Origin: Escherichia coli
GTDB taxonomy: Bacteria; Pseudomonadota; Gammaproteobacteria; Enterobacterales; Enterobacteriaceae
Reading direction: 5' to 3' (one strand)
Length of the DNA: 64,000 nucleotides
Assembly: GCF_003334315.1 (NCBI RefSeq)
Contig: NZ_QOWR01000020.1
Shown here: positions 1-64,000 of the stretch, in pieces
Numbering within the stretch: the first letter of the stretch is position 1
How the letters are laid out: the number at the start of each line of letters is the position of its first letter
The notes under the pieces: generated by a model
Seen by the model: only the letters and a program-made list of their open reading frames with translations
Databases searched by the model: none
Told to the model about the DNA's origin: nothing
Position numbers and translations under genes: made by a program

Positions 1-222
1 GCCGGAATTGCCGCTTCCAGTTCCGCAGGGGCCGCGGTAGCGACACCTGTGCTGATTGCAGAAATGGTGCCTGCGTTTAAACCGATGGCTCCGGCAGCAA
101 CTTCGCTGGTAGCGACGGCGGTCATTGTGACTTCGATTCTGGTGCCAATTCTTACCTCTATCTGGTCACGTAAAGTCAAAGCCAGAGCAGCGAAAATCGA
201 AATTTTAGGTATGGTGAAATAA
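1..222 (+). CDS. kdgT: 2-keto-3-deoxygluconate permease, 3' end only (5' end lies outside the window)
   Basis: Open frame from position 1 (codons in phase 1) to TAA at 220-222; hydrophobic C-terminus ...KIEILGMVK matches KdgT; synteny upstream of yiiM. Confidence 0.75.
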
Positions 223-370
223 ACCTGCTTCCTTAATCCCCACAGCCGGATGAACTAACGTTCGTCCGGTTTGCTATTGAGTTCCTGCCTGGATACTTAC
301 CGCGAAAACAGCACGCCTGACATAAAATAAATATGGTCTAATGGGGAAATTTCTCGTGGAGAGGGAACAG

Positions 371-1045
371 ATGCGATATCCGGTTGATGTATACACAGGC
401 AAGATTCAGGCTTATCCCGAAGGCAAACCCAGCGCAATTGCTAAAATCCAGGTTGATGGTGAGTTGATGCTGACGGAGCTGGGGCTGGAAGGTGACGAGC
501 AGGCGGAGAAAAAGGTTCACGGCGGGCCAGACAGAGCGCTGTGTCATTATCCTCGTGAGCATTATCTCTACTGGGCGCGGGAATTTCCGGAACAGGCGGA
601 GTTGTTTGTTGCGCCTGCGTTTGGTGAAAACCTCTCAACCGACGGCCTCACGGAAAGTAATGTTTATATGGGCGATATTTTCCGCTGGGGAGAGGCATTA
701 ATTCAGGTCAGCCAGCCGCGCTCGCCTTGCTATAAACTCAATTACCATTTTGATATCAGCGATATAGCGCAGTTGATGCAAAACACAGGTAAGGTGGGGT
801 GGTTGTATAGCGTGATAGCGCCAGGGAAAGTGTCTGCGGACGCGCCGCTGGAGTTGGTTTCCCGTGTCAGCGATGTGACCGTGCAGGAGGCTGCCGCCAT
901 CGCATGGCATATGCCGTTTGATGACGATCAGTATCACCGTTTACTCTCCGCTGCCGGGTTATCGAAAAGCTGGACGCGAACGATGCAAAAGCGCCGACTG
1001 AGCGGCAAGATCGAAGATTTTTCCCGCCGGTTGTGGGGAAAATAA
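371..1045 (+). CDS. yiiM: MOSC-domain protein YiiM (224 aa)
   Basis: ORF-track frame 341..1045; start trimmed to the ATG giving MRYPVDVYTGK. Length and sequence match YiiM. Confidence 0.88.
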   Translation: MRYPVDVYTGKIQAYPEGKPSAIAKIQVDGELMLTELGLEGDEQAEKKVHGGPDRALCHYPREHYLYWAREFPEQAELFVAPAFGENLSTDGLTESNVYMGDIFRWGEALIQVSQPRSPCYKLNYHFDISDIAQLMQNTGKVGWLYSVIAPGKVSADAPLELVSRVSDVTVQEAAAIAWHMPFDDDQYHRLLSAAGLSKSWTRTMQKRRLSGKIEDFSRRLWGK

Positions 1046-1056
1046 CCCCCGGAGTG

Positions 1057-1139
1057 TAGGCCTGATAAGACGCTATCAGCGTCGCATCAGGCATCCTGCT
1101 CAAATGCCGGATGCGGCGTAAACGCCTTATCCTGCCTAC
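1057..1139. repeat. REP (repetitive extragenic palindrome) pair
   Basis: Inverted copies of the GCCGGATGCGGCGTAAACGCCTTATC / GTAGGCCTGATAAGACGC REP consensus in the yiiM-cpxA intergenic region. Confidence 0.75.
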
Positions 1140-1150
1140 AAATGCGGAGT

Positions 1151-2524
1151 TTAACTCCGCTTATACAGCGGCAACCAAATCACCAGCCGTAAACCGCCCA
1201 GCGGGCTGTCTTCTGCCTTCACCCAGCCACGATGCTGCTGAATGGCGGTTTCAACAATCGCCAGCCCCAATCCTGTACCGCCAGATTCACGATCGCGTGC
1301 TTCATCGGTCCGATAGAACGGACGGAAAATCTGTTCGCGATCTTCCGGGCTAACGCCAGGACCATCGTCGTCCACCGTAATGGTGATACCGTCTTTATCT
1401 ACCGCAAAGCCCACTTCAATCTTCGTATGGGAATAACGCAGAGCATTACGAACAATGTTTTCCAGCGCACTTTCCAGGGCGTTCGGATTGCCGTACAGCG
1501 GCCACGGCCCAGGCGGGAAGTTAACTGTCAACGACTTGCCCATTTGCTCGGCTTCGAACGCCGCGTTATCCAGCACTTCACTCCACAACTGATTGGCTTT
1601 GATGGTCTCGCTAACCAGCGCGTTTTTTTGCTGATTACGTGACATCACCAACAGGTCGTTGATCATGCTGTCCAGACGTTGCGCTTCGGTTTCAATACGC
1701 TCCAGTTCCTTGCTTTCACCGCTACGACGGCGCAGTAACGCCGTACCCAGTTGCAGACGCGTCAGCGGGGTGCGCAGCTCGTGAGAGATATCAGAAAGCA
1801 GACGCTGCTGGGAGGTCATCATGCGCTCCAGCGCGGTGACCATCTGGTTAAAACTGGCACCTGCGGCAAGGAATTCCTGTGGCCCCGCTTCCAGTTCCGG
1901 GTGCTGGCGTAAGTTTCCCTGGGCAACTTCATCGGCAGCGTTTTTCAGCTTACGCGCCGGTTTTGCCAGACTCCAGGCCAACCACAACAGCAGCGGCGTA
2001 CTGACCAACATGGTGACAATCAGCAGTAATAGCGGGCGGTCAAACAGTAAGTTAATGAAATCGGATTGAGAACTGCTGGCCGGACGAATCAGATAAAGTT
2101 GGTAATTATCTTCGCCATCACGCACGGAGAACGGACCGACCAGTTCCACGCGGCCATACTTTTTCTTCTGCGGATGATCGGCGTTATCGGCCTGACCAAT
2201 AAAGTTACGAATGATCTGCATTTCGCTGCGTTCAGCGCCGATCACGCGGCCTTCGGTGGTCACCAATAATAAACGCTGTCCTGGCGGTGCCCACTTATCA
2301 ATCGCCCGAAACAGACGCCGCCACCACATTAAATCGTTGGGCGGATCGTTCGCCAGCTCCGCTTCGACATGCTGCTCAATCATCAGCCCCTGACGCTGTT
2401 CGCTATCCAGAAGCTCGGTCATCTGGCGTGAATCGAGCTTGGGTAACATCAAAACCAACATCAACACCAGCGCCAGCGTCAGCCAGAAGATGGCGAAGAT
2501 GCGCGCGGTTAAGCTGCCTATCAT
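1151..2524 (-). CDS. cpxA: Envelope-stress sensor histidine kinase CpxA (457 aa)
   Basis: Full ORF; N-terminal membrane segments; H-box ISHELRTPLTRL; start overlaps cpxR stop (ATGA). Confidence 0.97.
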   Translation of the reverse strand: MIGSLTARIFAIFWLTLALVLMLVLMLPKLDSRQMTELLDSEQRQGLMIEQHVEAELANDPPNDLMWWRRLFRAIDKWAPPGQRLLLVTTEGRVIGAERSEMQIIRNFIGQADNADHPQKKKYGRVELVGPFSVRDGEDNYQLYLIRPASSSQSDFINLLFDRPLLLLIVTMLVSTPLLLWLAWSLAKPARKLKNAADEVAQGNLRQHPELEAGPQEFLAAGASFNQMVTALERMMTSQQRLLSDISHELRTPLTRLQLGTALLRRRSGESKELERIETEAQRLDSMINDLLVMSRNQQKNALVSETIKANQLWSEVLDNAAFEAEQMGKSLTVNFPPGPWPLYGNPNALESALENIVRNALRYSHTKIEVGFAVDKDGITITVDDDGPGVSPEDREQIFRPFYRTDEARDRESGGTGLGLAIVETAIQQHRGWVKAEDSPLGGLRLVIWLPLYKRS

Positions 2525-3219
2525 GAAGCAGAAACCATCAGATAGCCGCGACCACGCAAGGTTTTAAACCACGGGTGACCATCTTTACGATCCGGCAGTT
2601 TACGACGCAGGTTGGAAATGTGCATATCGATAGCGCGGTCGAAAGGCGTCAGGCGTTTGCCCAGCACTTCCTGGCTTAAATGTTCACGGGAAACCACCTG
2701 ACCCAGATGCTGTGCCAGCAAATAGAGCAGGGTAAACTCAGTGCCGGTTAACTCCAGCGTTTGCCCGTCGAAGCTGGCTTCCTGACGGCCTGGATTCAGC
2801 ACTAAGGCATCAACTTCCAGTGTCGGTGAACCGTTGTCGTTGTTTTGCTGTTGCTCGCTCCAGTGCGAACGGCGCAGGATCGCGCGAATACGTGCCACCA
2901 GCTCACGATCATTAAATGGTTTCGGGAGATAGTCATCTGCGCCCAGCTCAAGGCCGAGAACGCGATCAAGTTCACTGCCGCGCGCCGTCAACATAATGAC
3001 AGGCGTCTGGTGTGTCTGGCGAAGTGCTTTTAATGTGTCGATACCATTTTTCTTCGGCATCATTACGTCAAGCAAAAGTAAATCAATGCTGTCGTCCAGA
3101 AGATCAAGCGCCTGTTCCCCATCGTGGGCAACAATCACGTTGAAGCCTTCCATCTCGAGCAGCTCCTTTAATAGGGAAGTCAGCTCTCGGTCATCATCAA
3201 CTAACAGGATTTTATTCAT
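2521..3219 (-). CDS. cpxR: OmpR-family response regulator CpxR (232 aa)
   Basis: Receiver domain (MNKILLVDDD...LLLLDVMMP) plus winged-helix C-terminus; 4-bp overlap with cpxA. Confidence 0.97.
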   Translation of the reverse strand: MNKILLVDDDRELTSLLKELLEMEGFNVIVAHDGEQALDLLDDSIDLLLLDVMMPKKNGIDTLKALRQTHQTPVIMLTARGSELDRVLGLELGADDYLPKPFNDRELVARIRAILRRSHWSEQQQNNDNGSPTLEVDALVLNPGRQEASFDGQTLELTGTEFTLLYLLAQHLGQVVSREHLSQEVLGKRLTPFDRAIDMHISNLRRKLPDRKDGHPWFKTLRGRGYLMVSAS

Positions 3220-3274
3220 TGTTTAAATACCTCCGAGGCAGAAATTACGTCATCAGACGTCGCTAATCCATGAC

Positions 3275-3289
3275 TTTACGTTGTTTTAC
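3275..3289. promoter_or_regulatory. CpxR box (GTAAA-N5-GTAAA) in the divergent cpxRA/cpxP control region
   Basis: Plus strand TTTACGTTGTTTTAC is the reverse complement of GTAAAACAACGTAAA, a perfect direct-repeat CpxR consensus; a further GTAAA lies at 3320-3324. Confidence 0.6.
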
Positions 3290-3368
3290 ACCCCCTGACG
3301 CATGTTTGCAGCCTGAATCGTAAACTCTCTATCGTTGAATCGCGACAGAAAGATTTTGGGAGCAAATG

Positions 3369-3869
3369 ATGCGCATAGTTACCGCTGCCGTCATGGCCTC
3401 AACGCTGGCAGTCAGTTCATTAAGCCACGCTGCTGAAGTCGGTTCAGGCGATAACTGGCATCCGGGTGAAGAACTTACGCAGCGCAGTACGCAGAGCCAT
3501 ATGTTCGACGGCATAAGTTTAACCGAACATCAGCGTCAGCAGATGCGAGATCTTATGCAACAGGCCCGGCACGAACAGCCTCCTGTTAATGTTAGCGAAC
3601 TGGAGACAATGCATCGCCTTGTCACCGCAGAAAATTTTGATGAAAACGCTGTGCGCGCACAGGCAGAAAAAATGGCGAATGAGCAAATTGCTCGTCAGGT
3701 TGAGATGGCAAAAGTCCGCAACCAAATGTATCGCCTGTTAACGCCGGAGCAGCAAGCGGTTTTAAACGAGAAACATCAACAACGAATGGAGCAGTTGCGC
3801 GACGTGACGCAATGGCAAAAAAGTTCATCGTTGAAGCTATTGAGTAGTAGCAACTCACGTTCCCAGTAG
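3369..3869 (+). CDS. cpxP: Periplasmic Cpx pathway inhibitor/adaptor CpxP (166 aa)
   Basis: ORF-track 3366..3869 has tandem ATGs; second ATG gives [21 protein letters not shown] signal peptide; [12 protein letters not shown] helical motifs. Confidence 0.95.
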
Positions 3870-3877
3870 TAAACCCT

Positions 3878-3936
3878 GTTTTCCTTGCCATAGACACCAT
3901 CCCTGTCTTCCCCCACATGATGTGGGGGTTTTTTTT
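3878..3936 (+). ncRNA. cpxQ: CpxQ-like 3'-UTR-derived sRNA including the cpxP intrinsic terminator
   Basis: About 60 nt after the cpxP stop ending in hairpin CCCCCACAT/GATGTGGGGG (3910-3928) plus T8; the processed cpxP 3' end is the described CpxQ sRNA. Exact 5' end is not determinable from sequence. Confidence 0.5.
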
Positions 3937-4017
3937 ATCCTCAATTTGCCTGCTGCTTAATGCATTGCAGATGATTTGCTTCCGTTATACTAGCGTCAGT
4001 TGATAGCGGGAGTATTT

Positions 4018-4920
4018 ATGAATCAATCTTATGGACGGCTGGTCAGTCGGGCGGCGATTGCTGCGACGGCGATGGCTTCGCTGCTATTGCTGATTAAAAT
4101 TTTTGCATGGTGGTATACCGGGTCGGTGAGTATTCTCGCCGCGCTGGTGGATTCGCTGGTGGATATCGGCGCGTCGTTGACGAATTTATTGGTGGTGCGA
4201 TATTCCCTGCAACCTGCCGACGATAATCACTCGTTTGGTCACGGTAAAGCTGAGTCCCTCGCGGCGCTGGCGCAAAGTATGTTTATCTCCGGTTCGGCAC
4301 TATTCCTGTTTTTGACGGGTATTCAACATCTGATATCTCCAACACCGATGACAGATCCAGGCGTCGGGGTTATCGTGACAATTGTGGCGCTAATTTGTAC
4401 GATTATCCTTGTCTCGTTTCAGCGTTGGGTGGTGCGCCGGACGCAAAGCCAGGCGGTGCGGGCTGATATGCTACATTACCAGTCTGATGTTATGATGAAC
4501 GGCGCAATTCTGCTGGCGCTGGGGTTGTCCTGGTACGGCTGGCATCGCGCCGATGCTCTGTTTGCATTGGGAATCGGCATCTATATTTTATATAGCGCGT
4601 TACGCATGGGATATGAGGCGGTACAGTCATTACTGGATCGCGCATTACCTGATGAGGAACGGCAAGAAATTATTGATATCGTGACTTCCTGGCCGGGTGT
4701 TAGCGGCGCTCACGATCTTCGCACGCGGCAGTCAGGGCCGACCCGCTTTATTCAGATTCATTTGGAAATGGAAGACTCTCTGCCTTTGGTTCAGGCACAT
4801 ATGGTGGCGGATCAGGTAGAGCAGGCTATTTTACGGCGTTTTCCGGGATCGGATGTGATTATCCATCAGGACCCCTGTTCCGTCGTACCCAGGGAGGGTA
4901 AACGGTCTATGCTTTCATAA
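4018..4920 (+). CDS. fieF: Cation diffusion facilitator (Fe/Zn efflux) FieF/YiiP (300 aa)
   Basis: Start trimmed to ATG giving [15 protein letters not shown]; six TM segments then cytoplasmic domain. Confidence 0.95.
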
Positions 4921-5100
4921 TCAGTATAAAAGAGAGCCAGACCCGCATTTTGTGTATAAAATACCGCCATTTGGCCTGACCTGAATCAATTCAGCAGGAA
5001 GTGATTGTTATACTATTTGCACATTCGTTGGATCACTTCGATGTGCAAGAAGACTTCCGGCAACAGATTTCATTTTGCATTCCAAAGTTCAGAGGTAGTC

Positions 5101-6063
5101 ATGATTAAGAAAATCGGTGTGTTGACAAGCGGCGGTGATGCGCCAGGCATGAACGCCGCAATTCGCGGGGTTGTTCGTTCTGCGCTGACAGAAGGTCTGG
5201 AAGTAATGGGTATTTATGACGGCTATCTGGGTCTGTATGAAGACCGTATGGTACAGCTAGACCGTTACAGCGTGTCTGACATGATCAACCGTGGCGGTAC
5301 GTTCCTCGGTTCTGCGCGTTTCCCGGAATTCCGCGACGAGAACATCCGCGCCGTGGCTATCGAAAACCTGAAAAAACGTGGTATCGACGCGCTGGTGGTT
5401 ATCGGCGGTGACGGTTCCTACATGGGTGCAATGCGTCTGACCGAAATGGGCTTCCCGTGCATCGGTCTGCCTGGCACTATCGACAACGACATCAAAGGCA
5501 CTGACTACACTATCGGTTTCTTCACTGCGCTGAGCACCGTTGTAGAAGCGATCGACCGTCTGCGTGACACCTCTTCTTCTCACCAGCGTATTTCCGTGGT
5601 GGAAGTGATGGGCCGTTATTGTGGCGATCTGACGTTGGCTGCGGCCATTGCCGGTGGCTGTGAATTCGTTGTGGTTCCGGAAGTTGAATTCAGCCGTGAA
5701 GACCTGGTAAACGAAATCAAAGCGGGTATCGCGAAAGGTAAAAAACACGCGATCGTGGCGATTACCGAACATATGTGTGATGTTGACGAACTGGCGCATT
5801 TCATCGAGAAAGAAACCGGTCGTGAAACCCGCGCAACTGTGCTGGGCCACATCCAGCGCGGTGGTTCTCCGGTGCCTTACGACCGTATTCTGGCTTCCCG
5901 TATGGGCGCTTACGCTATCGATCTGCTGCTGGCAGGTTACGGCGGTCGTTGCGTAGGTATCCAGAACGAACAGCTGGTTCACCACGACATCATCGACGCT
6001 ATTGAAAACATGAAGCGTCCGTTCAAAGGCGACTGGCTGGACTGCGCGAAAAAACTGTATTAA
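5101..6063 (+). CDS. pfkA: 6-phosphofructokinase I (320 aa)
   Basis: Start trimmed to [23 protein letters not shown]; GGDGS motif ([12 protein letters not shown]). Confidence 0.97.
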
Positions 6064-6119
6064 TGATTTCGGAAAAAGGCAGATTCCTTTAGCCTGAAAC
6101 CGATGACAGAAGCAAAAAT

Positions 6120-6217
6120 GCCTGATGCGCTTCGCTTATCAGGCCTACGTGAATTCTGCAATTTATTGAATTTACAAATTTTTGTAGGCCGGATAAGGCG
6201 TTCGCGCCGCATCCGGC
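6120..6217. repeat. REP pair (BIME-like)
   Basis: GCCTGATGCGCTTCGCTTATCAGGCCTAC and GTAGGCCGGATAAGGCGTTCGCGCCGCATCCGGC in inverted arrangement downstream of pfkA. Confidence 0.75.
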
Positions 6218-6246
6218 ATCGATAAAGCGCACTTTGTCAGCAATAT

Positions 6247-6272
6247 GAGGCGGATTTCTTCCGCCTTTTTTA
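6247..6272 (+). terminator. Intrinsic terminator downstream of pfkA
   Basis: Hairpin AGGCGG-ATTTCTT-CCGCCT followed by TTTTTT. Confidence 0.6.
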
Positions 6273-6383
6273 ATCCCCCAACATATACCCACAAGTTATA
6301 GCCAATCTTTTTTTATTCTTTAATGTTTGGTTAACCTTCTGGCACGCTTTGCTCATCACAACACAACATAAGAGAGTCGGGCG

Positions 6384-7373
6384 ATGAACAAGTGGGGCGT
6401 AGGGTTAACATTTTTGCTGGCGGCAACCAGCGTTATGGCAAAGGATATTCAGCTTCTTAACGTTTCATATGATCCAACGCGCGAATTGTACGAACAGTAC
6501 AACAAGGCATTCAGCGCCCACTGGAAACAGCAAACTGGCGATAACGTGGTGATTCGTCAGTCACACGGTGGTTCAGGCAAACAAGCGACGTCGGTAATCA
6601 ACGGTATTGAAGCTGATGTTGTCACGCTGGCTCTGGCCTATGACGTGGACGCAATTGCGGAACGCGGGCGGATTGATAAAGAGTGGATCAAACGTCTGCC
6701 GGATAACTCCGCACCGTACACTTCCACCATTGTTTTCCTGGTGCGTAAGGGCAATCCGAAGCAGATCCATGACTGGAACGATCTGATTAAACCGGGTGTT
6801 TCGGTGATCACGCCTAATCCGAAAAGCTCTGGTGGCGCACGCTGGAACTACCTGGCTGCCTGGGGCTACGCGCTGCATCACAACAACAACGATCAGGCAA
6901 AAGCACAGGATTTTGTTCGGGCACTGTATAAAAACGTCGAAGTTCTGGATTCTGGCGCGCGCGGCTCCACTAACACTTTTGTCGAGCGCGGGATTGGCGA
7001 TGTACTGATCGCCTGGGAAAACGAAGCTCTGCTGGCAGCGAATGAACTGGGGAAAGATAAATTCGAAATCGTCACGCCGAGTGAGTCTATCCTCGCAGAG
7101 CCAACCGTGTCGGTGGTCGATAAAGTGGTCGAGAAAAAAGGTACTAAAGAGGTGGCGGAAGCCTACCTGAAATATCTTTACTCGCCAGAAGGTCAGGAAA
7201 TTGCAGCGAAAAACTACTATCGTCCGCGCGATGCTGAGGTGGCGAAAAAGTACGAAAATGCGTTTCCAAAGCTGAAGTTATTCACCATTGATGAAGAGTT
7301 CGGCGGCTGGACGAAAGCGCAAAAAGAGCATTTTGCTAACGGCGGTACGTTCGATCAGATCAGCAAACGCTGA
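6384..7373 (+). CDS. sbp: Periplasmic sulfate-binding protein (329 aa)
   Basis: Signal peptide [19 protein letters not shown]; length and sequence match Sbp. Confidence 0.95.
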
Positions 7374-7393
7374 TTTCTCCAGGATAATTATCA

Positions 7394-7426
7394 AACCCGG
7401 TGGTTTCTCGCGACCGGGTTTTTTAT
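7394..7426 (+). terminator. Intrinsic terminator downstream of sbp
   Basis: Hairpin AACCCGGT...ACCGGGTT followed by TTTTTAT. Confidence 0.65.
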
Positions 7427-7479
7427 TTGTCACGATTTTGCGTTACCCTTGCATCTCTTTGAGGTACAGGGAAAAAAAG

Positions 7480-8235
7480 ATGAAAAAAGCGGGTCTTCTT
7501 TTTTTGGTGATGATAGTTATCGCCGTTGTGGCTGCCGGTATTGGTTACTGGAAATTAACCGGTGAAGAGTCGGATACATTACGTAAGATTGTCCTTGAGG
7601 AATGTTTGCCCAATCAGCAGCAAAATCAAAATCCTTCGCCATGTGCGGAAGTCAAACCCAATGCCGGATACGTGGTTTTAAAAGATCTTAATGGCCCACT
7701 GCAATATCTGTTGATGCCAACGTATCGTATTAACGGAACTGAAAGTCCTTTGTTGACCGATCCTTCAACGCCGAACTTCTTTTGGTTGGCCTGGCAGGCG
7801 CGTGATTTTATGAGCAAAAAATACGGTCAGCCGGTTCCCGATCGCGCGGTTTCTTTGGCGATCAACTCCCGCACCGGGCGTACGCAAAACCATTTTCATA
7901 TTCATATCTCTTGTATTCGTCCTGATGTGCGCGAACAACTGGATAAAAATCTGGCGAACATCAGCAGCCGCTGGTTGCCACTGCCAGGTGGTTTGCGCGG
8001 GCATGAATACCTGGCGCGTCGGGTAACGGAAAGCGAACTGGTACAACGCAGCCCATTTATGATGCTGGCAGAAGAAGTACCTGAGGCGCGGGAACATATG
8101 GGAAGCTACGGGCTGGCGATGGTGCGGCAGAGTGATAATTCGTTTGTGTTGCTGGCGACACAACGAAATCTACTGACACTTAACCGTGCTTCAGCCGAGG
8201 AAATTCAGGATCATGAGTGTGAGATTTTGCGTTAA
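7480..8235 (+). CDS. cdh: CDP-diacylglycerol pyrophosphatase (251 aa)
   Basis: ORF-track 7288..8235 extends upstream across the sbp terminator; start trimmed to ATG giving [20 protein letters not shown]. Confidence 0.92.
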
Positions 8236-8257
8236 GGCGAAGAGTTAAGGAAAGTAA

Positions 8258-8280
8258 GTGCCGGATATGAAATCCGGCAC
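8258..8280. terminator. Hairpin between convergent cdh and tpiA (possible bidirectional terminator)
   Basis: GTGCCGGAT-ATGAA-ATCCGGCAC perfect stem; flanking U-tract is weak. Confidence 0.45.
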
Positions 8281-8289
8281 CTGTCAGAC

Positions 8290-9057
8290 TTAAGCCTGTT
8301 TAGCCGCTTCTGCAGCTTTAACGATCACTGCGAAAGCGTCAGCTTTCAGAGAAGCACCGCCAACCAGCGCGCCGTCGATGTCTGGCTGAGCAAACAGTTC
8401 TGCAGCGTTAGACGCATTTACAGAACCGCCGTACTGAATGATCACTTGTTCAGCGATGTTAGCGTCAACTTTAGCGATGTGGTCACGAATGAATTTGTGA
8501 ACAGCCTGTGCCTGAGCCGGAGTTGCAGATTTGCCAGTACCGATTGCCCATACAGGTTCGTAAGCGATAACCGCACCTTCGAATGCCGCAGCACCCTGAG
8601 TTTTCAGTACCGCGTCGATCTGACGTGCGCAAACTTCTTCAGTTTTGCCCGCTTCGTTTTCAGCTTCGGTTTCACCGATGCACAGAACCGGAGTCAGGCC
8701 CTGCTCTTTCAGCACCGCGAATTTTTTCGCGATCAGTTCGTCAGACTCTTTGTGGTAAGTACGACGTTCAGAGTGGCCGATGATGATGTACTGTGCGCCG
8801 ATGTCTTTCAGCATAGCGGCAGAGGTTTCACCGGTGAATGCGCCGGACAGGTTCAGGTCCACGTTTTGCGCACCCAGCATGATGTGGCTGCCTTCAGCTT
8901 CGCGCTTCGCCATATCGATGTACATTTCCGGTGGTGCGATTGCAACCGCACAGCCAGCAACACCTGCCAGCTCTTTACGCAGGTTAGAAACCAGCTCGTG
9001 AACCATGTGGCGGCTGCCGTTCAGTTTCCAGTTACCCATCACTAAAGGATGTCGCAT
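8290..9057 (-). CDS. tpiA: Triosephosphate isomerase (255 aa)
   Basis: [16 protein letters not shown]-terminus; catalytic HSERR and [11 protein letters not shown] motifs. Confidence 0.97.
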
Positions 9058-9164
9058 TTTAATTCTCCACGCTTATAAGCGAATAAAGGAAGATGGCCGC
9101 CCCGCAGGGCAGCAGGTCTGTGAAACAGTATAGAGATTCATCGGCACAAAGGCTTTGCTTTTTG

Positions 9165-9764
9165 TCATTTATTCAAACCTTCAAGCGATTCAGATAGCGC
9201 CAGCTTAATCGGTTCAACAGCGAAGGTCAGCCCCTTTTCGCCGTTGTCCGCGACAACATAACGCAGTGCACCTTCTGTCTCGGTGTAATAACGTTTGTTT
9301 TTCCCCGCCGTTAGTAGCGACTGCAGTTTTTTCTGGCTTTGTGTTTTGGTCATTAATGGGGTGAGTGTGCGGATCACTGCTGCCATGTATTCCTGAGCTT
9401 TCGCTTTCGCGGCTTTTTGCTCTGGCCCCTGGATGGGTAGCCAGGTCATTTGAATGCTTTTGATTTTTAAGGTACCGCGCTCCAGCGCTGTAGAAGCATA
9501 CAAGTTCTCGTTAATTTTACTTGCAGCACGAGTGAGATTGGCTTTGTCGGGACTGCTGTCGATGGCACGAAATTCGTTCAGTGGCAGGCTAGGATTCTGG
9601 CTGTTAAAGTCTTCTCGAAACTGGCTGATGGAGAGATCGAAAGTAGGGGCTCCAGCCAGCAGATAAGGCGCGGTCGTTGCCGTATCTGGTGTTTGTGCAT
9701 GCGCCGTTGTTGTAACGGTTAATGCAGAACATAAGAGAAAAAACAGCGTACACCCTGGCTTCAT
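9165..9764 (-). CDS. yiiQ: Uncharacterized secreted protein YiiQ (DUF1454), 199 aa
   Basis: Signal peptide MKPGCTLFFLLCSALTVTTTAHA; synteny. Confidence 0.88.
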   Translation of the reverse strand: MKPGCTLFFLLCSALTVTTTAHAQTPDTATTAPYLLAGAPTFDLSISQFREDFNSQNPSLPLNEFRAIDSSPDKANLTRAASKINENLYASTALERGTLKIKSIQMTWLPIQGPEQKAAKAKAQEYMAAVIRTLTPLMTKTQSQKKLQSLLTAGKNKRYYTETEGALRYVVADNGEKGLTFAVEPIKLALSESLEGLNK

Positions 9765-9864
9765 TGACAGTACCTTTTGTTATGACTGGCTCCGATTAAA
9801 ACGATATCTGTCGCCCTTGTCAAAAGGGTAGAATCCTGGAAAAGACAACCATCAAGGAACTTAC

Positions 9865-10305
9865 ATGACCATACAGCAATGGTTATTCTCATTTAAAGGG
9901 CGTATTGGACGCCGTGATTTCTGGATTTGGATAGGCCTGTGGTTCGCAGGCATGCTGGTGCTTTTCTCACTGGCGGGTAAAAATTTACTCGATATTCAGA
10001 CCGCGGCGTTTTGCCTTGTGTGCTTGCTCTGGCCAACAGCGGCAGTAACCGTTAAGCGCTTGCATGATCGCGGACGTTCCGGGGCATGGGCATTTCTGAT
10101 GATTGTGGCGTGGATGCTGCTGGCGGGTAACTGGGCGATTTTACCGGGTGTCTGGCAATGGGCGGTGGGGCGTTTTGTCCCGACGTTGATTCTGGTGATG
10201 ATGCTTATCGATCTTGGTGCGTTTGTTGGCACACAAGGCGAAAATAAATATGGTAAAGATACCCAGGATGTGAAGTATAAAGCCGACAATAAATCAAGTA
10301 ATTAA
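9865..10305 (+). CDS. yiiR: Inner-membrane protein YiiR (DUF805), 146 aa
   Basis: Hydrophobic ORF with several TM segments; synteny. Confidence 0.88.
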   Translation: MTIQQWLFSFKGRIGRRDFWIWIGLWFAGMLVLFSLAGKNLLDIQTAAFCLVCLLWPTAAVTVKRLHDRGRSGAWAFLMIVAWMLLAGNWAILPGVWQWAVGRFVPTLILVMMLIDLGAFVGTQGENKYGKDTQDVKYKADNKSSN

Positions 10306-10516
10306 CCTTTAATATATCTCTTACTGCTATTTTTTTCCGGGATTGTTATTTCCACGATGCAAATGACAATGCCCGGAAAATCCTTCTGAACTCTTCACCT
10401 TAAGCAATATCAAAAAAAATGGTAATCCATAAGATCATTACTTGTTTGTTCTTCCCTTAACGGCGCATTATTCTTAAGTCGTAATCGACAGAGAGGCGAA
10501 TATACAGAGGTGCCCT

Positions 10517-10816
10517 ATGAAAGATGTCGTAGATAAATGCAGTACTAAAGGATGTGCGATTGATATCGGTACGGTGATTGATAACGACAACTGTACCAGT
10601 AAGTTTTCGCGCTTTTTTGCCACCCGCGAAGAAGCAGAGTCCTTTATGACCAAACTGAAAGAGCTTGCCGCCGCTGCATCCTCTGCAGATGAAGGGGCCA
10701 GCGTGGCCTATAAGATTAAGGATCTGGAGGGGCAAGTTGAGCTTGATGCGGCCTTCACCTTCTCATGCCAGGCCGAGATGATTATTTTTGAGTTATCACT
10801 GCGTTCGTTAGCTTGA
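10517..10816 (+). CDS. yiiS: Uncharacterized protein YiiS (DUF406), 99 aa
   Basis: Intact ORF immediately upstream of uspD; synteny. Confidence 0.85.
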
Positions 10817-10842
10817 TGGAGTTGCTTTAGAAGGAGTTAAAC

Positions 10843-26257: not shown

Positions 26258-27418
26258 ATGACGCGTAAACAGGCCACCATCGCAGTGCGTAGCGGGTTAA
26301 ATGACGACGAACAGTATGGTTGCGTTGTCCCACCGATCCATCTTTCCAGCACCTATAACTTTACCGGATTTAATGAACCGCGCGCGCATGATTACTCGCG
26401 TCGCGGCAACCCAACGCGCGATGTGGTTCAGCGTGCGCTGGCAGAACTGGAAGGTGGTGCTGGTGCAGTACTTACTAATACCGGCATGTCCGCGATTCAC
26501 CTGGTAACGACCGTCTTTTTGAAACCTGGCGATCTGCTGGTTGCGCCGCACGACTGCTACGGCGGTAGCTATCGCCTGTTCGACAGTCTGGCGAAACGCG
26601 GTTGCTATCGCGTGTTGTTTGTTGATCAAGGCGATGAACAGGCAATACGGGCAGCGCTGGCAGAAAAACCCAAACTGGTACTGGTAGAAAGCCCAAGTAA
26701 TCCATTGTTACGCGTCGTGGATATTGCGAAAATCTGCCATCTGGCAAGGGAAGTCGGGGCGGTGAGCGTGGTGGATAACACCTTCTTAAGCCCGGCATTA
26801 CAAAATCCGCTGGCATTAGGTGCCGATCTGGTGTTGCATTCATGCACGAAATATCTGAACGGTCACTCAGACGTAGTGGCCGGCGTGGTGATTGCTAAAG
26901 ACCCGGACGTTGTCACTGAACTGGCCTGGTGGGCAAACAATATTGGCGTGACGGGCGGCGCGTTTGACAGCTATCTGCTGCTACGTGGGTTGCGAACGCT
27001 GGTGCCGCGTATGGAGCTGGCGCAGCGCAACGCGCAGGCGATTGTGAAATACCTGCAAACCCAGCCGTTGGTGAAAAAACTGTATCACCCGTCGTTGCCG
27101 GAAAATCAGGGGCATGAAATTGCCGCGCGCCAGCAAAAAGGCTTTGGCGCAATGTTGAGTTTTGAACTGGATGGCGATGAGCAGACGCTGCGTCGTTTCC
27201 TGGGCGGGCTGTCGTTGTTTACGCTGGCGGAATCATTAGGGGGAGTGGAAAGTTTAATCTCTCACGCCGCAACCATGACACATGCAGGCATGGCACCAGA
27301 AGCGCGTGCTGCCGCCGGGATCTCCGAGACGCTGCTGCGTATCTCCACCGGTATTGAAGATGGCGAAGATTTAATTGCCGACCTGGAAAATGGCTTCCGG
27401 GCTGCAAACAAGGGGTAA
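26258..27418 (+). CDS. metB: Cystathionine gamma-synthase (386 aa)
   Basis: Start trimmed to MTRKQATIAVRSGLNDDEQYG; PLP-dependent Cys/Met-metabolism fold. Confidence 0.96.
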   Translation: MTRKQATIAVRSGLNDDEQYGCVVPPIHLSSTYNFTGFNEPRAHDYSRRGNPTRDVVQRALAELEGGAGAVLTNTGMSAIHLVTTVFLKPGDLLVAPHDCYGGSYRLFDSLAKRGCYRVLFVDQGDEQAIRAALAEKPKLVLVESPSNPLLRVVDIAKICHLAREVGAVSVVDNTFLSPALQNPLALGADLVLHSCTKYLNGHSDVVAGVVIAKDPDVVTELAWWANNIGVTGGAFDSYLLLRGLRTLVPRMELAQRNAQAIVKYLQTQPLVKKLYHPSLPENQGHEIAARQQKGFGAMLSFELDGDEQTLRRFLGGLSLFTLAESLGGVESLISHAATMTHAGMAPEARAAAGISETLLRISTGIEDGEDLIADLENGFRAANKG

Positions 27419-27420
27419 AA

Positions 27421-29853
27421 ATGAGTGTGATTGCGCAGGCAGGGGCGAAAGGTCGTCAGCTGCATAAATTTGGTGGCAGTAGTCTGGCTGATGTGAAGTG
27501 TTATTTGCGTGTCGCGGGCATTATGGCGGAGTACTCTCAGCCTGACGATATGATGGTGGTTTCCGCCGCCGGTTGCACCACTAACCAGTTGATTAACTGG
27601 TTGAAACTAAGCCAGACCGATCGTCTCTCTGCGCATCAGGTTCAACAAACGCTGCGTCGCTATCAGTGCGATCTGATTAGCGGTCTGCTACCCGCTGAAG
27701 AAGCCGATAGCCTCATTAGCGCTTTTGTCAGCGATCTGGAACGCCTGGCGGCGTTGCTCGACAGTGGTATTAACGATGCGGTGTATGCGGAAGTGGTGGG
27801 CCACGGTGAAGTGTGGTCGGCGCGCCTGATGTCTGCGGTACTTAATCAACAAGGGCTGCCAGCGGCCTGGCTTGATGCCCGCGAGTTTTTACGCGCTGAA
27901 CGCGCCGCACAACCGCAGGTTGATGAAGGGCTTTCTTACCCGTTGCTGCAACAGCTGCTGGTGCAACATCCGGGCAAACGTCTGGTGGTGACCGGATTTA
28001 TCAGCCGCAACAACGCCGGTGAAACGGTGCTGCTGGGGCGTAACGGTTCCGACTATTCCGCGACACAAATCGGTGCGCTGGCGGGTGTTTCTCGCGTAAC
28101 CATCTGGAGCGACGTCGCCGGGGTATACAGTGCCGACCCGCGTAAAGTGAAAGATGCCTGCCTGCTGCCGTTGCTGCGTCTGGATGAGGCCAGCGAACTG
28201 GCGCGCCTGGCGGCTCCCGTTCTTCACGCCCGTACTTTACAGCCGGTTTCTGGCAGCGAAATCGACCTGCAACTGCGCTGTAGCTACACGCCGGATCAAG
28301 GTTCCACGCGCATTGAACGCGTGCTGGCCTCCGGTACTGGTGCGCGTATTGTCACCAGCCACGATGATGTCTGTTTGATTGAGTTTCAGGTGCCCGCCAG
28401 TCAGGATTTCAAACTGGCGCATAAAGAGATCGACCAAATCCTGAAACGCGCGCAGGTACGCCCGCTGGCGGTTGGCGTACATAACGATCGCCAGTTGCTG
28501 CAATTTTGCTACACCTCAGAAGTGGCCGACAGTGCGCTGAAAATCCTCGACGAAGCGGGATTACCTGGCGAACTGCGCCTGCGTCAGGGGCTGGCGCTGG
28601 TGGCGATGGTCGGTGCAGGCGTCACCCGTAACCCGCTGCATTGCCACCGCTTCTGGCAGCAACTGAAAGGCCAGCCGGTCGAATTTACCTGGCAGTCCGA
28701 TGACGGCATCAGCCTGGTGGCAGTACTGCGCACCGGCCCGACCGAAAGCCTGATTCAGGGGCTGCATCAGTCCGTCTTCCGCGCAGAAAAACGCATCGGC
28801 CTGGTATTGTTCGGTAAGGGCAATATCGGTTCCCGTTGGCTGGAACTGTTCGCCCGTGAGCAGAGCACGCTTTCGGCACGTACCGGCTTTGAGTTTGTGC
28901 TGGCAGGTGTGGTGGACAGCCGCCGCAGCCTGTTGAGCTATGACGGGCTGGACGCCAGCCGCGCGTTAGCCTTCTTCAACGATGAAGCGGTTGAGCAGGA
29001 TGAAGAGTCGTTGTTCCTGTGGATGCGCGCCCATCCGTATGATGATTTAGTGGTGCTGGACGTTACCGCCAGCCAGCAGCTTGCTGATCAGTATCTTGAT
29101 TTCGCCAGCCACGGTTTCCACGTTATCAGCGCCAACAAACTGGCGGGAGCCAGCGACAGCAATAAATATCGCCAGATCCACGACGCCTTCGAAAAAACCG
29201 GGCGTCACTGGCTGTACAATGCCACCGTCGGTGCGGGCTTGCCGATCAACCACACCGTGCGCGATCTGATCGACAGCGGCGATACTATTTTGTCGATCAG
29301 CGGGATCTTCTCCGGCACGCTCTCCTGGCTGTTCCTGCAATTCGACGGTAGCGTGCCGTTTACCGAGCTGGTGGATCAGGCGTGGCAGCAGGGCTTAACC
29401 GAACCTGACCCGCGTGACGATCTCTCTGGCAAAGACGTGATGCGCAAGCTGGTGATTCTGGCGCGTGAAGCAGGTTACAACATCGAACCGGATCAGGTAC
29501 GTGTGGAATCGCTGGTGCCTGCTCATTGCGAAGGCGGCAGCATCGACCATTTCTTTGAAAATGGCGATGAACTGAACGAGCAGATGGTGCAACGGCTGGA
29601 AGCGGCCCGCGAAATGGGGCTGGTGCTGCGCTACGTGGCGCGTTTCGATGCCAACGGTAAAGCGCGTGTAGGCGTGGAAGCGGTGCGTGAAGATCATCCG
29701 TTGGCATCACTGCTGCCGTGCGATAACGTCTTTGCCATCGAAAGCCGCTGGTATCGCGATAACCCTCTGGTGATCCGCGGACCTGGCGCTGGGCGCGACG
29801 TCACCGCCGGGGCGATTCAGTCGGATATCAACCGGCTGGCACAGTTGTTGTAA
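27421..29853 (+). CDS. metL: Bifunctional aspartokinase II / homoserine dehydrogenase II (810 aa)
   Basis: Starts 2 bp after the metB stop; N-terminal aspartokinase and C-terminal homoserine dehydrogenase domains. Confidence 0.97.
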   Translation: MSVIAQAGAKGRQLHKFGGSSLADVKCYLRVAGIMAEYSQPDDMMVVSAAGCTTNQLINWLKLSQTDRLSAHQVQQTLRRYQCDLISGLLPAEEADSLISAFVSDLERLAALLDSGINDAVYAEVVGHGEVWSARLMSAVLNQQGLPAAWLDAREFLRAERAAQPQVDEGLSYPLLQQLLVQHPGKRLVVTGFISRNNAGETVLLGRNGSDYSATQIGALAGVSRVTIWSDVAGVYSADPRKVKDACLLPLLRLDEASELARLAAPVLHARTLQPVSGSEIDLQLRCSYTPDQGSTRIERVLASGTGARIVTSHDDVCLIEFQVPASQDFKLAHKEIDQILKRAQVRPLAVGVHNDRQLLQFCYTSEVADSALKILDEAGLPGELRLRQGLALVAMVGAGVTRNPLHCHRFWQQLKGQPVEFTWQSDDGISLVAVLRTGPTESLIQGLHQSVFRAEKRIGLVLFGKGNIGSRWLELFAREQSTLSARTGFEFVLAGVVDSRRSLLSYDGLDASRALAFFNDEAVEQDEESLFLWMRAHPYDDLVVLDVTASQQLADQYLDFASHGFHVISANKLAGASDSNKYRQIHDAFEKTGRHWLYNATVGAGLPINHTVRDLIDSGDTILSISGIFSGTLSWLFLQFDGSVPFTELVDQAWQQGLTEPDPRDDLSGKDVMRKLVILAREAGYNIEPDQVRVESLVPAHCEGGSIDHFFENGDELNEQMVQRLEAAREMGLVLRYVARFDANGKARVGVEAVREDHPLASLLPCDNVFAIESRWYRDNPLVIRGPGAGRDVTAGAIQSDINRLAQLL

Positions 29854-30130
29854 TTTCAGAAATTTAATAATGCCCGGTACTCATGTTTTCGGGTTTATGG
29901 TTTCTAATGAAATATATTGAATTATCATAGGATTAGGCCGGATTAAGCGTTTACGACGAATCCGGCAAGAAGCAATAAGTACATGGTTAGTTTATATTTG
30001 CAGTCCGGTTTGCTTTGCATACCGGATTTTCTTTTTCTTACCATCCTGAAGTTTTTTCATCTTCCCTGATTTTTCCTCACCATCATTGGTCATTTTTCGG
30101 TTGACGCCCTTCGGCTTTTCCTTCATCTTT

Positions 30131-30160
30131 ACATCTGGACGTCTAAACGGATAGATGTGC
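30131..30160. promoter_or_regulatory. met boxes upstream of metF
   Basis: ACATCTGGACGTCTAAACGGATAGATGTGC contains several AGACGTCT-like 8-mers about 45-70 bp upstream of the metF ATG. Confidence 0.55.
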
Positions 30161-30198
30161 ACAACACAACATATAACTACAAGCGATTGATGAGGTAA

Positions 30199-31092
<894 letters not shown>

Positions 31093-31309
31093 ATAGTGTG
31101 GCTTTTGTGAAAATCACACAGTGATCACAAATTTTAAACAGAGCACAAAATGCTGCCTCGAAATGAGGGCGGGAAAATAAGGTTATCAGCCTTGTTTTCT
31201 CCCTCATTACTTGAAGGATATGAAGCTAAAACCCTTTTTTATAAAGCATTTGTCCGAATTCGGACATAATCAAAAAAGCTTAATTAAGATCAATTTGATC
31301 TACATCTCT

Positions 31310-33601
<2,292 letters not shown>

Positions 33602-33609
33602 TCTGACCC

Positions 33610-33650
33610 CGTTCAGCGGCTGCTTGCTGGCAGTCGCTGAACGTTCTTTA
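33610..33650 (+). terminator. Intrinsic terminator downstream of katG
   Basis: CGTTCAGCG...CGCTGAACG stem followed by TTCTTT. Confidence 0.55.
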
Positions 33651-33693
33651 CCAGCGTATAGTGGGCGAACGAAAACTACACACTGGATCTCTC

Positions 33694-34599
33694 ATGTCTG
33701 CCGCAGGAAAGAGCAACCCACTGGCAATCAGTGGCCTGGTTGTGCTCACACTTATCTGGAGTTATAGCTGGATTTTCATGAAGCAAGTCACCAGTTACAT
33801 CGGTGCCTTCGACTTTACCGCCTTACGCTGCATTTTCGGCGCTCTCGTTTTATTCATCGTCCTTTTATTACGTGGTCGCGGAATGCGCCCGACACCGTTT
33901 AAATACACCTTAGCCATTGCCCTGTTACAAACCTGCGGGATGGTTGGTCTGGCGCAGTGGGCGTTGGTCAGCGGAGGTGCGGGGAAGGTGGCGATCCTGA
34001 GCTATACCATGCCGTTCTGGGTGGTGATTTTCGCCGCGTTGTTTCTCGGTGAACGCCTGCGACGTGGGCAATATTTCGCGATTCTGATTGCCGCTTTCGG
34101 CTTATTTTTGGTGTTGCAGCCGTGGCAACTCGATTTCTCTTCGATGAAAAGTGCCATGCTGGCAATCCTCTCCGGCGTCAGTTGGGGGGCGAGCGCGATT
34201 GTTGCTAAACGTCTGTATGCCCGTCATCCGCGCGTGGATTTATTGTCGTTAACATCCTGGCAGATGCTGTATGCGGCGCTGGTGATGAGTGTGGTCGCTT
34301 TACTGGTGCCGCAACGTGAAATTGACTGGCAGCCCACCGTGTTCTGGGCGCTGGCCTACAGTGCGATTCTGGCGACGGCACTGGCGTGGAGCTTATGGTT
34401 GTTTGTATTGAAAAACTTGCCTGCCAGTATTGCCAGCTTAAGCACACTGGCCGTTCCCGTTTGCGGCGTACTCTTTTCCTGGTGGCTGCTCGGCGAGAAT
34501 CCGGGGGCCGTTGAAGGTAGCGGTATTGTGCTGATTGTGCTGGCACTGGCGCTGGTGAGCCGTAAGAAAAAAGAAGCCGTCAGTGTAAAAAGGATCTGA
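33694..34599 (+). CDS. yijE: EamA/DMT-family inner-membrane transporter YijE (301 aa)
   Basis: ORF-track starts at an upstream GTG; ATG gives [26 protein letters not shown]; about 10 TM segments. Confidence 0.88.
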
Positions 34600-34625
34600 A
34601 TTTTTTCTTCATGTGGGGCGATCTC

Positions 34626-35243
34626 TTATTTAACAAAATAACGATAATGCCCCACCATCCGCCAGTTAAACAGCACATCTTCTTCCTGCGCGCCTGCGCC
34701 AATGTTATGTATCACCAGCGGCGTACCGTCGCGGGCGAAGCCATCTGAAACCACCCCAATATGTGCCAGCCCGTTATCCAGTCGCCAGGAGACAATATCG
34801 CCCGCTTGATAGTCACTGGGGTTCTTGCTGGTGGGGCGTGTTTTATCATGGCGGCTAAACCAGGTTTCCAGATTAGGCACCCGACGGTGATCGATGTTGC
34901 TGTCCGGGCGCTTTAACTTCCATTTTTGCGGGTACTCAGCAAAATTCTTCGCCATATCTTCGTGAACCAGTTTCTGCAAATCGACCTTCTGGCTGCGCAA
35001 TGCGCGGATCACCACATCGGAACATACACCGCGTTCTTGCGGAACATCACCGCCAGGATAAGTAAGCTGCACATACGCCGGATCGTAAAATAGCGTGCTG
35101 CCAATTTGCTGTCTGGCACCGTCTGCGATGGCAAGGTTGGTATTGGCCTGGATTTGTACCACGGTTGGTGGAACGGCGGGAGATTTTAAGGAGTGGCTGG
35201 TAAATGCCGTTAGCAGGCTGAGCAGCGCCAGTGAAGCTTTCAT
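34626..35243 (-). CDS. yijF: Uncharacterized periplasmic protein YijF (DUF1287), 205 aa
   Basis: Signal peptide MKASLALLSLLTAFTSHS; synteny. Confidence 0.88.
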   Translation of the reverse strand: MKASLALLSLLTAFTSHSLKSPAVPPTVVQIQANTNLAIADGARQQIGSTLFYDPAYVQLTYPGGDVPQERGVCSDVVIRALRSQKVDLQKLVHEDMAKNFAEYPQKWKLKRPDSNIDHRRVPNLETWFSRHDKTRPTSKNPSDYQAGDIVSWRLDNGLAHIGVVSDGFARDGTPLVIHNIGAGAQEEDVLFNWRMVGHYRYFVK

Positions 35244-35374
35244 CTGGTTCGTCCGTGAAAATAAGAGTCACAGATTCGACCTTCCGGGCTAACGATTGTT
35301 CTGTAGAGAAAATGTCCAGAAGCGGATAAAAAATTCCTGAACAACGTGGGAGTTTCAGATTACTGGCACAGAGT

Positions 35375-35472
35375 GCCGGATGCGGAGTGAACGCCTTATC
35401 CGGCCTACAAAAGCACGCAAATTCAATATATTGCAGAGATTGCGTAGGCCTGATAAGCGTAGCGCATCAGGC
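35375..35472. repeat. BIME-like unit (REP - spacer - inverted REP)
   Basis: GCCGGATGCGGAGTGAACGCCTTATCCGGCCTAC ... CAAATTCAATA ... GTAGGCCTGATAAGCGTAGCGCATCAGGC; paralogous to 25538-25635. Confidence 0.75.
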
Positions 35473-35517
35473 AATTTTGCGTTCAAACTCCCGGACAAGC
35501 CGGGAGTTTGGAGTAGG

Positions 35518-36621
35518 TTATTCCCACTCTTGCAGGAAACGCTGACCGTACTGGTCGGCTACCAGCAGAGCGGCGTAAACCTGATCTGGCGTCGCGCCGC
35601 CAGGCATGTTGTGAATGGTTTCACCTTCTGCACATGCCGCTTCTGCCACAATTCGCATTTTCGCCGGGACATCTTCTTTAATATCCAGTTGAGCGAGAGT
35701 TATTGGCAAACCTACCGCATGGCTAAGGGCAGCTACGGTTTCGATTTCCTCCACCGGCGCATTTTCCAGAACCAGCTGCGTCAGCGTACCGAATGCCACT
35801 TTTTCACCGTGATAATAGTGATGCGCGTCCGGGATAGCGGTCAGGCCGTTATGCACTGCGTGCGCCGCAGCCAGACCACCACTTTCAAAACCAACACCGC
35901 TCAAATAGGTGTTCGCTTCAATCACGCGCTCCAGCGCCGGAGTCACTACATGCTGTTCGGCAGCAAGCATCGCTTTTTCGCCTTCTTCCAGCAGGGTGTT
36001 GTAGCACAGTTCAGCCAGTGCCAGCGCAGCCTGGGTGCACTTGCCGCCCGCCATGGTGGTCGCGCCGCTACGAGAGCAGGCACGCGCTTCAAACCAGGTT
36101 GCCAGCGCATCGCCGATACCCGCCGCTAACAGACGTGCAGGTGCGCCAGCGACGATTTTGGTGTCGACAATGACCATATTCGGGTTATTTGGCAACAGCA
36201 GATAGCGGTCAAACTCACCCTCATCGGTGTAGATAACAGACAATGCGCTGCACGGTGCATCGGTAGAGGCGATAGTCGGTGCGATCGCTACCGGAACACC
36301 CATGAAATGTGCCAGTGCTTTGGCAGTATCGAGGGTTTTTCCGCCACCGATACCGAGAATTGCGCCACACTGCGCAGTCTCCGCGATGCCACGCAGACGG
36401 TCGATCTCATTTTGCGAACATTCACCGCCAAACGGCGCAATTTCTACTACCAGTCCAGCATCTTTAAAGCTTTTCTCGACAGTGGATTGAGCAAAACCTA
36501 AAACAAATTTGTCACCCACCACTAACCAGCGTTCTGCCAGCGGCTTCAGGTATTCGCCCAGACGATTAATCACATCAGCGCCCTGGATGTATTTACCCGG
36601 TGATTGAATAATGCGGTCCAT
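35518..36621 (-). CDS. gldA: Glycerol dehydrogenase (367 aa)
   Basis: Start trimmed to [24 protein letters not shown]; iron-containing ADH family ([10 protein letters not shown]). Confidence 0.95.
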
Positions 36622-36631
36622 AATTGCTCCT

Positions 36632-37294
36632 TTAGAGATGAGTAGTGCCAAATGCGGCATTCCAGTCGTGTTCGAACTTCTCTATAGCTGACTCTACCGC
36701 AGGGGTGTTGAGCATTTGTTGCGCTACATCTAAGGGCAGGGTGATGGATTCACATCCTGCCAGTAAACAGTCCAGCGCCTGACGCGGCGTTTTAAAGCTG
36801 GCCGCCAGCACCATGCTTTCTGGCGCGTGCATTTCTAACAGCGTTTGCAGCTCCTGAACCGTACGAATGCCGTCCCCGCCCTGGGCATCTACGCGGTTAA
36901 CATACGCAGCAACGTATTTTGCCCCTGCCAGTGCGGCTAATAACCCTTGTGCGGCGCTATATACAGCGGTGCCAAGTGTAGTAATACCCTCTTTTTTCAG
37001 CAACTTAATGGCGGCCAGACCTTCGGAAGTCACCGGGATTTTCACCACAATGCCCGGAATGGCGTCGCGCAGGCGCTTCGCTTCTTCCACCATACCCTGC
37101 GCGTCACGACTCATAGTCTGAGCAAACAGAATGCCCTCATCACCAATCGCTTTTTGCAGACGCGGCAGCACTTCCCAGATGGACTCCTTGCTGGCAGCGA
37201 TAATGCTCGGGTTAGTTGTCACCCCGGCAATGGGGAATATGCGTGCCAGACGTTCGACTTCTGCGACGTTAGCGGTGTCCAGATACAGTTCCAT
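36632..37294 (-). CDS. fsaB: Fructose-6-phosphate aldolase 2 (220 aa)
   Basis: [32 protein letters not shown] transaldolase-like TIM barrel. Confidence 0.95.
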
Positions 37295-37305
37295 GATGTT
37301 TCCTT

Positions 37306-39807
37306 TTACAGTTCCAGTTCATGTTGCAGCAGGCTGGCGATAGCGTCGGCAGAGGCGGCGTTAACCAGCGCGTTACGGAATTCTTCGTGCATGATGCGGC
37401 GAGCGAGGCGCGAGAAAATGCGCATATGCTGATCGCCCGCAGCGTGTTTGTTCAGGGTTAACATAATGATGAATTGCGCTTCATCATCGCCCCAGCGCAC
37501 CGGCGCTTGCAGACGCGCTACGCTGATGGTGGATTGCTCAATGTGTTCTGATTTGCTGTGGGGAATGGCAAAACTAAAGCCCAGACCGGTAGAGAAAACG
37601 GCCTCGCGCGCCCATAAGTCGGCTTCCAGTTTACGCGGATAGCGGCAGCGGCCCGCCAGCAGCAGGTTATCGGTCATGCCTTTGAGCACTTCTTCTTTGC
37701 TGCGCCAGTCACTTTCCAGCGTGATGCACTCGGCGGTGACCAGCGGTGCGTCCTGTTGGGTCATGCGGAATTGCGCCAGCAGATGTTCCACTTCCAGCGA
37801 AGTACGGCAGGCCATTGCCTGGTTGAGCAACTGGCGGCACTCACGGCTATCAAGTTGCGCCATTCGCGCTTTCGCCGCCGGAATTGACGGTGCGCTCATG
37901 CTGAGTTCATCCAGCCCTAAACCGACCAGCAACGGCAGCACGGAACCTTTCGCTCCCAGCTCACCGCACAGACCAATCCATTTGCCCTGGCGATGCACCG
38001 CCTGCACGGCGTAATCGAGCGCCCGCAAGAATGCCGGATTCAGGCTGTTGTAGTGACGAGTAACCTTAGCGTTATCGCGATCCACCGCCAGCAGATATTG
38101 CGTCAGGTCATTACTACCAATACTAAAGAAATCAATCTCTTCGCAGCATTGATCGATGATGAACATCACCGACGGCACTTCCAGCATAATGCCGAGCTGG
38201 ATCTTCTCATCAAACGGAATGTGTTCGTTACGCAGTTGCTGTTTGGCTTCCGCCAGTTTTTCTTTCACCCATAAGATCTCTTCCATTGAGGAGATCATCG
38301 GGATCATGATTTTCAGGCTGCCGTGAGCAGAGGCGCGCAGGATTGACCGTAGTTGTGTGGTAAACAACGACGCGTATTCTTCATAAATACGCACCGCGCG
38401 ATAACCGAGGAACGGGTTAGCTTCTGCCGGAATGTTCAGATAATCAACGGGTTTATCACCGCCAATGTCCATAGTGCGCACAATAATGCTGCGTCCGTTG
38501 GCAGACTCCAGCGCCTGACAAAAAATGTTGTACAGCTCGCTTTCACCCGGTGCACTGGTGCGATCCATATAGAGCATTTCAGTGCGGAACAAACCAACGC
38601 CTTCCGCACCATTGCCGAATGCGGCCTGCGCTTCCACGGAGTGAGCGATGTTAGCGGCAATTTCAATACGGATACCGTCAGCGGTACGGGCTTGTTGGGT
38701 CAGCCAGACACGCTGTTGCTCACGAAGGGCGTCCTGTACGCGGGCTTCTTGCTGATAATAACGAGCTACGGCTTCCCCTGGCTCAACCACAATCGCCCTA
38801 GCGTTGCCGTCGATATAAATCGTTTGATGCTGCCACGGAGTGAGGGCATCAATATCCACACCAACCAGTGTCGGAATGTTGAACGAACGGGCAAGGATCA
38901 CCGTATGTGAGGTGGTGCCGCCGCTTTTGAGCAACAATCCTTTGAGGTGATTTTTATCCAGTTCGAGGAACTGGCTGGGGGTCAGTTCATCAGCCATACA
39001 AATGGCGGGCTGCGTCAGTTTTCCCGGTGCCGGGAAGCGTTGCTCACCGTAGATTTGCTGGAGTAACTGGAAGCAGACGTCGCGTACGTCCAGGGCACGT
39101 TCTTGCAGGTAGCTGCTGCTGGAACGGGAAAACTCTTCGCAAAAGTGATTCGCGCTGGCAACAATTGCTTCGGCGCAGCTTAATCCGGCGCTGACGCCTG
39201 CCAGTAAATGTTCGCGCAGGGAAGTATCGCCAGCCAGGGATCGGTGAGCTTCCAGAATCGCGCTGGTAGCACCGTCGCTATCCAGCAGACGAAACTCAAT
39301 GTTTTTCAGTACCAGCGTCAGGCCGTTTTCCAGTGCGGATTGCTCGGCGTCAACGCCTTTGGCTGCGGGAAGATTACCCAGCGCATTGAGATCTAAAGAA
39401 GAGATCGGCGTCAGAATGCCGCCTGCACTACCGCTGCACACGGTGCGGGCGCGGATAATTTGCGGATTCAGATTGGTCAGTGAAACCGGCAGTGGTTCCA
39501 GTTCGTCAGATTTAACTTCCGCCAGCGGCGCATCGCAGTGGGGGAATTCATCGCGCAGCCATTGGCTTAAACGCTGGTGCGCTTCCTGTTCGTCGGCCCC
39601 GGAAATCAGTAACTGGCAGTTATCGCCCGCCAGCGTATCGGTGCCAATCAGCGCAAGGGCGCTTTTGGCGTTGCCCTTGCGGTCAGTGCGCAGGTTATGC
39701 CACTCAATTTGTGATGAAAAAGTATTACACAGCGTTTCAACGTGGCTTGCCGGACGCGCATGTACGCCGTTAGGTAGCTCACAAATAAATTCCACAATCA
39801 GGGCCAT
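37306..39807 (-). CDS. ptsA: Multidomain PTS protein: HPr-like / Enzyme I-like / EIIA(Fru-type) (833 aa)
   Basis: N-terminal HPr-like segment (GVHARPAS), central PEP-utilizing Enzyme I domain, C-terminal EIIA type-2 domain. Confidence 0.93.
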
Positions 39808-40115
39808 TGCCTCTCTCCCGGTACGGTTTTCTGTTTACAGGATAAGAGCGCACGGCAACGGCCTGCCATGTGACAAATCTGCCAAAAGCTGGACAAATGT
39901 AATGTAACCGTCAATTTGCGACGCGTCTCACAAGACGCTGTTTTGCGGCATGCTTCCGGTTTATCGCAAGTTATGAGGCGGATCGCATTTTTGTACTGAT
40001 ATTACAAAAGTCCAGTAAATGGCCTTTTTATCCACTGTTTGCTCCGCCTGCGATTGCCTATTGTTTCCTCCATCAAAAATATGGACATGGGCTTTCGCAA
40101 GCCCGGGAGCAGCTT

Positions 40116-41195
40116 ATGAATGAGTTGGTGCAGATCCTGAAAAATACCCGTCAGCATTTAATGACGGGCGTTTCACACATGATTCCCTTCGTGGTATCGG
40201 GCGGTATTTTGCTGGCGGTTTCCGTCATGTTGTATGGCAAAGGCGCAGTGCCGGATGCCGTAGCCGATCCAAATCTGAAAAAACTGTTTGATATCGGCGT
40301 TGCGGGCTTGACGCTGATGGTGCCTTTCCTCGCAGCGTACATCGGTTATTCCATTGCAGAGCGTTCTGCGCTGGCTCCGTGCGCTATCGGTGCCTGGGTT
40401 GGTAACAGCTTTGGTGCGGGCTTCTTTGGTGCACTGATCGCCGGGATTATCGGCGGCATCGTGGTGCATTACCTGAAGAAAATTCCGGTGCATAAAGTTC
40501 TGCGCTCGGTGATGCCTATCTTCATTATTCCTATCGTCGGCACACTGATTACCGCAGGCATCATGATGTGGGGCTTGGGCGAGCCTGTAGGGGCGTTGAC
40601 CAACAGCCTGACTCAGTGGCTTCAGGGGATGCAGCAGGGCAGCATTGTTATGCTGGCGGTGATCATGGGTCTGATGCTGGCGTTCGATATGGGCGGTCCG
40701 GTTAACAAAGTGGCCTATGCCTTCATGCTGATTTGCGTTGCTCAGGGTGTTTATACCGTGGTGGCCATCGCTGCCGTGGGTATTTGTATCCCGCCGCTGG
40801 GGATGGGGCTGGCGACGCTGATTGGTCGTAAAAATTTCTCCGCAGAAGAGCGCGAAACCGGCAAAGCGGCACTGGTGATGGGCTGTGTTGGCGTTACTGA
40901 AGGGGCGATTCCTTTCGCCGCTGCCGATCCGCTGCGTGTCATTCCTTCCATCATGGTCGGTTCAGTTTGTGGTGCAGTAACTGCGGCGCTGGTCGGTGCG
41001 CAGTGCTATGCAGGCTGGGGTGGTCTGATTGTGCTGCCGGTGGTTGAAGGCAAGCTGGGTTATATCGCAGCAGTGGCTGTCGGAGCAGTGGTGACGGCTG
41101 TTTGTGTGAACGTGCTGAAAAGTCTGGCGCGTAAAAATGGGTCTTCGACTGATGAAAAAGAAGACGACCTGGATTTGGATTTTGAAATTAATTAA
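40116..41195 (+). CDS. frwC: PTS fructose-like EIIC permease (359 aa)
   Basis: Polytopic membrane ORF, acidic C-terminus; divergent from ptsA. Confidence 0.93.
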   Translation: MNELVQILKNTRQHLMTGVSHMIPFVVSGGILLAVSVMLYGKGAVPDAVADPNLKKLFDIGVAGLTLMVPFLAAYIGYSIAERSALAPCAIGAWVGNSFGAGFFGALIAGIIGGIVVHYLKKIPVHKVLRSVMPIFIIPIVGTLITAGIMMWGLGEPVGALTNSLTQWLQGMQQGSIVMLAVIMGLMLAFDMGGPVNKVAYAFMLICVAQGVYTVVAIAAVGICIPPLGMGLATLIGRKNFSAEERETGKAALVMGCVGVTEGAIPFAAADPLRVIPSIMVGSVCGAVTAALVGAQCYAGWGGLIVLPVVEGKLGYIAAVAVGAVVTAVCVNVLKSLARKNGSSTDEKEDDLDLDFEIN

Positions 41196-41209
41196 TTGAG
41201 GAACGAGCC

Positions 41210-51281: not shown

Positions 51282-52433
51282 TTAATGCCAGCAAAAATGG
51301 TGAATTACCTGGGTTATCAGTTCGCGGGTGGGCTTGATAAACCGTGTTTCCAGATATTCATCAGGTTGATGAGCCTGATTAATTGAGCCAGGCCCCAACA
51401 CCAGCGTCGGGCATAACGTTTGAATAAACGGCGCTTCGGTACAGTAGTTCACCACTTCGGTTTTTGCTCCGAGCAATTTCTCAACCACTTCAACCAGTTG
51501 ATGATTCGGTGGGCATTCATAGCCAGGGATCGGCGGATGCAGCTCGTCGACCGTCAGACGACCCGGCCAGCGTTCGCTCACCGGAGCCAATGCATCGTTG
51601 AGCAAACCATTAAGTTCATTGAGTGTCATGCCAGGCAGCGGACGAATATCCATATGCAACTCACAGCAAGCGCAAATACGGTTAGAAGCGTCGCCACCGT
51701 GAATATGCCCGAGGTTGAGCGTAGGGTATGGCACGGTAAACGCTTCGTAGTGATAACGTTCTTTCAGGTTATCGCGCAATTGCAAAATATGCCCGATGGC
51801 GTCGTGCATTAGTTCGATAGCGTTAACTCCGCGTGCTGGATCGCTGGAGTGCCCCGACTGGCCCTGAATACGGATGGCGTTAGAGATATGACCTTTATGT
51901 GCGCGTACCGGTTGTAGTGACGTCGGTTCGCCAATGATGGCGCAATCCGGGCGCAGGGCGGTAGTTTCGGCAAAATAACGCGCTCCGGCCATACTGGTTT
52001 CTTCATCAGCAGTCGCCAGAATGTAGAGCGGTTTTTTCAGTTTCGTGACGTCGACATCGCGTAGCGCATCAAGGATAAACGCAAAAAAGCCTTTCATGTC
52101 GGCGGTGCCTAAGCCGTAAAGCTTGCCGTCATGCTCCGTCAGTGTAAACGGATCGCGCGTCCAGCGACCGTCATCAAATGGCACCGTATCGGTATGCCCC
52201 GCCAGCAACAAGCCGCCAGCCCCCTGTCCGATACTTGCCAGCATATTGAATTTGTTGCGAGTTCCTGGAACAGGCTGCACTTCCACATTGAAGCCCAAAT
52301 CTTTAAACCAGTCCGCCAGCAGAGTGATTAAATCTGCATTGCTTTGATCGAGTGCCTCTTCCGTGGCGCTTATTGAAGGTGTGGCAATCAGAGCGCGGTA
52401 AATCTCGATAAATGGCGGTAATTTGTTTTTCAT
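51282..52433 (-). CDS. argE: Acetylornithine deacetylase (383 aa)
   Basis: Start trimmed to [26 protein letters not shown]; M20 metallopeptidase fold. Confidence 0.95.
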
Positions 52434-52463
52434 TGTTGACACACCTCTGGTCATGATAGTATC

Positions 52464-52498
52464 AATATTCATGCAGTATTTATGAATAAAAATACACT
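52464..52498. promoter_or_regulatory. ARG boxes (ArgR operator) in the divergent argE/argCBH control region
   Basis: AATATTCATGCAGTATTTATGAATAAAAATACACT contains two adjacent TGAAT-N-ATTCA-like palindromes. Confidence 0.55.
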
Positions 52499-52586
52499 AA
52501 CGTTGAGCGTAATAAAACCCACCAGCCGTAAGGTGAATGTTTTACGTTTAACCTGGCAACCAGACATAAGAAGGTGAATAGCCCCG

Positions 52587-53591
52587 ATGTTGAATACGCT
52601 GATTGTGGGTGCCAGCGGCTACGCTGGCGCAGAGCTAGTGACCTATGTAAATCGCCATCCGCATATGAACATAACCGCTTTGACTGTTTCAGCGCAAAGC
52701 AATGATGCGGGAAAGTTAATCTCCGATTTGCATCCGCAGCTAAAAGGCATCGTTGATCTGCCGTTGCAGCCGATGTCGGATATCAGCGAGTTTAGCCCAG
52801 GGGTGGACGTAGTGTTTCTCGCCACCGCCCATGAAGTTAGCCACGATTTAGCGCCGCAGTTTCTTGAAGCGGGCTGCGTGGTGTTCGACCTTTCCGGCGC
52901 GTTTCGTGTTAACGACGCCACCTTCTATGAAAAATATTACGGCTTTACCCATCAATACCCGGAACTGTTGGAACAGGCAGCCTACGGTCTGGCGGAGTGG
53001 TGCGGTAATAAATTAAAAGAAGCGAATTTGATTGCGGTGCCGGGCTGTTATCCGACGGCGGCACAGCTGGCGCTGAAACCGTTGATTGATGCCGATCTTC
53101 TTGACCTCAATCAGTGGCCGGTGATCAACGCCACCAGCGGCGTGAGCGGTGCAGGGCGTAAAGCGGCCATTTCAAACAGCTTTTGTGAAGTTAGCCTGCA
53201 ACCGTATGGCGTCTTTACTCATCGCCATCAACCAGAGATCGCCACACACCTCGGTGCTGACGTTATCTTCACCCCACATCTGGGCAATTTCCCGCGCGGC
53301 ATTCTCGAAACCATTACCTGCCGCCTGAAATCGGGTGTGACCCAGGCGCAAGTCGCGCAAGTGTTACAGCAGGCGTATGCCCATAAACCGCTGGTGCGGC
53401 TGTATGACAAAGGCGTTCCGGCGCTGAAAAATGTCGTTGGGCTGCCATTTTGCGATATCGGGTTTGCCGTTCAGGGCGAGCATCTGATTATTGTGGCGAC
53501 CGAAGACAACTTACTGAAAGGCGCGGCGGCACAAGCGGTACAGTGCGCCAATATTCGTTTCGGCTATGCGGAAACGCAGTCTCTTATTTAA
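52587..53591 (+). CDS. argC: N-acetyl-gamma-glutamyl-phosphate reductase (334 aa)
   Basis: [18 protein letters not shown] Rossmann N-terminus; active-site Cys in VPGCYPT. Confidence 0.96.
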
Positions 53592-53598
53592 GGGTGCA

Positions 53599-54375
53599 AT
53601 GATGAATCCATTAATTATCAAACTGGGCGGCGTACTGCTGGATAGTGAAGAGGCGCTGGAACGTCTGTTTAGCGCACTGGTGAATTATCGTGAGTCACAT
53701 CAGCGTCCGCTGGTGATTGTGCACGGCGGCGGTTGCGTGGTGGATGAGCTGATGAAAGGGCTGAATCTGCCGGTGAAAAAGAAAAACGGCCTGCGGGTGA
53801 CGCCTGCTGATCAGATAGACATTATCACCGGAGCACTGGCGGGAACGGCAAATAAAACCCTGTTGGCATGGGCGAAGAAACATCAGATTGCGGCCGTAGG
53901 TTTGTTTCTCGGTGACGGCGACAGCGTCAAAGTGACCCAGCTTGATGAAGAGTTAGGTCATGTTGGACTGGCGCAGCCAGGTTCGCCTAAGCTTATCAAC
54001 TCCTTGCTGGAGAACGGTTATCTGCCGGTGGTCAGCTCCATTGGCGTAACAGACGAAGGGCAACTGATGAACGTCAATGCCGACCAGGCGGCAACGGCGC
54101 TGGCGGCAACGCTGGGCGCGGATCTGATTTTGCTCTCCGACGTCAGCGGCATTCTCGACGGCAAAGGGCAACGCATTGCCGAAATGACCGCCGCGAAAGC
54201 AGAACAACTGATTGAGCAGGGCATTATTACTGACGGCATGATAGTGAAAGTGAACGCGGCGCTGGATGCGGCCCGCACGCTGGGCCGTCCGGTAGATATC
54301 GCCTCCTGGCGTCATGCGGAGCAGCTTCCGGCACTGTTTAACGGTATGCCGATGGGTACGCGGATTTTAGCTTAA
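53599..54375 (+). CDS. argB: Acetylglutamate kinase (258 aa)
   Basis: Start trimmed to [23 protein letters not shown]; amino-acid kinase fold. Confidence 0.95.
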
Positions 54376-54435
54376 GTTTTGTTGGCCGGAGGCGCAGCTT
54401 TCCGGCATTGAATTTCAAAATAAGGAAACAGAGTT

Positions 54436-55809
54436 ATGGCACTTTGGGGCGGGCGTTTTACCCAGGCAGCAGATCAACGGTTCAAACAATTCAACGACTC
54501 ACTGCGCTTTGATTACCGTCTGGCGGAGCAGGATATTGTTGGCTCTGTGGCCTGGTCCAAAGCCCTGGTCACGGTAGGCGTGTTAACCGCAGAAGAGCAG
54601 GCGCAACTGGAAGAGGCGCTGAACGTGTTGCTGGAAGATGTTCGCGCCAGGCCACAACAAATCCTTGAAAGCGACGCCGAAGATATCCATAGCTGGGTGG
54701 AAGGCAAACTGATCGACAAAGTGGGCCAGTTAGGCAAAAAGCTGCATACCGGGCGTAGCCGTAATGATCAGGTAGCGACTGACCTGAAACTGTGGTGCAA
54801 AGATACCGTTAGCGAGTTACTGACGGCTAACCGGCAGCTGCAATCGGCGCTGGTGGAAACCGCACAAAACAATCAGGACGCGGTAATGCCAGGTTACACT
54901 CACCTGCAACGCGCCCAGCCGGTGACGTTCGCGCACTGGTGCCTGGCCTATGTTGAGATGCTGGCGCGTGATGAAAGCCGTTTGCAGGATGCGCTTAAGC
55001 GTCTGGATGTCAGCCCGCTAGGCTGTGGCGCGCTGGCGGGAACGGCCTATGAAATCGACCGTGAACAGTTAGCAGGCTGGCTGGGCTTTGCTTCGGCGAC
55101 CCGTAACAGTCTCGACAGCGTTTCTGACCGTGACCATGTGTTGGAACTGCTTTCTGCTGCCGCTATCGGCATGGTGCATCTGTCGCGTTTTGCTGAAGAT
55201 CTGATTTTCTTTAACACCGGCGAAGCGGGGTTTGTGGAGCTTTCTGACCGCGTGACTTCCGGTTCATCATTAATGCCGCAGAAGAAAAACCCGGATGCGC
55301 TGGAGCTGATTCGCGGTAAATGCGGCCGGGTGCAGGGGGCGTTAACCGGCATGATGATGACGCTGAAAGGTTTGCCGCTGGCTTACAACAAAGATATGCA
55401 GGAAGACAAAGAAGGTCTGTTCGACGCGCTCGATACCTGGCTGGACTGCCTGCATATGGCGGCGCTGGTGCTGGACGGCATTCAGGTGAAACGTCCACGT
55501 TGCCAGGAAGCGGCTCAGCAGGGTTACGCCAACGCCACCGAACTGGCGGATTATCTGGTGGCGAAAGGCGTACCGTTCCGCGAGGCGCACCATATTGTTG
55601 GTGAAGCGGTGGTGGAAGCCATTCGTCAGGGCAAACCGCTGGAAGATCTGCCGCTCAGTGAGTTGCAGAAATTCAGTCAGGTGATTGACGAAGATGTCTA
55701 TCCGATTCTGTCGCTGCAATCGTGCCTCGACAAGCGTGCGGCAAAAGGCGGCGTCTCACCGCAGCAGGTGGCGCAGGCGATTGCTTTTGCGCAGGCTCGG
55801 TTAGGGTAA
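54436..55809 (+). CDS. argH: Argininosuccinate lyase (457 aa)
   Basis: [23 protein letters not shown]; fumarase/aspartase signature [12 protein letters not shown]. Confidence 0.97.
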
Positions 55810-55832
55810 GAACATTTATATGTATAAATTTG

Positions 55833-55859
55833 AGCCTGGCTTATCGCCGGGCTTTTTTA
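55833..55859 (+). terminator. Intrinsic terminator downstream of argH
   Basis: AGCCTGGC-TTATC-GCCGGGCT (one G-U wobble) followed by TTTTTT. Confidence 0.55.
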
Positions 55860-55863
55860 TGGC

Positions 55864-55980
55864 AAAAAAAAGCGGATCCTGGAGATCCGCAAAAGTTCAC
55901 GTTGGCTTTAGTTATTCGAGTTGAGAAACTCTCGAAACGGGCAGTGACTTCAAGGGTTAAAAGAGGTGCCGCTCCGTTTC
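55864..55980 (-). ncRNA. oxyS: Oxidative-stress small RNA OxyS (~109 nt)
   Basis: Minus strand reads GAAACGGAGCGGCACCTCTTTTAACCCTTGAAGTCACTGCCCGTTTCGAGAGTTTCTCAACTCGAATAACTAAAGCCAACGTGAACTTTTGCGGATCTCCAGGATCCGCTTTTTTTT, matching OxyS as I recall it, including its terminator hairpin; divergent from oxyR. Confidence 0.88.
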
Positions 55981-56075
55981 TGTGAGCAATTATCAGTCAG
56001 AATGCTTGATAGGGATAATCGTTCATTGCTATTCTACCTATCGCCATGAACTATCGTGGCGATGGAGGATGGATA
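55981..56075. promoter_or_regulatory. oxyS / oxyR divergent promoter region with OxyR binding site
   Basis: 95-bp spacer between the OxyS 5' end and the oxyR ATG; the site is inferred from the known autoregulatory architecture and not delimited. Confidence 0.5.
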
Positions 56076-56993
56076 ATGAATATTCGTGATCTTGAGTACC
56101 TGGTGGCATTGGCTGAACACCGCCATTTTCGGCGTGCGGCAGATTCCTGCCACGTTAGCCAGCCGACGCTTAGCGGGCAAATTCGTAAGCTGGAAGATGA
56201 GCTGGGCGTGATGTTGCTGGAGCGGACCAGCCGTAAAGTGTTGTTCACCCAGGCGGGAATGCTGCTGGTGGATCAGGCGCGTACCGTGCTGCGTGAGGTG
56301 AAAGTCCTTAAAGAGATGGCAAGCCAGCAGGGCGAGACGATGTCCGGACCGCTGCACATTGGTTTGATTCCCACAGTTGGACCGTACCTGCTACCGCATA
56401 TTATCCCTATGCTGCACCAGACCTTTCCAAAGCTGGAAATGTATCTGCATGAAGCACAGACCCACCAGTTACTGGCGCAACTGGACAGCGGCAAACTCGA
56501 TTGCGTGATCCTCGCGCTGGTGAAAGAGAGCGAAGCATTCATTGAAGTGCCGTTGTTTGATGAGCCAATGTTGCTGGCTATCTATGAAGATCACCCGTGG
56601 GCGAACCGCGAATGCGTACCGATGGCCGATCTGGCAGGGGAAAAACTGCTGATGCTGGAAGATGGTCACTGTTTGCGCGATCAGGCAATGGGTTTCTGTT
56701 TTGAAGCCGGGGCGGATGAAGATACACACTTCCGCGCGACCAGCCTGGAAACTCTGCGCAACATGGTGGCGGCAGGTAGCGGGATCACTTTACTGCCAGC
56801 GCTGGCTGTGCCGCCGGAGCGCAAACGCGATGGGGTTGTTTATCTGCCGTGCATTAAGCCGGAACCACGCCGCACTATTGGCCTGGTTTATCGTCCTGGC
56901 TCACCGCTGCGCAGCCGCTATGAGCAGCTGGCAGAGGCCATCCGCGCAAGAATGGATGGCCATTTCGATAAAGTTTTAAAACAGGCGGTTTAA
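56076..56993 (+). CDS. oxyR: LysR-family peroxide-sensing regulator OxyR (305 aa)
   Basis: Start trimmed to [40 protein letters not shown] (LysR HTH); redox Cys in GHCLRD. Confidence 0.96.
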
Positions 56994-58376
56994 ACCGTTT
57001 AACGCAGCTACCCGATAGGCTTCCGCCATCGTCGGGTAGTTAAAGGTGGTGTTGACGAAGTACTCAATAGTGTTGCCGCCACCTTTCTGTTCCATAATCG
57101 CCTGACCGATATGAATAATTTCGGCAGCGCGCTCGCCAAAGCAGTGAATACCCAGAATCTCTTTTGTTTCCCGATGGAACAAAATTTTCAGCGTGCCCAC
57201 GTTCATGCCGACGATTTGTGCGCGTGCCAGATGTTTAAACTGGGCGCGGCCCACTTCATATGGCACTTTCATTGCGGTCAGCTGCTGTTCGGTTTTGCCC
57301 ACAGAGCTGATTTCCGGGATGGTGTAAATACCGGTAGGGATATCTTCAATCAGATGTGCGGTGGCTTCGCCTTTTACCAGCGCCTGCGCGGCAATGCGCC
57401 CCTGGTCATAGGCCGCCGACGCCAGGCTCGGATAACCAATCACGTCGCCCACCGCGTAAACGTGTGGCTGTGCGGTCTGATACATGCTGTTGACCTTCAG
57501 CTGTCCGCGGCTGTCAGTTTCTAGCCCAATGTTCTGTAACGCCAGCGAATCGGTATTACCGGTGCGACCGTTGGCATAGAGCAGGCAGTCAGCTTTCAGT
57601 TTTTTACCCGACTTCAGATGCATGATCACACCATCGTCACAGCCTTCGATCTTCTCGTACTCTTCGTTGTGACGAATCACTACGCCACTGTTCCAGAAGT
57701 GATAGGAGAGAGAATCTGACATCTCTTGATCGAGAAATGCCAGCAGGCGATCGCGGGTGTTGATCAGATCCACTTTTACATCCATACCGCGGAAGATCGA
57801 CGCATATTCACAGCCGATCACTCCAGCACCATAGATAAGTACATGGCGCGGTTCGTGGTGCATGCTGAGAATTGAGTCGCTGTCGTAAATGCGTGGATGG
57901 GTGAAATCAACATCTGTTGGATGATATGGACGAGAGCCGCAGGCAATAACAAATTTTTCAGCGGTTAGTGTTTCAACGCTGCCGTCCGGGCAATCCAGCG
58001 CCAACGTATGCTCGTCAACAAAGCGAGCGTTTCCCTGCAATATTTCACAGTGATTACGTTCGTAAAATCCCTGACGCATGCGCGTTTGTTGATTAATCAC
58101 GTTATCGGCATGGTTAAGGATATCGGCAAAAGAAGAGCGGAGCAGTCGGGAATGGTCGCTGTAAAGTGGGTTTTGATTGAATTCTATAATGCGGCTGACG
58201 GCGTGACGGAGAGCTTTCGACGGGATGGTGCCCCAGTGGGTGCAACCGCCGCCAACATTTTGATAACGCTCGATAACTGCGACGCGCGCACCTTGCTTAA
58301 CCAGGCCCATTGCAGCGCCTTCGCCGCCGGGGCCGGAACCTATTACTATGGCATCGTAATCGTAGGAATGTGGCAT
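56976..58376 (-). CDS. sthA: Soluble pyridine nucleotide transhydrogenase (466 aa)
   Basis: FAD-binding GSGPGG near the N-terminus; disulfide-oxidoreductase fold; 3' end overlaps the oxyR 3' end by 18 bp. Confidence 0.96.
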
Positions 58377-58709
58377 GGTAGGGCTTACCTGTTCTTATAC
58401 ATAAAAGCAACAGAATGGTAACATTTTATCGCGGGTAAGCCAATTGATCCCCGTCATTTATCTGGCTATATCCTGAGCGGCCTTTGCTTTGTCTGTTTCT
58501 TACTTTTGCCCTGACGTTTTATTGGATTTTTATCGACGATACTCTCCGTTTAAGCGGCAGGTTTCCGCTGTACGTAAAAGAACCGGCCAAAGAATTGCAG
58601 TAAATATGTTTTATTGCGTTACCGTTCATTCACAATACTGGAGCAATCCAGTATGTTCATTCTCTGGTATAGTGCCAGCAGTACTTTTGGCAAGGATTCA
58701 GACATCGTG

Positions 58710-59357
58710 ATGGGCGTAAGAGCGCAACAAAAAGAAAAAACCCGCCGTTCGCTGGTGGAAGCCGCATTTAGCCAATTAAGTGCTGAACGCAGCTTCGCCA
58801 GCCTGAGTTTGCGTGAAGTGGCGCGTGAAGCGGGCATTGCTCCCACCTCTTTTTATCGGCATTTCCGCGACGTAGACGAACTGGGTCTGACCATGGTTGA
58901 TGAGAGCGGTTTAATGCTACGCCAACTCATGCGCCAGGCGCGTCAGCGTATCGCCAAAGGCGGGAGTGTGATCCGCACCTCGGTCTCCACATTTATGGAG
59001 TTCATCGGTAATAATCCTAACGCCTTCCGGTTATTATTGCGGGAACGCTCCGGCACCTCCGCTGCGTTTCGTGCCGCCGTTGCGCGTGAAATTCAGCACT
59101 TCATTGCGGAACTTGCGGACTATCTGGAACTCGAAAACCATATGCCGCGTGCGTTTACTGAAGCGCAAGCCGAAGCAATGGTGACAATTGTCTTCAGTGC
59201 GGGTGCCGAGGCGTTGGACGTCGGCGTCGAACAACGTCGGCAATTAGAAGAGCGACTGGTACTGCAACTGCGAATGATTTCGAAAGGGGCTTATTACTGG
59301 TATCGCCGTGAACAAGAGAAAACCGCAATTATTCCGGGAAATGTGAAGGACGAGTAA
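58710..59357 (+). CDS. fabR: TetR-family repressor of unsaturated fatty acid synthesis FabR (215 aa with this start)
   Basis: TetR HTH ([20 protein letters not shown]). ORF-track frame opens at 58614; I chose the ATG giving [20 protein letters not shown], but an upstream in-frame ATG (MFILWYS...) is also possible. Confidence 0.88.
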
Positions 59358-59716
59358 TGAAACAAGCAAATCAAGATAGAGGTACGCTGCTGCTGGCGTT
59401 AGTTGCTGGCTTATCGATTAATGGTACTTTCGCAGCGCTGTTTAGCTCCATTGTGCCATTTTCTGTATTCCCGATTATTTCCCTGGTGCTGACGGTTTAC
59501 TGCCTGCATCAACGTTATCTTAATCGCACTATGCCGGTAGGCTTGCCGGGTCTGGCAGCTGCCTGTTTTATTCTCGGCGTACTGCTGTACAGCACGGTAG
59601 TTCGTGCGGAATATCCGGATATCGGCTCTAACTTCTTCCCGGCAGTACTCTCCGTCATTATGGTGTTCTGGATTGGCGCGAAGATGCGTAACCGTAAGCA
59701 GGAAGTTGCTGAGTAA
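59357..59716 (+). CDS. yijD: Inner-membrane protein YijD (DUF1422), 119 aa
   Basis: ATG overlaps the fabR stop (TAATG); four predicted TM helices. Confidence 0.9.
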
Positions 59717-59724
59717 TCGGTATT

Positions 59725-59750
59725 ATGCCGGATGCTGGCGCATCCGGCAT
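59725..59750. terminator. Hairpin between convergent yijD and trmA (possible bidirectional terminator)
   Basis: ATGCCGGATGC-TGGC-GCATCCGGCAT followed by GGGTTTTAC. Confidence 0.5.
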
Positions 59751-59755
59751 GGGTT

Positions 59756-60856
59756 TTACTTCGCGGTCAGTAATACGCCGCACTCCATATGGTGCGTGTA
59801 GGGGAACTGATCAAACAGAGCCAGACGTTCGACCTTGTGCGTCTGGCTTAATGTTTCCAGATTCTTGCATAACGTTTCCGGGTTACAGGAGATGTACAAA
59901 ATACGCGGATACGCCTGCACCATTTTCTCGGTTTCACTGTCCAGACCGCTGCGCGGTGGGTCGACAAAAATGGTTTCGCACTGATAACTCTTTAAGTCGA
60001 TCCCTTGCAGGCGGTTAAACTCGCGCACACCATTCATCGCCTGAGTAAATTCTTCTGCCGCCATACGAATAATTTGTACGTTATCAATATGGTTAGCTGC
60101 GATGTTGTATTGCGCAGCAGCAACCGACGGCTTAGCGATTTCGGTGGCTAATACCCGATCAAAATTACGCGCCAGCGCTAATGAAAAGTTACCGTTGCCG
60201 CAGTACAGCTCCAGTAAATCGCCTTTTGAGCCTTTGGTTACGTCCAGCGCCCATTCCAGCATCTGAATATTCATCGCCGCGTTCGGCTGGGTAAAGCTGT
60301 TTTCTACCTGACGGTAGATCATCTCTTTCCCTGCGACCGGCAGACGCTCGTCGATGTAATCTTGATCCAGCTCGATTTTGGTTTTCGTTGCCCGACCAAT
60401 CAGATGCACATTCAGATTCTGCGCGCGCAGTGCATCGCGCAGGGCCTCCGCTTCCTGACGCCACTCATCATCCAGCTTCTTATGGTATAGCAGGGAAACC
60501 ACCGCCTGATTACTCAGCGTGGTGAGGTAATCAATCTGGAACAACTTGTGGCGCAGAACGGGATTATTACGCACACCCGCAATCATCGCCGTCATCAACT
60601 GGTTGATAAGTTCACTGGCGGCGGGGAAGCTATCCACGCGGATGCGGCTTTTGGTTTGTTGATCGAAAATGATGTGATACAGGTCATCGCCATCGTGCCA
60701 GATGCGGAACTCCGCGCGCATCCGGTAATGACTGACCGGCGAGCGAAACACTTCCGGAACCAGGTCAGAAAACGGTGCCATCATACTTTGCAAACGTACC
60801 ACTTTTTCGGCTAACTGCGCTTCATACTGTTCTGTTGGAAGGTGTTCGGGGGTCAT
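59756..60856 (-). CDS. trmA: tRNA (uracil54-C5)-methyltransferase (366 aa)
   Basis: [29 protein letters not shown]; SAM-dependent methyltransferase fold. Confidence 0.96.
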
Positions 60857-60984
60857 GATGTATCCTGAAAAATTAAAGTACGCGGCGATTGTAGGGATTG
60901 CTCATCAGATGTCCAGATCTTGATGAATTCCTATTTGTGAGCTACGTCTGGACAGTAACTTGTTACAACCTGTAGCATCCACTT

Positions 60985-61224
60985 GCCGGTCCTGTGAGTT
61001 AATAGGGAATCCAGTGCGAATCTGGAGCTGACGCGCAGCGGTAAGGAAAGGTGCGATGATTGCGTTATGCGGACACTGCCATTCGGTGGGAAGTCATCAT
61101 CTCTTAGTATCTTAGATACCCCTCCAAGCCCGAAGACCTGCCGGCCAACGTCGCATCTGGTTCTCATCATCGCGTAATATTGATGAAACCTGCGGCATCC
61201 TTCTTCTATTGTGGATGCTTTACA
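60985..61224 (+). promoter_or_regulatory. btuB 5' leader carrying the adenosylcobalamin riboswitch
   Basis: Leader GCCGGTCCTGTGAGTTAATAGGGAATCCAGTGCGAATCTGGAGCTGACGCGCAGCGGTAAGGAAAGGTGCG... with B12-box-like AAGCCCGAAGACCTGCCGGCC at ~61124-61146; ends at the btuB ATG. Confidence 0.85.

Positions 61225-64000: not shown

Follow-up and report, generated by a model that had tools for sequence, protein, structure and literature searches.

Background

RNase E, assisted by Hfq, cuts the small RNA CpxQ out of the cpxP mRNA; the RNA has a 5' monophosphate and is no longer made when the cleavage site is mutated (PMC9438474, bioRxiv 10.1101/271551). The RNase E motif is RN|WUU, in which the U at +2 is critical (PMC5222698), and the role of the U8 tract as the Hfq-binding tail is likewise known from the literature (PMC9438474, PMC5222698). 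CpxQ possesses two conserved seed regions (bioRxiv 10.1101/271551). Repression by CpxQ is described for nhaB, skp, agp, ydjN and fimA as well as for cfa (PMC4817254, PMC9438474 and bioRxiv 10.1101/271551 among the sources).

In Erwinia amylovora, a 74-nt, Hfq-dependent and Northern-validated RNA named Hrs1 has been described between cpxP and fieF (Zeng and Sundin 2014). The source paper gives Hrs1 the orientation of both flanking genes (>>>) and assigns it a Rho-independent terminator.

The region between these two genes also figures in the literature on P2-type phages, where the attachment site of WPhi is given as MG1655 coordinate 4104392 and P2-type sites are called intergenic. In the E. 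coli W genome paper, the site is named "cpxP-fieF", and other P2-type elements are placed at "rybB ncRNA" and "cyaR RNA".

Results and discussion

CpxQ and the cpx locus

[quoted passage not shown] CpxQ at the tail of cpxP is already known and is annotated in the K-12 reference genome: in MG1655 the ncRNA cpxQ (b4716) is located at 4106330-4106387, and it begins 10 nt past the last base of cpxP. The spacing from the cpxP stop is identical in the window. The features of the locus are as follows.

1151-2524, minus strand: cpxA, the Cpx sensor kinase (457-aa ORF; arrangement as annotated in K-12)
2521-3219, minus strand: cpxR, the response regulator (232-aa ORF; annotated in matching E. coli genomes)
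3275-3289, minus strand: consensus box of CpxR-P, GTAAAACAACGTAAA, within the promoter region that separates the divergent cpxR and cpxP (perfect match)
3369-3869, plus strand: cpxP CDS, belonging to the putative parental mRNA of CpxQ (ORF of 166 aa plus TAG; 501 nt in the K-12 annotation)
3870-3878, plus strand: 9-nt spacer UAAACCCUG between the cpxP stop and the CpxQ 5' end (5' end from the K-12 annotation)
3879-3936, plus strand: very probable CpxQ sRNA, 58 nt (57/58 identical to K-12 cpxQ b4716; 100% to Salmonella; nt 1-31 invariant in 81 sequences)
3879-3893, plus strand: seed region 1, CpxQ nt 1-15, UUUUCCUUGCCAUAG (predicted helices with nhaB, skp, agp and cfa)
3896-3910, plus strand: second conserved region, CpxQ nt 18-32, ACCAUCCCUGUCUUC (predicted secondary helices with skp, cfa and agp)
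3910-3928, plus strand: stem-loop of an intrinsic terminator, 8 bp, loop UGA (terminator scan, fold and covariation)
3920, plus strand: loop polymorphism, A in the window and C in K-12; the only difference from K-12 cpxQ
3929-3936, plus strand: U8 tail, 3' end of the transcript (T8 in the sequence; 6 of the 8 positions invariant)
3893-3939, no strand assigned: 47-nt attB core of WPhi-type P2 phages, consisting of CpxQ nt 15-58 and ATC (exact match to the WPhi attP)
From 4019, plus strand: fieF, downstream of cpxP and followed by pfkA

The 5' end of CpxQ is taken from the K-12 annotation, while the limits of the seed regions come from the pairing computation of this analysis. The last U lies 67 nt from the cpxP stop, and the annotated RNA is 58 nt long. 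The ORF list also contains an alternative in-frame ATG for cpxP, located 3 nt upstream of the start. A 98-aa ORF running antisense to the end of cpxP and CpxQ (3622-3918, minus strand) is unsupported as a gene and is probably due to chance.

With a 901-bp query around the cpx locus, matches were obtained in all 5426 of the 5426 complete E. coli genomes, and cpxP is annotated in every one of them; this segment of the window is the E. coli cpx locus. The sequence GTAAA-N5-GTAAA, which we take to be the consensus of the CpxR box, has a single perfect match within the 64 kb, where 0.06 would be expected by chance.

Most of what the initial annotation had claimed for the locus is confirmed by these comparisons. 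It had interpreted the tail of cpxP as CpxQ, an interpretation that agrees with the alignment to K-12 cpxQ and with the complete identity to Salmonella over 3872-3939, and it had placed the cpxP stop (TAG) at 3867-3869, where the ORF listing has it. It gave the extent of the element as 3878-3936, of which the end is correct and the start is one base too early, the annotated RNA beginning at 3879. The perfect CpxR box that it reported is indeed the only one in the window, with the correction that it lies on the minus strand. As for the Cpx regulatory module that it described, both cpxA and cpxR adjoin the box.

The difference between the window and K-12 at position 3920 is common among E. coli. 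With an 86-nt query, 4105 of 5427 E. coli records are identical to the window, which makes A3920 the majority allele; 1321 records, K-12 included, differ from the window at one position. The Salmonella contigs carry A3920 as well, and those of S. enterica subsp. diarizonae and arizonae also match CpxQ at 100%.

Terminator and RNA fold

The terminator scan places the two arms of the stem at 3910-3917 and 3921-3928, with G-C in six of the eight pairs and the loop at 3918-3920. The palindrome itself consists of 9 + 9 bases around one central base. A loop of a single nucleotide is impossible, and the stem that can form has 8 bp, one fewer than the palindrome suggests, and closes on a loop of 3 nt. 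The 9-bp G/C-rich hairpin with U8 described in the initial annotation is thus retained as to the hairpin and the U8 tract, but not as to the length of the stem.

For the 68-nt tail the folding energy is -17.4 kcal/mol (z = -2.45), a value that 2 of 200 shuffled sequences reach. The stem is also seen in the covariation between species: there are 32 double-change cells, compared with 8.7 in shuffles (0 of 500 shuffles as high), 98.7% of the cells are paired, and all slid registers collapse. For example, the pair 3915:3923 occurs as AU (50), UA (23) and CG (5). A second, small hairpin (3892-3896 / 3904-3908), overlapping the second conserved region, is predicted by the fold. All five of its pairs are invariant, so that covariation is uninformative about it.

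The features of an Hfq-binding module, namely a Rho-independent terminator and a long U tail, are present, and from the literature Hfq would be expected to bind here.

Conservation across species

A search with the E. coli CpxP protein returned only near-identical Escherichia proteins, and the single protein was therefore used for a genome scan. With CpxP as the sole bait and one genome per species, 80 Enterobacteriaceae loci were collected, in which the identity of CpxP ranges from 71 to 100%. The 31-nt CpxQ motif is present in exactly one copy in each of the 80 loci. In the 81 sequences compared, CpxQ nt 1-31 (3879-3909) is invariant at all 31 positions (mean majority frequency 1.00). The corresponding figures are 4 of 47 positions (0.70) for the last 47 nt of cpxP and 0 of 18 positions (0.55) for the 18 nt past the U-tract. 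The 5' part of CpxQ has a single indel, one additional U in the run of U at its start, found in 17 of the 81 sequences.

These values bear on the possibility that the tail does no more than end the cpxP transcript, as a passive terminator and 3' UTR, and lacks a role as an RNA in its own right. A terminator is certainly present, and a 3' UTR and a 3'-derived sRNA are indistinguishable from sequence alone. A passive spacer, however, would drift like the DNA past the U-tract, whereas the 31 nt before the stem are invariant next to a CDS whose protein identity goes down to 71%. Moreover, genetic and biochemical work in the literature demonstrates that the RNA is functional (PMC4817254, PMC9438474, bioRxiv 10.1101/271551). 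The passive terminator is, therefore, very unlikely as an explanation of the tail.

The conservation of CpxQ as a functional RNA may be followed further, in more distant cpxP loci that were found via 50%-cluster representatives of CpxP. Where CpxP is 48-62% identical, with the same cpxAR/cpxP/fieF synteny, the CpxQ motif is essentially intact. Where CpxP is 42-48% identical, one conserved CpxQ region only is present, which is seed 1 in locus L096 (1704-1800) and the second region in locus L097 (1728-1815); of these loci, one retains just UCCUUGCCAUAGA and the other just AUCCCUGUCUUCCCC. No recognisable CpxQ was found in locus L098, in which CpxP is 36% identical. The split of the two halves fits the two conserved seed regions that have been published (bioRxiv 10.1101/271551), and suggests that the two seeds of CpxQ evolve as separate modules.

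Biogenesis

The 5' end of CpxQ is U-rich, in keeping with published CpxQ, and the sequence CUG|UUU at 3878/3879 fits the RNase E motif at W, U+2 and U+3; the R at -2 is absent, the base there being U, not G or A. The CCCUG that precedes the 5' end of CpxQ is near-invariant (79 of 81 sequences). A promoter scan of the plus strand from 3000 to 3900 found no sigma-70-like site. The CpxR box is the sole promoter signal upstream of CpxQ, and control by the cpxP promoter is predicted from the sequence.

Some small RNAs from the 3' ends of genes, such as MicL, have internal promoters, and CpxQ might in the same manner be a separate gene, with its own promoter within the end of cpxP and no processing. 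The result of the promoter scan argues against such a gene, and the lack of a promoter-like site just upstream of CpxQ is consistent with processing rather than separate transcription. In addition, the literature reports RNase E processing, a 5' monophosphate and cleavage-site mutants without CpxQ (PMC9438474, bioRxiv 10.1101/271551). An independent promoter is accordingly given very little probability.

If CpxQ is released by processing, the following pathway may be proposed. Envelope stress would activate CpxA and CpxR, and CpxR-P at the box would promote the transcription of cpxP, the transcript stopping at the intrinsic terminator (3910-3936). RNase E, together with Hfq, would cut between G3878 and U3879, leaving a stable 58-nt RNA with a 5' monophosphate. 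The single-stranded 5' part of this RNA (mainly nt 1-15, with the second region at about nt 18-32) would pair with mRNAs such as those of nhaB, skp, agp and cfa, and the pairing would block translation or lead to decay or termination of the target, so that the synthesis of membrane and periplasmic proteins would fall. For this strain, we infer RNase E cleavage, Hfq binding and target regulation from the identity with the CpxQ RNAs that have been studied; stress induction is likewise presumed, from the literature or by inference.

Pairing with target mRNAs

Compact ungapped helices were searched between CpxQ nt 1-36 and target regions of K-12, with 500 shuffled CpxQ sequences for comparison. 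This search replaced RNAduplex, which without a loop limit gave long-bulged artefacts and poor z-scores. The shuffle counts below are the numbers of shuffled CpxQ sequences (of 500) whose longest helix is equal to or longer than that observed.

nhaB SD, -15..-5, with CpxQ nt 1-11: 11 bp; 6/500 shuffles as long
nhaB CDS, +299..+310, with CpxQ nt 7-18: 12 bp; 6/500 shuffles as long
skp SD, -16..-6, with CpxQ nt 3-13: 11 bp; 17/500 shuffles as long, not individually significant
agp, +26..+37, with CpxQ nt 4-15: 12 bp; 1/500 shuffles as long
cfa 5' UTR, -134..-127 (+79..+86), with CpxQ nt 4-11: 8 bp, weak; 102/500 shuffles as long, not individually significant

The paired sites agree with those in the literature: the helix in the nhaB CDS coincides with the second site reported about 300 nt into the CDS, besides that in the nhaB TIR, and the cfa helix falls within the stem-loop reported at +78..+97 of the cfa 5' UTR.

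A phage attachment site in cpxQ

On a small circular replicon, a stretch of 45 nt that matches exactly adjoins a P2-type integrase. The attP of WPhi, located between ogr and int, matches the window at 47 of 47 positions (3893-3939), and in the phage collection 62 records, of the P2 family, have the core sequence. When the window, the WPhi attP and both ends of the prophage KC618326 are aligned, a textbook set of attB, attP, attL and attR is obtained. The analysis shows that WPhi-type P2 phages have their chromosomal attachment site in the 3' 44 nt of cpxQ, and this in several genera. In the window the attB is unoccupied, because fieF follows directly.

The site is occupied in a considerable number of genomes. 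The attL junction is found in 794 of the 5426 complete E. coli genomes (14.6%, or ~15%), the WPhi-type integrase in 790 E. coli genomes, and the attR junction in 787. Among the species representatives, 6 of 80 have a WPhi-type integrase right after cpxQ in the place of fieF (an Escherichia sp., four Kosakonia and one MAG).

The loop polymorphism may be used to locate the strand exchange. The phage core carries the A3920 allele, and of the 787 attR junctions 153 have the host-type C at the loop position. Queries for an attL with C gave no match; they tested two arm types and, through a 28-nt word requirement, were blind to A-allele junctions, so that their result is supportive but not conclusive. 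In E. coli M217, attL (L099 691-800) has A and attR (L100 680-800) has C; from this single-genome check, the strand exchange is placed 5' of 3920, within 3893-3919. In that stretch, the 7-nt CCATCCC at 3897-3903, bounded by the inverted GACA/TGTC, is the predicted region of exchange. An exchange 5' of the terminator loop means that the cpxQ of a lysogen consists of the host 5' part and a phage-derived terminator. In about 1 in 7 E. coli genomes, the junctions show the working cpxQ to be such a chimera of a host seed and a phage-supplied terminator. A phage-derived CpxQ terminator in ~15% of the sequenced E. coli is of relevance when the Cpx responses of different strains are compared.

Of the conserved bases, 47 are identical to the phage attP core, and the site is used in several other genera besides E. 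coli. It may therefore be asked if the conservation is due to the attB rather than to RNA function. The invariant block, however, begins 14 nt before the core (3879-3892) and includes the main seed, whereas inside the core both the stem of the terminator and the ATC at the end differ from species to species, from which it follows that hosts do not maintain the core as a whole. That 65 of the 80 loci are unoccupied and yet have an invariant nt 1-31 also suggests a cause other than the phage. Furthermore, there is no obvious reason for a host to preserve the entry site of a phage; more probably, it is the phage that targets DNA which is not free to change. Conservation on account of the attB is, for these reasons, held to be highly improbable, and function of the CpxQ RNA is the preferred explanation.

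A CpxQ mimic made by the phage was considered and rejected: the phage copy is without seed 1 (nt 1-14), and the core sits behind the terminator of ogr itself (L003 2400-2419), flanked by repeated TATGTGGAC Int arm-type motifs.

It is conceivable that the overlap of cpxQ and attB is biologically meaningful, in that the phage would exploit an unmutable segment of an sRNA, A3920 would have spread via repeated integration and excision, and lysogeny would alter the termination or stability of CpxQ or the expression of fieF. This suggestion is tentative and, in our estimate, rather doubtful.

With an offset of 1977 bp between U00096.2 and NC_000913.3, which we assume here, the coordinate 4104392 given for the WPhi site falls inside cpxQ. 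No link between the WPhi site and CpxQ was found in the searchable papers.

Several further observations concern the DNA next to cpxQ. The WPhi-type prophage KC618326 (E. coli O157:H43 T22), located at cpxQ, carries the cytolethal distending toxin genes cdtABC as cargo (L004 6058-8200). In Salmonella Infantis PM57, the fieF-cpxP primers are 31,676 bp apart, which is not so in DR006 (bioRxiv 10.64898/2026.03.17.712176); the distance in PM57 agrees with an insertion of P2 size into the Salmonella counterpart of the site, on which the authors of the preprint do not comment. Seven of the species representatives (L020, L024, L025, L028, L029, L042 and L049) have neither fieF nor a WPhi-type integrase within ~1.45 kb past cpxQ, and two of them, L049 and L020, have phage-arm-like sequence directly after the core. 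Small lipoprotein-like ORFs are present downstream of cpxQ in loci of the Citrobacter freundii group. Other insertions just downstream of cpxQ are possible in the loci without fieF or a WPhi-type integrase.

Rfam and Hrs1

At the gathering thresholds of Rfam, no family is found at the CpxQ locus, and there is no CpxQ family in Rfam. When the threshold is relaxed, Hrs1 (RF02628) comes first: it matches 3864-3936 on the minus strand and scores 44.5 bits (E 3.5e-7), its gathering score being 56.4. Matches on the sense strand to NsiR1, RyhB, OmrA-B and others align only the generic terminator and are attributed to chance. The cpxP-fieF spacers of L089, L091, L092 and L093 are likewise matched antisense to cpxP by RF02628; scores in divergent spacers are 83.4, 74.7 and 64.6 bits, always in this orientation.

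The consensus of RF02628 opens with A7 followed by a hairpin. This is a terminator in reverse, and the family is therefore stored as the reverse complement. The absence of a sense-strand Rfam match at CpxQ is thus explained, the CpxQ family being missing and the homologous family misoriented. Hrs1 is the Erwinia orthologue of CpxQ.

The functional RNA might instead be sought on the other strand, given that RF02628 matches the minus strand here and scores above gathering, also antisense, in the divergent loci. This is the least probable reading of all, because the minus strand has no U-tract after the hairpin, the model is a reversed terminator, the source paper has Hrs1 on the strand of cpxP and fieF with a Rho-independent terminator, and the K-12 annotation of cpxQ is on the plus strand.

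The consequence of CpxQ, on the plus strand, being absent from Rfam is a gap in annotation: in E. coli and Salmonella, where CpxQ scores below the gathering value of RF02628, annotation based on Rfam overlooks it, and with RF02628 reverse-complemented, Erwinia-like genomes would receive a label on the wrong strand.

Elsewhere in the window, the OxyS sRNA (139.5 bits), a cobalamin riboswitch (87 bits), an L31 ribosomal-protein leader and a ClpQY (hslVU) promoter element score above gathering in Rfam, their coordinates as a set being 55871-55980 (minus), 60970-61159 (plus), 24540-24592 (plus) and 19871-19928 (minus). There are also matches to naRNA4 (CssrE) and ES036 (CssrF) at 1059-1136 (minus), 6141-6182 (minus) and 25572-25613 (plus). 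The naRNA4 alignment consists of paired palindromic units that resemble REP elements, intergenic after cpxA and pfkA.

Comparison with known systems

The RNA of the window resembles the CpxQ of K-12 and Salmonella in locus, strand, length, distance from the stop, terminator and seed-target complementarity. It differs from K-12 CpxQ in the loop base, where K-12 has C and the window has A3920, which is the commoner base in E. coli.

Hrs1 is similar in sequence across the whole of CpxQ, in its position between cpxP and fieF, and in its strand. In contrast to CpxQ, it was reported as specific to Erwinia, in a source paper that makes no link to CpxQ, and its Rfam model is reversed.

SroC, SdhX, NarS and the 3'-processed forms of ArcZ and RprA are comparable to CpxQ, as the literature describes it, in their release by RNase E and Hfq, in a U-rich site near the stop codon, and in the use of the terminator of the mRNA (PMC9438474, PMC5222698). 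Their parental mRNAs and their targets are other than those of CpxQ. CpxQ, unlike these sRNAs, has a monocistronic mRNA as its source and serves the stress pathway in which its protein partner also acts.

Among attachment sites, those of the P2 family at rybB and cyaR, and that of phage 186-type at tRNA genes, share with the WPhi site a phage core that repeats the 3' end of a small RNA gene, so that the gene is restored on integration. With the WPhi site, cpxQ joins rybB and cyaR as an sRNA gene that is targeted by P2-family phages. Unlike the sites at rybB and cyaR, however, that of WPhi has been described in the searchable papers only as 'cpxP-fieF', by a coordinate, or as 'between genes'.

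Follow-up and report, generated by a model that had tools for sequence, protein, structure and literature searches.

The interval between tpiA and fpr of Escherichia coli holds three genes, yiiQ, yiiR and yiiS, in front of the stress gene uspD, which raises the question of whether these genes belong together, and what their products may do. A sequence-only reading had presented yiiQ, yiiR and yiiS as a run of three conserved genes without assigned biochemical function, and had suggested that yiiS may be co-transcribed with uspD. Both points are addressed here in a window of 64,000 nucleotides from E. coli contig NZ_QOWR01000020.1, the window being the whole stretch of DNA that was analysed.

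Organization of the yiiQ-uspD interval

Genes of the interval and of its far boundary are positioned as follows.

9165–9764, minus strand: yiiQ, 199 aa, DUF1454 (open reading frame and RefSeq annotation)
9865–10305, plus strand: yiiR, 146 aa, DUF805 (open reading frame and RefSeq annotation)
10517–10816, plus strand: yiiS, 99 aa, DUF406 (open reading frame and RefSeq annotation)
10843–11271, plus strand: uspD, 142 aa, universal stress protein D, the downstream member of the cassette described below
11276–12022, minus strand: fpr (ferredoxin-NADP+ reductase), convergent with uspD, far boundary of the proposed cassette insertion

In RefSeq, identical DNA is annotated with the same yiiQ, yiiR, yiiS and uspD, and the region is held, with 95–100% identity, in all complete E. 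coli genomes (5426/5426). The three y-genes are intact and already catalogued members of the E. coli core genome. According to gene coordinates, stop codons of uspD and fpr are 4 nt apart. Families named earlier for the three products (DUF1454, DUF805 and DUF406) are borne out by Pfam matches, and the gap between yiiS and uspD is indeed 26 nt, with the yiiS TGA at 10814–10816 and the uspD ATG at 10843. The statement that the three genes have no assigned biochemical function also stands: NCBIfam offers DUF names only, the literature searched holds no function, and entries in the PDB are limited to structural-genomics structures of YiiS. PADLOC defence-system models gave 0 matches for YiiQ, YiiR and YiiS, and PHROGs only weak ones (E = 4e-4 and 7e-3). 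A scan of positions 8000–12500 with Rfam at E ≤ 1 found nothing, which leaves the 211-bp spacer between yiiR and yiiS free of known sRNAs and riboswitches.

The divergent genes yiiQ and yiiR

YiiQ matches PF07305 (DUF1454) over residues 9–192 (E = 2.7e-92) and, as read from its sequence, has a hydrophobic N-terminus ending in AHA before Q, with MKPGCTLFFLLCSALTVTTTAHA as the predicted signal peptide and Q as the residue that follows. It is a full-length DUF1454 family member, predicted to be exported (periplasmic). The AF2 model has a pLDDT of 65, falling below 50 in residues 1–37. A PAS-like fold, with a five-stranded antiparallel sheet and helices at its flanks, was considered as a candidate for YiiQ. 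Identity to Salmonella and Citrobacter homologues is 82–85%, and the family was seen only in Enterobacterales, reduced-genome symbionts included. YiiR, which matches PF05656 (DUF805) over residues 7–131 (E = 9.5e-19) and contains four hydrophobic segments at about 19–37, 44–62, 75–93 and 104–122 (Kyte-Doolittle, mean hydropathy at least 1.6), is a predicted four-helix DUF805 inner-membrane protein. There are no NCBIfam models for YiiQ or YiiR, and no sequence relatives of either in the PDB. In the libraries and literature searched, no characterised member of DUF805 or DUF1454 was found, nor any functional study in the literature on DUF805, yhaH, yhaI and yfcZ.

Two non-coding features accompany this pair.

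9765–9864, no strand assigned: putative divergent promoter region of yiiQ and yiiR, 100 bp by gene coordinates
9096–9113, minus strand: GC-rich hairpin resembling a terminator, located between the end of yiiQ and the tpiA start, from a consensus scan

The hairpin is a pattern match only, with a stem of 7 bp that includes 6 GC pairs; it suggests that simple read-through from yiiQ into tpiA is disfavoured. In Salmonella (L014) and Citrobacter koseri (L015) the two genes are equally divergent, and yiiQ/yiiR is very probably an older divergent pair, enclosed by tpiA and fpr. That the two stay adjacent in three genera, all closely related, might indicate that an exported and a membrane protein act together as an envelope-related pair, a best guess that we regard as doubtful.

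Transcription and stress regulation of yiiS and uspD

The junction of the two genes is short.

10817–10842, plus strand: yiiS-uspD spacer of 26 nt, with the uspD Shine-Dalgarno sequence GAAGGAG at 10830–10836

No terminator-like hairpin was detected in a scan of this spacer, and no sigma70-like site in a scan within yiiS. A yiiS-uspD unit has been defined through work on YdeO, by ChIP-chip, EMSA, RT-qPCR and a lacZ fusion; when YdeO was overexpressed, yiiS and uspD were induced more than threefold (log10 values of 0.72 and 0.70, respectively), while yiiR was unaffected (PMC4222967). The two genes also form a single joint entry of the sigmaE regulon, with an induction of 5.1 for uspD versus 1.8 for yiiS (PMC2731931), and yiiS has been employed to report sigmaE activity (PMC6941253). 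Since yiiS is not named in the main text of Rhodius 2006, sigmaE membership is cited here from the later papers. Binding of GadX and AppY to the yiiS-uspD region has been published, as has acid induction of yiiS and uspD, and one published summary lists uspD as dependent on sigma70 and ppGpp, whether shown or predicted.

The literature searched offered no direct mapping, by RT-PCR or Northern, of a transcript that spans the yiiS-uspD junction. As expected of a bicistronic operon, the two genes lie on the same strand, are separated by a short terminator-free spacer, are co-regulated, and are conserved in adjacency. Their co-transcription, based on co-regulation and spacer anatomy, is consistent with published data, and the cautious suggestion made from the sequence agrees with the single unit in print (PMC4222967, PMC2731931). 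Independent transcription combined with the absence of a stress-related phenotype had been named as evidence that would speak against the suggestion; what has been published is a single unit, together with a yiiS knockout implicated in general acid resistance (PMC4918353). Both the yiiS-uspD unit and its link to stress are therefore already known. In print, the two genes are handled as one unit that is driven from sequence upstream of yiiS; their expression rises under envelope stress, through sigmaE, and with YdeO, GadX and AppY, AraC-type regulators of acid stress.

The stronger sigmaE induction of uspD than of yiiS, and the review-level statement on sigma70 and ppGpp, actual or predicted, could also be taken as signs that uspD is expressed mainly from its own promoter, and that it adjoins yiiS simply because the two were acquired together. 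One Salmonella contig, which carries a UspD-like gene (65% identity) without DUF406, would fit the same explanation. We consider it rather unlikely, as YdeO induces both genes equally, the 26-nt spacer has no terminator, the scan of yiiS gave no sigma70-like site, and the pair is still together in a copy diverged to 57–63% identity (see below).

The spacer between yiiR and yiiS

Three features were delimited in the sequence upstream of yiiS.

10333–10380, plus strand: stable hairpin formed by an inverted repeat, 28 nt 3' of the yiiR stop
10388–10414, plus strand: sigmaE-type promoter motif GAACTC-N16-TCAAA, a pattern match upstream of yiiS
10420–10478, plus strand: conserved block upstream of yiiS, from alignment of Escherichia, Kluyvera and Klebsiella upstream regions

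The hairpin folds as RNA with −22.8 kcal/mol (z = −5.35), and its arms show compensatory changes among the window, another E. coli (L016) and E. albertii (L017). Its 5' flank is a T-run and its 3' flank an A-run, so that neither strand reads as a canonical intrinsic terminator. The sigmaE-type pattern (GGAACTT-N16-TCAAA type) has 3 matches in the window versus 1.2 expected, which is weak alone, and the −35 part of the motif at 10388–10414 is not conserved in L016 or L017. The block at 10420–10478 accompanies yiiS-type genes into other genomic contexts. RNAalifold applied to the conserved yiiS leader gave zero pairs and no consensus RNA structure, so a structured cis-regulatory RNA at this leader is unsupported. 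The published YdeO box (ATTTCA inverted repeat with a spacer of 9–21 nt) could not be convincingly located by eye between yiiR and yiiS. A paper on riboswitch entropy that names yiiS was set aside, its window being 3.2 kb away.

Origin and distribution of the yiiS-uspD cassette

The tpiA-fpr interval was compared in Escherichia, Salmonella and Citrobacter. In the Salmonella and C. koseri loci the order is glpX-fpr / yiiR / yiiQ-tpiA, with neither a DUF406 nor a Usp gene between fpr and yiiR; fpr is followed by a REP-like spacer of about 75–105 bp, and then by yiiR. For a wider survey of DUF406, a 13-sequence alignment was used in a scan of 100,044 species genomes, and the best 80 of 520 loci were examined. 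Among these 80, UspD adjoins DUF406 only in E. coli and E. albertii. UspD scores 328.2 bits with the NCBIfam equivalog NF007436 (cutoff 203) and remains under the cutoffs of the UspA and UspC models, and its orthologs hardly occur outside Escherichia and Shigella. Among the loci compared, the yiiS-uspD cassette occupies this site in Escherichia alone; it is very probably a separate acquisition, inserted between yiiR and fpr in that lineage.

The YiiS-UspD module was seen beside fpr and, as a second copy, beside asrABC. The diverged copy, located 3' of asrABC, encodes a YiiS-like protein with 63% identity and a UspD-like protein with 57% identity; gene order and strand are as in yiiS-uspD, the spacer is 29 nt long, and the four cysteines described below are retained. 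Unlike yiiS-uspD, this pair (E. coli/Salmonella island, L096 and L100) is accessory, comes after an Fe-S/siroheme sulfite reductase operon, and is flanked by IS and prophage-like genes. Its genomic island is rare, being present in 4 of the 5426 E. coli genomes. With a Serratia YiiS-type paralog that adjoins a different Usp gene, there are three settings in which DUF406 and Usp genes are paired. In Klebsiella and Kluyvera, YiiS-type genes stand without a Usp neighbour, and the YiiS-Usp partnership is thus not obligatory. The unit published as part of the sigmaE, YdeO, GadX and AppY regulons is this very locus, with nothing that differs; cassette origin, the asrABC-linked copy and the cysteine motif are not discussed in the yiiS-uspD literature.

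A run of three genes, as described earlier, implies that yiiQ, yiiR, yiiS and uspD make up one stress locus, co-regulated and serving one pathway. Such an arrangement would agree with their physical adjacency in every E. coli genome (5426/5426), and with genomic SELEX, in which a minor sigma factor gave a peak around yiiQ/yiiR/yiiS. However, yiiQ runs opposite to the other genes, YdeO raises yiiS and uspD and leaves yiiR unchanged, Salmonella and Citrobacter keep yiiQ/yiiR without yiiS/uspD at the site, YiiS-type genes exist elsewhere without yiiQ or yiiR, and the conserved hairpin lies between yiiR and the yiiS promoter region. We find a single stress locus extremely improbable, and the grouping into a run of three has to be abandoned. 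The interval very probably consists of two evolutionarily and transcriptionally separate pieces of the core genome, yiiQ/yiiR and yiiS-uspD, and not of a three-gene unit.

YiiS and its paralog YfcZ

YiiS matches PF04175 (DUF406) over residues 6–96 (E = 1.7e-28), as well as the NCBIfam models PRK09981 (198.5 bits, cutoff 130) and TIGR00743 (129.5 bits, cutoff 71.45). A neighbour-joining tree shows a clean bipartition into 16 YiiS-type and 65 YfcZ-type sequences. YiiS is a cytoplasmic DUF406 protein and a diverged paralog of YfcZ (E. coli b2343; YfcZ/YiiS family, DUF406/UPF0381), with which it shares the Pfam family, length, beta-alpha-beta-beta-alpha domain, and residues C8, C13, C26, C84 and E87. 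Identity between the two is about 40–46%. In YfcZ and other YfcZ-type proteins, a CCC triplet and C61 bring the number of cysteines to seven, whereas YiiS has four, and the invariant N-terminus of YiiS differs from that of YfcZ. The two also differ in genomic setting: YfcZ is anchored between fadL and fadI-fadJ across Enterobacterales, while YiiS adjoins uspD, in Escherichia only. The fadL / DUF406 / fadI-fadJ arrangement was observed in about 60 of the best 80 DUF406 loci (520 in total), and among these 80 no YfcZ-type gene has a Usp neighbour. No E. coli genome lacks yfcZ. P0281 and P0295, long proteins in which DUF406-like stretches occur several times, were rejected as tandem-repeat or FG-GAP-like false positives.

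Structure of YiiS and its conserved cysteines

The PDB entry 2K3I, which is YiiS of Shigella flexneri, matches residues 1–99 (E = 9.8e-60). Strands (27–34, 62–70 and 73–81) and helices (37–54 and 85–98) of the AF2 model agree with the NMR topology, and the top Foldseek matches of the YiiS model are 2K3I and 2KHD. In the search against the 2026 PDB significance was reached only by the protein's own family; generic ferredoxin-like matches also came up, below significance. YiiS is a small ferredoxin-like domain that follows a flexible N-terminal Cys tail. Structures of the family, 2K3I, 2JZ5 (VPA0419) and 2KHD (VC_A0919), are of apo, reduced proteins. In the NMR work, the VPA0419 construct was made without residues 1–16, and YiiS was kept in 10 mM DTT, with residues 1–28 disordered. 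As the N-terminal Cys region was deleted or disordered, these structures are no test of a metal or redox site.

Cysteines C8, C13, C26 and C84 are invariant in 81 enterobacterial DUF406 members; by type, their conservation is 100% in YiiS-type and 97–100% in YfcZ-type sequences. Among YiiS-type sequences, column identity is 88% in the first 26 residues versus 57% in residues 27–83. No cysteine is universal in the 35 most diverse family representatives (C84 in 31, C13 in 28, C26 in 24 and C8 in 14 of the 35), among which D22, E87, F82 and F91 are near-invariant. Secondary-structure order, which informs on topology only, places residues 26, 61 and 82–84 at one end of the A-C-B sheet. In the mechanism that we favour, C8 and C13 of the tail would join C26 and C84 of the sheet end, beside the near-invariant E87, in a putative metal, Fe-S or thiol-redox site, and YiiS would act with UspD as a small stress-protection module. 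Both the metal/redox chemistry and the physical YiiS-UspD partnership are what we infer, and the mechanism as a whole, though favoured, is put forward tentatively.

The near-invariance of D22, E87, F82 and F91 would be equally compatible with a ligand site or a site of acid/base catalysis, which the NMR authors put forward because the structure is similar to PCD/DCoH (pterin-4a-carbinolamine dehydratase). On their proposal, YiiS would be a small enzyme or ligand-binding protein that acts through the acidic surface around E87, and the cysteines would be incidental. Of the 35 most diverse members, at least 90% retain E87 and D22, more than retain any cysteine, and the NMR paper reports a superposition on DCoH with 2.8 Å over 70 residues. 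PCD/DCoH shares with YiiS the small alpha/beta architecture and a conserved patch at the equivalent surface, but the two are 11–12% identical and the PCD catalytic residues are absent from YiiS. The NMR authors themselves reported these residues as not conserved, and PCD is missing from the Foldseek top 50; YiiS was therefore rejected as a PCD. The same two observations weigh against a role of the E87 surface, which moreover leaves unexplained an invariant, otherwise disordered N-terminal Cys motif, and we judge it unlikely.

Resemblance of the fold to RRM/S10-type domains, along with the generic ferredoxin-like Foldseek matches, would suit a cofactor-free adaptor of ferredoxin/RRM-like type, binding RNA or protein and modulating UspD or another partner directly; the three settings of DUF406-Usp pairing could be explained in this way as well. 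Yet the exposed face of the sheet is neutral to slightly positive, RNA-binding residues are not conserved, and a Usp neighbour is missing for YiiS-type genes of Klebsiella and Kluyvera and for all YfcZ-type genes, which makes an adaptor quite improbable. If the favoured cysteine site is extended to the family, DUF406 (YiiS and YfcZ) may represent a gamma-proteobacterial Cys-ligated metal/Fe-S/thiol-redox family, in which YiiS-UspD would be a transferable stress module of two genes and YfcZ would serve anaerobic fatty-acid oxidation (fadL, fadIJ). Structural genomics would have overlooked the site, as the N-terminal Cys motif was either cut off or studied in a reduced, metal-free state. We offer this extension as a speculative possibility.

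Significance of the locus

As originally stated, the lead offered by this interval is minor, because the y-genes are catalogued and stress regulation of yiiS-uspD is in print. Added here are the Escherichia-only site of the cassette, its asrABC-linked copy, the paralogy with YfcZ, and the cysteine motif. They provide sharper hypotheses for YiiS and YfcZ, both of them y-ome proteins that all E. coli genomes encode. To our knowledge, the biochemical role of UspA-class proteins is a question that has stood since their discovery, and the recurrent DUF406-Usp pairing is a rare handle on the role of one such protein.

Organization of the locus

A 3.3-kb query around yiiQ-uspD found a match in all 5426 of 5426 complete E. 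coli genomes, with 95-100% identity, and the window is E. coli chromosome. RefSeq annotation of the matching DNA lists tpiA, yiiQ, yiiR, yiiS, uspD and fpr. The genes considered here are:

9165-9764, minus strand, yiiQ (ORF list; Pfam DUF1454, 2.7e-92)
9865-10305, plus strand, yiiR (ORF list; Pfam DUF805, 9.5e-19)
10517-10816, plus strand, yiiS (ORF list; Pfam DUF406, 1.7e-28)
10843-11271, plus strand, uspD (ORF list; NCBIfam)

The mechanical ORF list reproduces exactly the gene coordinates of the sequence-only reading, and Pfam upholds its three DUF assignments. YiiS and UspD exceed the curated equivalog cutoffs of NCBIfam, in which no model was matched by YiiQ or YiiR. The proposed close spacing of yiiS and uspD is also borne out, the stop codon of the first being 26 nt from the start codon of the second, with GAAGGAG inside the gap. 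What has to be abandoned is the description of yiiQ, yiiR and yiiS as a single run: yiiQ lies on the opposite strand, a point absent from the sequence-only reading, and Salmonella and Citrobacter keep yiiQ and yiiR without yiiS-uspD. The feature is real and ordinary, and its genes are known y-genes.

At the other end, uspD and fpr are convergent, with stop codons 4 nt apart (window 11269-11278). This gap leaves no room for terminators, so the 3' ends of both transcripts should overlap. Upstream of the locus are cdh (CDP-diacylglycerol diphosphatase, 7288-8235) and sbp (6384-7373). The mechanical ORF of cdh takes a TTG start that precedes the annotated ATG by 64 codons (annotated gene 756 bp), and was rejected as a feature, being an ordinary over-extension.

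Insertion of yiiS-uspD and distribution of DUF406 genes

In Salmonella and Citrobacter koseri, the gene order is glpFK-glpX-fpr, divergent yiiR/yiiQ, and tpiA. The gap between fpr and yiiR holds just a REP-like spacer of ~ 75-105 bp, and no DUF406 or Usp gene is present there in either. The palindromic spacer found in place of yiiS-uspD is located at L014:4367-4471 in the Salmonella locus (GCCGGATAAGGCG...) and at L015:4379-4453 in the Citrobacter locus (CCCGGTGGCGCTG...CTTACCGGGCC). This arrangement identifies yiiQ and yiiR, as judged from comparative gene order, as the older pair and yiiS-uspD as an insertion.

A DUF406 alignment scan of one genome per species in 100,044 species gave 520 confirmed loci, and the neighbourhoods of the best 80 were classified by tblastn. 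Among these 80, UspD accompanies the DUF406 gene only in E. coli and E. albertii. In ten Kluyvera/Klebsiella loci, a YiiS-like gene (55-63% identity) stands in an unrelated neighbourhood. Another ~ 60 show the order fadL / DUF406 / fadI-fadJ, with fadL divergent, which is the position of the yiiS paralog yfcZ (e.g. L037:3297-9000). The yfcZ gene was found in all E. coli genomes, and UspD orthologs are essentially restricted to Escherichia and Shigella. In K. oxytoca (L013:4001-7810), the YiiS-like gene has a nucleoside hydrolase on one side and, on the other, a TonB-dependent receptor with a YncE-like gene after it; the other Klebsiella loci (L020-L027) probably have the same neighbourhood. 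One non-enterobacterial context (L003-L005) retains the fadL neighbour and lacks fadIJ.

YiiQ and YiiR

The N-terminus of YiiQ is signal-peptide-like, and the mature protein, in which long stretches are invariant, shows 82-85% identity to its Salmonella and Citrobacter counterparts. Its structural neighbours in AFDB50 are exclusively DUF1454 proteins of Enterobacterales, including the symbionts Sodalis, Serratia symbiotica and Fukatsuia, which have reduced genomes. This distribution hints at a housekeeping function in the envelope. YiiR contains four hydrophobic segments, and a search for informative relatives found none. In the literature, yiiQ is named in a Salmonella desiccation screen and yiiR among the unknowns of an antibiotic-allele screen; no other published hints on the two were found. 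A functional pairing of YiiQ with YiiR, suggested only by a divergent arrangement kept in three related genera, seems unlikely.

Regulation of yiiS-uspD

Possible co-transcription of yiiS and uspD had been proposed, and their co-regulation as one unit is already in print; the link is therefore known. YdeO occupies the DNA upstream of yiiS both in vivo and in vitro, its overexpression raises yiiS and uspD equally (log10 0.72 and 0.70) and leaves yiiR unaffected, a yiiS-lacZ fusion is activated by overexpressed YdeO, and the authors of that study give yiiS-uspD as one transcription unit (PMC4222967). In the sigmaE regulon the two genes form a single entry, based on three independent data sets (PMC2731931), and yiiS has been employed as a sigmaE reporter (PMC6941253). 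Control of yiiS by GadE/GadX has been described, and a yiiS knockout has been implicated in general acid resistance (PMC4918353). An AppY ChIP peak is located at yiiS, and both genes go up upon acid shift. Neither independent transcription of the two genes nor lack of a stress phenotype emerged from these reports, and direct transcript mapping over the yiiS-uspD junction was not found in the literature.

A sigmaE-type motif, GAACTC-N16-TCAAA, is present at 10388-10414, the pattern alone being weak (3 matches in the window vs 1.2 expected). At its -35, GAACT (10388-10392) gives way to CAATG in L016, another E. coli, and to TCATA in L017, an E. albertii, and the -10 TCAAA is kept. Either this sigmaE-type promoter is polymorphic, or the true sigmaE promoter of yiiS is elsewhere. 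Downstream of the motif, a block of ~ 60 nt (10420-10478) is common to YiiS-type genes of Kluyvera and Klebsiella despite their differing neighbours. It is preceded on its 5' side by a perfect TATAAT in Klebsiella, compared with TATCAA in E. coli, and no consensus RNA structure was found in it.

One further element lies between yiiR and yiiS:

10333-10380, stable hairpin 28 nt past the yiiR stop codon (-22.8 kcal/mol, z = -5.35)

Compensatory changes in its arms occur among three Escherichia sequences (E. coli lineages and E. albertii). A canonical intrinsic terminator was ruled out, as the hairpin has a T-run on the 5' side, an A-run on the 3' side, and no 3' U-tract on either strand.

Proposed functional coupling of DUF406 and Usp genes

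A second DUF406-Usp pair came to light through the small number of diverged UspD-like proteins. In it, a 99-aa DUF406 gene (63% identical to YiiS) is followed, after a 29-nt spacer, by a Usp gene (57% identical to UspD):

L096:4672-5423; L097; L098; L100:7001-7771, diverged DUF406-Usp pair in E. coli/Salmonella loci

This pair occurs in 4 of the 5426 complete E. coli genomes and in some Salmonella. It comes immediately after asrABC (anaerobic sulfite reductase), and the island that carries it also contains IS elements and prophage-like genes. In TUM1880 its DUF406 gene is unannotated, and the BLAST match there is in two pieces.

A second DUF406 paralog, whose N-terminus is YiiS-like, is present in Serratia (L056:2591-6001, L074). 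A UspA-class gene is oriented divergently from it, and an EvgA-like response regulator (206 bits, under the 251-bit cutoff) lies ~ 1.8 kb away. The latter neighbour deserves attention because in E. coli the EvgAS-YdeO cascade controls yiiS-uspD. The paralog is followed by an uncharacterized 99-aa ORF and an MdtJ-like SMR transporter.

Pairing kept at ~ 60% identity and its independent occurrence in Serratia are together a stronger argument for functional coupling than the 26-nt gap is. Against an obligatory link are the Klebsiella and Kluyvera YiiS-type genes without a Usp neighbour, as well as a UspD-like gene that stands alone in one Salmonella contig.

Two metagenome ORFs are apparent fusions, DUF406-Usp (P0320, 210 aa, 99% identity) and DUF805-Usp (P0369, 143 aa, 64% identity). 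Both are probably frameshift or assembly artefacts, although P0369 could represent a yiiR-usp junction that lacks yiiS.

Conserved cysteines of YiiS

A profile-free exhaustive search of 1.84 billion representatives retrieved just 77 at E<=1e-3, including fragments and 2 false positives, and DUF406 is by this measure a small gamma-proteobacterial family. A neighbour-joining tree of 81 enterobacterial sequences splits cleanly into 16 YiiS-type and 65 YfcZ-type proteins. Residues C8, C13, C26 and C84 are conserved in 100% of the former and 97-100% of the latter, which have in addition two cysteines beside C13 (a CCC triplet) and one at 61, i.e. 7 per ~ 98 residues. Within the YiiS-type, residues 1-26 have a column identity of 0.88, vs 0.57 for residues 27-83, and residues 1-16 are identical among Escherichia, Kluyvera and Klebsiella.

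The NMR structure of Shigella YiiS (2K3I), matched over all 99 residues (E=9.8e-60), has a common alpha/beta fold and a disordered N-terminus. The conserved segment is the one disordered by NMR, and the AlphaFold model gives pLDDT <50 for residues 1-21. Strands are modelled at 27-34, 62-70 and 73-81; combined with the sheet order A-C-B of the NMR paper, this topology would bring residues 26, 61 and 82-84 to the same sheet end, beside E87, where the last helix begins. Our preferred mechanism would be a cysteine-ligated metal, Fe-S or thiol-redox site, offered as a possibility that falls short of probable. Such a site would have escaped notice, since the samples for NMR had 10 mM DTT added and were free of transition metal, and residues 1-16 were missing from the Vibrio construct. 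The main counter-evidence comes from the 35 most diverse DUF406 members, which share no universal cysteine, yet have at least 3 each. The NMR authors drew an analogy with pterin-4a-carbinolamine dehydratase and proposed a site for an unknown ligand at a conserved patch around Glu89 (E87 here). The best-conserved polar residues among DUF406 members are D22 and E87, and this ligand or enzyme idea accounts for them equally well. Foldseek against the current PDB found nothing past the DUF406 family and generic ferredoxin-like folds (CutA1, E about 0.1).

To the published yiiS-uspD link, this analysis adds a corrected anatomy of two separate modules in place of a three-gene unit, an insertion history of yiiS-uspD, and another copy of the two genes, linked to asrABC. 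It further adds the YfcZ paralogy, anchored at fadL-fadIJ, and a testable hypothesis of a cysteine site that YiiS may carry.

Follow-up and report, generated by a model that had tools for sequence, protein, structure and literature searches.

The genes treated here have a described counterpart in Escherichia coli K-12, where ptsA-fsaB-gldA (b3947-b3945) and frwCB-pflDC-frwD (b3949-b3953) show the same genes, order, spacing and proteins. There is no material difference, and the window (the whole 64-kb stretch of DNA analysed) carries another strain's copy. The locus and its anhydro-sugar pathway ('radical-mediated glycolysis') are already published, and nothing in that part of our account is new. 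As summarised in section 5.1 of PMC12441222, Ma et al. (JACS 2024, 146:26187) describe PTS phosphorylation to 1,5-anhydromannitol-6-phosphate or 1,5-anhydroglucitol-6-phosphate, followed by conversion of these anhydro-hexitol-6-phosphates to 1-deoxy-fructose-6-phosphate by PflD and YbiW, which makes strictly anaerobic growth possible; PflD is accordingly published there as an anhydro-sugar-6-phosphate dehydratase.

A second relative is the ybiY-ybiW / fsaA locus of E. coli (b0823-b0825), in which a PFL2-family glycyl radical enzyme and its activase adjoin an Fsa aldolase, divergently, as in the pflDC/fsaB pairing. According to the summary in PMC12441222, YbiW belongs to the same pathway and has 1,5-anhydroglucitol-6-phosphate as its substrate. 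This locus differs from ours in having no PTS genes, no gldA, no AraC regulator and no copy of the 36-nt operator motif described below, and YbiW matches PflD over its full length with about 480 bits, compared with 1741 for PflD itself. For regulation, the nearest described geometry is that of araBAD and rhaBAD, where an AraC/XylS-family activator overlaps the -35 element and CRP binds near -92/-93. Finally, an engineered bypass (Guitart Font and Sprenger, 2020; PMC7767278) combines the Fsa and GldA families in exactly the route from fructose-6-phosphate (F6P) through dihydroxyacetone (DHA) to glycerol that a first-pass annotation of the present locus had proposed. The bypass needed FsaA A129S, synthetic promoters and several deletions, and its authors do not regard it as a native role (PMC7767278). 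Our only addition to the published work is a model of mirrored CRP-type sites and presumed YijO operators between the two operons.

Layout and conservation of the locus

Three closely spaced genes lie on the minus strand. gldA (35518-36621, 367 aa) encodes an NAD-dependent glycerol / L-1,2-propanediol dehydrogenase, identified by the NF047954 equivalog (752.6 bits; cut-off 700) and by RefSeq; its mechanical open reading frame extends to 36660, and the RefSeq start at 36621 is preceded by an AGGAG ribosome-binding site. fsaB (36632-37294, 220 aa) encodes a class I fructose-6-phosphate-type aldolase above the cut-offs of NF009296 and TIGR00875, with the Schiff-base Lys85 present. ptsA, also called frwA (37306-39807, 833 aa), encodes a fused HPr-Enzyme I-EIIA(Fru) multiphosphoryl transfer protein by its Pfam domains, the same fusion that the first-pass annotation had named from the sequence. 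gldA and fsaB are 10 bp apart, fsaB and ptsA 11 bp, so the earlier description was right about the close spacing and slightly off in giving 11-12 bp.

Across the intergenic region 39808-40115, which is exactly the 308 bp claimed for it, five genes follow on the plus strand: frwC (40116-41195; PTS fructose-family EIIC permease, NF007787 equivalog, 720 bits), frwB (41210-41530; PTS EIIB with Cys10 in the motif TACPSGVAHT, NF007783 equivalog), pflD (41581-43878; glycyl radical enzyme of the PFL2/dehydratase family, NF007437 at 1724.8 bits, TIGR01774), pflC (43844-44722; radical-SAM activase of PflD, NF007483 equivalog, CX3CX2C at residues 47-54), which overlaps pflD by 35 bp, and frwD (44724-45065; a second PTS EIIB with Cys10, NF007747 equivalog). 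On the minus strand, yijO (45052-45903) converges on frwD, with which it shares 14 bp; it encodes an AraC-family regulator by its C-terminal matches, the presumed activator of both promoters. The genes lie where they had been placed, and the identities claimed for them agree with NCBIfam equivalogs above their curated cut-offs and with the RefSeq annotation of E. coli chromosomes that are 100% identical.

The locus is real, conserved and part of the E. coli core, and a chance pattern is excluded: at least 80% of a 10-kb query was found in 5393 of 5426 complete E. coli genomes, and several E. coli chromosomes match the window at 100% identity. A GC-rich hairpin on the minus strand (35485-35509, AAACTCCCGG-ACAAG-CCGGGAGTTT) lies 9 bp past the gldA stop codon and, judged from its sequence, probably marks the end of the ptsA-fsaB-gldA transcript, with REP elements beyond it (sub-threshold REP-derived Rfam matches at 35334-35451). 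A terminator scan gave no terminator-like sites on the minus strand within 35518-39807. We also count as support for the operon structure that a kanamycin cassette in ptsA raised fsaB 123-fold and gldA 28-fold (PMC6643234).

Linkage was counted in 66 PflD loci with full flanks from other species. PflC is present in 64 of them, a YijO-like gene in 65, PtsA, FrwB and FrwD in 61 each, FrwC in 60, Fsa in 57 and GldA in 37. The gene order is altered in Gilliamella, Necropsobacter and Vibrio with the linkage kept, and V. harveyi has recruited a GldA-like gene anew, on the opposite side of the cluster. Because gldA is missing from 29 and fsa from 9 of these loci, the corresponding two steps can be supplied elsewhere or be dispensable. 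Two small plus-strand open reading frames in Klebsiella- and Kluyvera-type loci were dismissed as antisense artefacts of a minus-strand PhyH-family gene.

The probable pathway served by the two operons

PtsA contains HPr, Enzyme I and EIIA-2 domains in one polypeptide (PTS-HPr at residues 7-84; PEP-utilisers_N, mobile and C at 123-237, 266-335 and 363-653; PTS_EIIA_2 at 690-829), which places it among the PTS multiphosphoryl transfer proteins of the PtsA/FrwA and FryA type; it scores 478 bits against TIGR01417 PTS_I_fam, where the cut-off is 341.7. All its phosphorelay residues are kept: His16 (NGVHARPA), His301 (GGTTSHT), Cys614 (CGE) and His750 (FAIPH). FrwB and FrwD both have a phosphorylatable Cys10. 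As the earlier annotation suggested, PtsA with FrwB, FrwD and FrwC would make up a complete EI-HPr-EIIA-EIIB-EIIC relay, a relay that, as cited in PMC6643234, Reizer et al. (1995) had already proposed. A report of phosphotransfer from PEP to FrwB or FrwD through PtsA was not found in the literature searched.

The remaining genes of the plus-strand operon point to what this PTS is for. PflD matches PDB 8yjo ('Probable dehydratase PflD') over residues 1-765, its full length, with 1741 bits, and carries the glycyl motif RVAGY with Gly741; the glycyl radical enzyme and its activase are thus both present, as in the cluster of Ma et al., and a PTS, an Fsa-type aldolase and a GldA-type dehydrogenase are co-located with them in the window. 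We consider it likely, with a probability of roughly 0.8, that the two divergent operons together make up a single catabolic unit for the anaerobic use of 1,5-anhydro-hexitols, comprising both the pathway and its mirrored regulation. In this model 1,5-anhydromannitol would be the main substrate and 1,5-anhydroglucitol another.

Specifically, PEP would phosphorylate PtsA, with the phosphoryl group moving from His301 of EI to His16 of HPr and His750 of EIIA, and PtsA would then pass it to Cys10 of FrwB and of FrwD. FrwC would import the anhydro-sugar and release its 6-phosphate inside the cell. The radical-SAM enzyme PflC would activate PflD, and radical C-O cleavage would open the ring to give 1-deoxy-fructose-6-phosphate. 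FsaB would convert this to glyceraldehyde-3-phosphate, which would enter glycolysis, and hydroxyacetone, which GldA would reduce with NADH to 1,2-propanediol for excretion. Of these reactions, the PTS step and that of PflD have been shown by others. In the work of Ma et al., FsaB is said to split 1-deoxy-fructose-6-phosphate into glyceraldehyde-3-phosphate and hydroxyacetone, and GldA reportedly reduces hydroxyacetone to 1,2-propanediol. These two steps also have indirect support. The NCBIfam name of GldA is bifunctional L-1,2-propanediol/glycerol dehydrogenase; hydroxyacetone induces gldA (Truniger and Boos, as cited in PMC6643234) and is a known donor substrate of Fsa (PMC7767278).

The first-pass annotation had assigned a different function to the same enzymes: the Frw PTS would bring in a fructose-like sugar to give F6P, FsaB would cleave F6P to DHA and glyceraldehyde-3-phosphate, and GldA would reduce DHA to glycerol. 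The individual activities exist, since Fsa reversibly cleaves F6P to DHA and glyceraldehyde-3-phosphate in vitro (PMC7767278) and GldA prefers DHA in its in-vitro activity (PMC6643234). The Frw proteins, for their part, are members of the fructose PTS family. In vivo, however, the route failed with wild-type FsaA. A pfkA pfkB zwf mutant still failed to grow on glucose when given wild-type fsaA on a plasmid, and in 3 weeks it yielded no suppressors in which chromosomal fsaA or fsaB had been activated; FsaA A129S together with Ptac-gldA was needed to make the route work, and the authors call it 'new-to-nature' (PMC7767278). Their in-vitro F6P cleavage assay used 27 mM F6P for wild-type FSAA as compared with 7.5 mM for A129S, consistent with a weak affinity for F6P (PMC7767278). 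The F6P route also gives no role to pflD and pflC, which had been left out of the proposal although no genes of the cluster are linked more tightly (64 of 66 loci) and a different substrate has been demonstrated for them, and glycerol production from F6P would waste half of the hexose. We therefore regard a native F6P-to-glycerol route as very improbable. With pflD and pflC as the bridge, and with the reported aldolase and dehydrogenase steps, the product of PflD is 1-deoxy-fructose-6-phosphate, so the aldolase would yield hydroxyacetone rather than DHA, and GldA would yield 1,2-propanediol rather than glycerol.

A more serious competitor, though still an improbable one, is that ptsA-fsaB-gldA serves mainly glycerol and DHA. 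Here GldA would oxidise glycerol to DHA, FsaB would join DHA to glyceraldehyde-3-phosphate to give F6P (the 'fructose-phosphate bypass'), PtsA might pass phosphoryl groups to the DHA kinase, and the adjacency to the frw and pfl genes would be incidental. Fermentative use of glycerol does require gldA, and an fsaA fsaB double mutant consumes less glycerol (PMC8719807); growth on DHA is slower without gldA or fsaB and is doubled by their overexpression through ptsA::kan (PMC6643234). The N-terminal part of PtsA also resembles DhaM (NF008478, E = 7e-25). However, DHA does not induce the operon, gldA even being 2.5-fold down (PMC6643234), and single fsa mutants have no glycerol phenotype, the bypass being non-essential (PMC8719807). 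Moreover, fsa and partly gldA stay linked to pflDC, frw and yijO across rearranged loci, and this linkage and the shared operator speak against a merely incidental adjacency. Glycerol and DHA metabolism is most plausibly a secondary use to which these enzymes are put; given the documented roles of gldA and fsaB there, ptsA-fsaB-gldA is not exclusive to the anhydro-sugar pathway.

Assigned to 1,5-anhydro-hexitols, FsaB, GldA, PtsA and the Frw PTS would gain a long-missing physiological role, and the locus would explain the fermentation of 1,5-anhydroglucitol and 1,5-anhydromannitol by E. coli and many gut bacteria. These compounds are dietary and host-derived sugar analogues with relevance to glycaemic markers and to GSD-Ib neutropenia.

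The divergent region and its presumed control by YijO

A pair of 36-nt blocks was found between the operons by phylogenetic footprinting and a position weight matrix (PWM); an exact-seed repeat search did not show the pair. The copy facing ptsA (ATTACATTTGTCCAGCTTTTGGCAGATTTGTCACAT, 39868-39903, minus strand) scores 49.1 bits and is conserved in 21 genera, and the copy facing frwC (ATTACAAAAGTCCAGTAAATGGCCTTTTTATCCACT, 40001-40036, plus strand) scores 53.0 bits; both are presumed YijO sites. Past each lies a candidate -10 element, TATCCT for ptsA (39839-39844, minus strand) in a conserved block of the 21-genus alignment, and TATTGT for frwC (40059-40064, plus strand) in the nearly invariant block CCTATTGT. 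By eye, a TATnnT hexamer recurs 21-23 nt past the ptsA-side operator in representative loci, and TACTAT or TATATT stands at the frwC -10 offset in Gilliamella and Vibrio loci.

Distal to each operator is a site of the CRP type. Read towards ptsA, TGTGA-N6-TCGCA (39917-39932) matches 9 of 10 half-site positions and is centred about -92.5 from the predicted ptsA start; its centre lies exactly 21 nt distal of the operator in 73 of 74 ptsA-facing copies (80 loci plus the window). Its putative counterpart on the frwC side, a CRP/FNR-family site TATGA-N6-TCGCA (39972-39987), matches 8 of 10 CRP half-site positions, is centred about -91.5 from the predicted frwC start and in most loci stands at this 21-nt distance from the operator that faces frwC; its left half is FNR-like (TTGA) in most genera. 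Crp is known to bind and activate the ptsA-fsaB-gldA promoter (PMC8085971). The functional and regulatory tie between the divergent operons that had been proposed for this locus is thus borne out by synteny, the mirrored operators, the CRP-type sites and this published Crp binding.

Both promoters look like araBAD and rhaBAD in their predicted layout, with the CRP-type site at about -91.5/-92.5, an operator of about 36 nt ending near -36 and a weak -35 element. In our own reading of the sequence the operator consists of two direct half-sites about 20 bp apart, again of the araBAD/rhaBAD type. The motif, its offsets from the fixed-phase CRP site and its conservation are clear, while the promoter positions, and with them the abutment of operator and -35 element, are taken from -10-like hexamers only. 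A linked AraC-family regulator, as at AraC/XylS-type promoters, is present: yijO is adjacent, with a YijO-like gene in 65 of the 66 loci. Unlike at araBAD and rhaBAD, the module is duplicated in mirror image for two divergent operons, and the presumed activator gene lies 5 kb away, convergent with frwD. Between the operons, a simple sigma-70 scan of 35000-46200 showed no strong promoter, which is what promoters that depend on an activator should give.

In this model both operons would be driven from the 308-bp region by two mirrored modules, in each of which a CRP-type site near -92 is joined by a -10 element and a 36-nt operator that spans roughly -36 to -71, with the neighbouring YijO as the likely sugar-responsive activator of both. 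The mirrored operators and CRP-type sites support the earlier suggestion of shared regulation from this region, which would probably act through YijO. We give somewhat better than even odds to the fuller model, in which the mirror-duplicated module lets YijO, sensing the anhydro-sugar or its phosphate, switch both operons on, the module is the signature of a PflD regulon from Enterobacteriaceae to Vibrio, and the FNR-like half on the frwC side may add oxygen control.

Alternatively, the mirrored blocks could be sites of another factor, or conserved promoter or UP-like elements, with the operons regulated independently apart from CRP. In keeping with this, YijO is listed as uncharacterised (PMC4797297, PMC9308461), and for E. 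coli taken by itself the blocks resemble each other only modestly when inverted: they agree at 22 of 34 positions, a level that 2 of 200 shuffles also attained and that lies about 3 sd above the shuffles. However, the two copies share the same base at 18 of the 22 positions conserved in both, compared with at most 9 in any other register; they are the sole PWM matches of at least 14 bits in the 64-kb window; and the operators recur, inverted, in genera outside the PWM training set. The motif also tracks the YijO-like gene even in PTS-less loci, where a single copy lies upstream of pflD, and the half-site spacing of about 20 bp and the position from -36 to -71 fit class II activators of the AraC family. 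This alternative is unlikely, though we would not dismiss it as readily as the metabolic alternatives above. The ybiW-fsaA locus was considered as part of the same presumed YijO regulon and rejected, the operator motif being absent there. The searchable literature gave no description of the operator or of YijO targets. If YijO acts as proposed, a function would be found for an E. coli transcription factor that still counts as uncharacterised, and an inducible divergent promoter pair would become available.

Other elements of the region were also considered. An Rfam scan of 34500-46500 placed no RNA family between the operons and gave only REP-derived matches below threshold, and a GC hairpin in the frwC leader folds no better than shuffled sequences (z = -0.96). 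A terminator-like hairpin that the scan flagged at 39923-39938 was rejected as a terminator or attenuator, since its palindrome, which overlaps the conserved CRP half-site, is confined to E. coli and E. albertii. The intergenic length itself is 301-316 bp in the Enterobacteriaceae genera and in Klebsiella- and Yersinia-type loci, and 307-471 bp in Hafnia, Rahnella, Serratia, Enterobacillus, Gilliamella, Zophobihabitans, Necropsobacter and Vibrio.

Gene layout and encoded proteins

Between 35 and 46 kb the window shows 100% identity to several E. coli chromosomes, and of 5426 complete E. coli genomes 5393 contain at least 80% of a 10-kb query. RefSeq gives the order yijF, gldA, fsa, ptsP (= ptsA/frwA), then frwC, frwB, pflD, pflC and frwD on the opposite strand, then yijO. 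The minus strand carries gldA (35518-36621), fsaB (36632-37294) and ptsA (37306-39807), the plus strand frwC (40116-41195), frwB (41210-41530), pflD (41581-43878), pflC (43844-44722) and frwD (44724-45065), and yijO (45052-45903) lies on the minus strand. The mechanical ORF of gldA extends to 36660, and the annotated start at 36621 is preceded by an AGGAG ribosome-binding site. All of these identities rest on NCBIfam equivalogs above their curated cut-offs.

The first-pass annotation placed ptsA-fsaB-gldA divergently from the frw genes across a 308-bp spacer, an arrangement borne out by the ORFs, RefSeq and NCBIfam. The close spacing that it described within the minus-strand operon also stands, but its sizes of 11-12 bp are one base off, the measured gaps being 10 and 11 bp. 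A terminator scan of the minus strand within ptsA-fsaB-gldA found no terminator-like site.

The encoded proteins have the residues needed for a phosphorelay and for radical chemistry. PtsA contains the Pfam domains HPr (7-84), Enzyme I (123-653) and EIIA-2 (690-829), with His16, His301, Cys614 and His750 all present, and Cys10 is found in both FrwB and FrwD. PflD has Gly741, PflC its CX3CX2C motif and FsaB its Lys85; the window's PflD matches PDB entry 8yjo ('Probable dehydratase PflD') along its whole length. With coordinates, identities, domains and relay residues all verified, the original observation is confirmed, gap sizes aside.

Two features of the layout may be added. pflC begins within pflD and overlaps its last 35 bp (43844-43878), with the mechanical pflC ORF opening earlier still, at 43775; the arrangement points to translational coupling between radical enzyme and activase. 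Palindromic elements of the REP/BIME type occupy 35334-35451, in the yijF-gldA spacer, and 45974-46171, downstream of yijO, where Rfam gives sub-threshold matches to the REP-derived naRNA4 and ES036.

The route served by FsaB and GldA

Reizer et al. 1995, cited as ref 34 in PMC6643234, reported the cluster and noted its 'unique Enzyme I' and its fructose-like permease. In PMC6643234 itself, ptsA-fsaB-gldA is treated as a single operon, and replacing ptsA by a kanamycin cassette raised fsaB 123-fold and gldA 28-fold. The operon's role was termed unclear until recently, and what fsaA and fsaB do physiologically was called 'enigmatic' (PMC6643234, PMC7767278).

The route first proposed for these genes, from fructose-6-phosphate through dihydroxyacetone to glycerol, is contradicted by in vivo tests and leaves pflD and pflC unused. 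Plasmid-borne wild-type fsaA did not rescue growth of a pfkA pfkB zwf mutant on glucose, and three weeks yielded zero suppressors with an activated chromosomal fsaA or fsaB; glycerol formation required FsaA A129S, Ptac-gldA and additional deletions, and the authors named their engineered route a 'new-to-nature pathway' (PMC7767278). Used in reverse (glycerol to dihydroxyacetone, which with glyceraldehyde-3-phosphate gives fructose-6-phosphate), FsaB and GldA make a modest contribution to the fermentation of glycerol and to dihydroxyacetone-dependent growth (PMC6643234, PMC8719807), which we regard as a secondary role.

The proposed chemistry was wrong because it overlooked the radical enzyme. 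According to a review that summarises Ma et al. 2024 (PMC12441222), 1,5-anhydroglucitol and 1,5-anhydromannitol are broken down anaerobically after the PTS has phosphorylated them to the 6-phosphate. YbiW and PflD, both glycyl radical enzymes, turn the anhydro-sugar 6-phosphates into 1-deoxyfructose-6-phosphate, and strictly anaerobic growth of E. coli on the anhydro-sugar is possible. In NCBI, GldA carries the name bifunctional L-1,2-propanediol/glycerol dehydrogenase. In the scheme attributed to Ma et al. 2024, 1-deoxyfructose-6-phosphate is reportedly cut by FsaA or FsaB to glyceraldehyde-3-phosphate and hydroxyacetone, which GldA is said to reduce to 1,2-propanediol. These steps fit the NCBI name, the induction of gldA by hydroxyacetone (Truniger and Boos, as cited in PMC6643234) and the recognition of hydroxyacetone as an Fsa donor substrate (PMC7767278). 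The locus is fully annotated and, since 2024, functionally explained; in that sense it is ordinary.

Linkage around PflD in other species

A PflD scan of 100,044 species genomes returned 80 loci, on which nine window proteins were placed by tblastn; counts come from the 66 loci with full flanks. A YijO-like AraC regulator accompanies PflD in 65 of them and PflC in 64, followed by PtsA (61/66), FrwC (60/66), Fsa (57/66) and GldA (37/66). Both EIIB genes, frwB and frwD, persist as separate genes, each in 61/66 loci. A single EIIB would be enough for a relay, and two substrates or a regulatory role are possibilities for the conserved pair.

Gene order varies among the loci, the E. coli order being retained in Escherichia, Citrobacter and Enterobacter. 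The loci of Rahnella, Hafnia and Serratia are without gldA, and Klebsiella- and Yersinia-type loci have no fsa nearby. Gilliamella and Vibrio have the aldolase gene on the same strand as pflD, downstream of pflC, and Necropsobacter has it beyond yijO. Kluyvera-type loci and that of Edwardsiella piscicida are reduced to pflD-pflC-yijO. That linkage is kept despite this reshuffling supports a functional unit built around the radical enzyme, in which the aldolase is a frequent partner and the dehydrogenase an optional one. The same pairing of radical enzyme and aldolase is seen at the E. coli K-12 paralogue locus, ybiY-ybiW / fsaA.

Some loci carry further genes. In V. harveyi (L080:13126-19512, in the scan's numbering of loci) yijO is followed by a GldA-like dehydrogenase, a HAD sugar phosphatase and a mannose-6-phosphate isomerase, and an RmlD-like NAD-dependent reductase lies between pflC and fsa, a possible sign of a mannose-configured substrate or of an extended pathway. 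Kluyvera- and Klebsiella-type loci (L032:13237-14115 and L052:13631-14398, both minus strand) have a PhyH-family, Fe/2-oxoglutarate dioxygenase-like gene between pflC or frwD and the yijO-like regulator, with neither fsa nor gldA nearby. A second, more distant PflD-like glycyl radical enzyme (35% identity) is encoded ~3.4 kb beyond gldA in Pluralibacter, Phytobacter and one Citrobacter (L016:~478, L025:~400, L074:~422, minus strand).

The ptsA-frwC spacer and its candidate regulator

The spacer measures 301-316 bp in Enterobacteriaceae genera and in Klebsiella- and Yersinia-type loci, and 307-471 bp in Hafnia, Rahnella, Serratia, Enterobacillus, Gilliamella, Zophobihabitans, Necropsobacter and Vibrio. 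When 21 genera are aligned, invariant blocks stand out, and two of them carry the same 36-nt motif, ATTACA-N3-RTCCAG-N4-TG-N5-TTT-N-TC, in opposite orientations. In the window these candidate operators face ptsA (39868-39903, minus strand) and frwC (40001-40036, plus strand). At 18 of the 22 positions conserved to at least 80% in both copies the base is the same, and the best other register gives at most 9. In E. coli alone the copies agree at 22/34 positions, ~3 sd over dinucleotide shuffles, with 2 of 200 shuffles reaching 22.

A weight matrix was built from 42 sites and applied at a threshold of 14 bits, at which the two copies are the only matches in the 64-kb window. In genera outside the matrix training, matches within the 22-kb loci are confined to the same intergenic region: Zophobihabitans, Gilliamella and Vibrio have both copies in the same mirrored layout, and in Necropsobacter only the ptsA-facing copy is above threshold. 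Loci without the PTS (Kluyvera-type, Edwardsiella piscicida) have a single copy ~75-110 bp upstream of pflD. Altogether, exactly two matches occur in 70 of 81 sequences (the 80 loci and the window).

At most of these loci a CRP-type 16-mer lies ahead of each operator, its centre exactly 21 nt distal. On the ptsA side 61 such sites match 9-10 of 10 half-site positions (TGTGA-N6-TCGCA in E. coli, 39917-39932), and on the frwC side 53 match 8 of 10 (TATGA-N6-TCGCA, 39972-39987), the left half of the latter being FNR-like (TTGA) in most genera. Inspection of representative loci by eye places a TATnnT hexamer 21-23 nt proximal of each operator, giving the candidate -10 elements TATCCT for ptsA (39844-39839, minus strand) and TATTGT for frwC (40059-40064, plus strand). 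If transcription starts 7 nt past these hexamers, as we assume, the predicted starts lie near 39832 (minus strand) and 40071 (plus strand), the CRP-type centres fall at -92.5 (ptsA) and -91.5 (frwC) and the operators at about -36 to -71. This predicted layout of CRP-type site and operator would be that of the araBAD and rhaBAD promoters. Crp binding and activation have been reported at the ptsA-fsaB-gldA promoter (PMC8085971). The mirrored operators, CRP-type sites and kept spacer length support, in silico, the common regulation that had been suggested for the shared 308-bp region, and the coupling of the two divergent operons is borne out by their kept linkage and the shared motif.

Two palindromes also lie in this spacer. 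The presumed frwC leader has a GC-rich hairpin, GGGCTT-TCGC-AAGCCC (40089-40104), abutting the Shine-Dalgarno sequence GGGAG; its GGGC/GCCC stem recurs with variable loops in many aligned Enterobacteriaceae, and its fold is no better than that of shuffles. A terminator-like palindrome at 39923-39938, GCGTCTCACAAGACGC with a T-rich tail, is probably incidental, since its right arm is unconserved beyond E. coli/E. albertii and the palindrome shares bases with the conserved CRP half-site.

Among regulators, only the AraC-family protein YijO accompanies the motif. It was listed as uncharacterised in surveys of 2016 (PMC4797297) and 2022 (PMC9308461), and nothing on its targets was found in the accessible literature, so YijO is a putative ligand of the mirrored operators. 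The one item for which the accessible literature yielded no precedent is the mirrored operator and CRP module with its putative link to YijO, a modest regulatory prediction that can be tested.

Finally, frwD and yijO are convergent, with 3' ends overlapping by 14 bp (45052-45065), and the pair appears among those of the ExcludonFinder paper, apparently in the non-divergent part of its list (PMC12288877). Through this overlap, frw-pfl read-through could be negatively coupled to expression of the regulator.

Follow-up and report, generated by a model that had tools for sequence, protein, structure and literature searches.

An ArgR operator shared by argE and argCBH in Escherichia coli: sequence, significance, and conservation of the known argECBH operator

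In the 64,000-nucleotide stretch of Escherichia coli chromosomal DNA analyzed here (the window), the 39 bp at positions 52460-52498 are almost certainly the one ArgR operator that serves the bipolar argE/argCBH cluster, that is, the known E. coli argECBH operator. The identification draws on the sequence itself, its significance against an independently built weight matrix, its canonical geometry, its overlap with published promoter hexamers, and a conservation that follows the degeneracy pattern of the ARG-box consensus. The argECBH operator is already known and well characterized, and our analysis leaves the current picture unchanged; binding and repression at argECBH were reportedly established by Piette in 1982 and by Charlier and Tian in 1992.

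Genes flanking the operator

The operator lies between arginine biosynthesis genes, argE to its left and argCBH to its right:

51282-52433, minus strand: argE, acetylornithine deacetylase, 383 aa (NCBIfam equivalog NF003474, 711 bits; RefSeq)
52587-55809, plus strand: argCBH, the rightward wing of the cluster (NCBIfam equivalogs; RefSeq)
52587-53591, plus strand: argC, N-acetyl-gamma-glutamyl-phosphate reductase (NCBIfam equivalog TIGR01850, 416 bits; RefSeq)
53599-54375, plus strand: argB, acetylglutamate kinase (NCBIfam equivalog TIGR00761, 262 bits; RefSeq)
54436-55809, plus strand: argH, argininosuccinate lyase (NCBIfam equivalog NF008964, 864 bits; RefSeq)

An earlier note on this DNA had described argE and argC as a divergent pair separated by 153 bp, and the NCBIfam equivalogs and the RefSeq annotation agree with it, the spacer being 52434-52586. 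By annotation the ATG start codon of argE is at 52433-52431 on the minus strand; the mechanical list of open reading frames extends this frame to 52472. A divergent argE-argC pair has been described as characteristic of enteric and vibrio-like bacteria (PMC1382215). The repressor gene argR is annotated at K-12 coordinates 3384703-3385173, outside the 64-kb window.

The same note had proposed a comparison with the characterized argECBH operator. The spacer is base-for-base MG1655 4154848-4155000 (near argE-argC, the K-12 coordinate is the window coordinate plus 4,102,414), and the operator corresponds to 4154874-4154912 in K-12. Locus, genes, and orientation are the same as in K-12, and the control region shows no difference at all; over 4 kb, the window does not copy MG1655 letter for letter and so probably derives from a different strain. 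A 501-bp query spanning the spacer found a match in all 5,426 complete E. coli genomes; identity was 99% or more in 4,794, and the RefSeq annotation was always argE / argC.

Three observations concern the surroundings of the locus. No contiguous match across the spacer was obtained in 59 of the 5,426 E. coli genomes. In E. coli E302 (NZ_AP022362.1, locus bp 3771-4600), an IS26 transposase gene lies just to the right of ARG box 2, at about window position 52519/52520, and comes between argCBH and the segment with argE and the operator; the genes that follow are unrelated and encode an NqrC-like protein and an FTR1 permease. The OxyS small RNA (Rfam RF00035, 139.5 bits; annotated as b4458 in K-12) is found at 55871-55980 on the minus strand, between argH and oxyR and divergent from oxyR.

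Operator architecture and weight-matrix analysis

The operator reads TATCAATATTCATGCAGT att TATGAATAAAAATACACT, an 18 + 3 + 18 layout with the following parts:

52460-52477, no strand assigned: ARG box 1, TATCAATATTCATGCAGT, the weaker box; 11.4 bits; exactly 3 bp from box 2; 17/18 positions invariant
52478-52480, no strand assigned: inter-box spacer att, 3 bp; constant in length and free in sequence, with 0/3 positions invariant across 8 species
52481-52498, no strand assigned: ARG box 2, TATGAATAAAAATACACT, the stronger of the two; 19.1 bits, higher than any other single box in 64 kb; 16/18 positions invariant

The IUPAC consensus of the ARG box is WNTGAATWWWWATTCANW, from which box 1 departs at three positions and box 2 at one. 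This consensus agrees with the conserved ARG-box positions G4, A6, T7, A12, and T13 named in PMC6640053. Both boxes are only weak palindromes, and an inverted-repeat finder pairs 52459-52472 with 52482-52495, which are near-identical 14-mers (ATGAATAnnnATAC) on opposite strands. The canonical ArgR site consists of two 18-bp boxes and a 3-bp spacer, 39 bp in all, and in arginine biosynthetic operons it overlaps the -10 and/or the -35 element (PMC6640053; PMC4381063; PMC6245113); the spacing is 3 bp and rarely 2 bp (PMC6640053; PMC4381063). The earlier note had reported two adjacent ARG-box-like palindromes at 52464-52498. Both are present, each weakly palindromic, and box 2 is complete in that interval, but its left end clips 4 bp off box 1, so that the operator has to be redrawn as 52460-52498.

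An ARG-box weight-matrix scan, likewise proposed in that note, was carried out with a matrix built from nine upstream regions of K-12 MG1655 (carA, argF, argA, argG, argR, argD, argI, artJ, and artP), from which argECBH was left out. The best tandem site was taken from each training region, and the matrix was symmetrized (13.8 bits). Eight of the nine training sites were convincing, with scores of 27.6-40.9 bits at 10-69 bp before the ATG, and all eight had the 3-bp spacing. The argR training site was poor (12.2 bits at 3-bp spacing, noise only), probably because the argR operator has a 2-bp spacer. With this matrix, the tandem at 52460-52498 was by far the best pair in the 64 kb: with its 3-bp spacer it scored 30.5 bits and ranked 1 of 63,962, the next independent site reaching 12.3 bits, and its score falls within the range of the eight well-placed training operators. 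When the argR training site was removed from the matrix, the tandem scored 32.0 bits and box 1 12.3 bits. The scan detected no second tandem site in the argE-argC spacer.

Exact score distributions gave the tandem a per-position p of 5e-11 under the window composition, or 3e-6 sites expected per 64 kb; with a background of 65% A+T, 0.0025 tandem sites of such a score are expected per 64 kb. In 300 first-order Markov windows, no site reached 30.5 bits, the largest score being 24.6. Taken singly, box 2 ranked first in the window, and box 1 ranked sixth, with about 2.5 such boxes expected by chance, so that by itself it is no better than chance. The significance of the site is due to the matrix score of box 2 together with the tandem arrangement with the 3-bp spacer. 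A plain IUPAC consensus search of the 64 kb allowing up to 3 mismatches returned 6 matches against 5.9 expected and is uninformative alone. The second-best single box of the window, ATTGATTATAAAAACATA at 62641-62658 (14.4 bits), has no partner box at 2-4 bp spacing and is therefore probably a chance occurrence.

The low score and rank of box 1, with its chance expectation of about 2.5 equal or better boxes, would also suit a site in which ArgR truly contacts box 2 alone, box 1 being a chance neighbor or standing for a box in another register (52456-52473, 7 bp from box 2). That overlapping register scores 9.1-9.7 bits, and the pairing made by the inverted-repeat finder points in the same direction. 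We nevertheless regard such an arrangement as very improbable. The 3-bp spacing is the rule in E. coli and holds in every one of the eight well-placed training operators, a partner box of low score is nothing unusual (8.8 bits in artJ, 9.9 in artP, and 11.3 in argD), the 3-bp register outscores the alternative one, and the sole variable base of box 1 in the 3-bp register falls on an N position of the consensus.

Conservation in enteric bacteria and vibrios

Genome contigs were scanned with a degenerate pattern for the argC coding sequence, not for the operator. This permissive scan collected 120 loci, mostly from other phyla, and 14 of them contained an adjacent divergent argE-argC pair. The same matrix found tandem boxes with a 3-bp spacer and scores of 30.4-36.1 bits in 11 of these 14 other species: E. 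albertii, Citrobacter werkmanii, two Enterobacter, Superficieibacter, two Photorhabdus, and four Vibrio. In these 11 species the tandem usually scored far above everything else in the same locus. One gammaproteobacterial MAG gave an intermediate tandem score (23.2 bits), and two Colwellia spacers contained no convincing tandem site by the E. coli matrix. In two of the loci, those of Vibrio bivalvicida and Vibrio gelatinilyticus, one more tandem ARG-box site with a high score (30.2 and 23.8 bits) was seen outside the argE-argC spacer; its sequence suggests another ArgR operator within or beside the longer arg cluster of Vibrio.

Among the enterics, the operator keeps a fixed spacing of 25-26 bp to the argE start, and the argC leader varies widely in length, with 23 to 110 bp between box 2 and the argC ATG. 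We aligned the eight enteric spacers, from E. coli to Photorhabdus, and found the boxes invariant at 33 of 36 positions; the variable columns are consensus position 17 in box 1 and positions 2 and 17 in box 2, all of them N. The boxes are far more conserved than the other spacer columns (33/36 versus 28/117 invariant; Fisher p = 2e-13). Compared with the adjacent non-coding promoter DNA on the left, the difference in conservation has a p of only 0.08, and therefore promoter constraint contributes to the conservation, as would be expected of an operator that coincides with two promoters. Part of the invariance of the block may be due to constraint on the promoters rather than on the operator.

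Overlap with two promoters

In genomic SELEX, the RNA polymerase holoenzyme bound the argE-argC spacer, and hexamers were assigned, partly in silico, as TTGACA-18-TATCAA for argCBH and TTCATA-17-GATACT for argE (PMC3946193). Each published pair occurs exactly once in the window, at 52436-52465 on the plus strand for argCBH and at 52486-52458 on the minus strand for argE:

52436-52441, plus strand: argCBH -35, TTGACA (PMC3946193); 3 bp from the argE start codon; invariant in 8/8 enteric species
52458-52463, minus strand: argE -10, GATACT (PMC3946193); unique match; invariant; shares 4 bp with the argCBH -10 and 4 bp with box 1
52460-52465, plus strand: argCBH -10, TATCAA (PMC3946193); the first 6 bp of ARG box 1; invariant across species
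52486-52481, minus strand: argE -35, TTCATA (PMC3946193); its complement is the first 6 bp of ARG box 2

As far as these partly in silico assignments hold, the two sigma-70 promoters, of argCBH and argE, are oriented toward each other with overlapping -10 hexamers (52460-65 and 52463-58), and hexamers of both promoters overlap 52460-52498. A generic sigma-70 scan of 52300-52700 under strict rules (a 16-18 bp spacer and a T at position 6 of the -10) returned 0 sites, and the placement of the promoters was therefore taken from PMC3946193. An RNA polymerase at either promoter, with a footprint of about -55 to +20, would lie over most of the operator or all of it. The segment TGATAGTAT at 52454-52462 is invariant in all 8 enteric species and reads as an extended -10 (TGnTAGTAT) 15 bp after TTGACA. 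Judged by its letters, TGaTAGTAT may be an alternative extended -10 for argCBH to the published TATCAA with its 18-bp spacing.

The idea that the conserved A+T-rich block consists only of overlapping promoters (-10, -35, and UP-like elements), with an incidental ARG-box likeness and no repressor, is barely credible: the invariant block (52454-52499) does coincide with both -10 hexamers and the argE -35, and the boxes are not significantly more conserved than the promoter DNA to their left (p = 0.08), but a matrix from nine unrelated operators gives the site 30.5 bits where 3e-6 such sites are expected per 64 kb, the invariance of box 2 spans 14 consecutive bases (52483-52496) and goes beyond a 6-bp -35 hexamer, the variable columns coincide exactly with the inter-box spacer and the N positions of the consensus, and both promoters are repressed by ArgR in reporter measurements (PMC3658269).

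Model of repression at the shared operator

The sequence-level features that define an E. coli ArgR operator are all present at 52460-52498 and, subject to the hexamer assignment, so is the promoter overlap; with the same proviso, the locus would qualify as a bipolar operon with one shared operator. One ArgR operator for both directions is what the earlier note had proposed, and the canonical 18 + 3 + 18 layout, the hexamers of both promoters that overlap it, and its conservation in Enterobacterales and Vibrio support the proposal. One operator can serve both promoters because the published hexamers of both directions overlap the boxes. For ArgR binding, its dependence on arginine, the steric exclusion of RNA polymerase, and the exact transcription starts, we rely on the literature and on what the layout would imply.

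In the mechanism proposed, an ArgR hexamer loaded with l-arginine would occupy both boxes from one face of the helix and bend the DNA; ArgR bends DNA by 70-90 degrees (PMC4381063). The bound repressor would cover the argCBH -10 and start region as well as the argE region from -35 to -10. Because the argCBH -10 lies in box 1 and the argE -35 in box 2, it would shut RNA polymerase out of both promoters at once. When arginine is scarce, ArgR would leave and both wings would be derepressed together. Mutually exclusive binding of ArgR and RNA polymerase at an overlapping promoter is known from carP2 (PMC6245113). The fitted dissociation constants of ArgR are near equal for argCBH (1.52) and argE (1.75), both relative to argA (PMC3658269), as would be anticipated if the two promoters share an operator. 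In rich defined medium, protein occupies argE/argC in vivo, and this occupancy has been attributed to an ArgR-like motif (PMC12776088).

An ARG-like box within argE and the argC leader

An isolated ARG-like box, AGTGATTAAATCTGCATT, lies inside argE at 52323-52340, at codons of about 32-37. It scores 13.3-14.0 bits depending on matrix and strand, and is the third-best single box in the 64-kb window; its center and the center of box 1 are 137 bp apart, or about 13 helical turns. With about 3 boxes like it per 64 kb, there is a chance of about 1% of finding one within 140 bp. The box scores 11.9-14.2 bits in five other Enterobacteriaceae and 2.6-3.5 bits in Photorhabdus, a pattern confounded by coding constraint. 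The main operator leaves two ArgR subunits free, for which the box might offer an additional contact and so tune argE repression, for example through wrapping or looping, but we consider this role unlikely; coding constraint (peptide NADLITL) and chance explain the box about equally well.

The rest of the spacer makes up the leader of argC:

52499-52586, plus strand: argCBH 5' leader; poorly conserved and variable in length, with 9/88 positions invariant

The ribosome-binding site of argC, AAGGTGA, is at 52571-52577. A small hairpin in the leader, CCCACC-agccgtaa-GGTGaat at 52517-52538, was scored by the scan as terminator-like on the minus strand; its stem is kept and its loop varies in Citrobacter and Superficieibacter, and Enterobacter cloacae and Photorhabdus lack the whole segment. 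An exact 9-bp direct repeat, AAGGTGAAT, occurs at 52530-52538 and 52571-52579, 41 bp apart, the first copy in the hairpin region and the second at the argC ribosome-binding site. Two candidates in this leader were rejected. An attenuator or riboswitch was dismissed on account of the poor conservation of the leader and of an Rfam search that returned no match at the gathering threshold; attenuation is not used in the arginine genes of E. coli (PMC6245113). A 4-codon mini-ORF after the first copy of AAGGTGAAT was discarded as well, its Shine-Dalgarno-like sequence abutting the ATG and the frame not being conserved in Citrobacter.

Comparison with other operators and implications

Like the argF, argI, carAB P2, argA, argD, argG, artJ, and artP operators, the argECBH operator consists of two 18-bp imperfect palindromes that match wnTGAATwwwwATTCAnw and are separated by 3 bp. 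It shares with the other E. coli ArgR operators the combination of one strong and one weaker box, a tandem score in the range of 27.6-40.9 bits, and, as far as the hexamers are rightly assigned, the overlap with the core promoter. Unlike them, it serves two face-to-face promoters, whereas the others serve one. The bioA/bioBFCD locus resembles argECBH in that divergent biosynthetic genes have partly overlapping face-to-face promoters and one operator of about 40 bp represses both directions; it differs in its repressor, BirA with biotinyl-5'-AMP, which belongs to another family and uses another corepressor, and the operator sequences are unrelated. The carAB operator serves one of two tandem promoters (PMC6245113).

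The value of the present case is only that of a positive control, in which an operator recognized from raw sequence was recovered by an independent matrix and by its cross-species footprint. A plain consensus search would not mark the site as significant; the signal is carried by the tandem spacing and the weight matrix. The locus itself is the textbook case in which two face-to-face promoters answer to one repressor site, and it coordinates steps 2, 3, 5, and 8 of arginine biosynthesis.

Follow-up and report, generated by a model that had tools for sequence, protein, structure and literature searches.

OxyS was first described in 1997, and the binding of OxyR to a site shared by the divergent genes oxyS and oxyR is established knowledge. 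For the mature RNA, a length of 109-110 nt has been reported (PMC10578473). With fhlA, OxyS forms a kissing complex at two sites, one in the fhlA coding sequence and one at the ribosome-binding site (PMC10578473; PMC5793797), and another paper describes Hfq-dependent repression of the translation of both fhlA and rpoS (PMC4344510). With the leader of nusG, it pairs through hairpin B and the linker, including linker bases C76 and C77; this pairing is interrupted, has been demonstrated with compensatory mutants, and represses nusG; kilR is thereby de-repressed and cell division is arrested transiently, which accounts for the antimutator phenotype (PMC5793797). A 2024 paper furthermore ties OxyS to IscR and aminoglycoside resistance (PMC11572966).

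Identity, ends and fold of the RNA gene

We compared these descriptions with a 64,000-nucleotide stretch of Escherichia coli DNA, hereafter the window, whose minus strand at 55864-55980 had been proposed in a preliminary description to encode an OxyS RNA. This proposal is borne out by a full-length Rfam match and by exact agreement with the K-12 oxyS sequence. Specifically, the Rfam covariance model for OxyS (RF00035), which had been named beforehand as the check to be made, matches 55871-55980 on the minus strand with E = 4.6e-29 and 139.5 bits, almost double the gathering threshold of 75. The match spans model positions 1-110 of 110, is not truncated, and is the top Rfam match in the 64-kb window. 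In addition, K-12 MG1655 4156500-4160000 (3,501 bases) is an exact substring of the window, beginning at 54086, and window positions 55864-55980 correspond with 100% identity to K-12 4158278-4158394, annotated there as the ncRNA oxyS (b4458) between argH and oxyR. When the stretch between the argH terminator and the oxyR ATG is aligned with K-12, 269 of 269 positions carry the same base. Taken together, we regard it as virtually certain that the locus represents the reference copy of the oxyS gene on the Escherichia coli chromosome, in a window that agrees with K-12 MG1655 at every base of the 3.5 kb compared. The gene is therefore already known: base for base it is the K-12 reference copy, and as such it is ordinary.

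The 5′ end of oxyS is the G at 55980, while its 3′ end lies inside the U-run at 55871-55864. Read along the minus strand, the interval 55864-55980 begins with GAAACGGAGCGG and ends with GCGGATCTCCAGGATCCGC followed by exactly eight T (55871-55864); in RNA letters, positions 55980 to 55864 read GAAACGGAGCGGCACCUCUUUUAACCCUUGAAGUCACUGCCCGUUUCGAGAGUUUCUCAACUCGAAUAACUAAAGCCAACGUGAACUUUUGCGGAUCUCCAGGAUCCGC and then eight U. The interval of 117 nt takes in the whole of this U-run, compared with the 109-110 nt published for the RNA itself.

Minimum free energy (MFE) folding of the RNA yields three hairpins at -32.9 kcal/mol (z = -2.84), a stability reached by 1 of 200 shuffled sequences, and the resulting structure agrees with the Rfam consensus. 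Stem-loop 1 (hairpin A) covers nt 1-47 (55934-55980, minus strand) and is found both in the MFE fold and in the Rfam structure line. Stem-loop 2 (hairpin B; GAGUU-UCUC-AACUC, nt 50-63, 55918-55931, minus strand) appears only in the MFE fold and the Rfam consensus and is missing from the centroid structure. Hairpins 2 and 3 are connected by an A/U-rich linker that was read directly from the sequence, GAAUAACUAAAGCCAACGUGAACUUUU (nt 64-90, 55891-55917, minus strand). Since this sequence is identical to the one that has been studied, the linker contains both of the Hfq-binding motifs described for OxyS, namely, the A-rich A65-A74 and the U-rich U87-U90 (PMC10578473). Stem-loop 3 (hairpin C) is the Rho-independent terminator GCGGAUCUCCAGGAUCCGC (nt 91-109, 55872-55890, minus strand), supported by the terminator scan as well as by the fold. 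A fourth stem-loop at nt 72-89 has been described by NMR (PMC10578473); it is absent from the folds computed here.

The terminal hairpin GCGGATCTCCAGGATCCGC plus U8 that had been quoted for this RNA is present at 55890-55872, and the T-run that follows at 55871-55864 provides the U8 tail on the minus strand, as read from the sequence and from the terminator scan. The scan independently recovers an 8-pair stem at 55890-55872 together with its T-run, and a T-run of at least 7 is kept in 34 of 34 orthologues. On the far side of this tail, 9 bp from the OxyS U-run, the scan places the argH terminator with a T-run of its own (55832-55854). Because neither of the two hairpins has a T-run on its opposite strand, they represent two separate one-way terminators. 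This arrangement bears on the reading that there is no independent RNA gene here at all and that conservation of the locus stems only from the regulatory region of oxyR together with a terminator for convergent transcription from argH. The palindromic stem of the OxyS hairpin and its position 9 bp from the argH terminator would suit that reading, which we nevertheless consider extremely improbable: argH is already served by its own terminator at 55832-55854, and the plus strand beyond the OxyS hairpin reads AAAAGTT instead of a T-run. We thus continue to treat the hairpin as the 3′ end of oxyS and return to the conservation argument below.

Divergent oxyR, the upstream region and overlapping reading frames

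The gene on the other side of oxyS is oxyR (56076-56993, plus strand), encoding the LysR-family peroxide sensor that activates oxyS. Its product matches the NCBIfam equivalog NF008361 ("DNA-binding transcriptional regulator OxyR") with 632.9 bits against a cutoff of 329, over residues 1-305 of 305. The start is the in-frame ATG that opens MNIRDLEYL, located inside a longer mechanical ORF, and oxyR is annotated as such in the K-12 record and in one PGAP E. coli record. With this ATG at 56076, the gap to the first base of the RNA at 55980 comprises 55981-56075, i.e., the 95 nt that had been claimed. The back-to-back arrangement of oxyS and oxyR around a shared OxyR site likewise holds, given the divergent oxyR and an OxyR-type motif in the gap. 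The wider neighbourhood includes argH (54436-55809) and sthA (56976-58376, minus strand), both of which pass their curated NCBIfam equivalog cutoffs.

The OxyR-type motif, ATAG-N7-CGAT-N7-ATAG-N7-CGAT, is a predicted binding site at 56018-56054, corresponding to -38 to -74 from the oxyS 5′ end. This four-element pattern occurs once in the 64 kb and in 0 of 100 shuffles, and its four tetranucleotides are invariant in 34 orthologues. Compared with the full published OxyR consensus, the site differs at 4 of 20 specified positions, and a search of the window for that consensus, ATAGnTnnnAnCTAT-N7-ATAGnTnnnAnCTAT, with up to three mismatches gave no match. Between the site and the RNA lies a putative -10 hexamer on the minus strand, GATAAT (55989-55994, -14 to -9 from the 5′ end), whose ATAAT is invariant in the 34 orthologues and which is likely the -10 element of oxyS. 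At the -35 position, TATCCC (56012-56017) shares only 2 of 6 bases with the consensus, and a sigma-70 consensus scan returned no complete promoter on the oxyS strand. We infer that the weak -35 and the lack of a full sigma-70 match fit an activator-dependent oxyS promoter and not the absence of a promoter. On the plus strand, the promoter scan found an oxyR promoter-like site by consensus match only (TTGATA, 18 nt, TG-TATTCT; 56006-56035). The -10 of this candidate falls inside the OxyR-type site at 56018-56054, a position that would be consistent with the known autorepression of oxyR.

The expectation that no ORF would be predicted at the locus holds on the strand that encodes the RNA and in the annotation of K-12 but not on the opposite strand, where two mechanical ORFs overlap oxyS: one of 87 aa with a GTG start (55722-55985, plus strand) and one of 34 aa (55820-55924, plus strand). 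The K-12 record and the two PGAP records that were examined annotate neither of them. The 87-aa ORF is antisense to oxyS over its full length and also traverses both terminators, that of argH and that of oxyS. Such frames could suggest that the locus encodes a small protein, either from a frame within a dual-function small RNA or from the opposite-strand 87-aa GTG ORF, and OxyS nt 28-69 do hold a UUG-initiated frame of 13 codons. However, there is no AUG anywhere in OxyS and no Shine-Dalgarno sequence was seen before the UUG frame, the 87-aa ORF has its start codon within argH, in a different frame, and crosses both terminators, and orthologues carry indels that are not multiples of three throughout the region. 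With no CDS annotated at the locus in the three records either, a protein-coding function has next to no chance of being correct in our view, and the 87-aa ORF is most likely spurious. Both coding readings, a small protein in the RNA and the opposite-strand ORF, were accordingly rejected for want of an AUG, for frame-breaking indels and for lack of an annotated CDS, leaving the non-coding oxyS gene as the reading we adopt.

That an ORF-only pass would miss this gene, as the preliminary description had anticipated, is illustrated by two PGAP E. coli records without any feature at the position. Among the three records opened, oxyS is annotated only in the curated K-12 MG1655 record and omitted from the two PGAP RefSeq records; likewise, all eight rows among the matches listed from complete E. 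coli genomes carry no oxyS annotation ("none"). The oxyS call therefore amounts to a non-coding gene recognised from sequence where an ORF-only pass is blind, its ends, spacing and context all being correct, and it indicates that sequence-reading passes can recover real RNA genes left unannotated by standard pipelines.

Several other RNA elements were found in the window. A cobalamin riboswitch (RF00174, 87 bits) lies at 60970-61159 on the plus strand, upstream of btuB by comparison with an annotated O103:H2 locus. Further matches, all at the Rfam gathering score, comprise naRNA4 (1059-1136, minus strand, 78.6 bits), two copies of ES036 (6141-6182, minus strand, and 25572-25613, plus strand; 46.2 and 39.6 bits), a ClpQY promoter element (19871-19928, minus strand, 63.6 bits) and an L31 ribosomal-protein leader (24540-24592, plus strand, 60.1 bits).

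Conservation across Enterobacteriaceae and within E. coli

Orthologous loci were retrieved with a 22-mer of the linker, which has exact matches in 34 species-representative genomes from about ten genera: Escherichia, Citrobacter, Salmonella, Klebsiella, Raoultella, Trabulsiella, Pseudocitrobacter, Franconibacter and one further member of the Enterobacteriaceae. Because the loci were retrieved with this 22-mer, the invariance of the linker in the alignments is a matter of construction. In the alignment of 33 full-length loci and the window, the oxyR ATG and the complement of its Shine-Dalgarno sequence are invariant and the 5′ hairpins of OxyS vary.

For covariation, we used a set of 28 enterobacterial sequences with a 5′ domain of the E. 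coli type. In their consensus fold, hairpins 1 and 3 are retained and hairpin 2 is lost, the region of the latter being variable in length between genera and deleted in some Citrobacter; the indels break the MAFFT alignment there, so that hairpin 2 was left unscored and the covariation support covers hairpins 1 and 3. Within these, double-sided changes are seen in 8 of 15 pairs, and 93.8% of cells are paired. Shifting the partners by 1-3 columns lowers this share to 33-49%, and the observed covariation score was reached in 0 of 500 shuffles. Most of the signal comes from hairpin 1, with compensatory changes in 7 of 9 outer-stem pairs, and hairpin 3 contributes one compensatory pair (C-G to U-A). 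These results also bear on the reading without an independent RNA gene. It is true that the multi-genus alignment is best conserved at the OxyR site and promoter and not in the 5′ half of the RNA, as conservation of the regulatory region alone would have it. Yet the compensatory changes in hairpin 1 make sense only for an RNA transcribed from the minus strand, the covariance model scores 139.5 bits, K-12 annotates an RNA at this place, and the OxyS RNA has been studied directly (PMC10578473; PMC5793797). The oxyS gene proper thus remains the reading by which we interpret the locus.

When 12 orthologous loci were searched at the Rfam gathering threshold, OxyS was found in Salmonella, Citrobacter koseri, Pseudocitrobacter and Trabulsiella, while the loci of the Klebsiella oxytoca group, Raoultella and Franconibacter among these 12 stayed below the gathering score. 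At the syntenic position, the Klebsiella oxytoca group and Raoultella (6 loci) and Franconibacter (2 loci) do have an OxyS-like RNA that shares the OxyR site, the -10, the linker and the terminator and has a different or much diverged 5′ domain lacking the AACCCUUG loop. This hairpin-1 loop site is kept across Escherichia, Citrobacter, Salmonella, Trabulsiella and Pseudocitrobacter. The terminator loop UCCAGGA, for its part, is confined to Escherichia within the alignment, with one base fewer in E. albertii, and the terminator loops of the other genera are shorter and different.

Within the species, the 117-nt oxyS is present in all 5,426 of 5,426 complete E. coli genomes, at an identity of at least 99% in 4,879 of them. 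Two of the 5,427 oxyS matches are on records classed as plasmids. In NZ_CP173567.1 (1602978-1603074), only OxyS nt 21-117 were matched; the first 20 nt would seem to be missing or disrupted in this genome, and possibly the promoter too.

The junction between argH and oxyS was found to be variable. When a 701-nt query across argH-oxyS-oxyR was required to be covered to 80% in complete E. coli genomes, 1,872 of 5,426 fell below this coverage, i.e., lacked an intact junction of the window type (55810-55864). About a third of E. coli genomes thus do not match the junction of the window, and in the rows listed they differ from the first base past the oxyS 3′ end: among the matches listed (four rows), the breaks fall at query base 265 or 272, no more than 7 bases from the last base of the U-run of OxyS. 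Between argH and oxyS, the O103:H2 strain FWSEC0007 carries a ~3.1-kb segment (locus positions 1899-5000) that contains manD and an MFS transporter gene. It has its own hairpin just after argH as well as a REP-like element, and the MFS transporter gene points into oxyS, with no obvious terminator seen between the two. Matching or near-matching junction sequence after the U-run occurs in Escherichia sp. E1V33 and E. whittamii, and Citrobacter, Salmonella and Klebsiella have the K-12-type junction. Because these other genera carry the K-12-type junction, the manD/MFS segment looks like an insertion within Escherichia. It is speculative, and we would put it down as a very improbable idea, that in the strains bearing the segment, as opposed to the one analysed here, convergent read-through might yield antisense RNA covering both oxyS and the oxyR promoter and thereby alter the peroxide response.

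Target pairing and relation to known systems

The loops of the RNA encoded in the window contain complementarity to fhlA at two places. The hairpin 1 loop AACCCUUG (OxyS nt 23-30, 55951-55958) is complementary to fhlA +34 to +41, and the hairpin 3 loop UCCAGGA (nt 98-104, 55877-55883) to fhlA -15 to -9, beside the Shine-Dalgarno sequence. Judged by length alone, this complementarity is not significant, a 7-mer being found somewhere in 323 of 500 shuffles; the joint occurrence of an 8-mer in the hairpin 1 loop and a 7-mer in the hairpin 3 loop was obtained in 3 of 2,000 shuffles. Both sites coincide with the published sites of the kissing complex. For the nusG leader, a simple duplex test gave a best energy of -27.2 kcal/mol, a value that is not above chance, as 31 of 300 shuffled leaders did equally well or better, and no Watson-Crick run of at least 6 was found between the linker and the nusG leader.

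Peroxide induction has been published for the same sequence (PMC10578473; PMC5793797), as has a discrete induced transcript of about 110 nt, and both the induction and the Hfq binding of the OxyS in the window would be expected from the literature on the identical RNA. According to this picture, hydrogen peroxide would oxidise OxyR already bound at the shared site, and oxidised OxyR would activate oxyS transcription from that site, which would also overlap the oxyR promoter. The resulting OxyS of 109-110 nt is predicted to bind Hfq via its A/U-rich linker and U tail and to act through base pairing. By pairing with the nusG leader through hairpin B and the linker, OxyS would lower NusG and allow read-through into kilR, and this read-through would cause a transient arrest of cell division favouring DNA repair, that is, the antimutator effect. 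OxyS would also lower rpoS translation and, according to the 2024 paper, may be implicated in the control of iscR.

Compared with the known OxyS (RF00035; K-12 oxyS b4458), the RNA and both of its flanks are 100% identical and its coordinates are the same as those of the annotation. The likeness extends to the three-hairpin fold with an intrinsic terminator, the divergent oxyR with its OxyR site, and the fhlA-complementary loops, and no difference from K-12 oxyS emerged in any feature tested. A similar logic is known from SgrS, which lies next to sgrR: in both systems, a stress-sensing transcription factor activates an adjacent, divergent, Hfq-dependent small RNA that acts in trans, and this RNA represses mRNAs with Hfq by pairing at or near their ribosome-binding sites. 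RNAs of the SgrS type, however, belong to other families with other sequences and other signals, and OxyS is unusual for its two-site kissing-loop interaction with fhlA.

Follow-up and report, generated by a model that had tools for sequence, protein, structure and literature searches.

Among the 663 overlapping adjacent gene pairs of Escherichia coli, 75 are convergent (PMC4161906). Convergent pairs account for ∼7% of the well-characterised prokaryotic overlaps, and most of the long ones that are putatively real are conserved in very close species only (PMC2478687). The oxyR-sthA pair falls into this class: two real genes on opposite strands, coding for conserved proteins, share a short 3′ segment through the placement of their stop codons, and the shared nucleotides are conserved in orthologous pairs. 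It is more widely conserved than most members, in at least four Enterobacterales families, and otherwise differs from them in nothing essential.

Three classes of transcript-level arrangement are also close. Convergent excludons (PMC12288877) are defined by mutually exclusive expression. As in these, the 3′ transcripts of oxyR and sthA overlap, and dsRNA is formed and processed by RNase III; the pair is named in the catalogue. Unlike in excludons that overlap in their UTRs only, the overlap takes in both coding sequences. Rho-terminated E. coli transcripts, in turn, have precise ends directly behind stable stem-loops, which have no U-tract and shield the RNA from 3′-5′ exonucleases (Dar and Sorek 2018, PMC6061677). 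The sthA transcript resembles these in its precise end (position 56931) right after a U-tract-less stem-loop, and in read-through sensitive to bicyclomycin (BCM) (scores of 5.8 on the minus and 5.1 on the plus strand, from 800-nt windows). It differs from them in that the nearest C-rich stretch does not adjoin the hairpin and begins ∼200 nt further on, and in that the stem-loop sits within the coding sequence of the convergent gene, which places it under constraint at the protein as well as the RNA level.

Ju et al. 2019, using SEnd-seq, reportedly found bidirectional, collision-type terminators between convergent E. coli genes. The locus shares with that class (bioRxiv 10.1101/2022.10.23.513370) the convergent layout, a hairpin that folds on both strands and the lack of a canonical intrinsic terminator; in contrast to the class, which is reported to be Rho-independent and to act at a single shared site, read-through at oxyR/sthA is BCM-sensitive both ways and the two transcript ends are ∼165 nt apart.

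From the comparison developed below, we consider it likely that the locus is an ancient, stably kept tail-to-tail overlap of two real genes with Rho-ended transcripts, and not a special regulatory device. The overlap itself is already annotated, and published genome-wide datasets already cover the overlap of the transcripts, their 3′ ends, their dependence on Rho and the dsRNA.

The coding overlap and its conservation

The window (the whole 64,000-nt stretch of E. coli DNA that was analysed) carries the gene pair as follows; all coordinates are those of the window unless stated otherwise.

56076..56993, plus strand: oxyR coding sequence, 305 amino acids, stop codon TAA at 56991-56993 (ORF listing, NCBIfam NF008361, RefSeq)
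58376-56976, minus strand: sthA coding sequence, 466 amino acids, stop codon TAA as the complement of 56976-56978 (ORF listing, NCBIfam NF003585, RefSeq)
56976..56993, both strands: convergent coding overlap TTAAAACAGGCGGTTTAA, 18 bp, both stop codons included

The original prediction had placed an 18-bp overlap of the last six codons of each gene at 56976-56993. The sequence, the ORFs and RefSeq agree with it exactly, each set of six codons consisting of five sense codons and a stop. It had also held that there is no room for a terminator between the genes. This stands in so far as a terminator between them is impossible with zero intergenic space, and no canonical intrinsic terminator is found at the junction; it does not stand for termination as such, which takes place inside the partner genes. 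The plus strand of the shared segment reads TTA AAA CAG GCG GTT TAA and encodes OxyR L301-V305 (LKQAV) and the stop, and its reverse complement, TTA AAC CGC CTG TTT TAA, encodes SthA L462-F466 (LNRLF) and the stop. The two frames have identical triplet boundaries in the overlap; hence, each stop codon is the complement of a leucine codon of the partner, in both cases the rare codon TTA.

Both products matched curated equivalog models over their full length: OxyR matched NF008361 with 632.9 bits (cut-off 329; residues 1-305 of 305), and SthA matched NF003585, the Si-specific NAD(P)+ transhydrogenase, with 805.7 bits (cut-off 465). A longer oxyR ORF is possible from an ATG at 56046, which would add 10 codons (MNYRGDGGWI; 56046-56075). 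This extension looks like a mechanical artefact, and the annotated ATG at 56076 fits the family model from residue 1 to 305. A perfect 12-bp palindrome, CGGTTTAAACCG, lies across the oxyR stop (56986-56997); it is too short for a stable hairpin and probably just reflects the way in which the antiparallel frames are aligned.

The gene order on the E. coli chromosome is argH-oxyS-oxyR-sthA-fabR. The 601 bp around the junction were found in 5426 of 5426 complete E. coli genomes, and the MG1655 RefSeq record has the identical 18-bp overlap (oxyR 4158490-4159407, sthA 4159390-4160790), as does the annotation of another complete genome. Upstream, the OxyS sRNA maps to 55871-55980 on the minus strand (Rfam, 139.5 bits), and its published 3′ end corresponds to position 55865. 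There, the convergent argH and oxyS have two canonical intrinsic terminators 18 nt apart (plus strand, 55832-55854; minus strand, 55890-55872), which is the textbook layout and is absent from the oxyR/sthA junction.

Conservation was analysed in 80 loci with close OxyR relatives, one genome per species, from Enterobacteriaceae and Pantoea, and both stop codons were located in each. Orthologues of both genes were present in 79 of the 80 loci, all of which have at least 90% OxyR identity, since the contig scan gave only such loci, and the SthA homologues listed were all at least 82% identical. Of these 79 loci, 72 had an overlap of 18 bp, six had one of 27 bp, and in one there was none (0 bp). 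More distant SthA homologues placed on contigs revealed an 18-bp overlap also in Hafnia alvei, Serratia rhizosphaerae and Edwardsiella. The oxyR-sthA overlap is thus not a chance feature, nor a lineage-specific stop loss or error. The 27-bp overlaps occur in Enterobacter soli, Pluralibacter gergoviae and Buttiauxella spp. (loci L029, L030, L074, L076, L077 and L079). The only locus with abutting stops and a 0-bp overlap (GGGTAATTAAAATAA) comes from an uncultured Enterobacteriaceae MAG (L073:3390-3410), whose OxyR was matched over residues 1-302 only.

The stop codons appear in the partner's codon usage. TTA and CTA are the sole leucine codons with a stop as complement, and one of these two encodes SthA Leu462 in 73 of the 79 loci (92%), against a background of 9.4% among sthA leucine codons. 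The 27-bp overlap of six loci arises because Leu462 is there encoded by CTG or TTG, which removes the oxyR stop, so that oxyR reads three more codons to the complement of Leu459. The latter residue is also enriched for TTA or CTA (46 of 79 loci) and, judged from codon usage, looks like a back-up stop for oxyR.

The SthA C-terminus (...ALNGLNRLF) was invariant in 12 homologues from Erwiniaceae, Pectobacteriaceae, Hafniaceae, Yersiniaceae and others. On the other strand, the similarity of OxyR to other solved OxyR structures stops at residues ∼289-297, and the codons immediately 5′ of the overlap are hypervariable, with LKQAV fixed and the synonymous sites of A304 and V305 invariant. With an invariant SthA end, an OxyR tail that lies past the fold and variable codons upstream of it, the OxyR tail seems to be carried along by the end of sthA, which is the constrained partner. 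The overlap would then have originated when an OxyR tail beyond the conserved fold came to read through the complement of the last sthA codons, and oxyR may stop where it does since the TTA codon of SthA Leu462 happens to have TAA as its complement.

In Dickeya dianthicola (L083:3408-3523) there is no overlap, and sthA and oxyR are kept apart by an AT-rich spacer of 116 bp that consists of imperfect tandem repeats (AAATCAATYGTTTT...). The last residues of OxyR are SKQSA there, and a separate, diverged second copy of the 18-bp segment codes for them (13 of 18 positions identical). This suggests that, in Dickeya, an ancestral overlap was resolved by duplication plus insertion. Since this spacer keeps the two genes apart, the overlap is dispensable.

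Transcript ends and the hairpin inside oxyR

As there is no intergenic DNA, the 3′-end signals of each gene sit within the coding sequence of its partner. The features of this region are:

56931..56975, minus strand: sthA 3′ UTR, 45 nt, to the dominant Term-seq end at 56931
56936..56961, minus strand: stem-loop GGCCAUCC-N10-GGAUGGCC in the sthA 3′ UTR, within oxyR codons 287-296 (inverted repeat I3 and fold)
56601..56930, minus strand: sthA read-through zone antisense to oxyR, to the Rho region at 56601; it holds the Conway sthA end at 56724 and is C-rich and G-poor at ∼56626-56726
56994..57103, plus strand: oxyR 3′ untranslated extension, antisense to the last ∼37 sthA codons; fold z = -3.7, ends near the Rho region at 57095 and the end of the Conway overlap at 57103
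57008-57039 and 57042-57086, plus strand: stem-loops in the oxyR 3′ extension (inverted repeats I4 and I5)

The original prediction had proposed 3′-end mapping of both genes as a check, and published maps place each end inside the partner gene: sthA ends at 56931 in oxyR, and the oxyR transcript extends to ∼57095-57103 in sthA. That both transcripts end before reaching the partner gene is in any case impossible, since the coding sequences overlap and any full-length mRNA pair shares at least 18 nt. The dominant Term-seq 3′ end of sthA is at MG1655 position 4159345 on the minus strand (Adams et al. 2021, PMC7815308, Supplementary file 1). It was classed as 'primary' for sthA and 'antisense' for oxyR and is given for two growth conditions, where its read scores of 78,428 and 54,987 are of the order of those of OxyS (PMC7815308). 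The reported 61-mer maps exactly to the window and sets the end at 56931, which is 45 nt past the sthA stop, 63 nt within the oxyR coding sequence and 5 nt after the stem-loop. For oxyR, no dominant 3′ end was called by Term-seq (PMC7815308).

Comparison of cells with and without bicyclomycin revealed Rho regions on both strands (PMC7815308, Supplementary file 2). The one on the plus strand, antisense to sthA, was called at 4159509 (score 5.1, p = 3e-16) and corresponds to position 57095; the one on the minus strand, antisense to oxyR, was called at 4159015 (score 5.8, p = 6e-31) and corresponds to position 56601. The resolution of both positions is low, because the regions were called from 800-nt windows. 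In these published data the BCM-dependent read-through is ∼5-fold on both strands. Past the sthA stop, the C/G ratio is 0.9-1.1 at 50-250 nt and 1.9-2.0 at 250-350 nt. The latter C-rich, G-poor stretch, which is not directly 3′ of the hairpin, could be a rut site by its base composition.

A scan for terminators between 56900 and 57100 gave no canonical intrinsic terminator, the only site being a weak one on the minus strand inside sthA (57140-57120), and a search of Rfam at E ≤ 1 found no RNA family at the junction, only OxyS upstream. We rejected an intrinsic terminator at the junction on the empty scan and on the form of the hairpin, which has the G+C-rich stem-loop of an intrinsic terminator and no immediate U-tract, the stem being followed by UCUGCCAGC (UCUGC).

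The stem of this hairpin (GGCCAUCC/GGAUGGCC) has 8 G+C-rich bp, and the median minimum free energy of the 30-nt segment is -15.1 kcal/mol over the 80 species. The structure was derived from this sequence and its arms also encode conserved OxyR residues; read with this in mind, the stem was paired in 93.8% of cells over the 80 species, against 20-50% when the partner columns were slid. Double-sided changes numbered 8, compared with 1.2 in shuffles, and none of 500 shuffles reached 8. One compensatory example, GGCCGUCC/GGACGGCC, pairs a change of OxyR Ile289 to Val with a synonymous change of Asp294, and GGCCAUUC/GAAUGGCC is a second. The variants comprised 58 distinct loops, as against 12 and 10 distinct arms. 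Two 4-fold-degenerate stem sites rank 7th and 13th in conservation among 126 such sites in oxyR, and those that outrank them are mostly codon-biased CTG leucines or overlap positions. Because the arms are near-palindromic and encode OxyR residues, the covariation does not distinguish which strand is selected. Comparison of G·U wobbles gave 11 cells that pair only on the minus strand and 15 that pair only on the plus strand (93.8% and 94.4% paired, respectively); the wobbles do not separate the strands, and so it is the mapped 3′ end, and that alone, that assigns the hairpin to sthA.

The stem is degraded or lost in Pantoea and Pseudocitrobacter. Another stem-loop, CUCGCGGAU(N)GC(N)UCCGCGAG, was observed ∼45-70 nt past the sthA stop in Hafnia alvei (L084) and Edwardsiella (L086); it is shifted and re-uses the region of the E. 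coli 3′ arm. A stable stem-loop in the sthA 3′ UTR may thus recur without homology. On the plus strand, variation in the stem-loops at 57008-57039 and 57042-57086 is confined to third codon positions, and one stem position changes uncompensated; the region is 93% identical owing to the strong conservation of SthA, and on that account it provides no evidence of covariation for these stem-loops.

Duplex RNA and the weighing of explanations

The oxyR and sthA transcripts overlap and pair in vivo, as seen when published data are mapped to the window:

56697..57041, both strands: dsRNA cluster from RNase III cleavage, captured with p19 (Huang et al. 2020, PMC7373196, Table S1)

This cluster, listed as 'oxyR sthA, 3′, Convergent' at U00096.2 4157134-4157478, was recovered in exponential (cluster 268) and stationary (cluster 345) phase (PMC7373196). 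Two of the 21-22-nt duplexes of Table S3 of that study match the window exactly, at 56698-56720 and 57002-57025, and the by-gene dsRNA amounts to 128-700 RPM, a level reached by only ∼13.5% of genes (PMC7373196). The transcript overlap of Conway et al., 4157161-4157540 with sthA 'T 4157161' (as given in PMC7373196 Table S1), corresponds to 56724-57103. ExcludonFinder lists oxyR-sthA in its Table 1, among 165 convergent transcript overlaps present in at least 50% of 58 MG1655 transcriptomes (PMC12288877). In rnc mutants, proteomics gave changes of 1.17- to 1.37-fold for SthA and 0.67- to 1.26-fold for OxyR, counting the data sheets that contain the respective protein (PMC7373196). A second p19 cluster (58186-58389; PMC7373196) covers the 5′ end of sthA, and an antisense plus-strand TSS at U00096.2 4158793 corresponds to position 58356 (PMC7373196); together they suggest that sthA and a long fabR leader have divergent transcripts that overlap at their 5′ ends.

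The mechanism that we favour can be outlined from these data. Transcription of sthA continues antisense into oxyR, where, as the published BCM data show, Rho stops it a few hundred nt in. The RNA is probably then trimmed back to the stable U-tract-less stem-loop, leaving the sharp end at 56931; the position of this end is mapped, and trimming is how we suppose it to be formed. Transcription of oxyR enters sthA by ∼100 nt and, from the same BCM data, is likewise terminated by Rho. The ∼170-380 nt of complementary RNA form duplexes in vivo that are cut by RNase III, as the published p19 data show. The effect on the expression of either gene is probably small, to judge from the bulk proteomics of rnc mutants and the dispensability of the overlap in Dickeya.

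The original prediction had further proposed that convergent transcription could cause interference or antisense effects between the peroxide regulator and the transhydrogenase. The overlap of the transcripts and the formation of dsRNA bear out its physical premise; as a regulatory effect it is unsupported, the protein changes in rnc mutants being below 1.5-fold. One rival reading is that of a functional excludon, in which the overlap is selected because one gene, when transcribed, reduces the expression of its partner by RNAP collision, RNase III cleavage of duplexes or both, and which would couple the peroxide regulator to NADPH/NADH transhydrogenation. The listing of the pair in the E. coli 'excludome', with overlap in at least half of the 58 transcriptomes (PMC12288877), the p19 cluster in both growth phases with by-gene dsRNA of 128-700 RPM, and the conservation of the overlap over several Enterobacterales families all speak for it. 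We nevertheless regard it as unlikely: anticorrelated expression of oxyR and sthA is unreported in the literature examined, SthA and OxyR shift less than 1.5-fold in rnc mutants, and antisense read-through is limited by Rho both ways. RNAP collisions should be rare, given the low DirectRNA-seq coverage of either strand, at ∼250 reads in 800 nt. The overlap is lost in Dickeya, and locked stop/Leu codons explain its conservation more simply. OxyR, moreover, is regulated mainly through oxidation of the protein, i.e., at the post-translational level, and this also speaks against a functional excludon. That the overlap and the embedded hairpin together form a selected post-transcriptional coupling device seems to us quite unlikely. 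Were it true, a rise in sthA transcription (e.g. upon NADPH excess) would, through antisense RNA and RNase III cleavage or through collisions, lower oxyR mRNA; the set-point of the peroxide response would be tied to the NADPH economy, and OxyR codons 287-296 would be constrained jointly as protein and as sthA 3′-end structure.

Bidirectional termination driven by collision was also considered. Here the hairpin region would pause RNAPs coming from either direction, which collisions, both head-on and with trailing polymerases, would then release. A model of this kind has been proposed for the terminators of convergent E. coli genes (bioRxiv 10.1101/2022.10.23.513370), and the locus has the convergent pair and no intrinsic terminator; its hairpin is near-palindromic, so that either strand can fold, and a sharp 3′ end follows the stem at a distance of 5 nt. 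The class is, however, described as Rho-independent and as using a single shared site, and for these reasons we rate the model low: both strands are BCM-dependent here (∼5-fold), and ∼165 nt separate the end of oxyR (∼57095) from that of sthA (56931), with no single shared element. The model also works best with highly expressed pairs (bioRxiv 10.1101/2022.10.23.513370), whereas oxyR and sthA are weakly expressed; taken together, this makes it very unlikely. Another proposal is that one C-terminus is over-extended in the annotation and that no DNA is really shared. Many long convergent overlaps in databases are indeed 3′-extension errors (PMC2478687), and the OxyR tail does lie past the conserved fold. 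The stops are, however, set by the reading frame, independently of start-codon prediction, and the overlap and both stops are kept in ∼80 species. With both proteins matching curated full-length models, and the solved E. coli OxyR construct (1i69/1i6a, residues 87-305) reaching residue 305, we rejected an annotation artefact, which is extremely improbable.

What the overlap means for E. coli and its relatives

The significance of the locus is small, as E. coli has ∼75 overlaps of convergent coding sequences and 165 of convergent transcripts, among which this is one. There are practical consequences when oxyR or sthA is recoded or deleted: the sthA transcript ends within the final ∼60 nt of oxyR, and the oxyR transcript within the final ∼110 nt of sthA. 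The hairpin illustrates that an mRNA 3′-end stem-loop can be maintained within the coding sequence of another gene, and the locus as a whole is a clean example of a convergent overlap that is kept in place with stop codons that double as rare leucine codons of the partner.

Follow-up and report, generated by a model that had tools for sequence, protein, structure and literature searches.

The btuB leader at 60985-61224 in the 64,000-nucleotide stretch of Escherichia coli DNA analyzed here (the window) is, by all features of its sequence, the canonical and already known adenosylcobalamin (AdoCbl) riboswitch, and was previously annotated in RefSeq genomes with the same sequence. This ordinary E. 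coli leader very probably precedes a btuB gene that became a mosaic by homologous recombination with a deeply divergent BtuB lineage. The features of the locus are as follows.

60949-60978, plus strand: promoter-like hexamers TGGACA-18 nt-TAGCAT, sigma-70-like, from a consensus scan only; same bases in K-12
60985-61224, plus strand: btuB leader (5′UTR), 240 nt, with AdoCbl riboswitch aptamer and expression platform sequestering the ribosome binding site (RBS); 100% identical to K-12
61225-63108, plus strand: btuB coding sequence, 627 amino acids and stop codon, very probably a mosaic allele; NCBIfam BtuB equivalogs, WP_000591385.1 in strain CP53
61225-61329, plus strand: E. coli-type 5′ end of btuB, very probably retained, encoding signal peptide and TonB box DTLVVTANRF; identical to K-12
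61330-62997, plus strand: divergent btuB core, very probably imported, encoding the remainder of the plug and nearly the whole barrel; 51-68% nucleotide identity to K-12
62998-63108, plus strand: E. coli-type 3′ end of btuB, very probably retained, overlapping the start of murI (ATG at 63053); 100% identical to K-12

An Rfam scan of the whole window returned one match to the cobalamin riboswitch family RF00174. It lies at 60970-61159 (+), spans the full model (1-189) and scores 87.0 bits (E 4.2e-20), with a gathering score of 31.5 bits. The match ends 66 nt 5′ of the btuB ATG on the same strand. The B12 box AGCCCGAAGACCTGCC at 61127-61142 (+) is the sole match to the consensus AGYCMGNAGNCCTGCC within the 64-kb window, where 0.03 matches are expected by chance. 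A transcription start at about 60985 is implied by the sigma-70-like site and places the ATG (61225) 240 nt downstream, in agreement with the -240 btuB leader used experimentally in PMC11162775. The RBS-occlusion mechanism of the K-12 btuB leader is described in the same study (PMC11162775), and an RBS-occluding expression platform is assigned to the window purely from sequence identity, as its leader and the initial 105 nt of btuB are those studied experimentally in K-12. Strain CP53 is 100% identical to the window over 60860-63200, and PGAP labels the same bases "cobalamin riboswitch" and "btuB" in that genome. The first-pass annotation had described the leader as a canonical btuB AdoCbl riboswitch including a B12 box and had proposed a covariance-model search with the Rfam cobalamin family; this description is borne out, and the search gave a significant match. 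Elsewhere in the window, matches reaching the gathering score of other Rfam families were located at 55871-55980 (-), 19871-19928 (-), 24540-24592 (+), 1059-1136 (-), 6141-6182 (-) and 25572-25613 (+). They comprise OxyS, the ClpQY (hslVU) promoter element, the L31 ribosomal protein leader and the REP-like naRNA4 and ES036, all of which are expected at these K-12 positions.

Alignment with K-12, represented by strain RP437, displayed zero differences over the 808 nt from 60522 to 61329. This stretch takes in the end of trmA, runs on through the intergenic region and the 240-nt leader, and extends 105 nt (35 codons) into btuB. The first difference is found at 61330 (btuB nucleotide +106), and 28 differences occur in the next 90 nt. 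Over the core (61330-62997) a semi-global alignment gave 61.5% nucleotide identity to K-12, ranging from 51 to 68% by segment (67.6% for +106 to +210, 59.9% for +211 to +600 and 51-52% further in). From about +1723 identity is back at 96-100%. Dense divergence stops at 62946, two further donor-type bases are present at 62979 and 62997, and from 62998 to the btuB stop codon at 63108, and beyond the murI start at 63053, the sequences are 100% identical. The transitions between the near-identical flanks and the divergent core are abrupt. Elsewhere the 64-kb window aligns collinearly to K-12 with 99.0-99.4% identity, and the btuB core is the sole block that megablast cannot place. These data confirm the earlier observation of a K-12-like leader ahead of a divergent coding region. 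They also support a junction at the beginning of the ORF, although it had been placed within the first ~100 nt and the first difference lies slightly past that limit. At 50932-51281, near ppc and argE, several offset BLAST matches to K-12 of 105-225 nt were obtained, indicating a short tandem or otherwise repeated element with a period of ~123 nt, whose copy register may differ from that in K-12.

The btuB product passes the NCBIfam models NF007926 (1042.7 bits, cut-off 836) and TIGR01779 (664.7 bits, cut-off 599.7). Compared with the K-12 protein it shows 57% amino acid identity (627 versus 614 amino acids). The signal peptide and the following QDTSPDTLVVTANRF (TonB box) are the same as in K-12 BtuB, and the divergence extends throughout the barrel and over part of the plug. 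The G+C content of the whole coding sequence is 46% versus 50% in K-12. The gene encodes a genuine BtuB ortholog belonging to another lineage. Cobalamin transport and a role as receptor for E colicins and BF23-/T5-like phages would accordingly be its expected functions, judging from orthology and the presence of the riboswitch.

We examined the distribution of this allele in 5426 complete E. coli genomes, all of which contain the btuB locus. The window core was present at an identity of at least 99% in 283 genomes and at 90-99% in 5 more, while 373 genomes gave an alignment over at least 80% of the core. An assembly artefact was rejected because the same core occurs in 283 independent complete genomes. 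The intergenic region and leader (368 nt) were at least 99% identical in 5270 of the 5426 genomes. The leader can therefore be called K-12-like in the sense that it is identical to that of K-12, but it is not K-12-specific. A 301-nt query across the 5′ junction was at least 95% identical in 285 genomes, so this junction is common to essentially all carriers of the allele. The 3′ boundary is less uniform: strain 88-3493 is already of the K-12 type at 62979 and 62997, two positions at which the window has the donor base.

The remaining ~85 of the 373 genomes carry a third E. coli class, exemplified by EC5654, whose protein is 75% identical to the window BtuB and 57% to K-12 BtuB. In EC5654 (NZ_CP095086.1, 1396-3234) the leader is 99.6% identical and divergence begins at about +106 to +108; the nearest relatives of this BtuB type are found in Huaxiibacter, Lelliottia and Citrobacter sp. 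(87-88% amino acid identity). Escherichia sp. MOD1-EC7003 (3001-4854) represents a fourth btuB class, whose protein is 83% identical to that of the window allele. There the leader is 97.5% identical to that of E. coli and the coding sequence diverges from about +53, mainly at third codon positions, which shows that the DNA sequence of the initial 105 nt of btuB can vary. Leader identity to K-12 is 97.5-100% across all classes, and the coding sequence diverges from +106, from +106 to +108 or from about +53. In only 2 of the 5426 genomes did the best leader match fall below 95% identity. A divergent native leader in one genome (84.5% identity) was considered and rejected, the match being a second, island-borne riboswitch-btuB copy.

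Further riboswitch-btuB modules and interrupted genes were encountered in the course of this survey. STEC1587 (NZ_CP129259.1, 3467-5575) possesses a second module of cobalamin riboswitch and btuB on an island, adjoining iha and a sulfatase and porin gene; the BtuB of this module shows 79% identity to K-12, and its leader ~83% identity to that of the window. The searches gave matches at as many as 3 sites in a genome, and at 2 sites on plasmids. Such paralogous modules appear to be mobile. Insertion sequences split btuB in some of the complete genomes, in GPEC1258 (4366-7546) an IS3-family element after codon 29 and in PEC403 (1-2999) an IS4 element, which fits recurrent loss of a phage and colicin receptor. 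Open-access full text yielded no account of E. coli btuB as a mosaic gene or as a set of allele classes, which is weak evidence of absence, and BtuB variants are not discussed in the phage-receptor preprint examined.

To trace the core outside Escherichia, species-representative genomes of about 100,000 species were searched. The nearest BtuB proteins are 83-86% identical in amino acid sequence and belong to Citrobacter portucalensis, Citrobacter sp. MGH106, Kluyvera spp., Klebsiella spallanzanii and Salmonella enterica subsp. diarizonae. Their btuB genes show 76-79% nucleotide identity to the core, as compared to 61.5% (57% at the amino acid level) for K-12. No near-identical sequence outside Escherichia, and none above 86% amino acid identity, was found among these representatives. 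The BtuB proteins of these organisms are of the same lineage as the core, and each gene is preceded by a cobalamin riboswitch of its own, with murI after it and then 16S rRNA on those fetched contigs that are long enough. The loci differ from the window in the core, as given above, and in the leader, which is 78-90% identical to the window leader. With such values none of these genera qualifies as the direct donor. More broadly, the window BtuB shares 62-86% of its amino acids with the other enterobacterial genera retrieved and 48-50% with Providencia, whereas K-12 BtuB stands at much the same distance (52-58% identity) from every BtuB retrieved, Providencia included.

The core was also found in a different chromosomal background. 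In strain SCPM-O-B-8794, labelled E. coli (NZ_JAATUR010000040.1), the trmA and murI flanks are 89-95% and the core is 97-99% identical to the window. The strain may represent a divergent Escherichia lineage, as suggested by its flanks, and the higher identity of the core indicates that the allele has moved between Escherichia lineages. The core is thus closer to other lineages than to the K-12 allele and occurs across backgrounds. If the SCPM-O-B-8794 version resembles the donor, the crossovers are located at 61312-61329 on the 5′ side, in an 18-nt run common to both types, and at 62998-63041 on the 3′ side.

From these results we infer that ~1.67 kb of btuB (61330 to about 62997) was replaced by homologous recombination with a divergent BtuB lineage, leaving the strain's own E. 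coli sequence on both sides, namely the leader with the initial 105 nt of the gene, and its final 111 nt, which overlap murI. Selection on the phage and colicin receptor would keep the btuB alleles distinct, and recombination with ordinary E. coli DNA would restore the flanks up to the points at which similarity falls off. In line with this, the mean identity between K-12 and 15 non-Escherichia loci is 78-93% over +1 to +105 and 64% over +106 to +150, while the last 111 nt of btuB are 92-98% conserved in most genera compared and 88% in Siccibacter. The boundaries coincide with the positions at which similarity between BtuB lineages collapses, at the 5′ end just past the TonB box and at the 3′ end shortly ahead of the conserved C-terminal strands and the overlap with murI. 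As similarity is high enough for recombination only in the stretches bracketing the core, the sharp junctions are most simply understood as the limit of flank restoration by recombination, an idea that draws on three allele classes only.

The 5′ junction lies in a part of the ORF that is involved in regulation in K-12. AdoCbl control of K-12 btuB hits translation initiation first and then mRNA via elements in the ORF (PMC11162775). These are an attenuator at +18 to +48 and an OmrA/Hfq site around +71 to +94 (PMC11162775). In addition, robust mRNA-level repression and Rho-dependent termination need sequence between +81 and +210 (PMC11162775). The corresponding positions in the window are listed below.

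61242-61272, plus strand: attenuator, +18 to +48 (position from PMC11162775); identical to K-12
61295-61318, plus strand: OmrA pairing site, +71 to +78 and +85 to +94 (positions from PMC11162775); identical to K-12
61305-61434, plus strand: equivalent of the Rho-dependent region, +81 to +210 (PMC11162775); +81 to +105 kept, +106 to +210 replaced

The statement that the regulatory RNA was retained consequently holds for the aptamer, the expression platform, the attenuator and the OmrA site, but not for +106 to +210 of the Rho-dependent region. In this region, 105 of 130 nt have been replaced by sequence that is 67.6% identical to K-12. The C/G ratio is 1.44 versus 1.30 in K-12, and 21 YC dimers are present in both. 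Rho loading on the replaced, still C-rich and G-poor stretch is plausible from its composition. We assume that B12 regulation is unchanged in the window allele: on AdoCbl binding, the riboswitch would hide the RBS and btuB mRNA would drop through early termination inside the ORF.

It is conceivable, if unlikely, that the 5′ boundary is kept by selection for an intact regulatory module of leader, attenuator and OmrA site, beyond the limit set by homology. The window and EC5654 types diverge at +106 to +108 and the MOD1-EC7003 class, the third of the divergent types, at about +53; none of the boundaries enters the leader, and functional elements extend to about +94 (PMC11162775). Moreover, of the only 2 genomes with a best leader match below 95%, the one examined carries a paralogous island copy. 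On the other hand, each of the 20 related loci (20/20) has a full-scoring riboswitch of its own that ends 66 nt from the ATG, so that a leader acquired by import would be expected to function as well. The drop in similarity at +106 is seen between genera irrespective of E. coli, and the Rho-dependent region from +106 to +210 has not been preserved. Selection on the boundary is therefore not needed to explain the junction; it is compatible with the homology limit, and the two ideas are not mutually exclusive.

A different possibility, which we likewise hold to be rather improbable, is that the allele swap altered regulation. The replaced +106 to +210 segment would weaken or change Rho-dependent termination, leaving B12 repression to act at translation and less at the mRNA. 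This idea is based on the requirement of K-12 mRNA repression for +81 to +210 (PMC11162775) and on the extent of the replacement in this very region. It is countered by the preserved C-rich, G-poor character tied to Rho loading, by the loose sequence requirements of Rho sites and by the persistence of the allele in about 5% of genomes. Minimum free energy folds of -240 to +210 differ globally between the alleles and give no indication of pairing between the new sequence and the leader, with 5.8 expected pairs here versus 25.9 in K-12. A 450-nt equilibrium fold is a poor proxy for a riboswitch folding during transcription, and these values are taken as uninformative.

As a more speculative and quite improbable extension, Escherichia btuB might behave as a replacement cassette with a fixed boundary. 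Divergent alleles (57-75% amino acid identity among the three E. coli classes) would be exchanged behind a near-invariant leader, with 5′ boundaries piling up at +53 to +108, just past the point where the mapped cis-regulatory elements end. With most of the K-12 Rho-dependent region lost in the swap (+106 to +210), the allele classes could then differ in the B12-dependent lowering of btuB mRNA. If so, differences at the mRNA level would come on top of those in phage and colicin recognition.

Recombination itself is called into question by the idea of divergence in place, with strong diversifying selection acting on the coding region and purifying selection holding the riboswitch constant. Diversifying selection is plausible for a phage and colicin receptor, but the identity to K-12 extends to the non-riboswitch spacer, trmA and murI, the transitions are abrupt, plug and barrel are divergent throughout, the core is nearer to btuB of other genera than to K-12, and the same core is present in a divergent Escherichia lineage. 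The abrupt transitions, the foreign affinity and the sharing across lineages effectively refute this extremely improbable explanation.

One further feature overlaps the leader on the opposite strand.

60931-61509, minus strand: 192-amino-acid ORF antisense to the leader and the btuB 5′ end; spurious, open frame only

The ORF is present as described in the first-pass annotation, which had attributed it to the structured RNA. It has no match in NCBIfam or Pfam and is without PGAP annotation in the identical sequence of CP53 or in K-12. Its start codon is an ATG in the window and a TTG further in for K-12, the N-termini of the two alleles being unrelated. In MOD1-EC7003, whose leader is 97.5% identical and whose riboswitch still reaches 85.6 bits, the frame is broken by a 2-nt deletion, and in Citrobacter, Salmonella and Kluyvera it is open for only 35-92 codons. 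That it is a real gene is hardly credible and was rejected: the frame is open in all E. coli-type sequences examined (165-197 codons), but it lacks family matches, annotation and a conserved start and is frameshifted in MOD1-EC7003, all of which identifies it as a chance ORF. RNA structure is not demonstrated to be its cause, and half of the ORF lies opposite the btuB coding sequence.

For riboswitch biology the locus offers little that is new, as the textbook btuB riboswitch is unchanged. With regard to the receptor, the BtuB encoded by ~7% of complete E. coli genomes has only 57% identity to that of K-12. Siphophages and E colicins use BtuB as a major receptor, and the divergent alleles therefore matter for the prediction of phage and colicin host range. 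In addition, the btuB alleles constitute a natural test of how far riboswitch control at the mRNA level depends on the coding sequence downstream of +105.

Compared with the K-12 btuB riboswitch, the window riboswitch is the same in sequence, B12 box, distance to the ATG and genomic position (trmA-btuB-murI). There is no difference in the riboswitch itself; the window differs downstream, where the ORF has been replaced from +106 on. At E. coli outer-membrane protein and antigen loci, mosaic alleles are maintained by recombination and selection. The btuB locus of the window resembles such mosaic surface and receptor genes in its divergent block, its sharp boundaries, its flanks of species-consensus sequence and the existence of several allele classes, and allelic replacement at btuB is an ordinary pattern for surface-receptor genes. 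What sets it apart from them is the 5′ boundary, which is located inside the ORF, just 3′ of a cis-regulatory RNA that reaches into the coding sequence.
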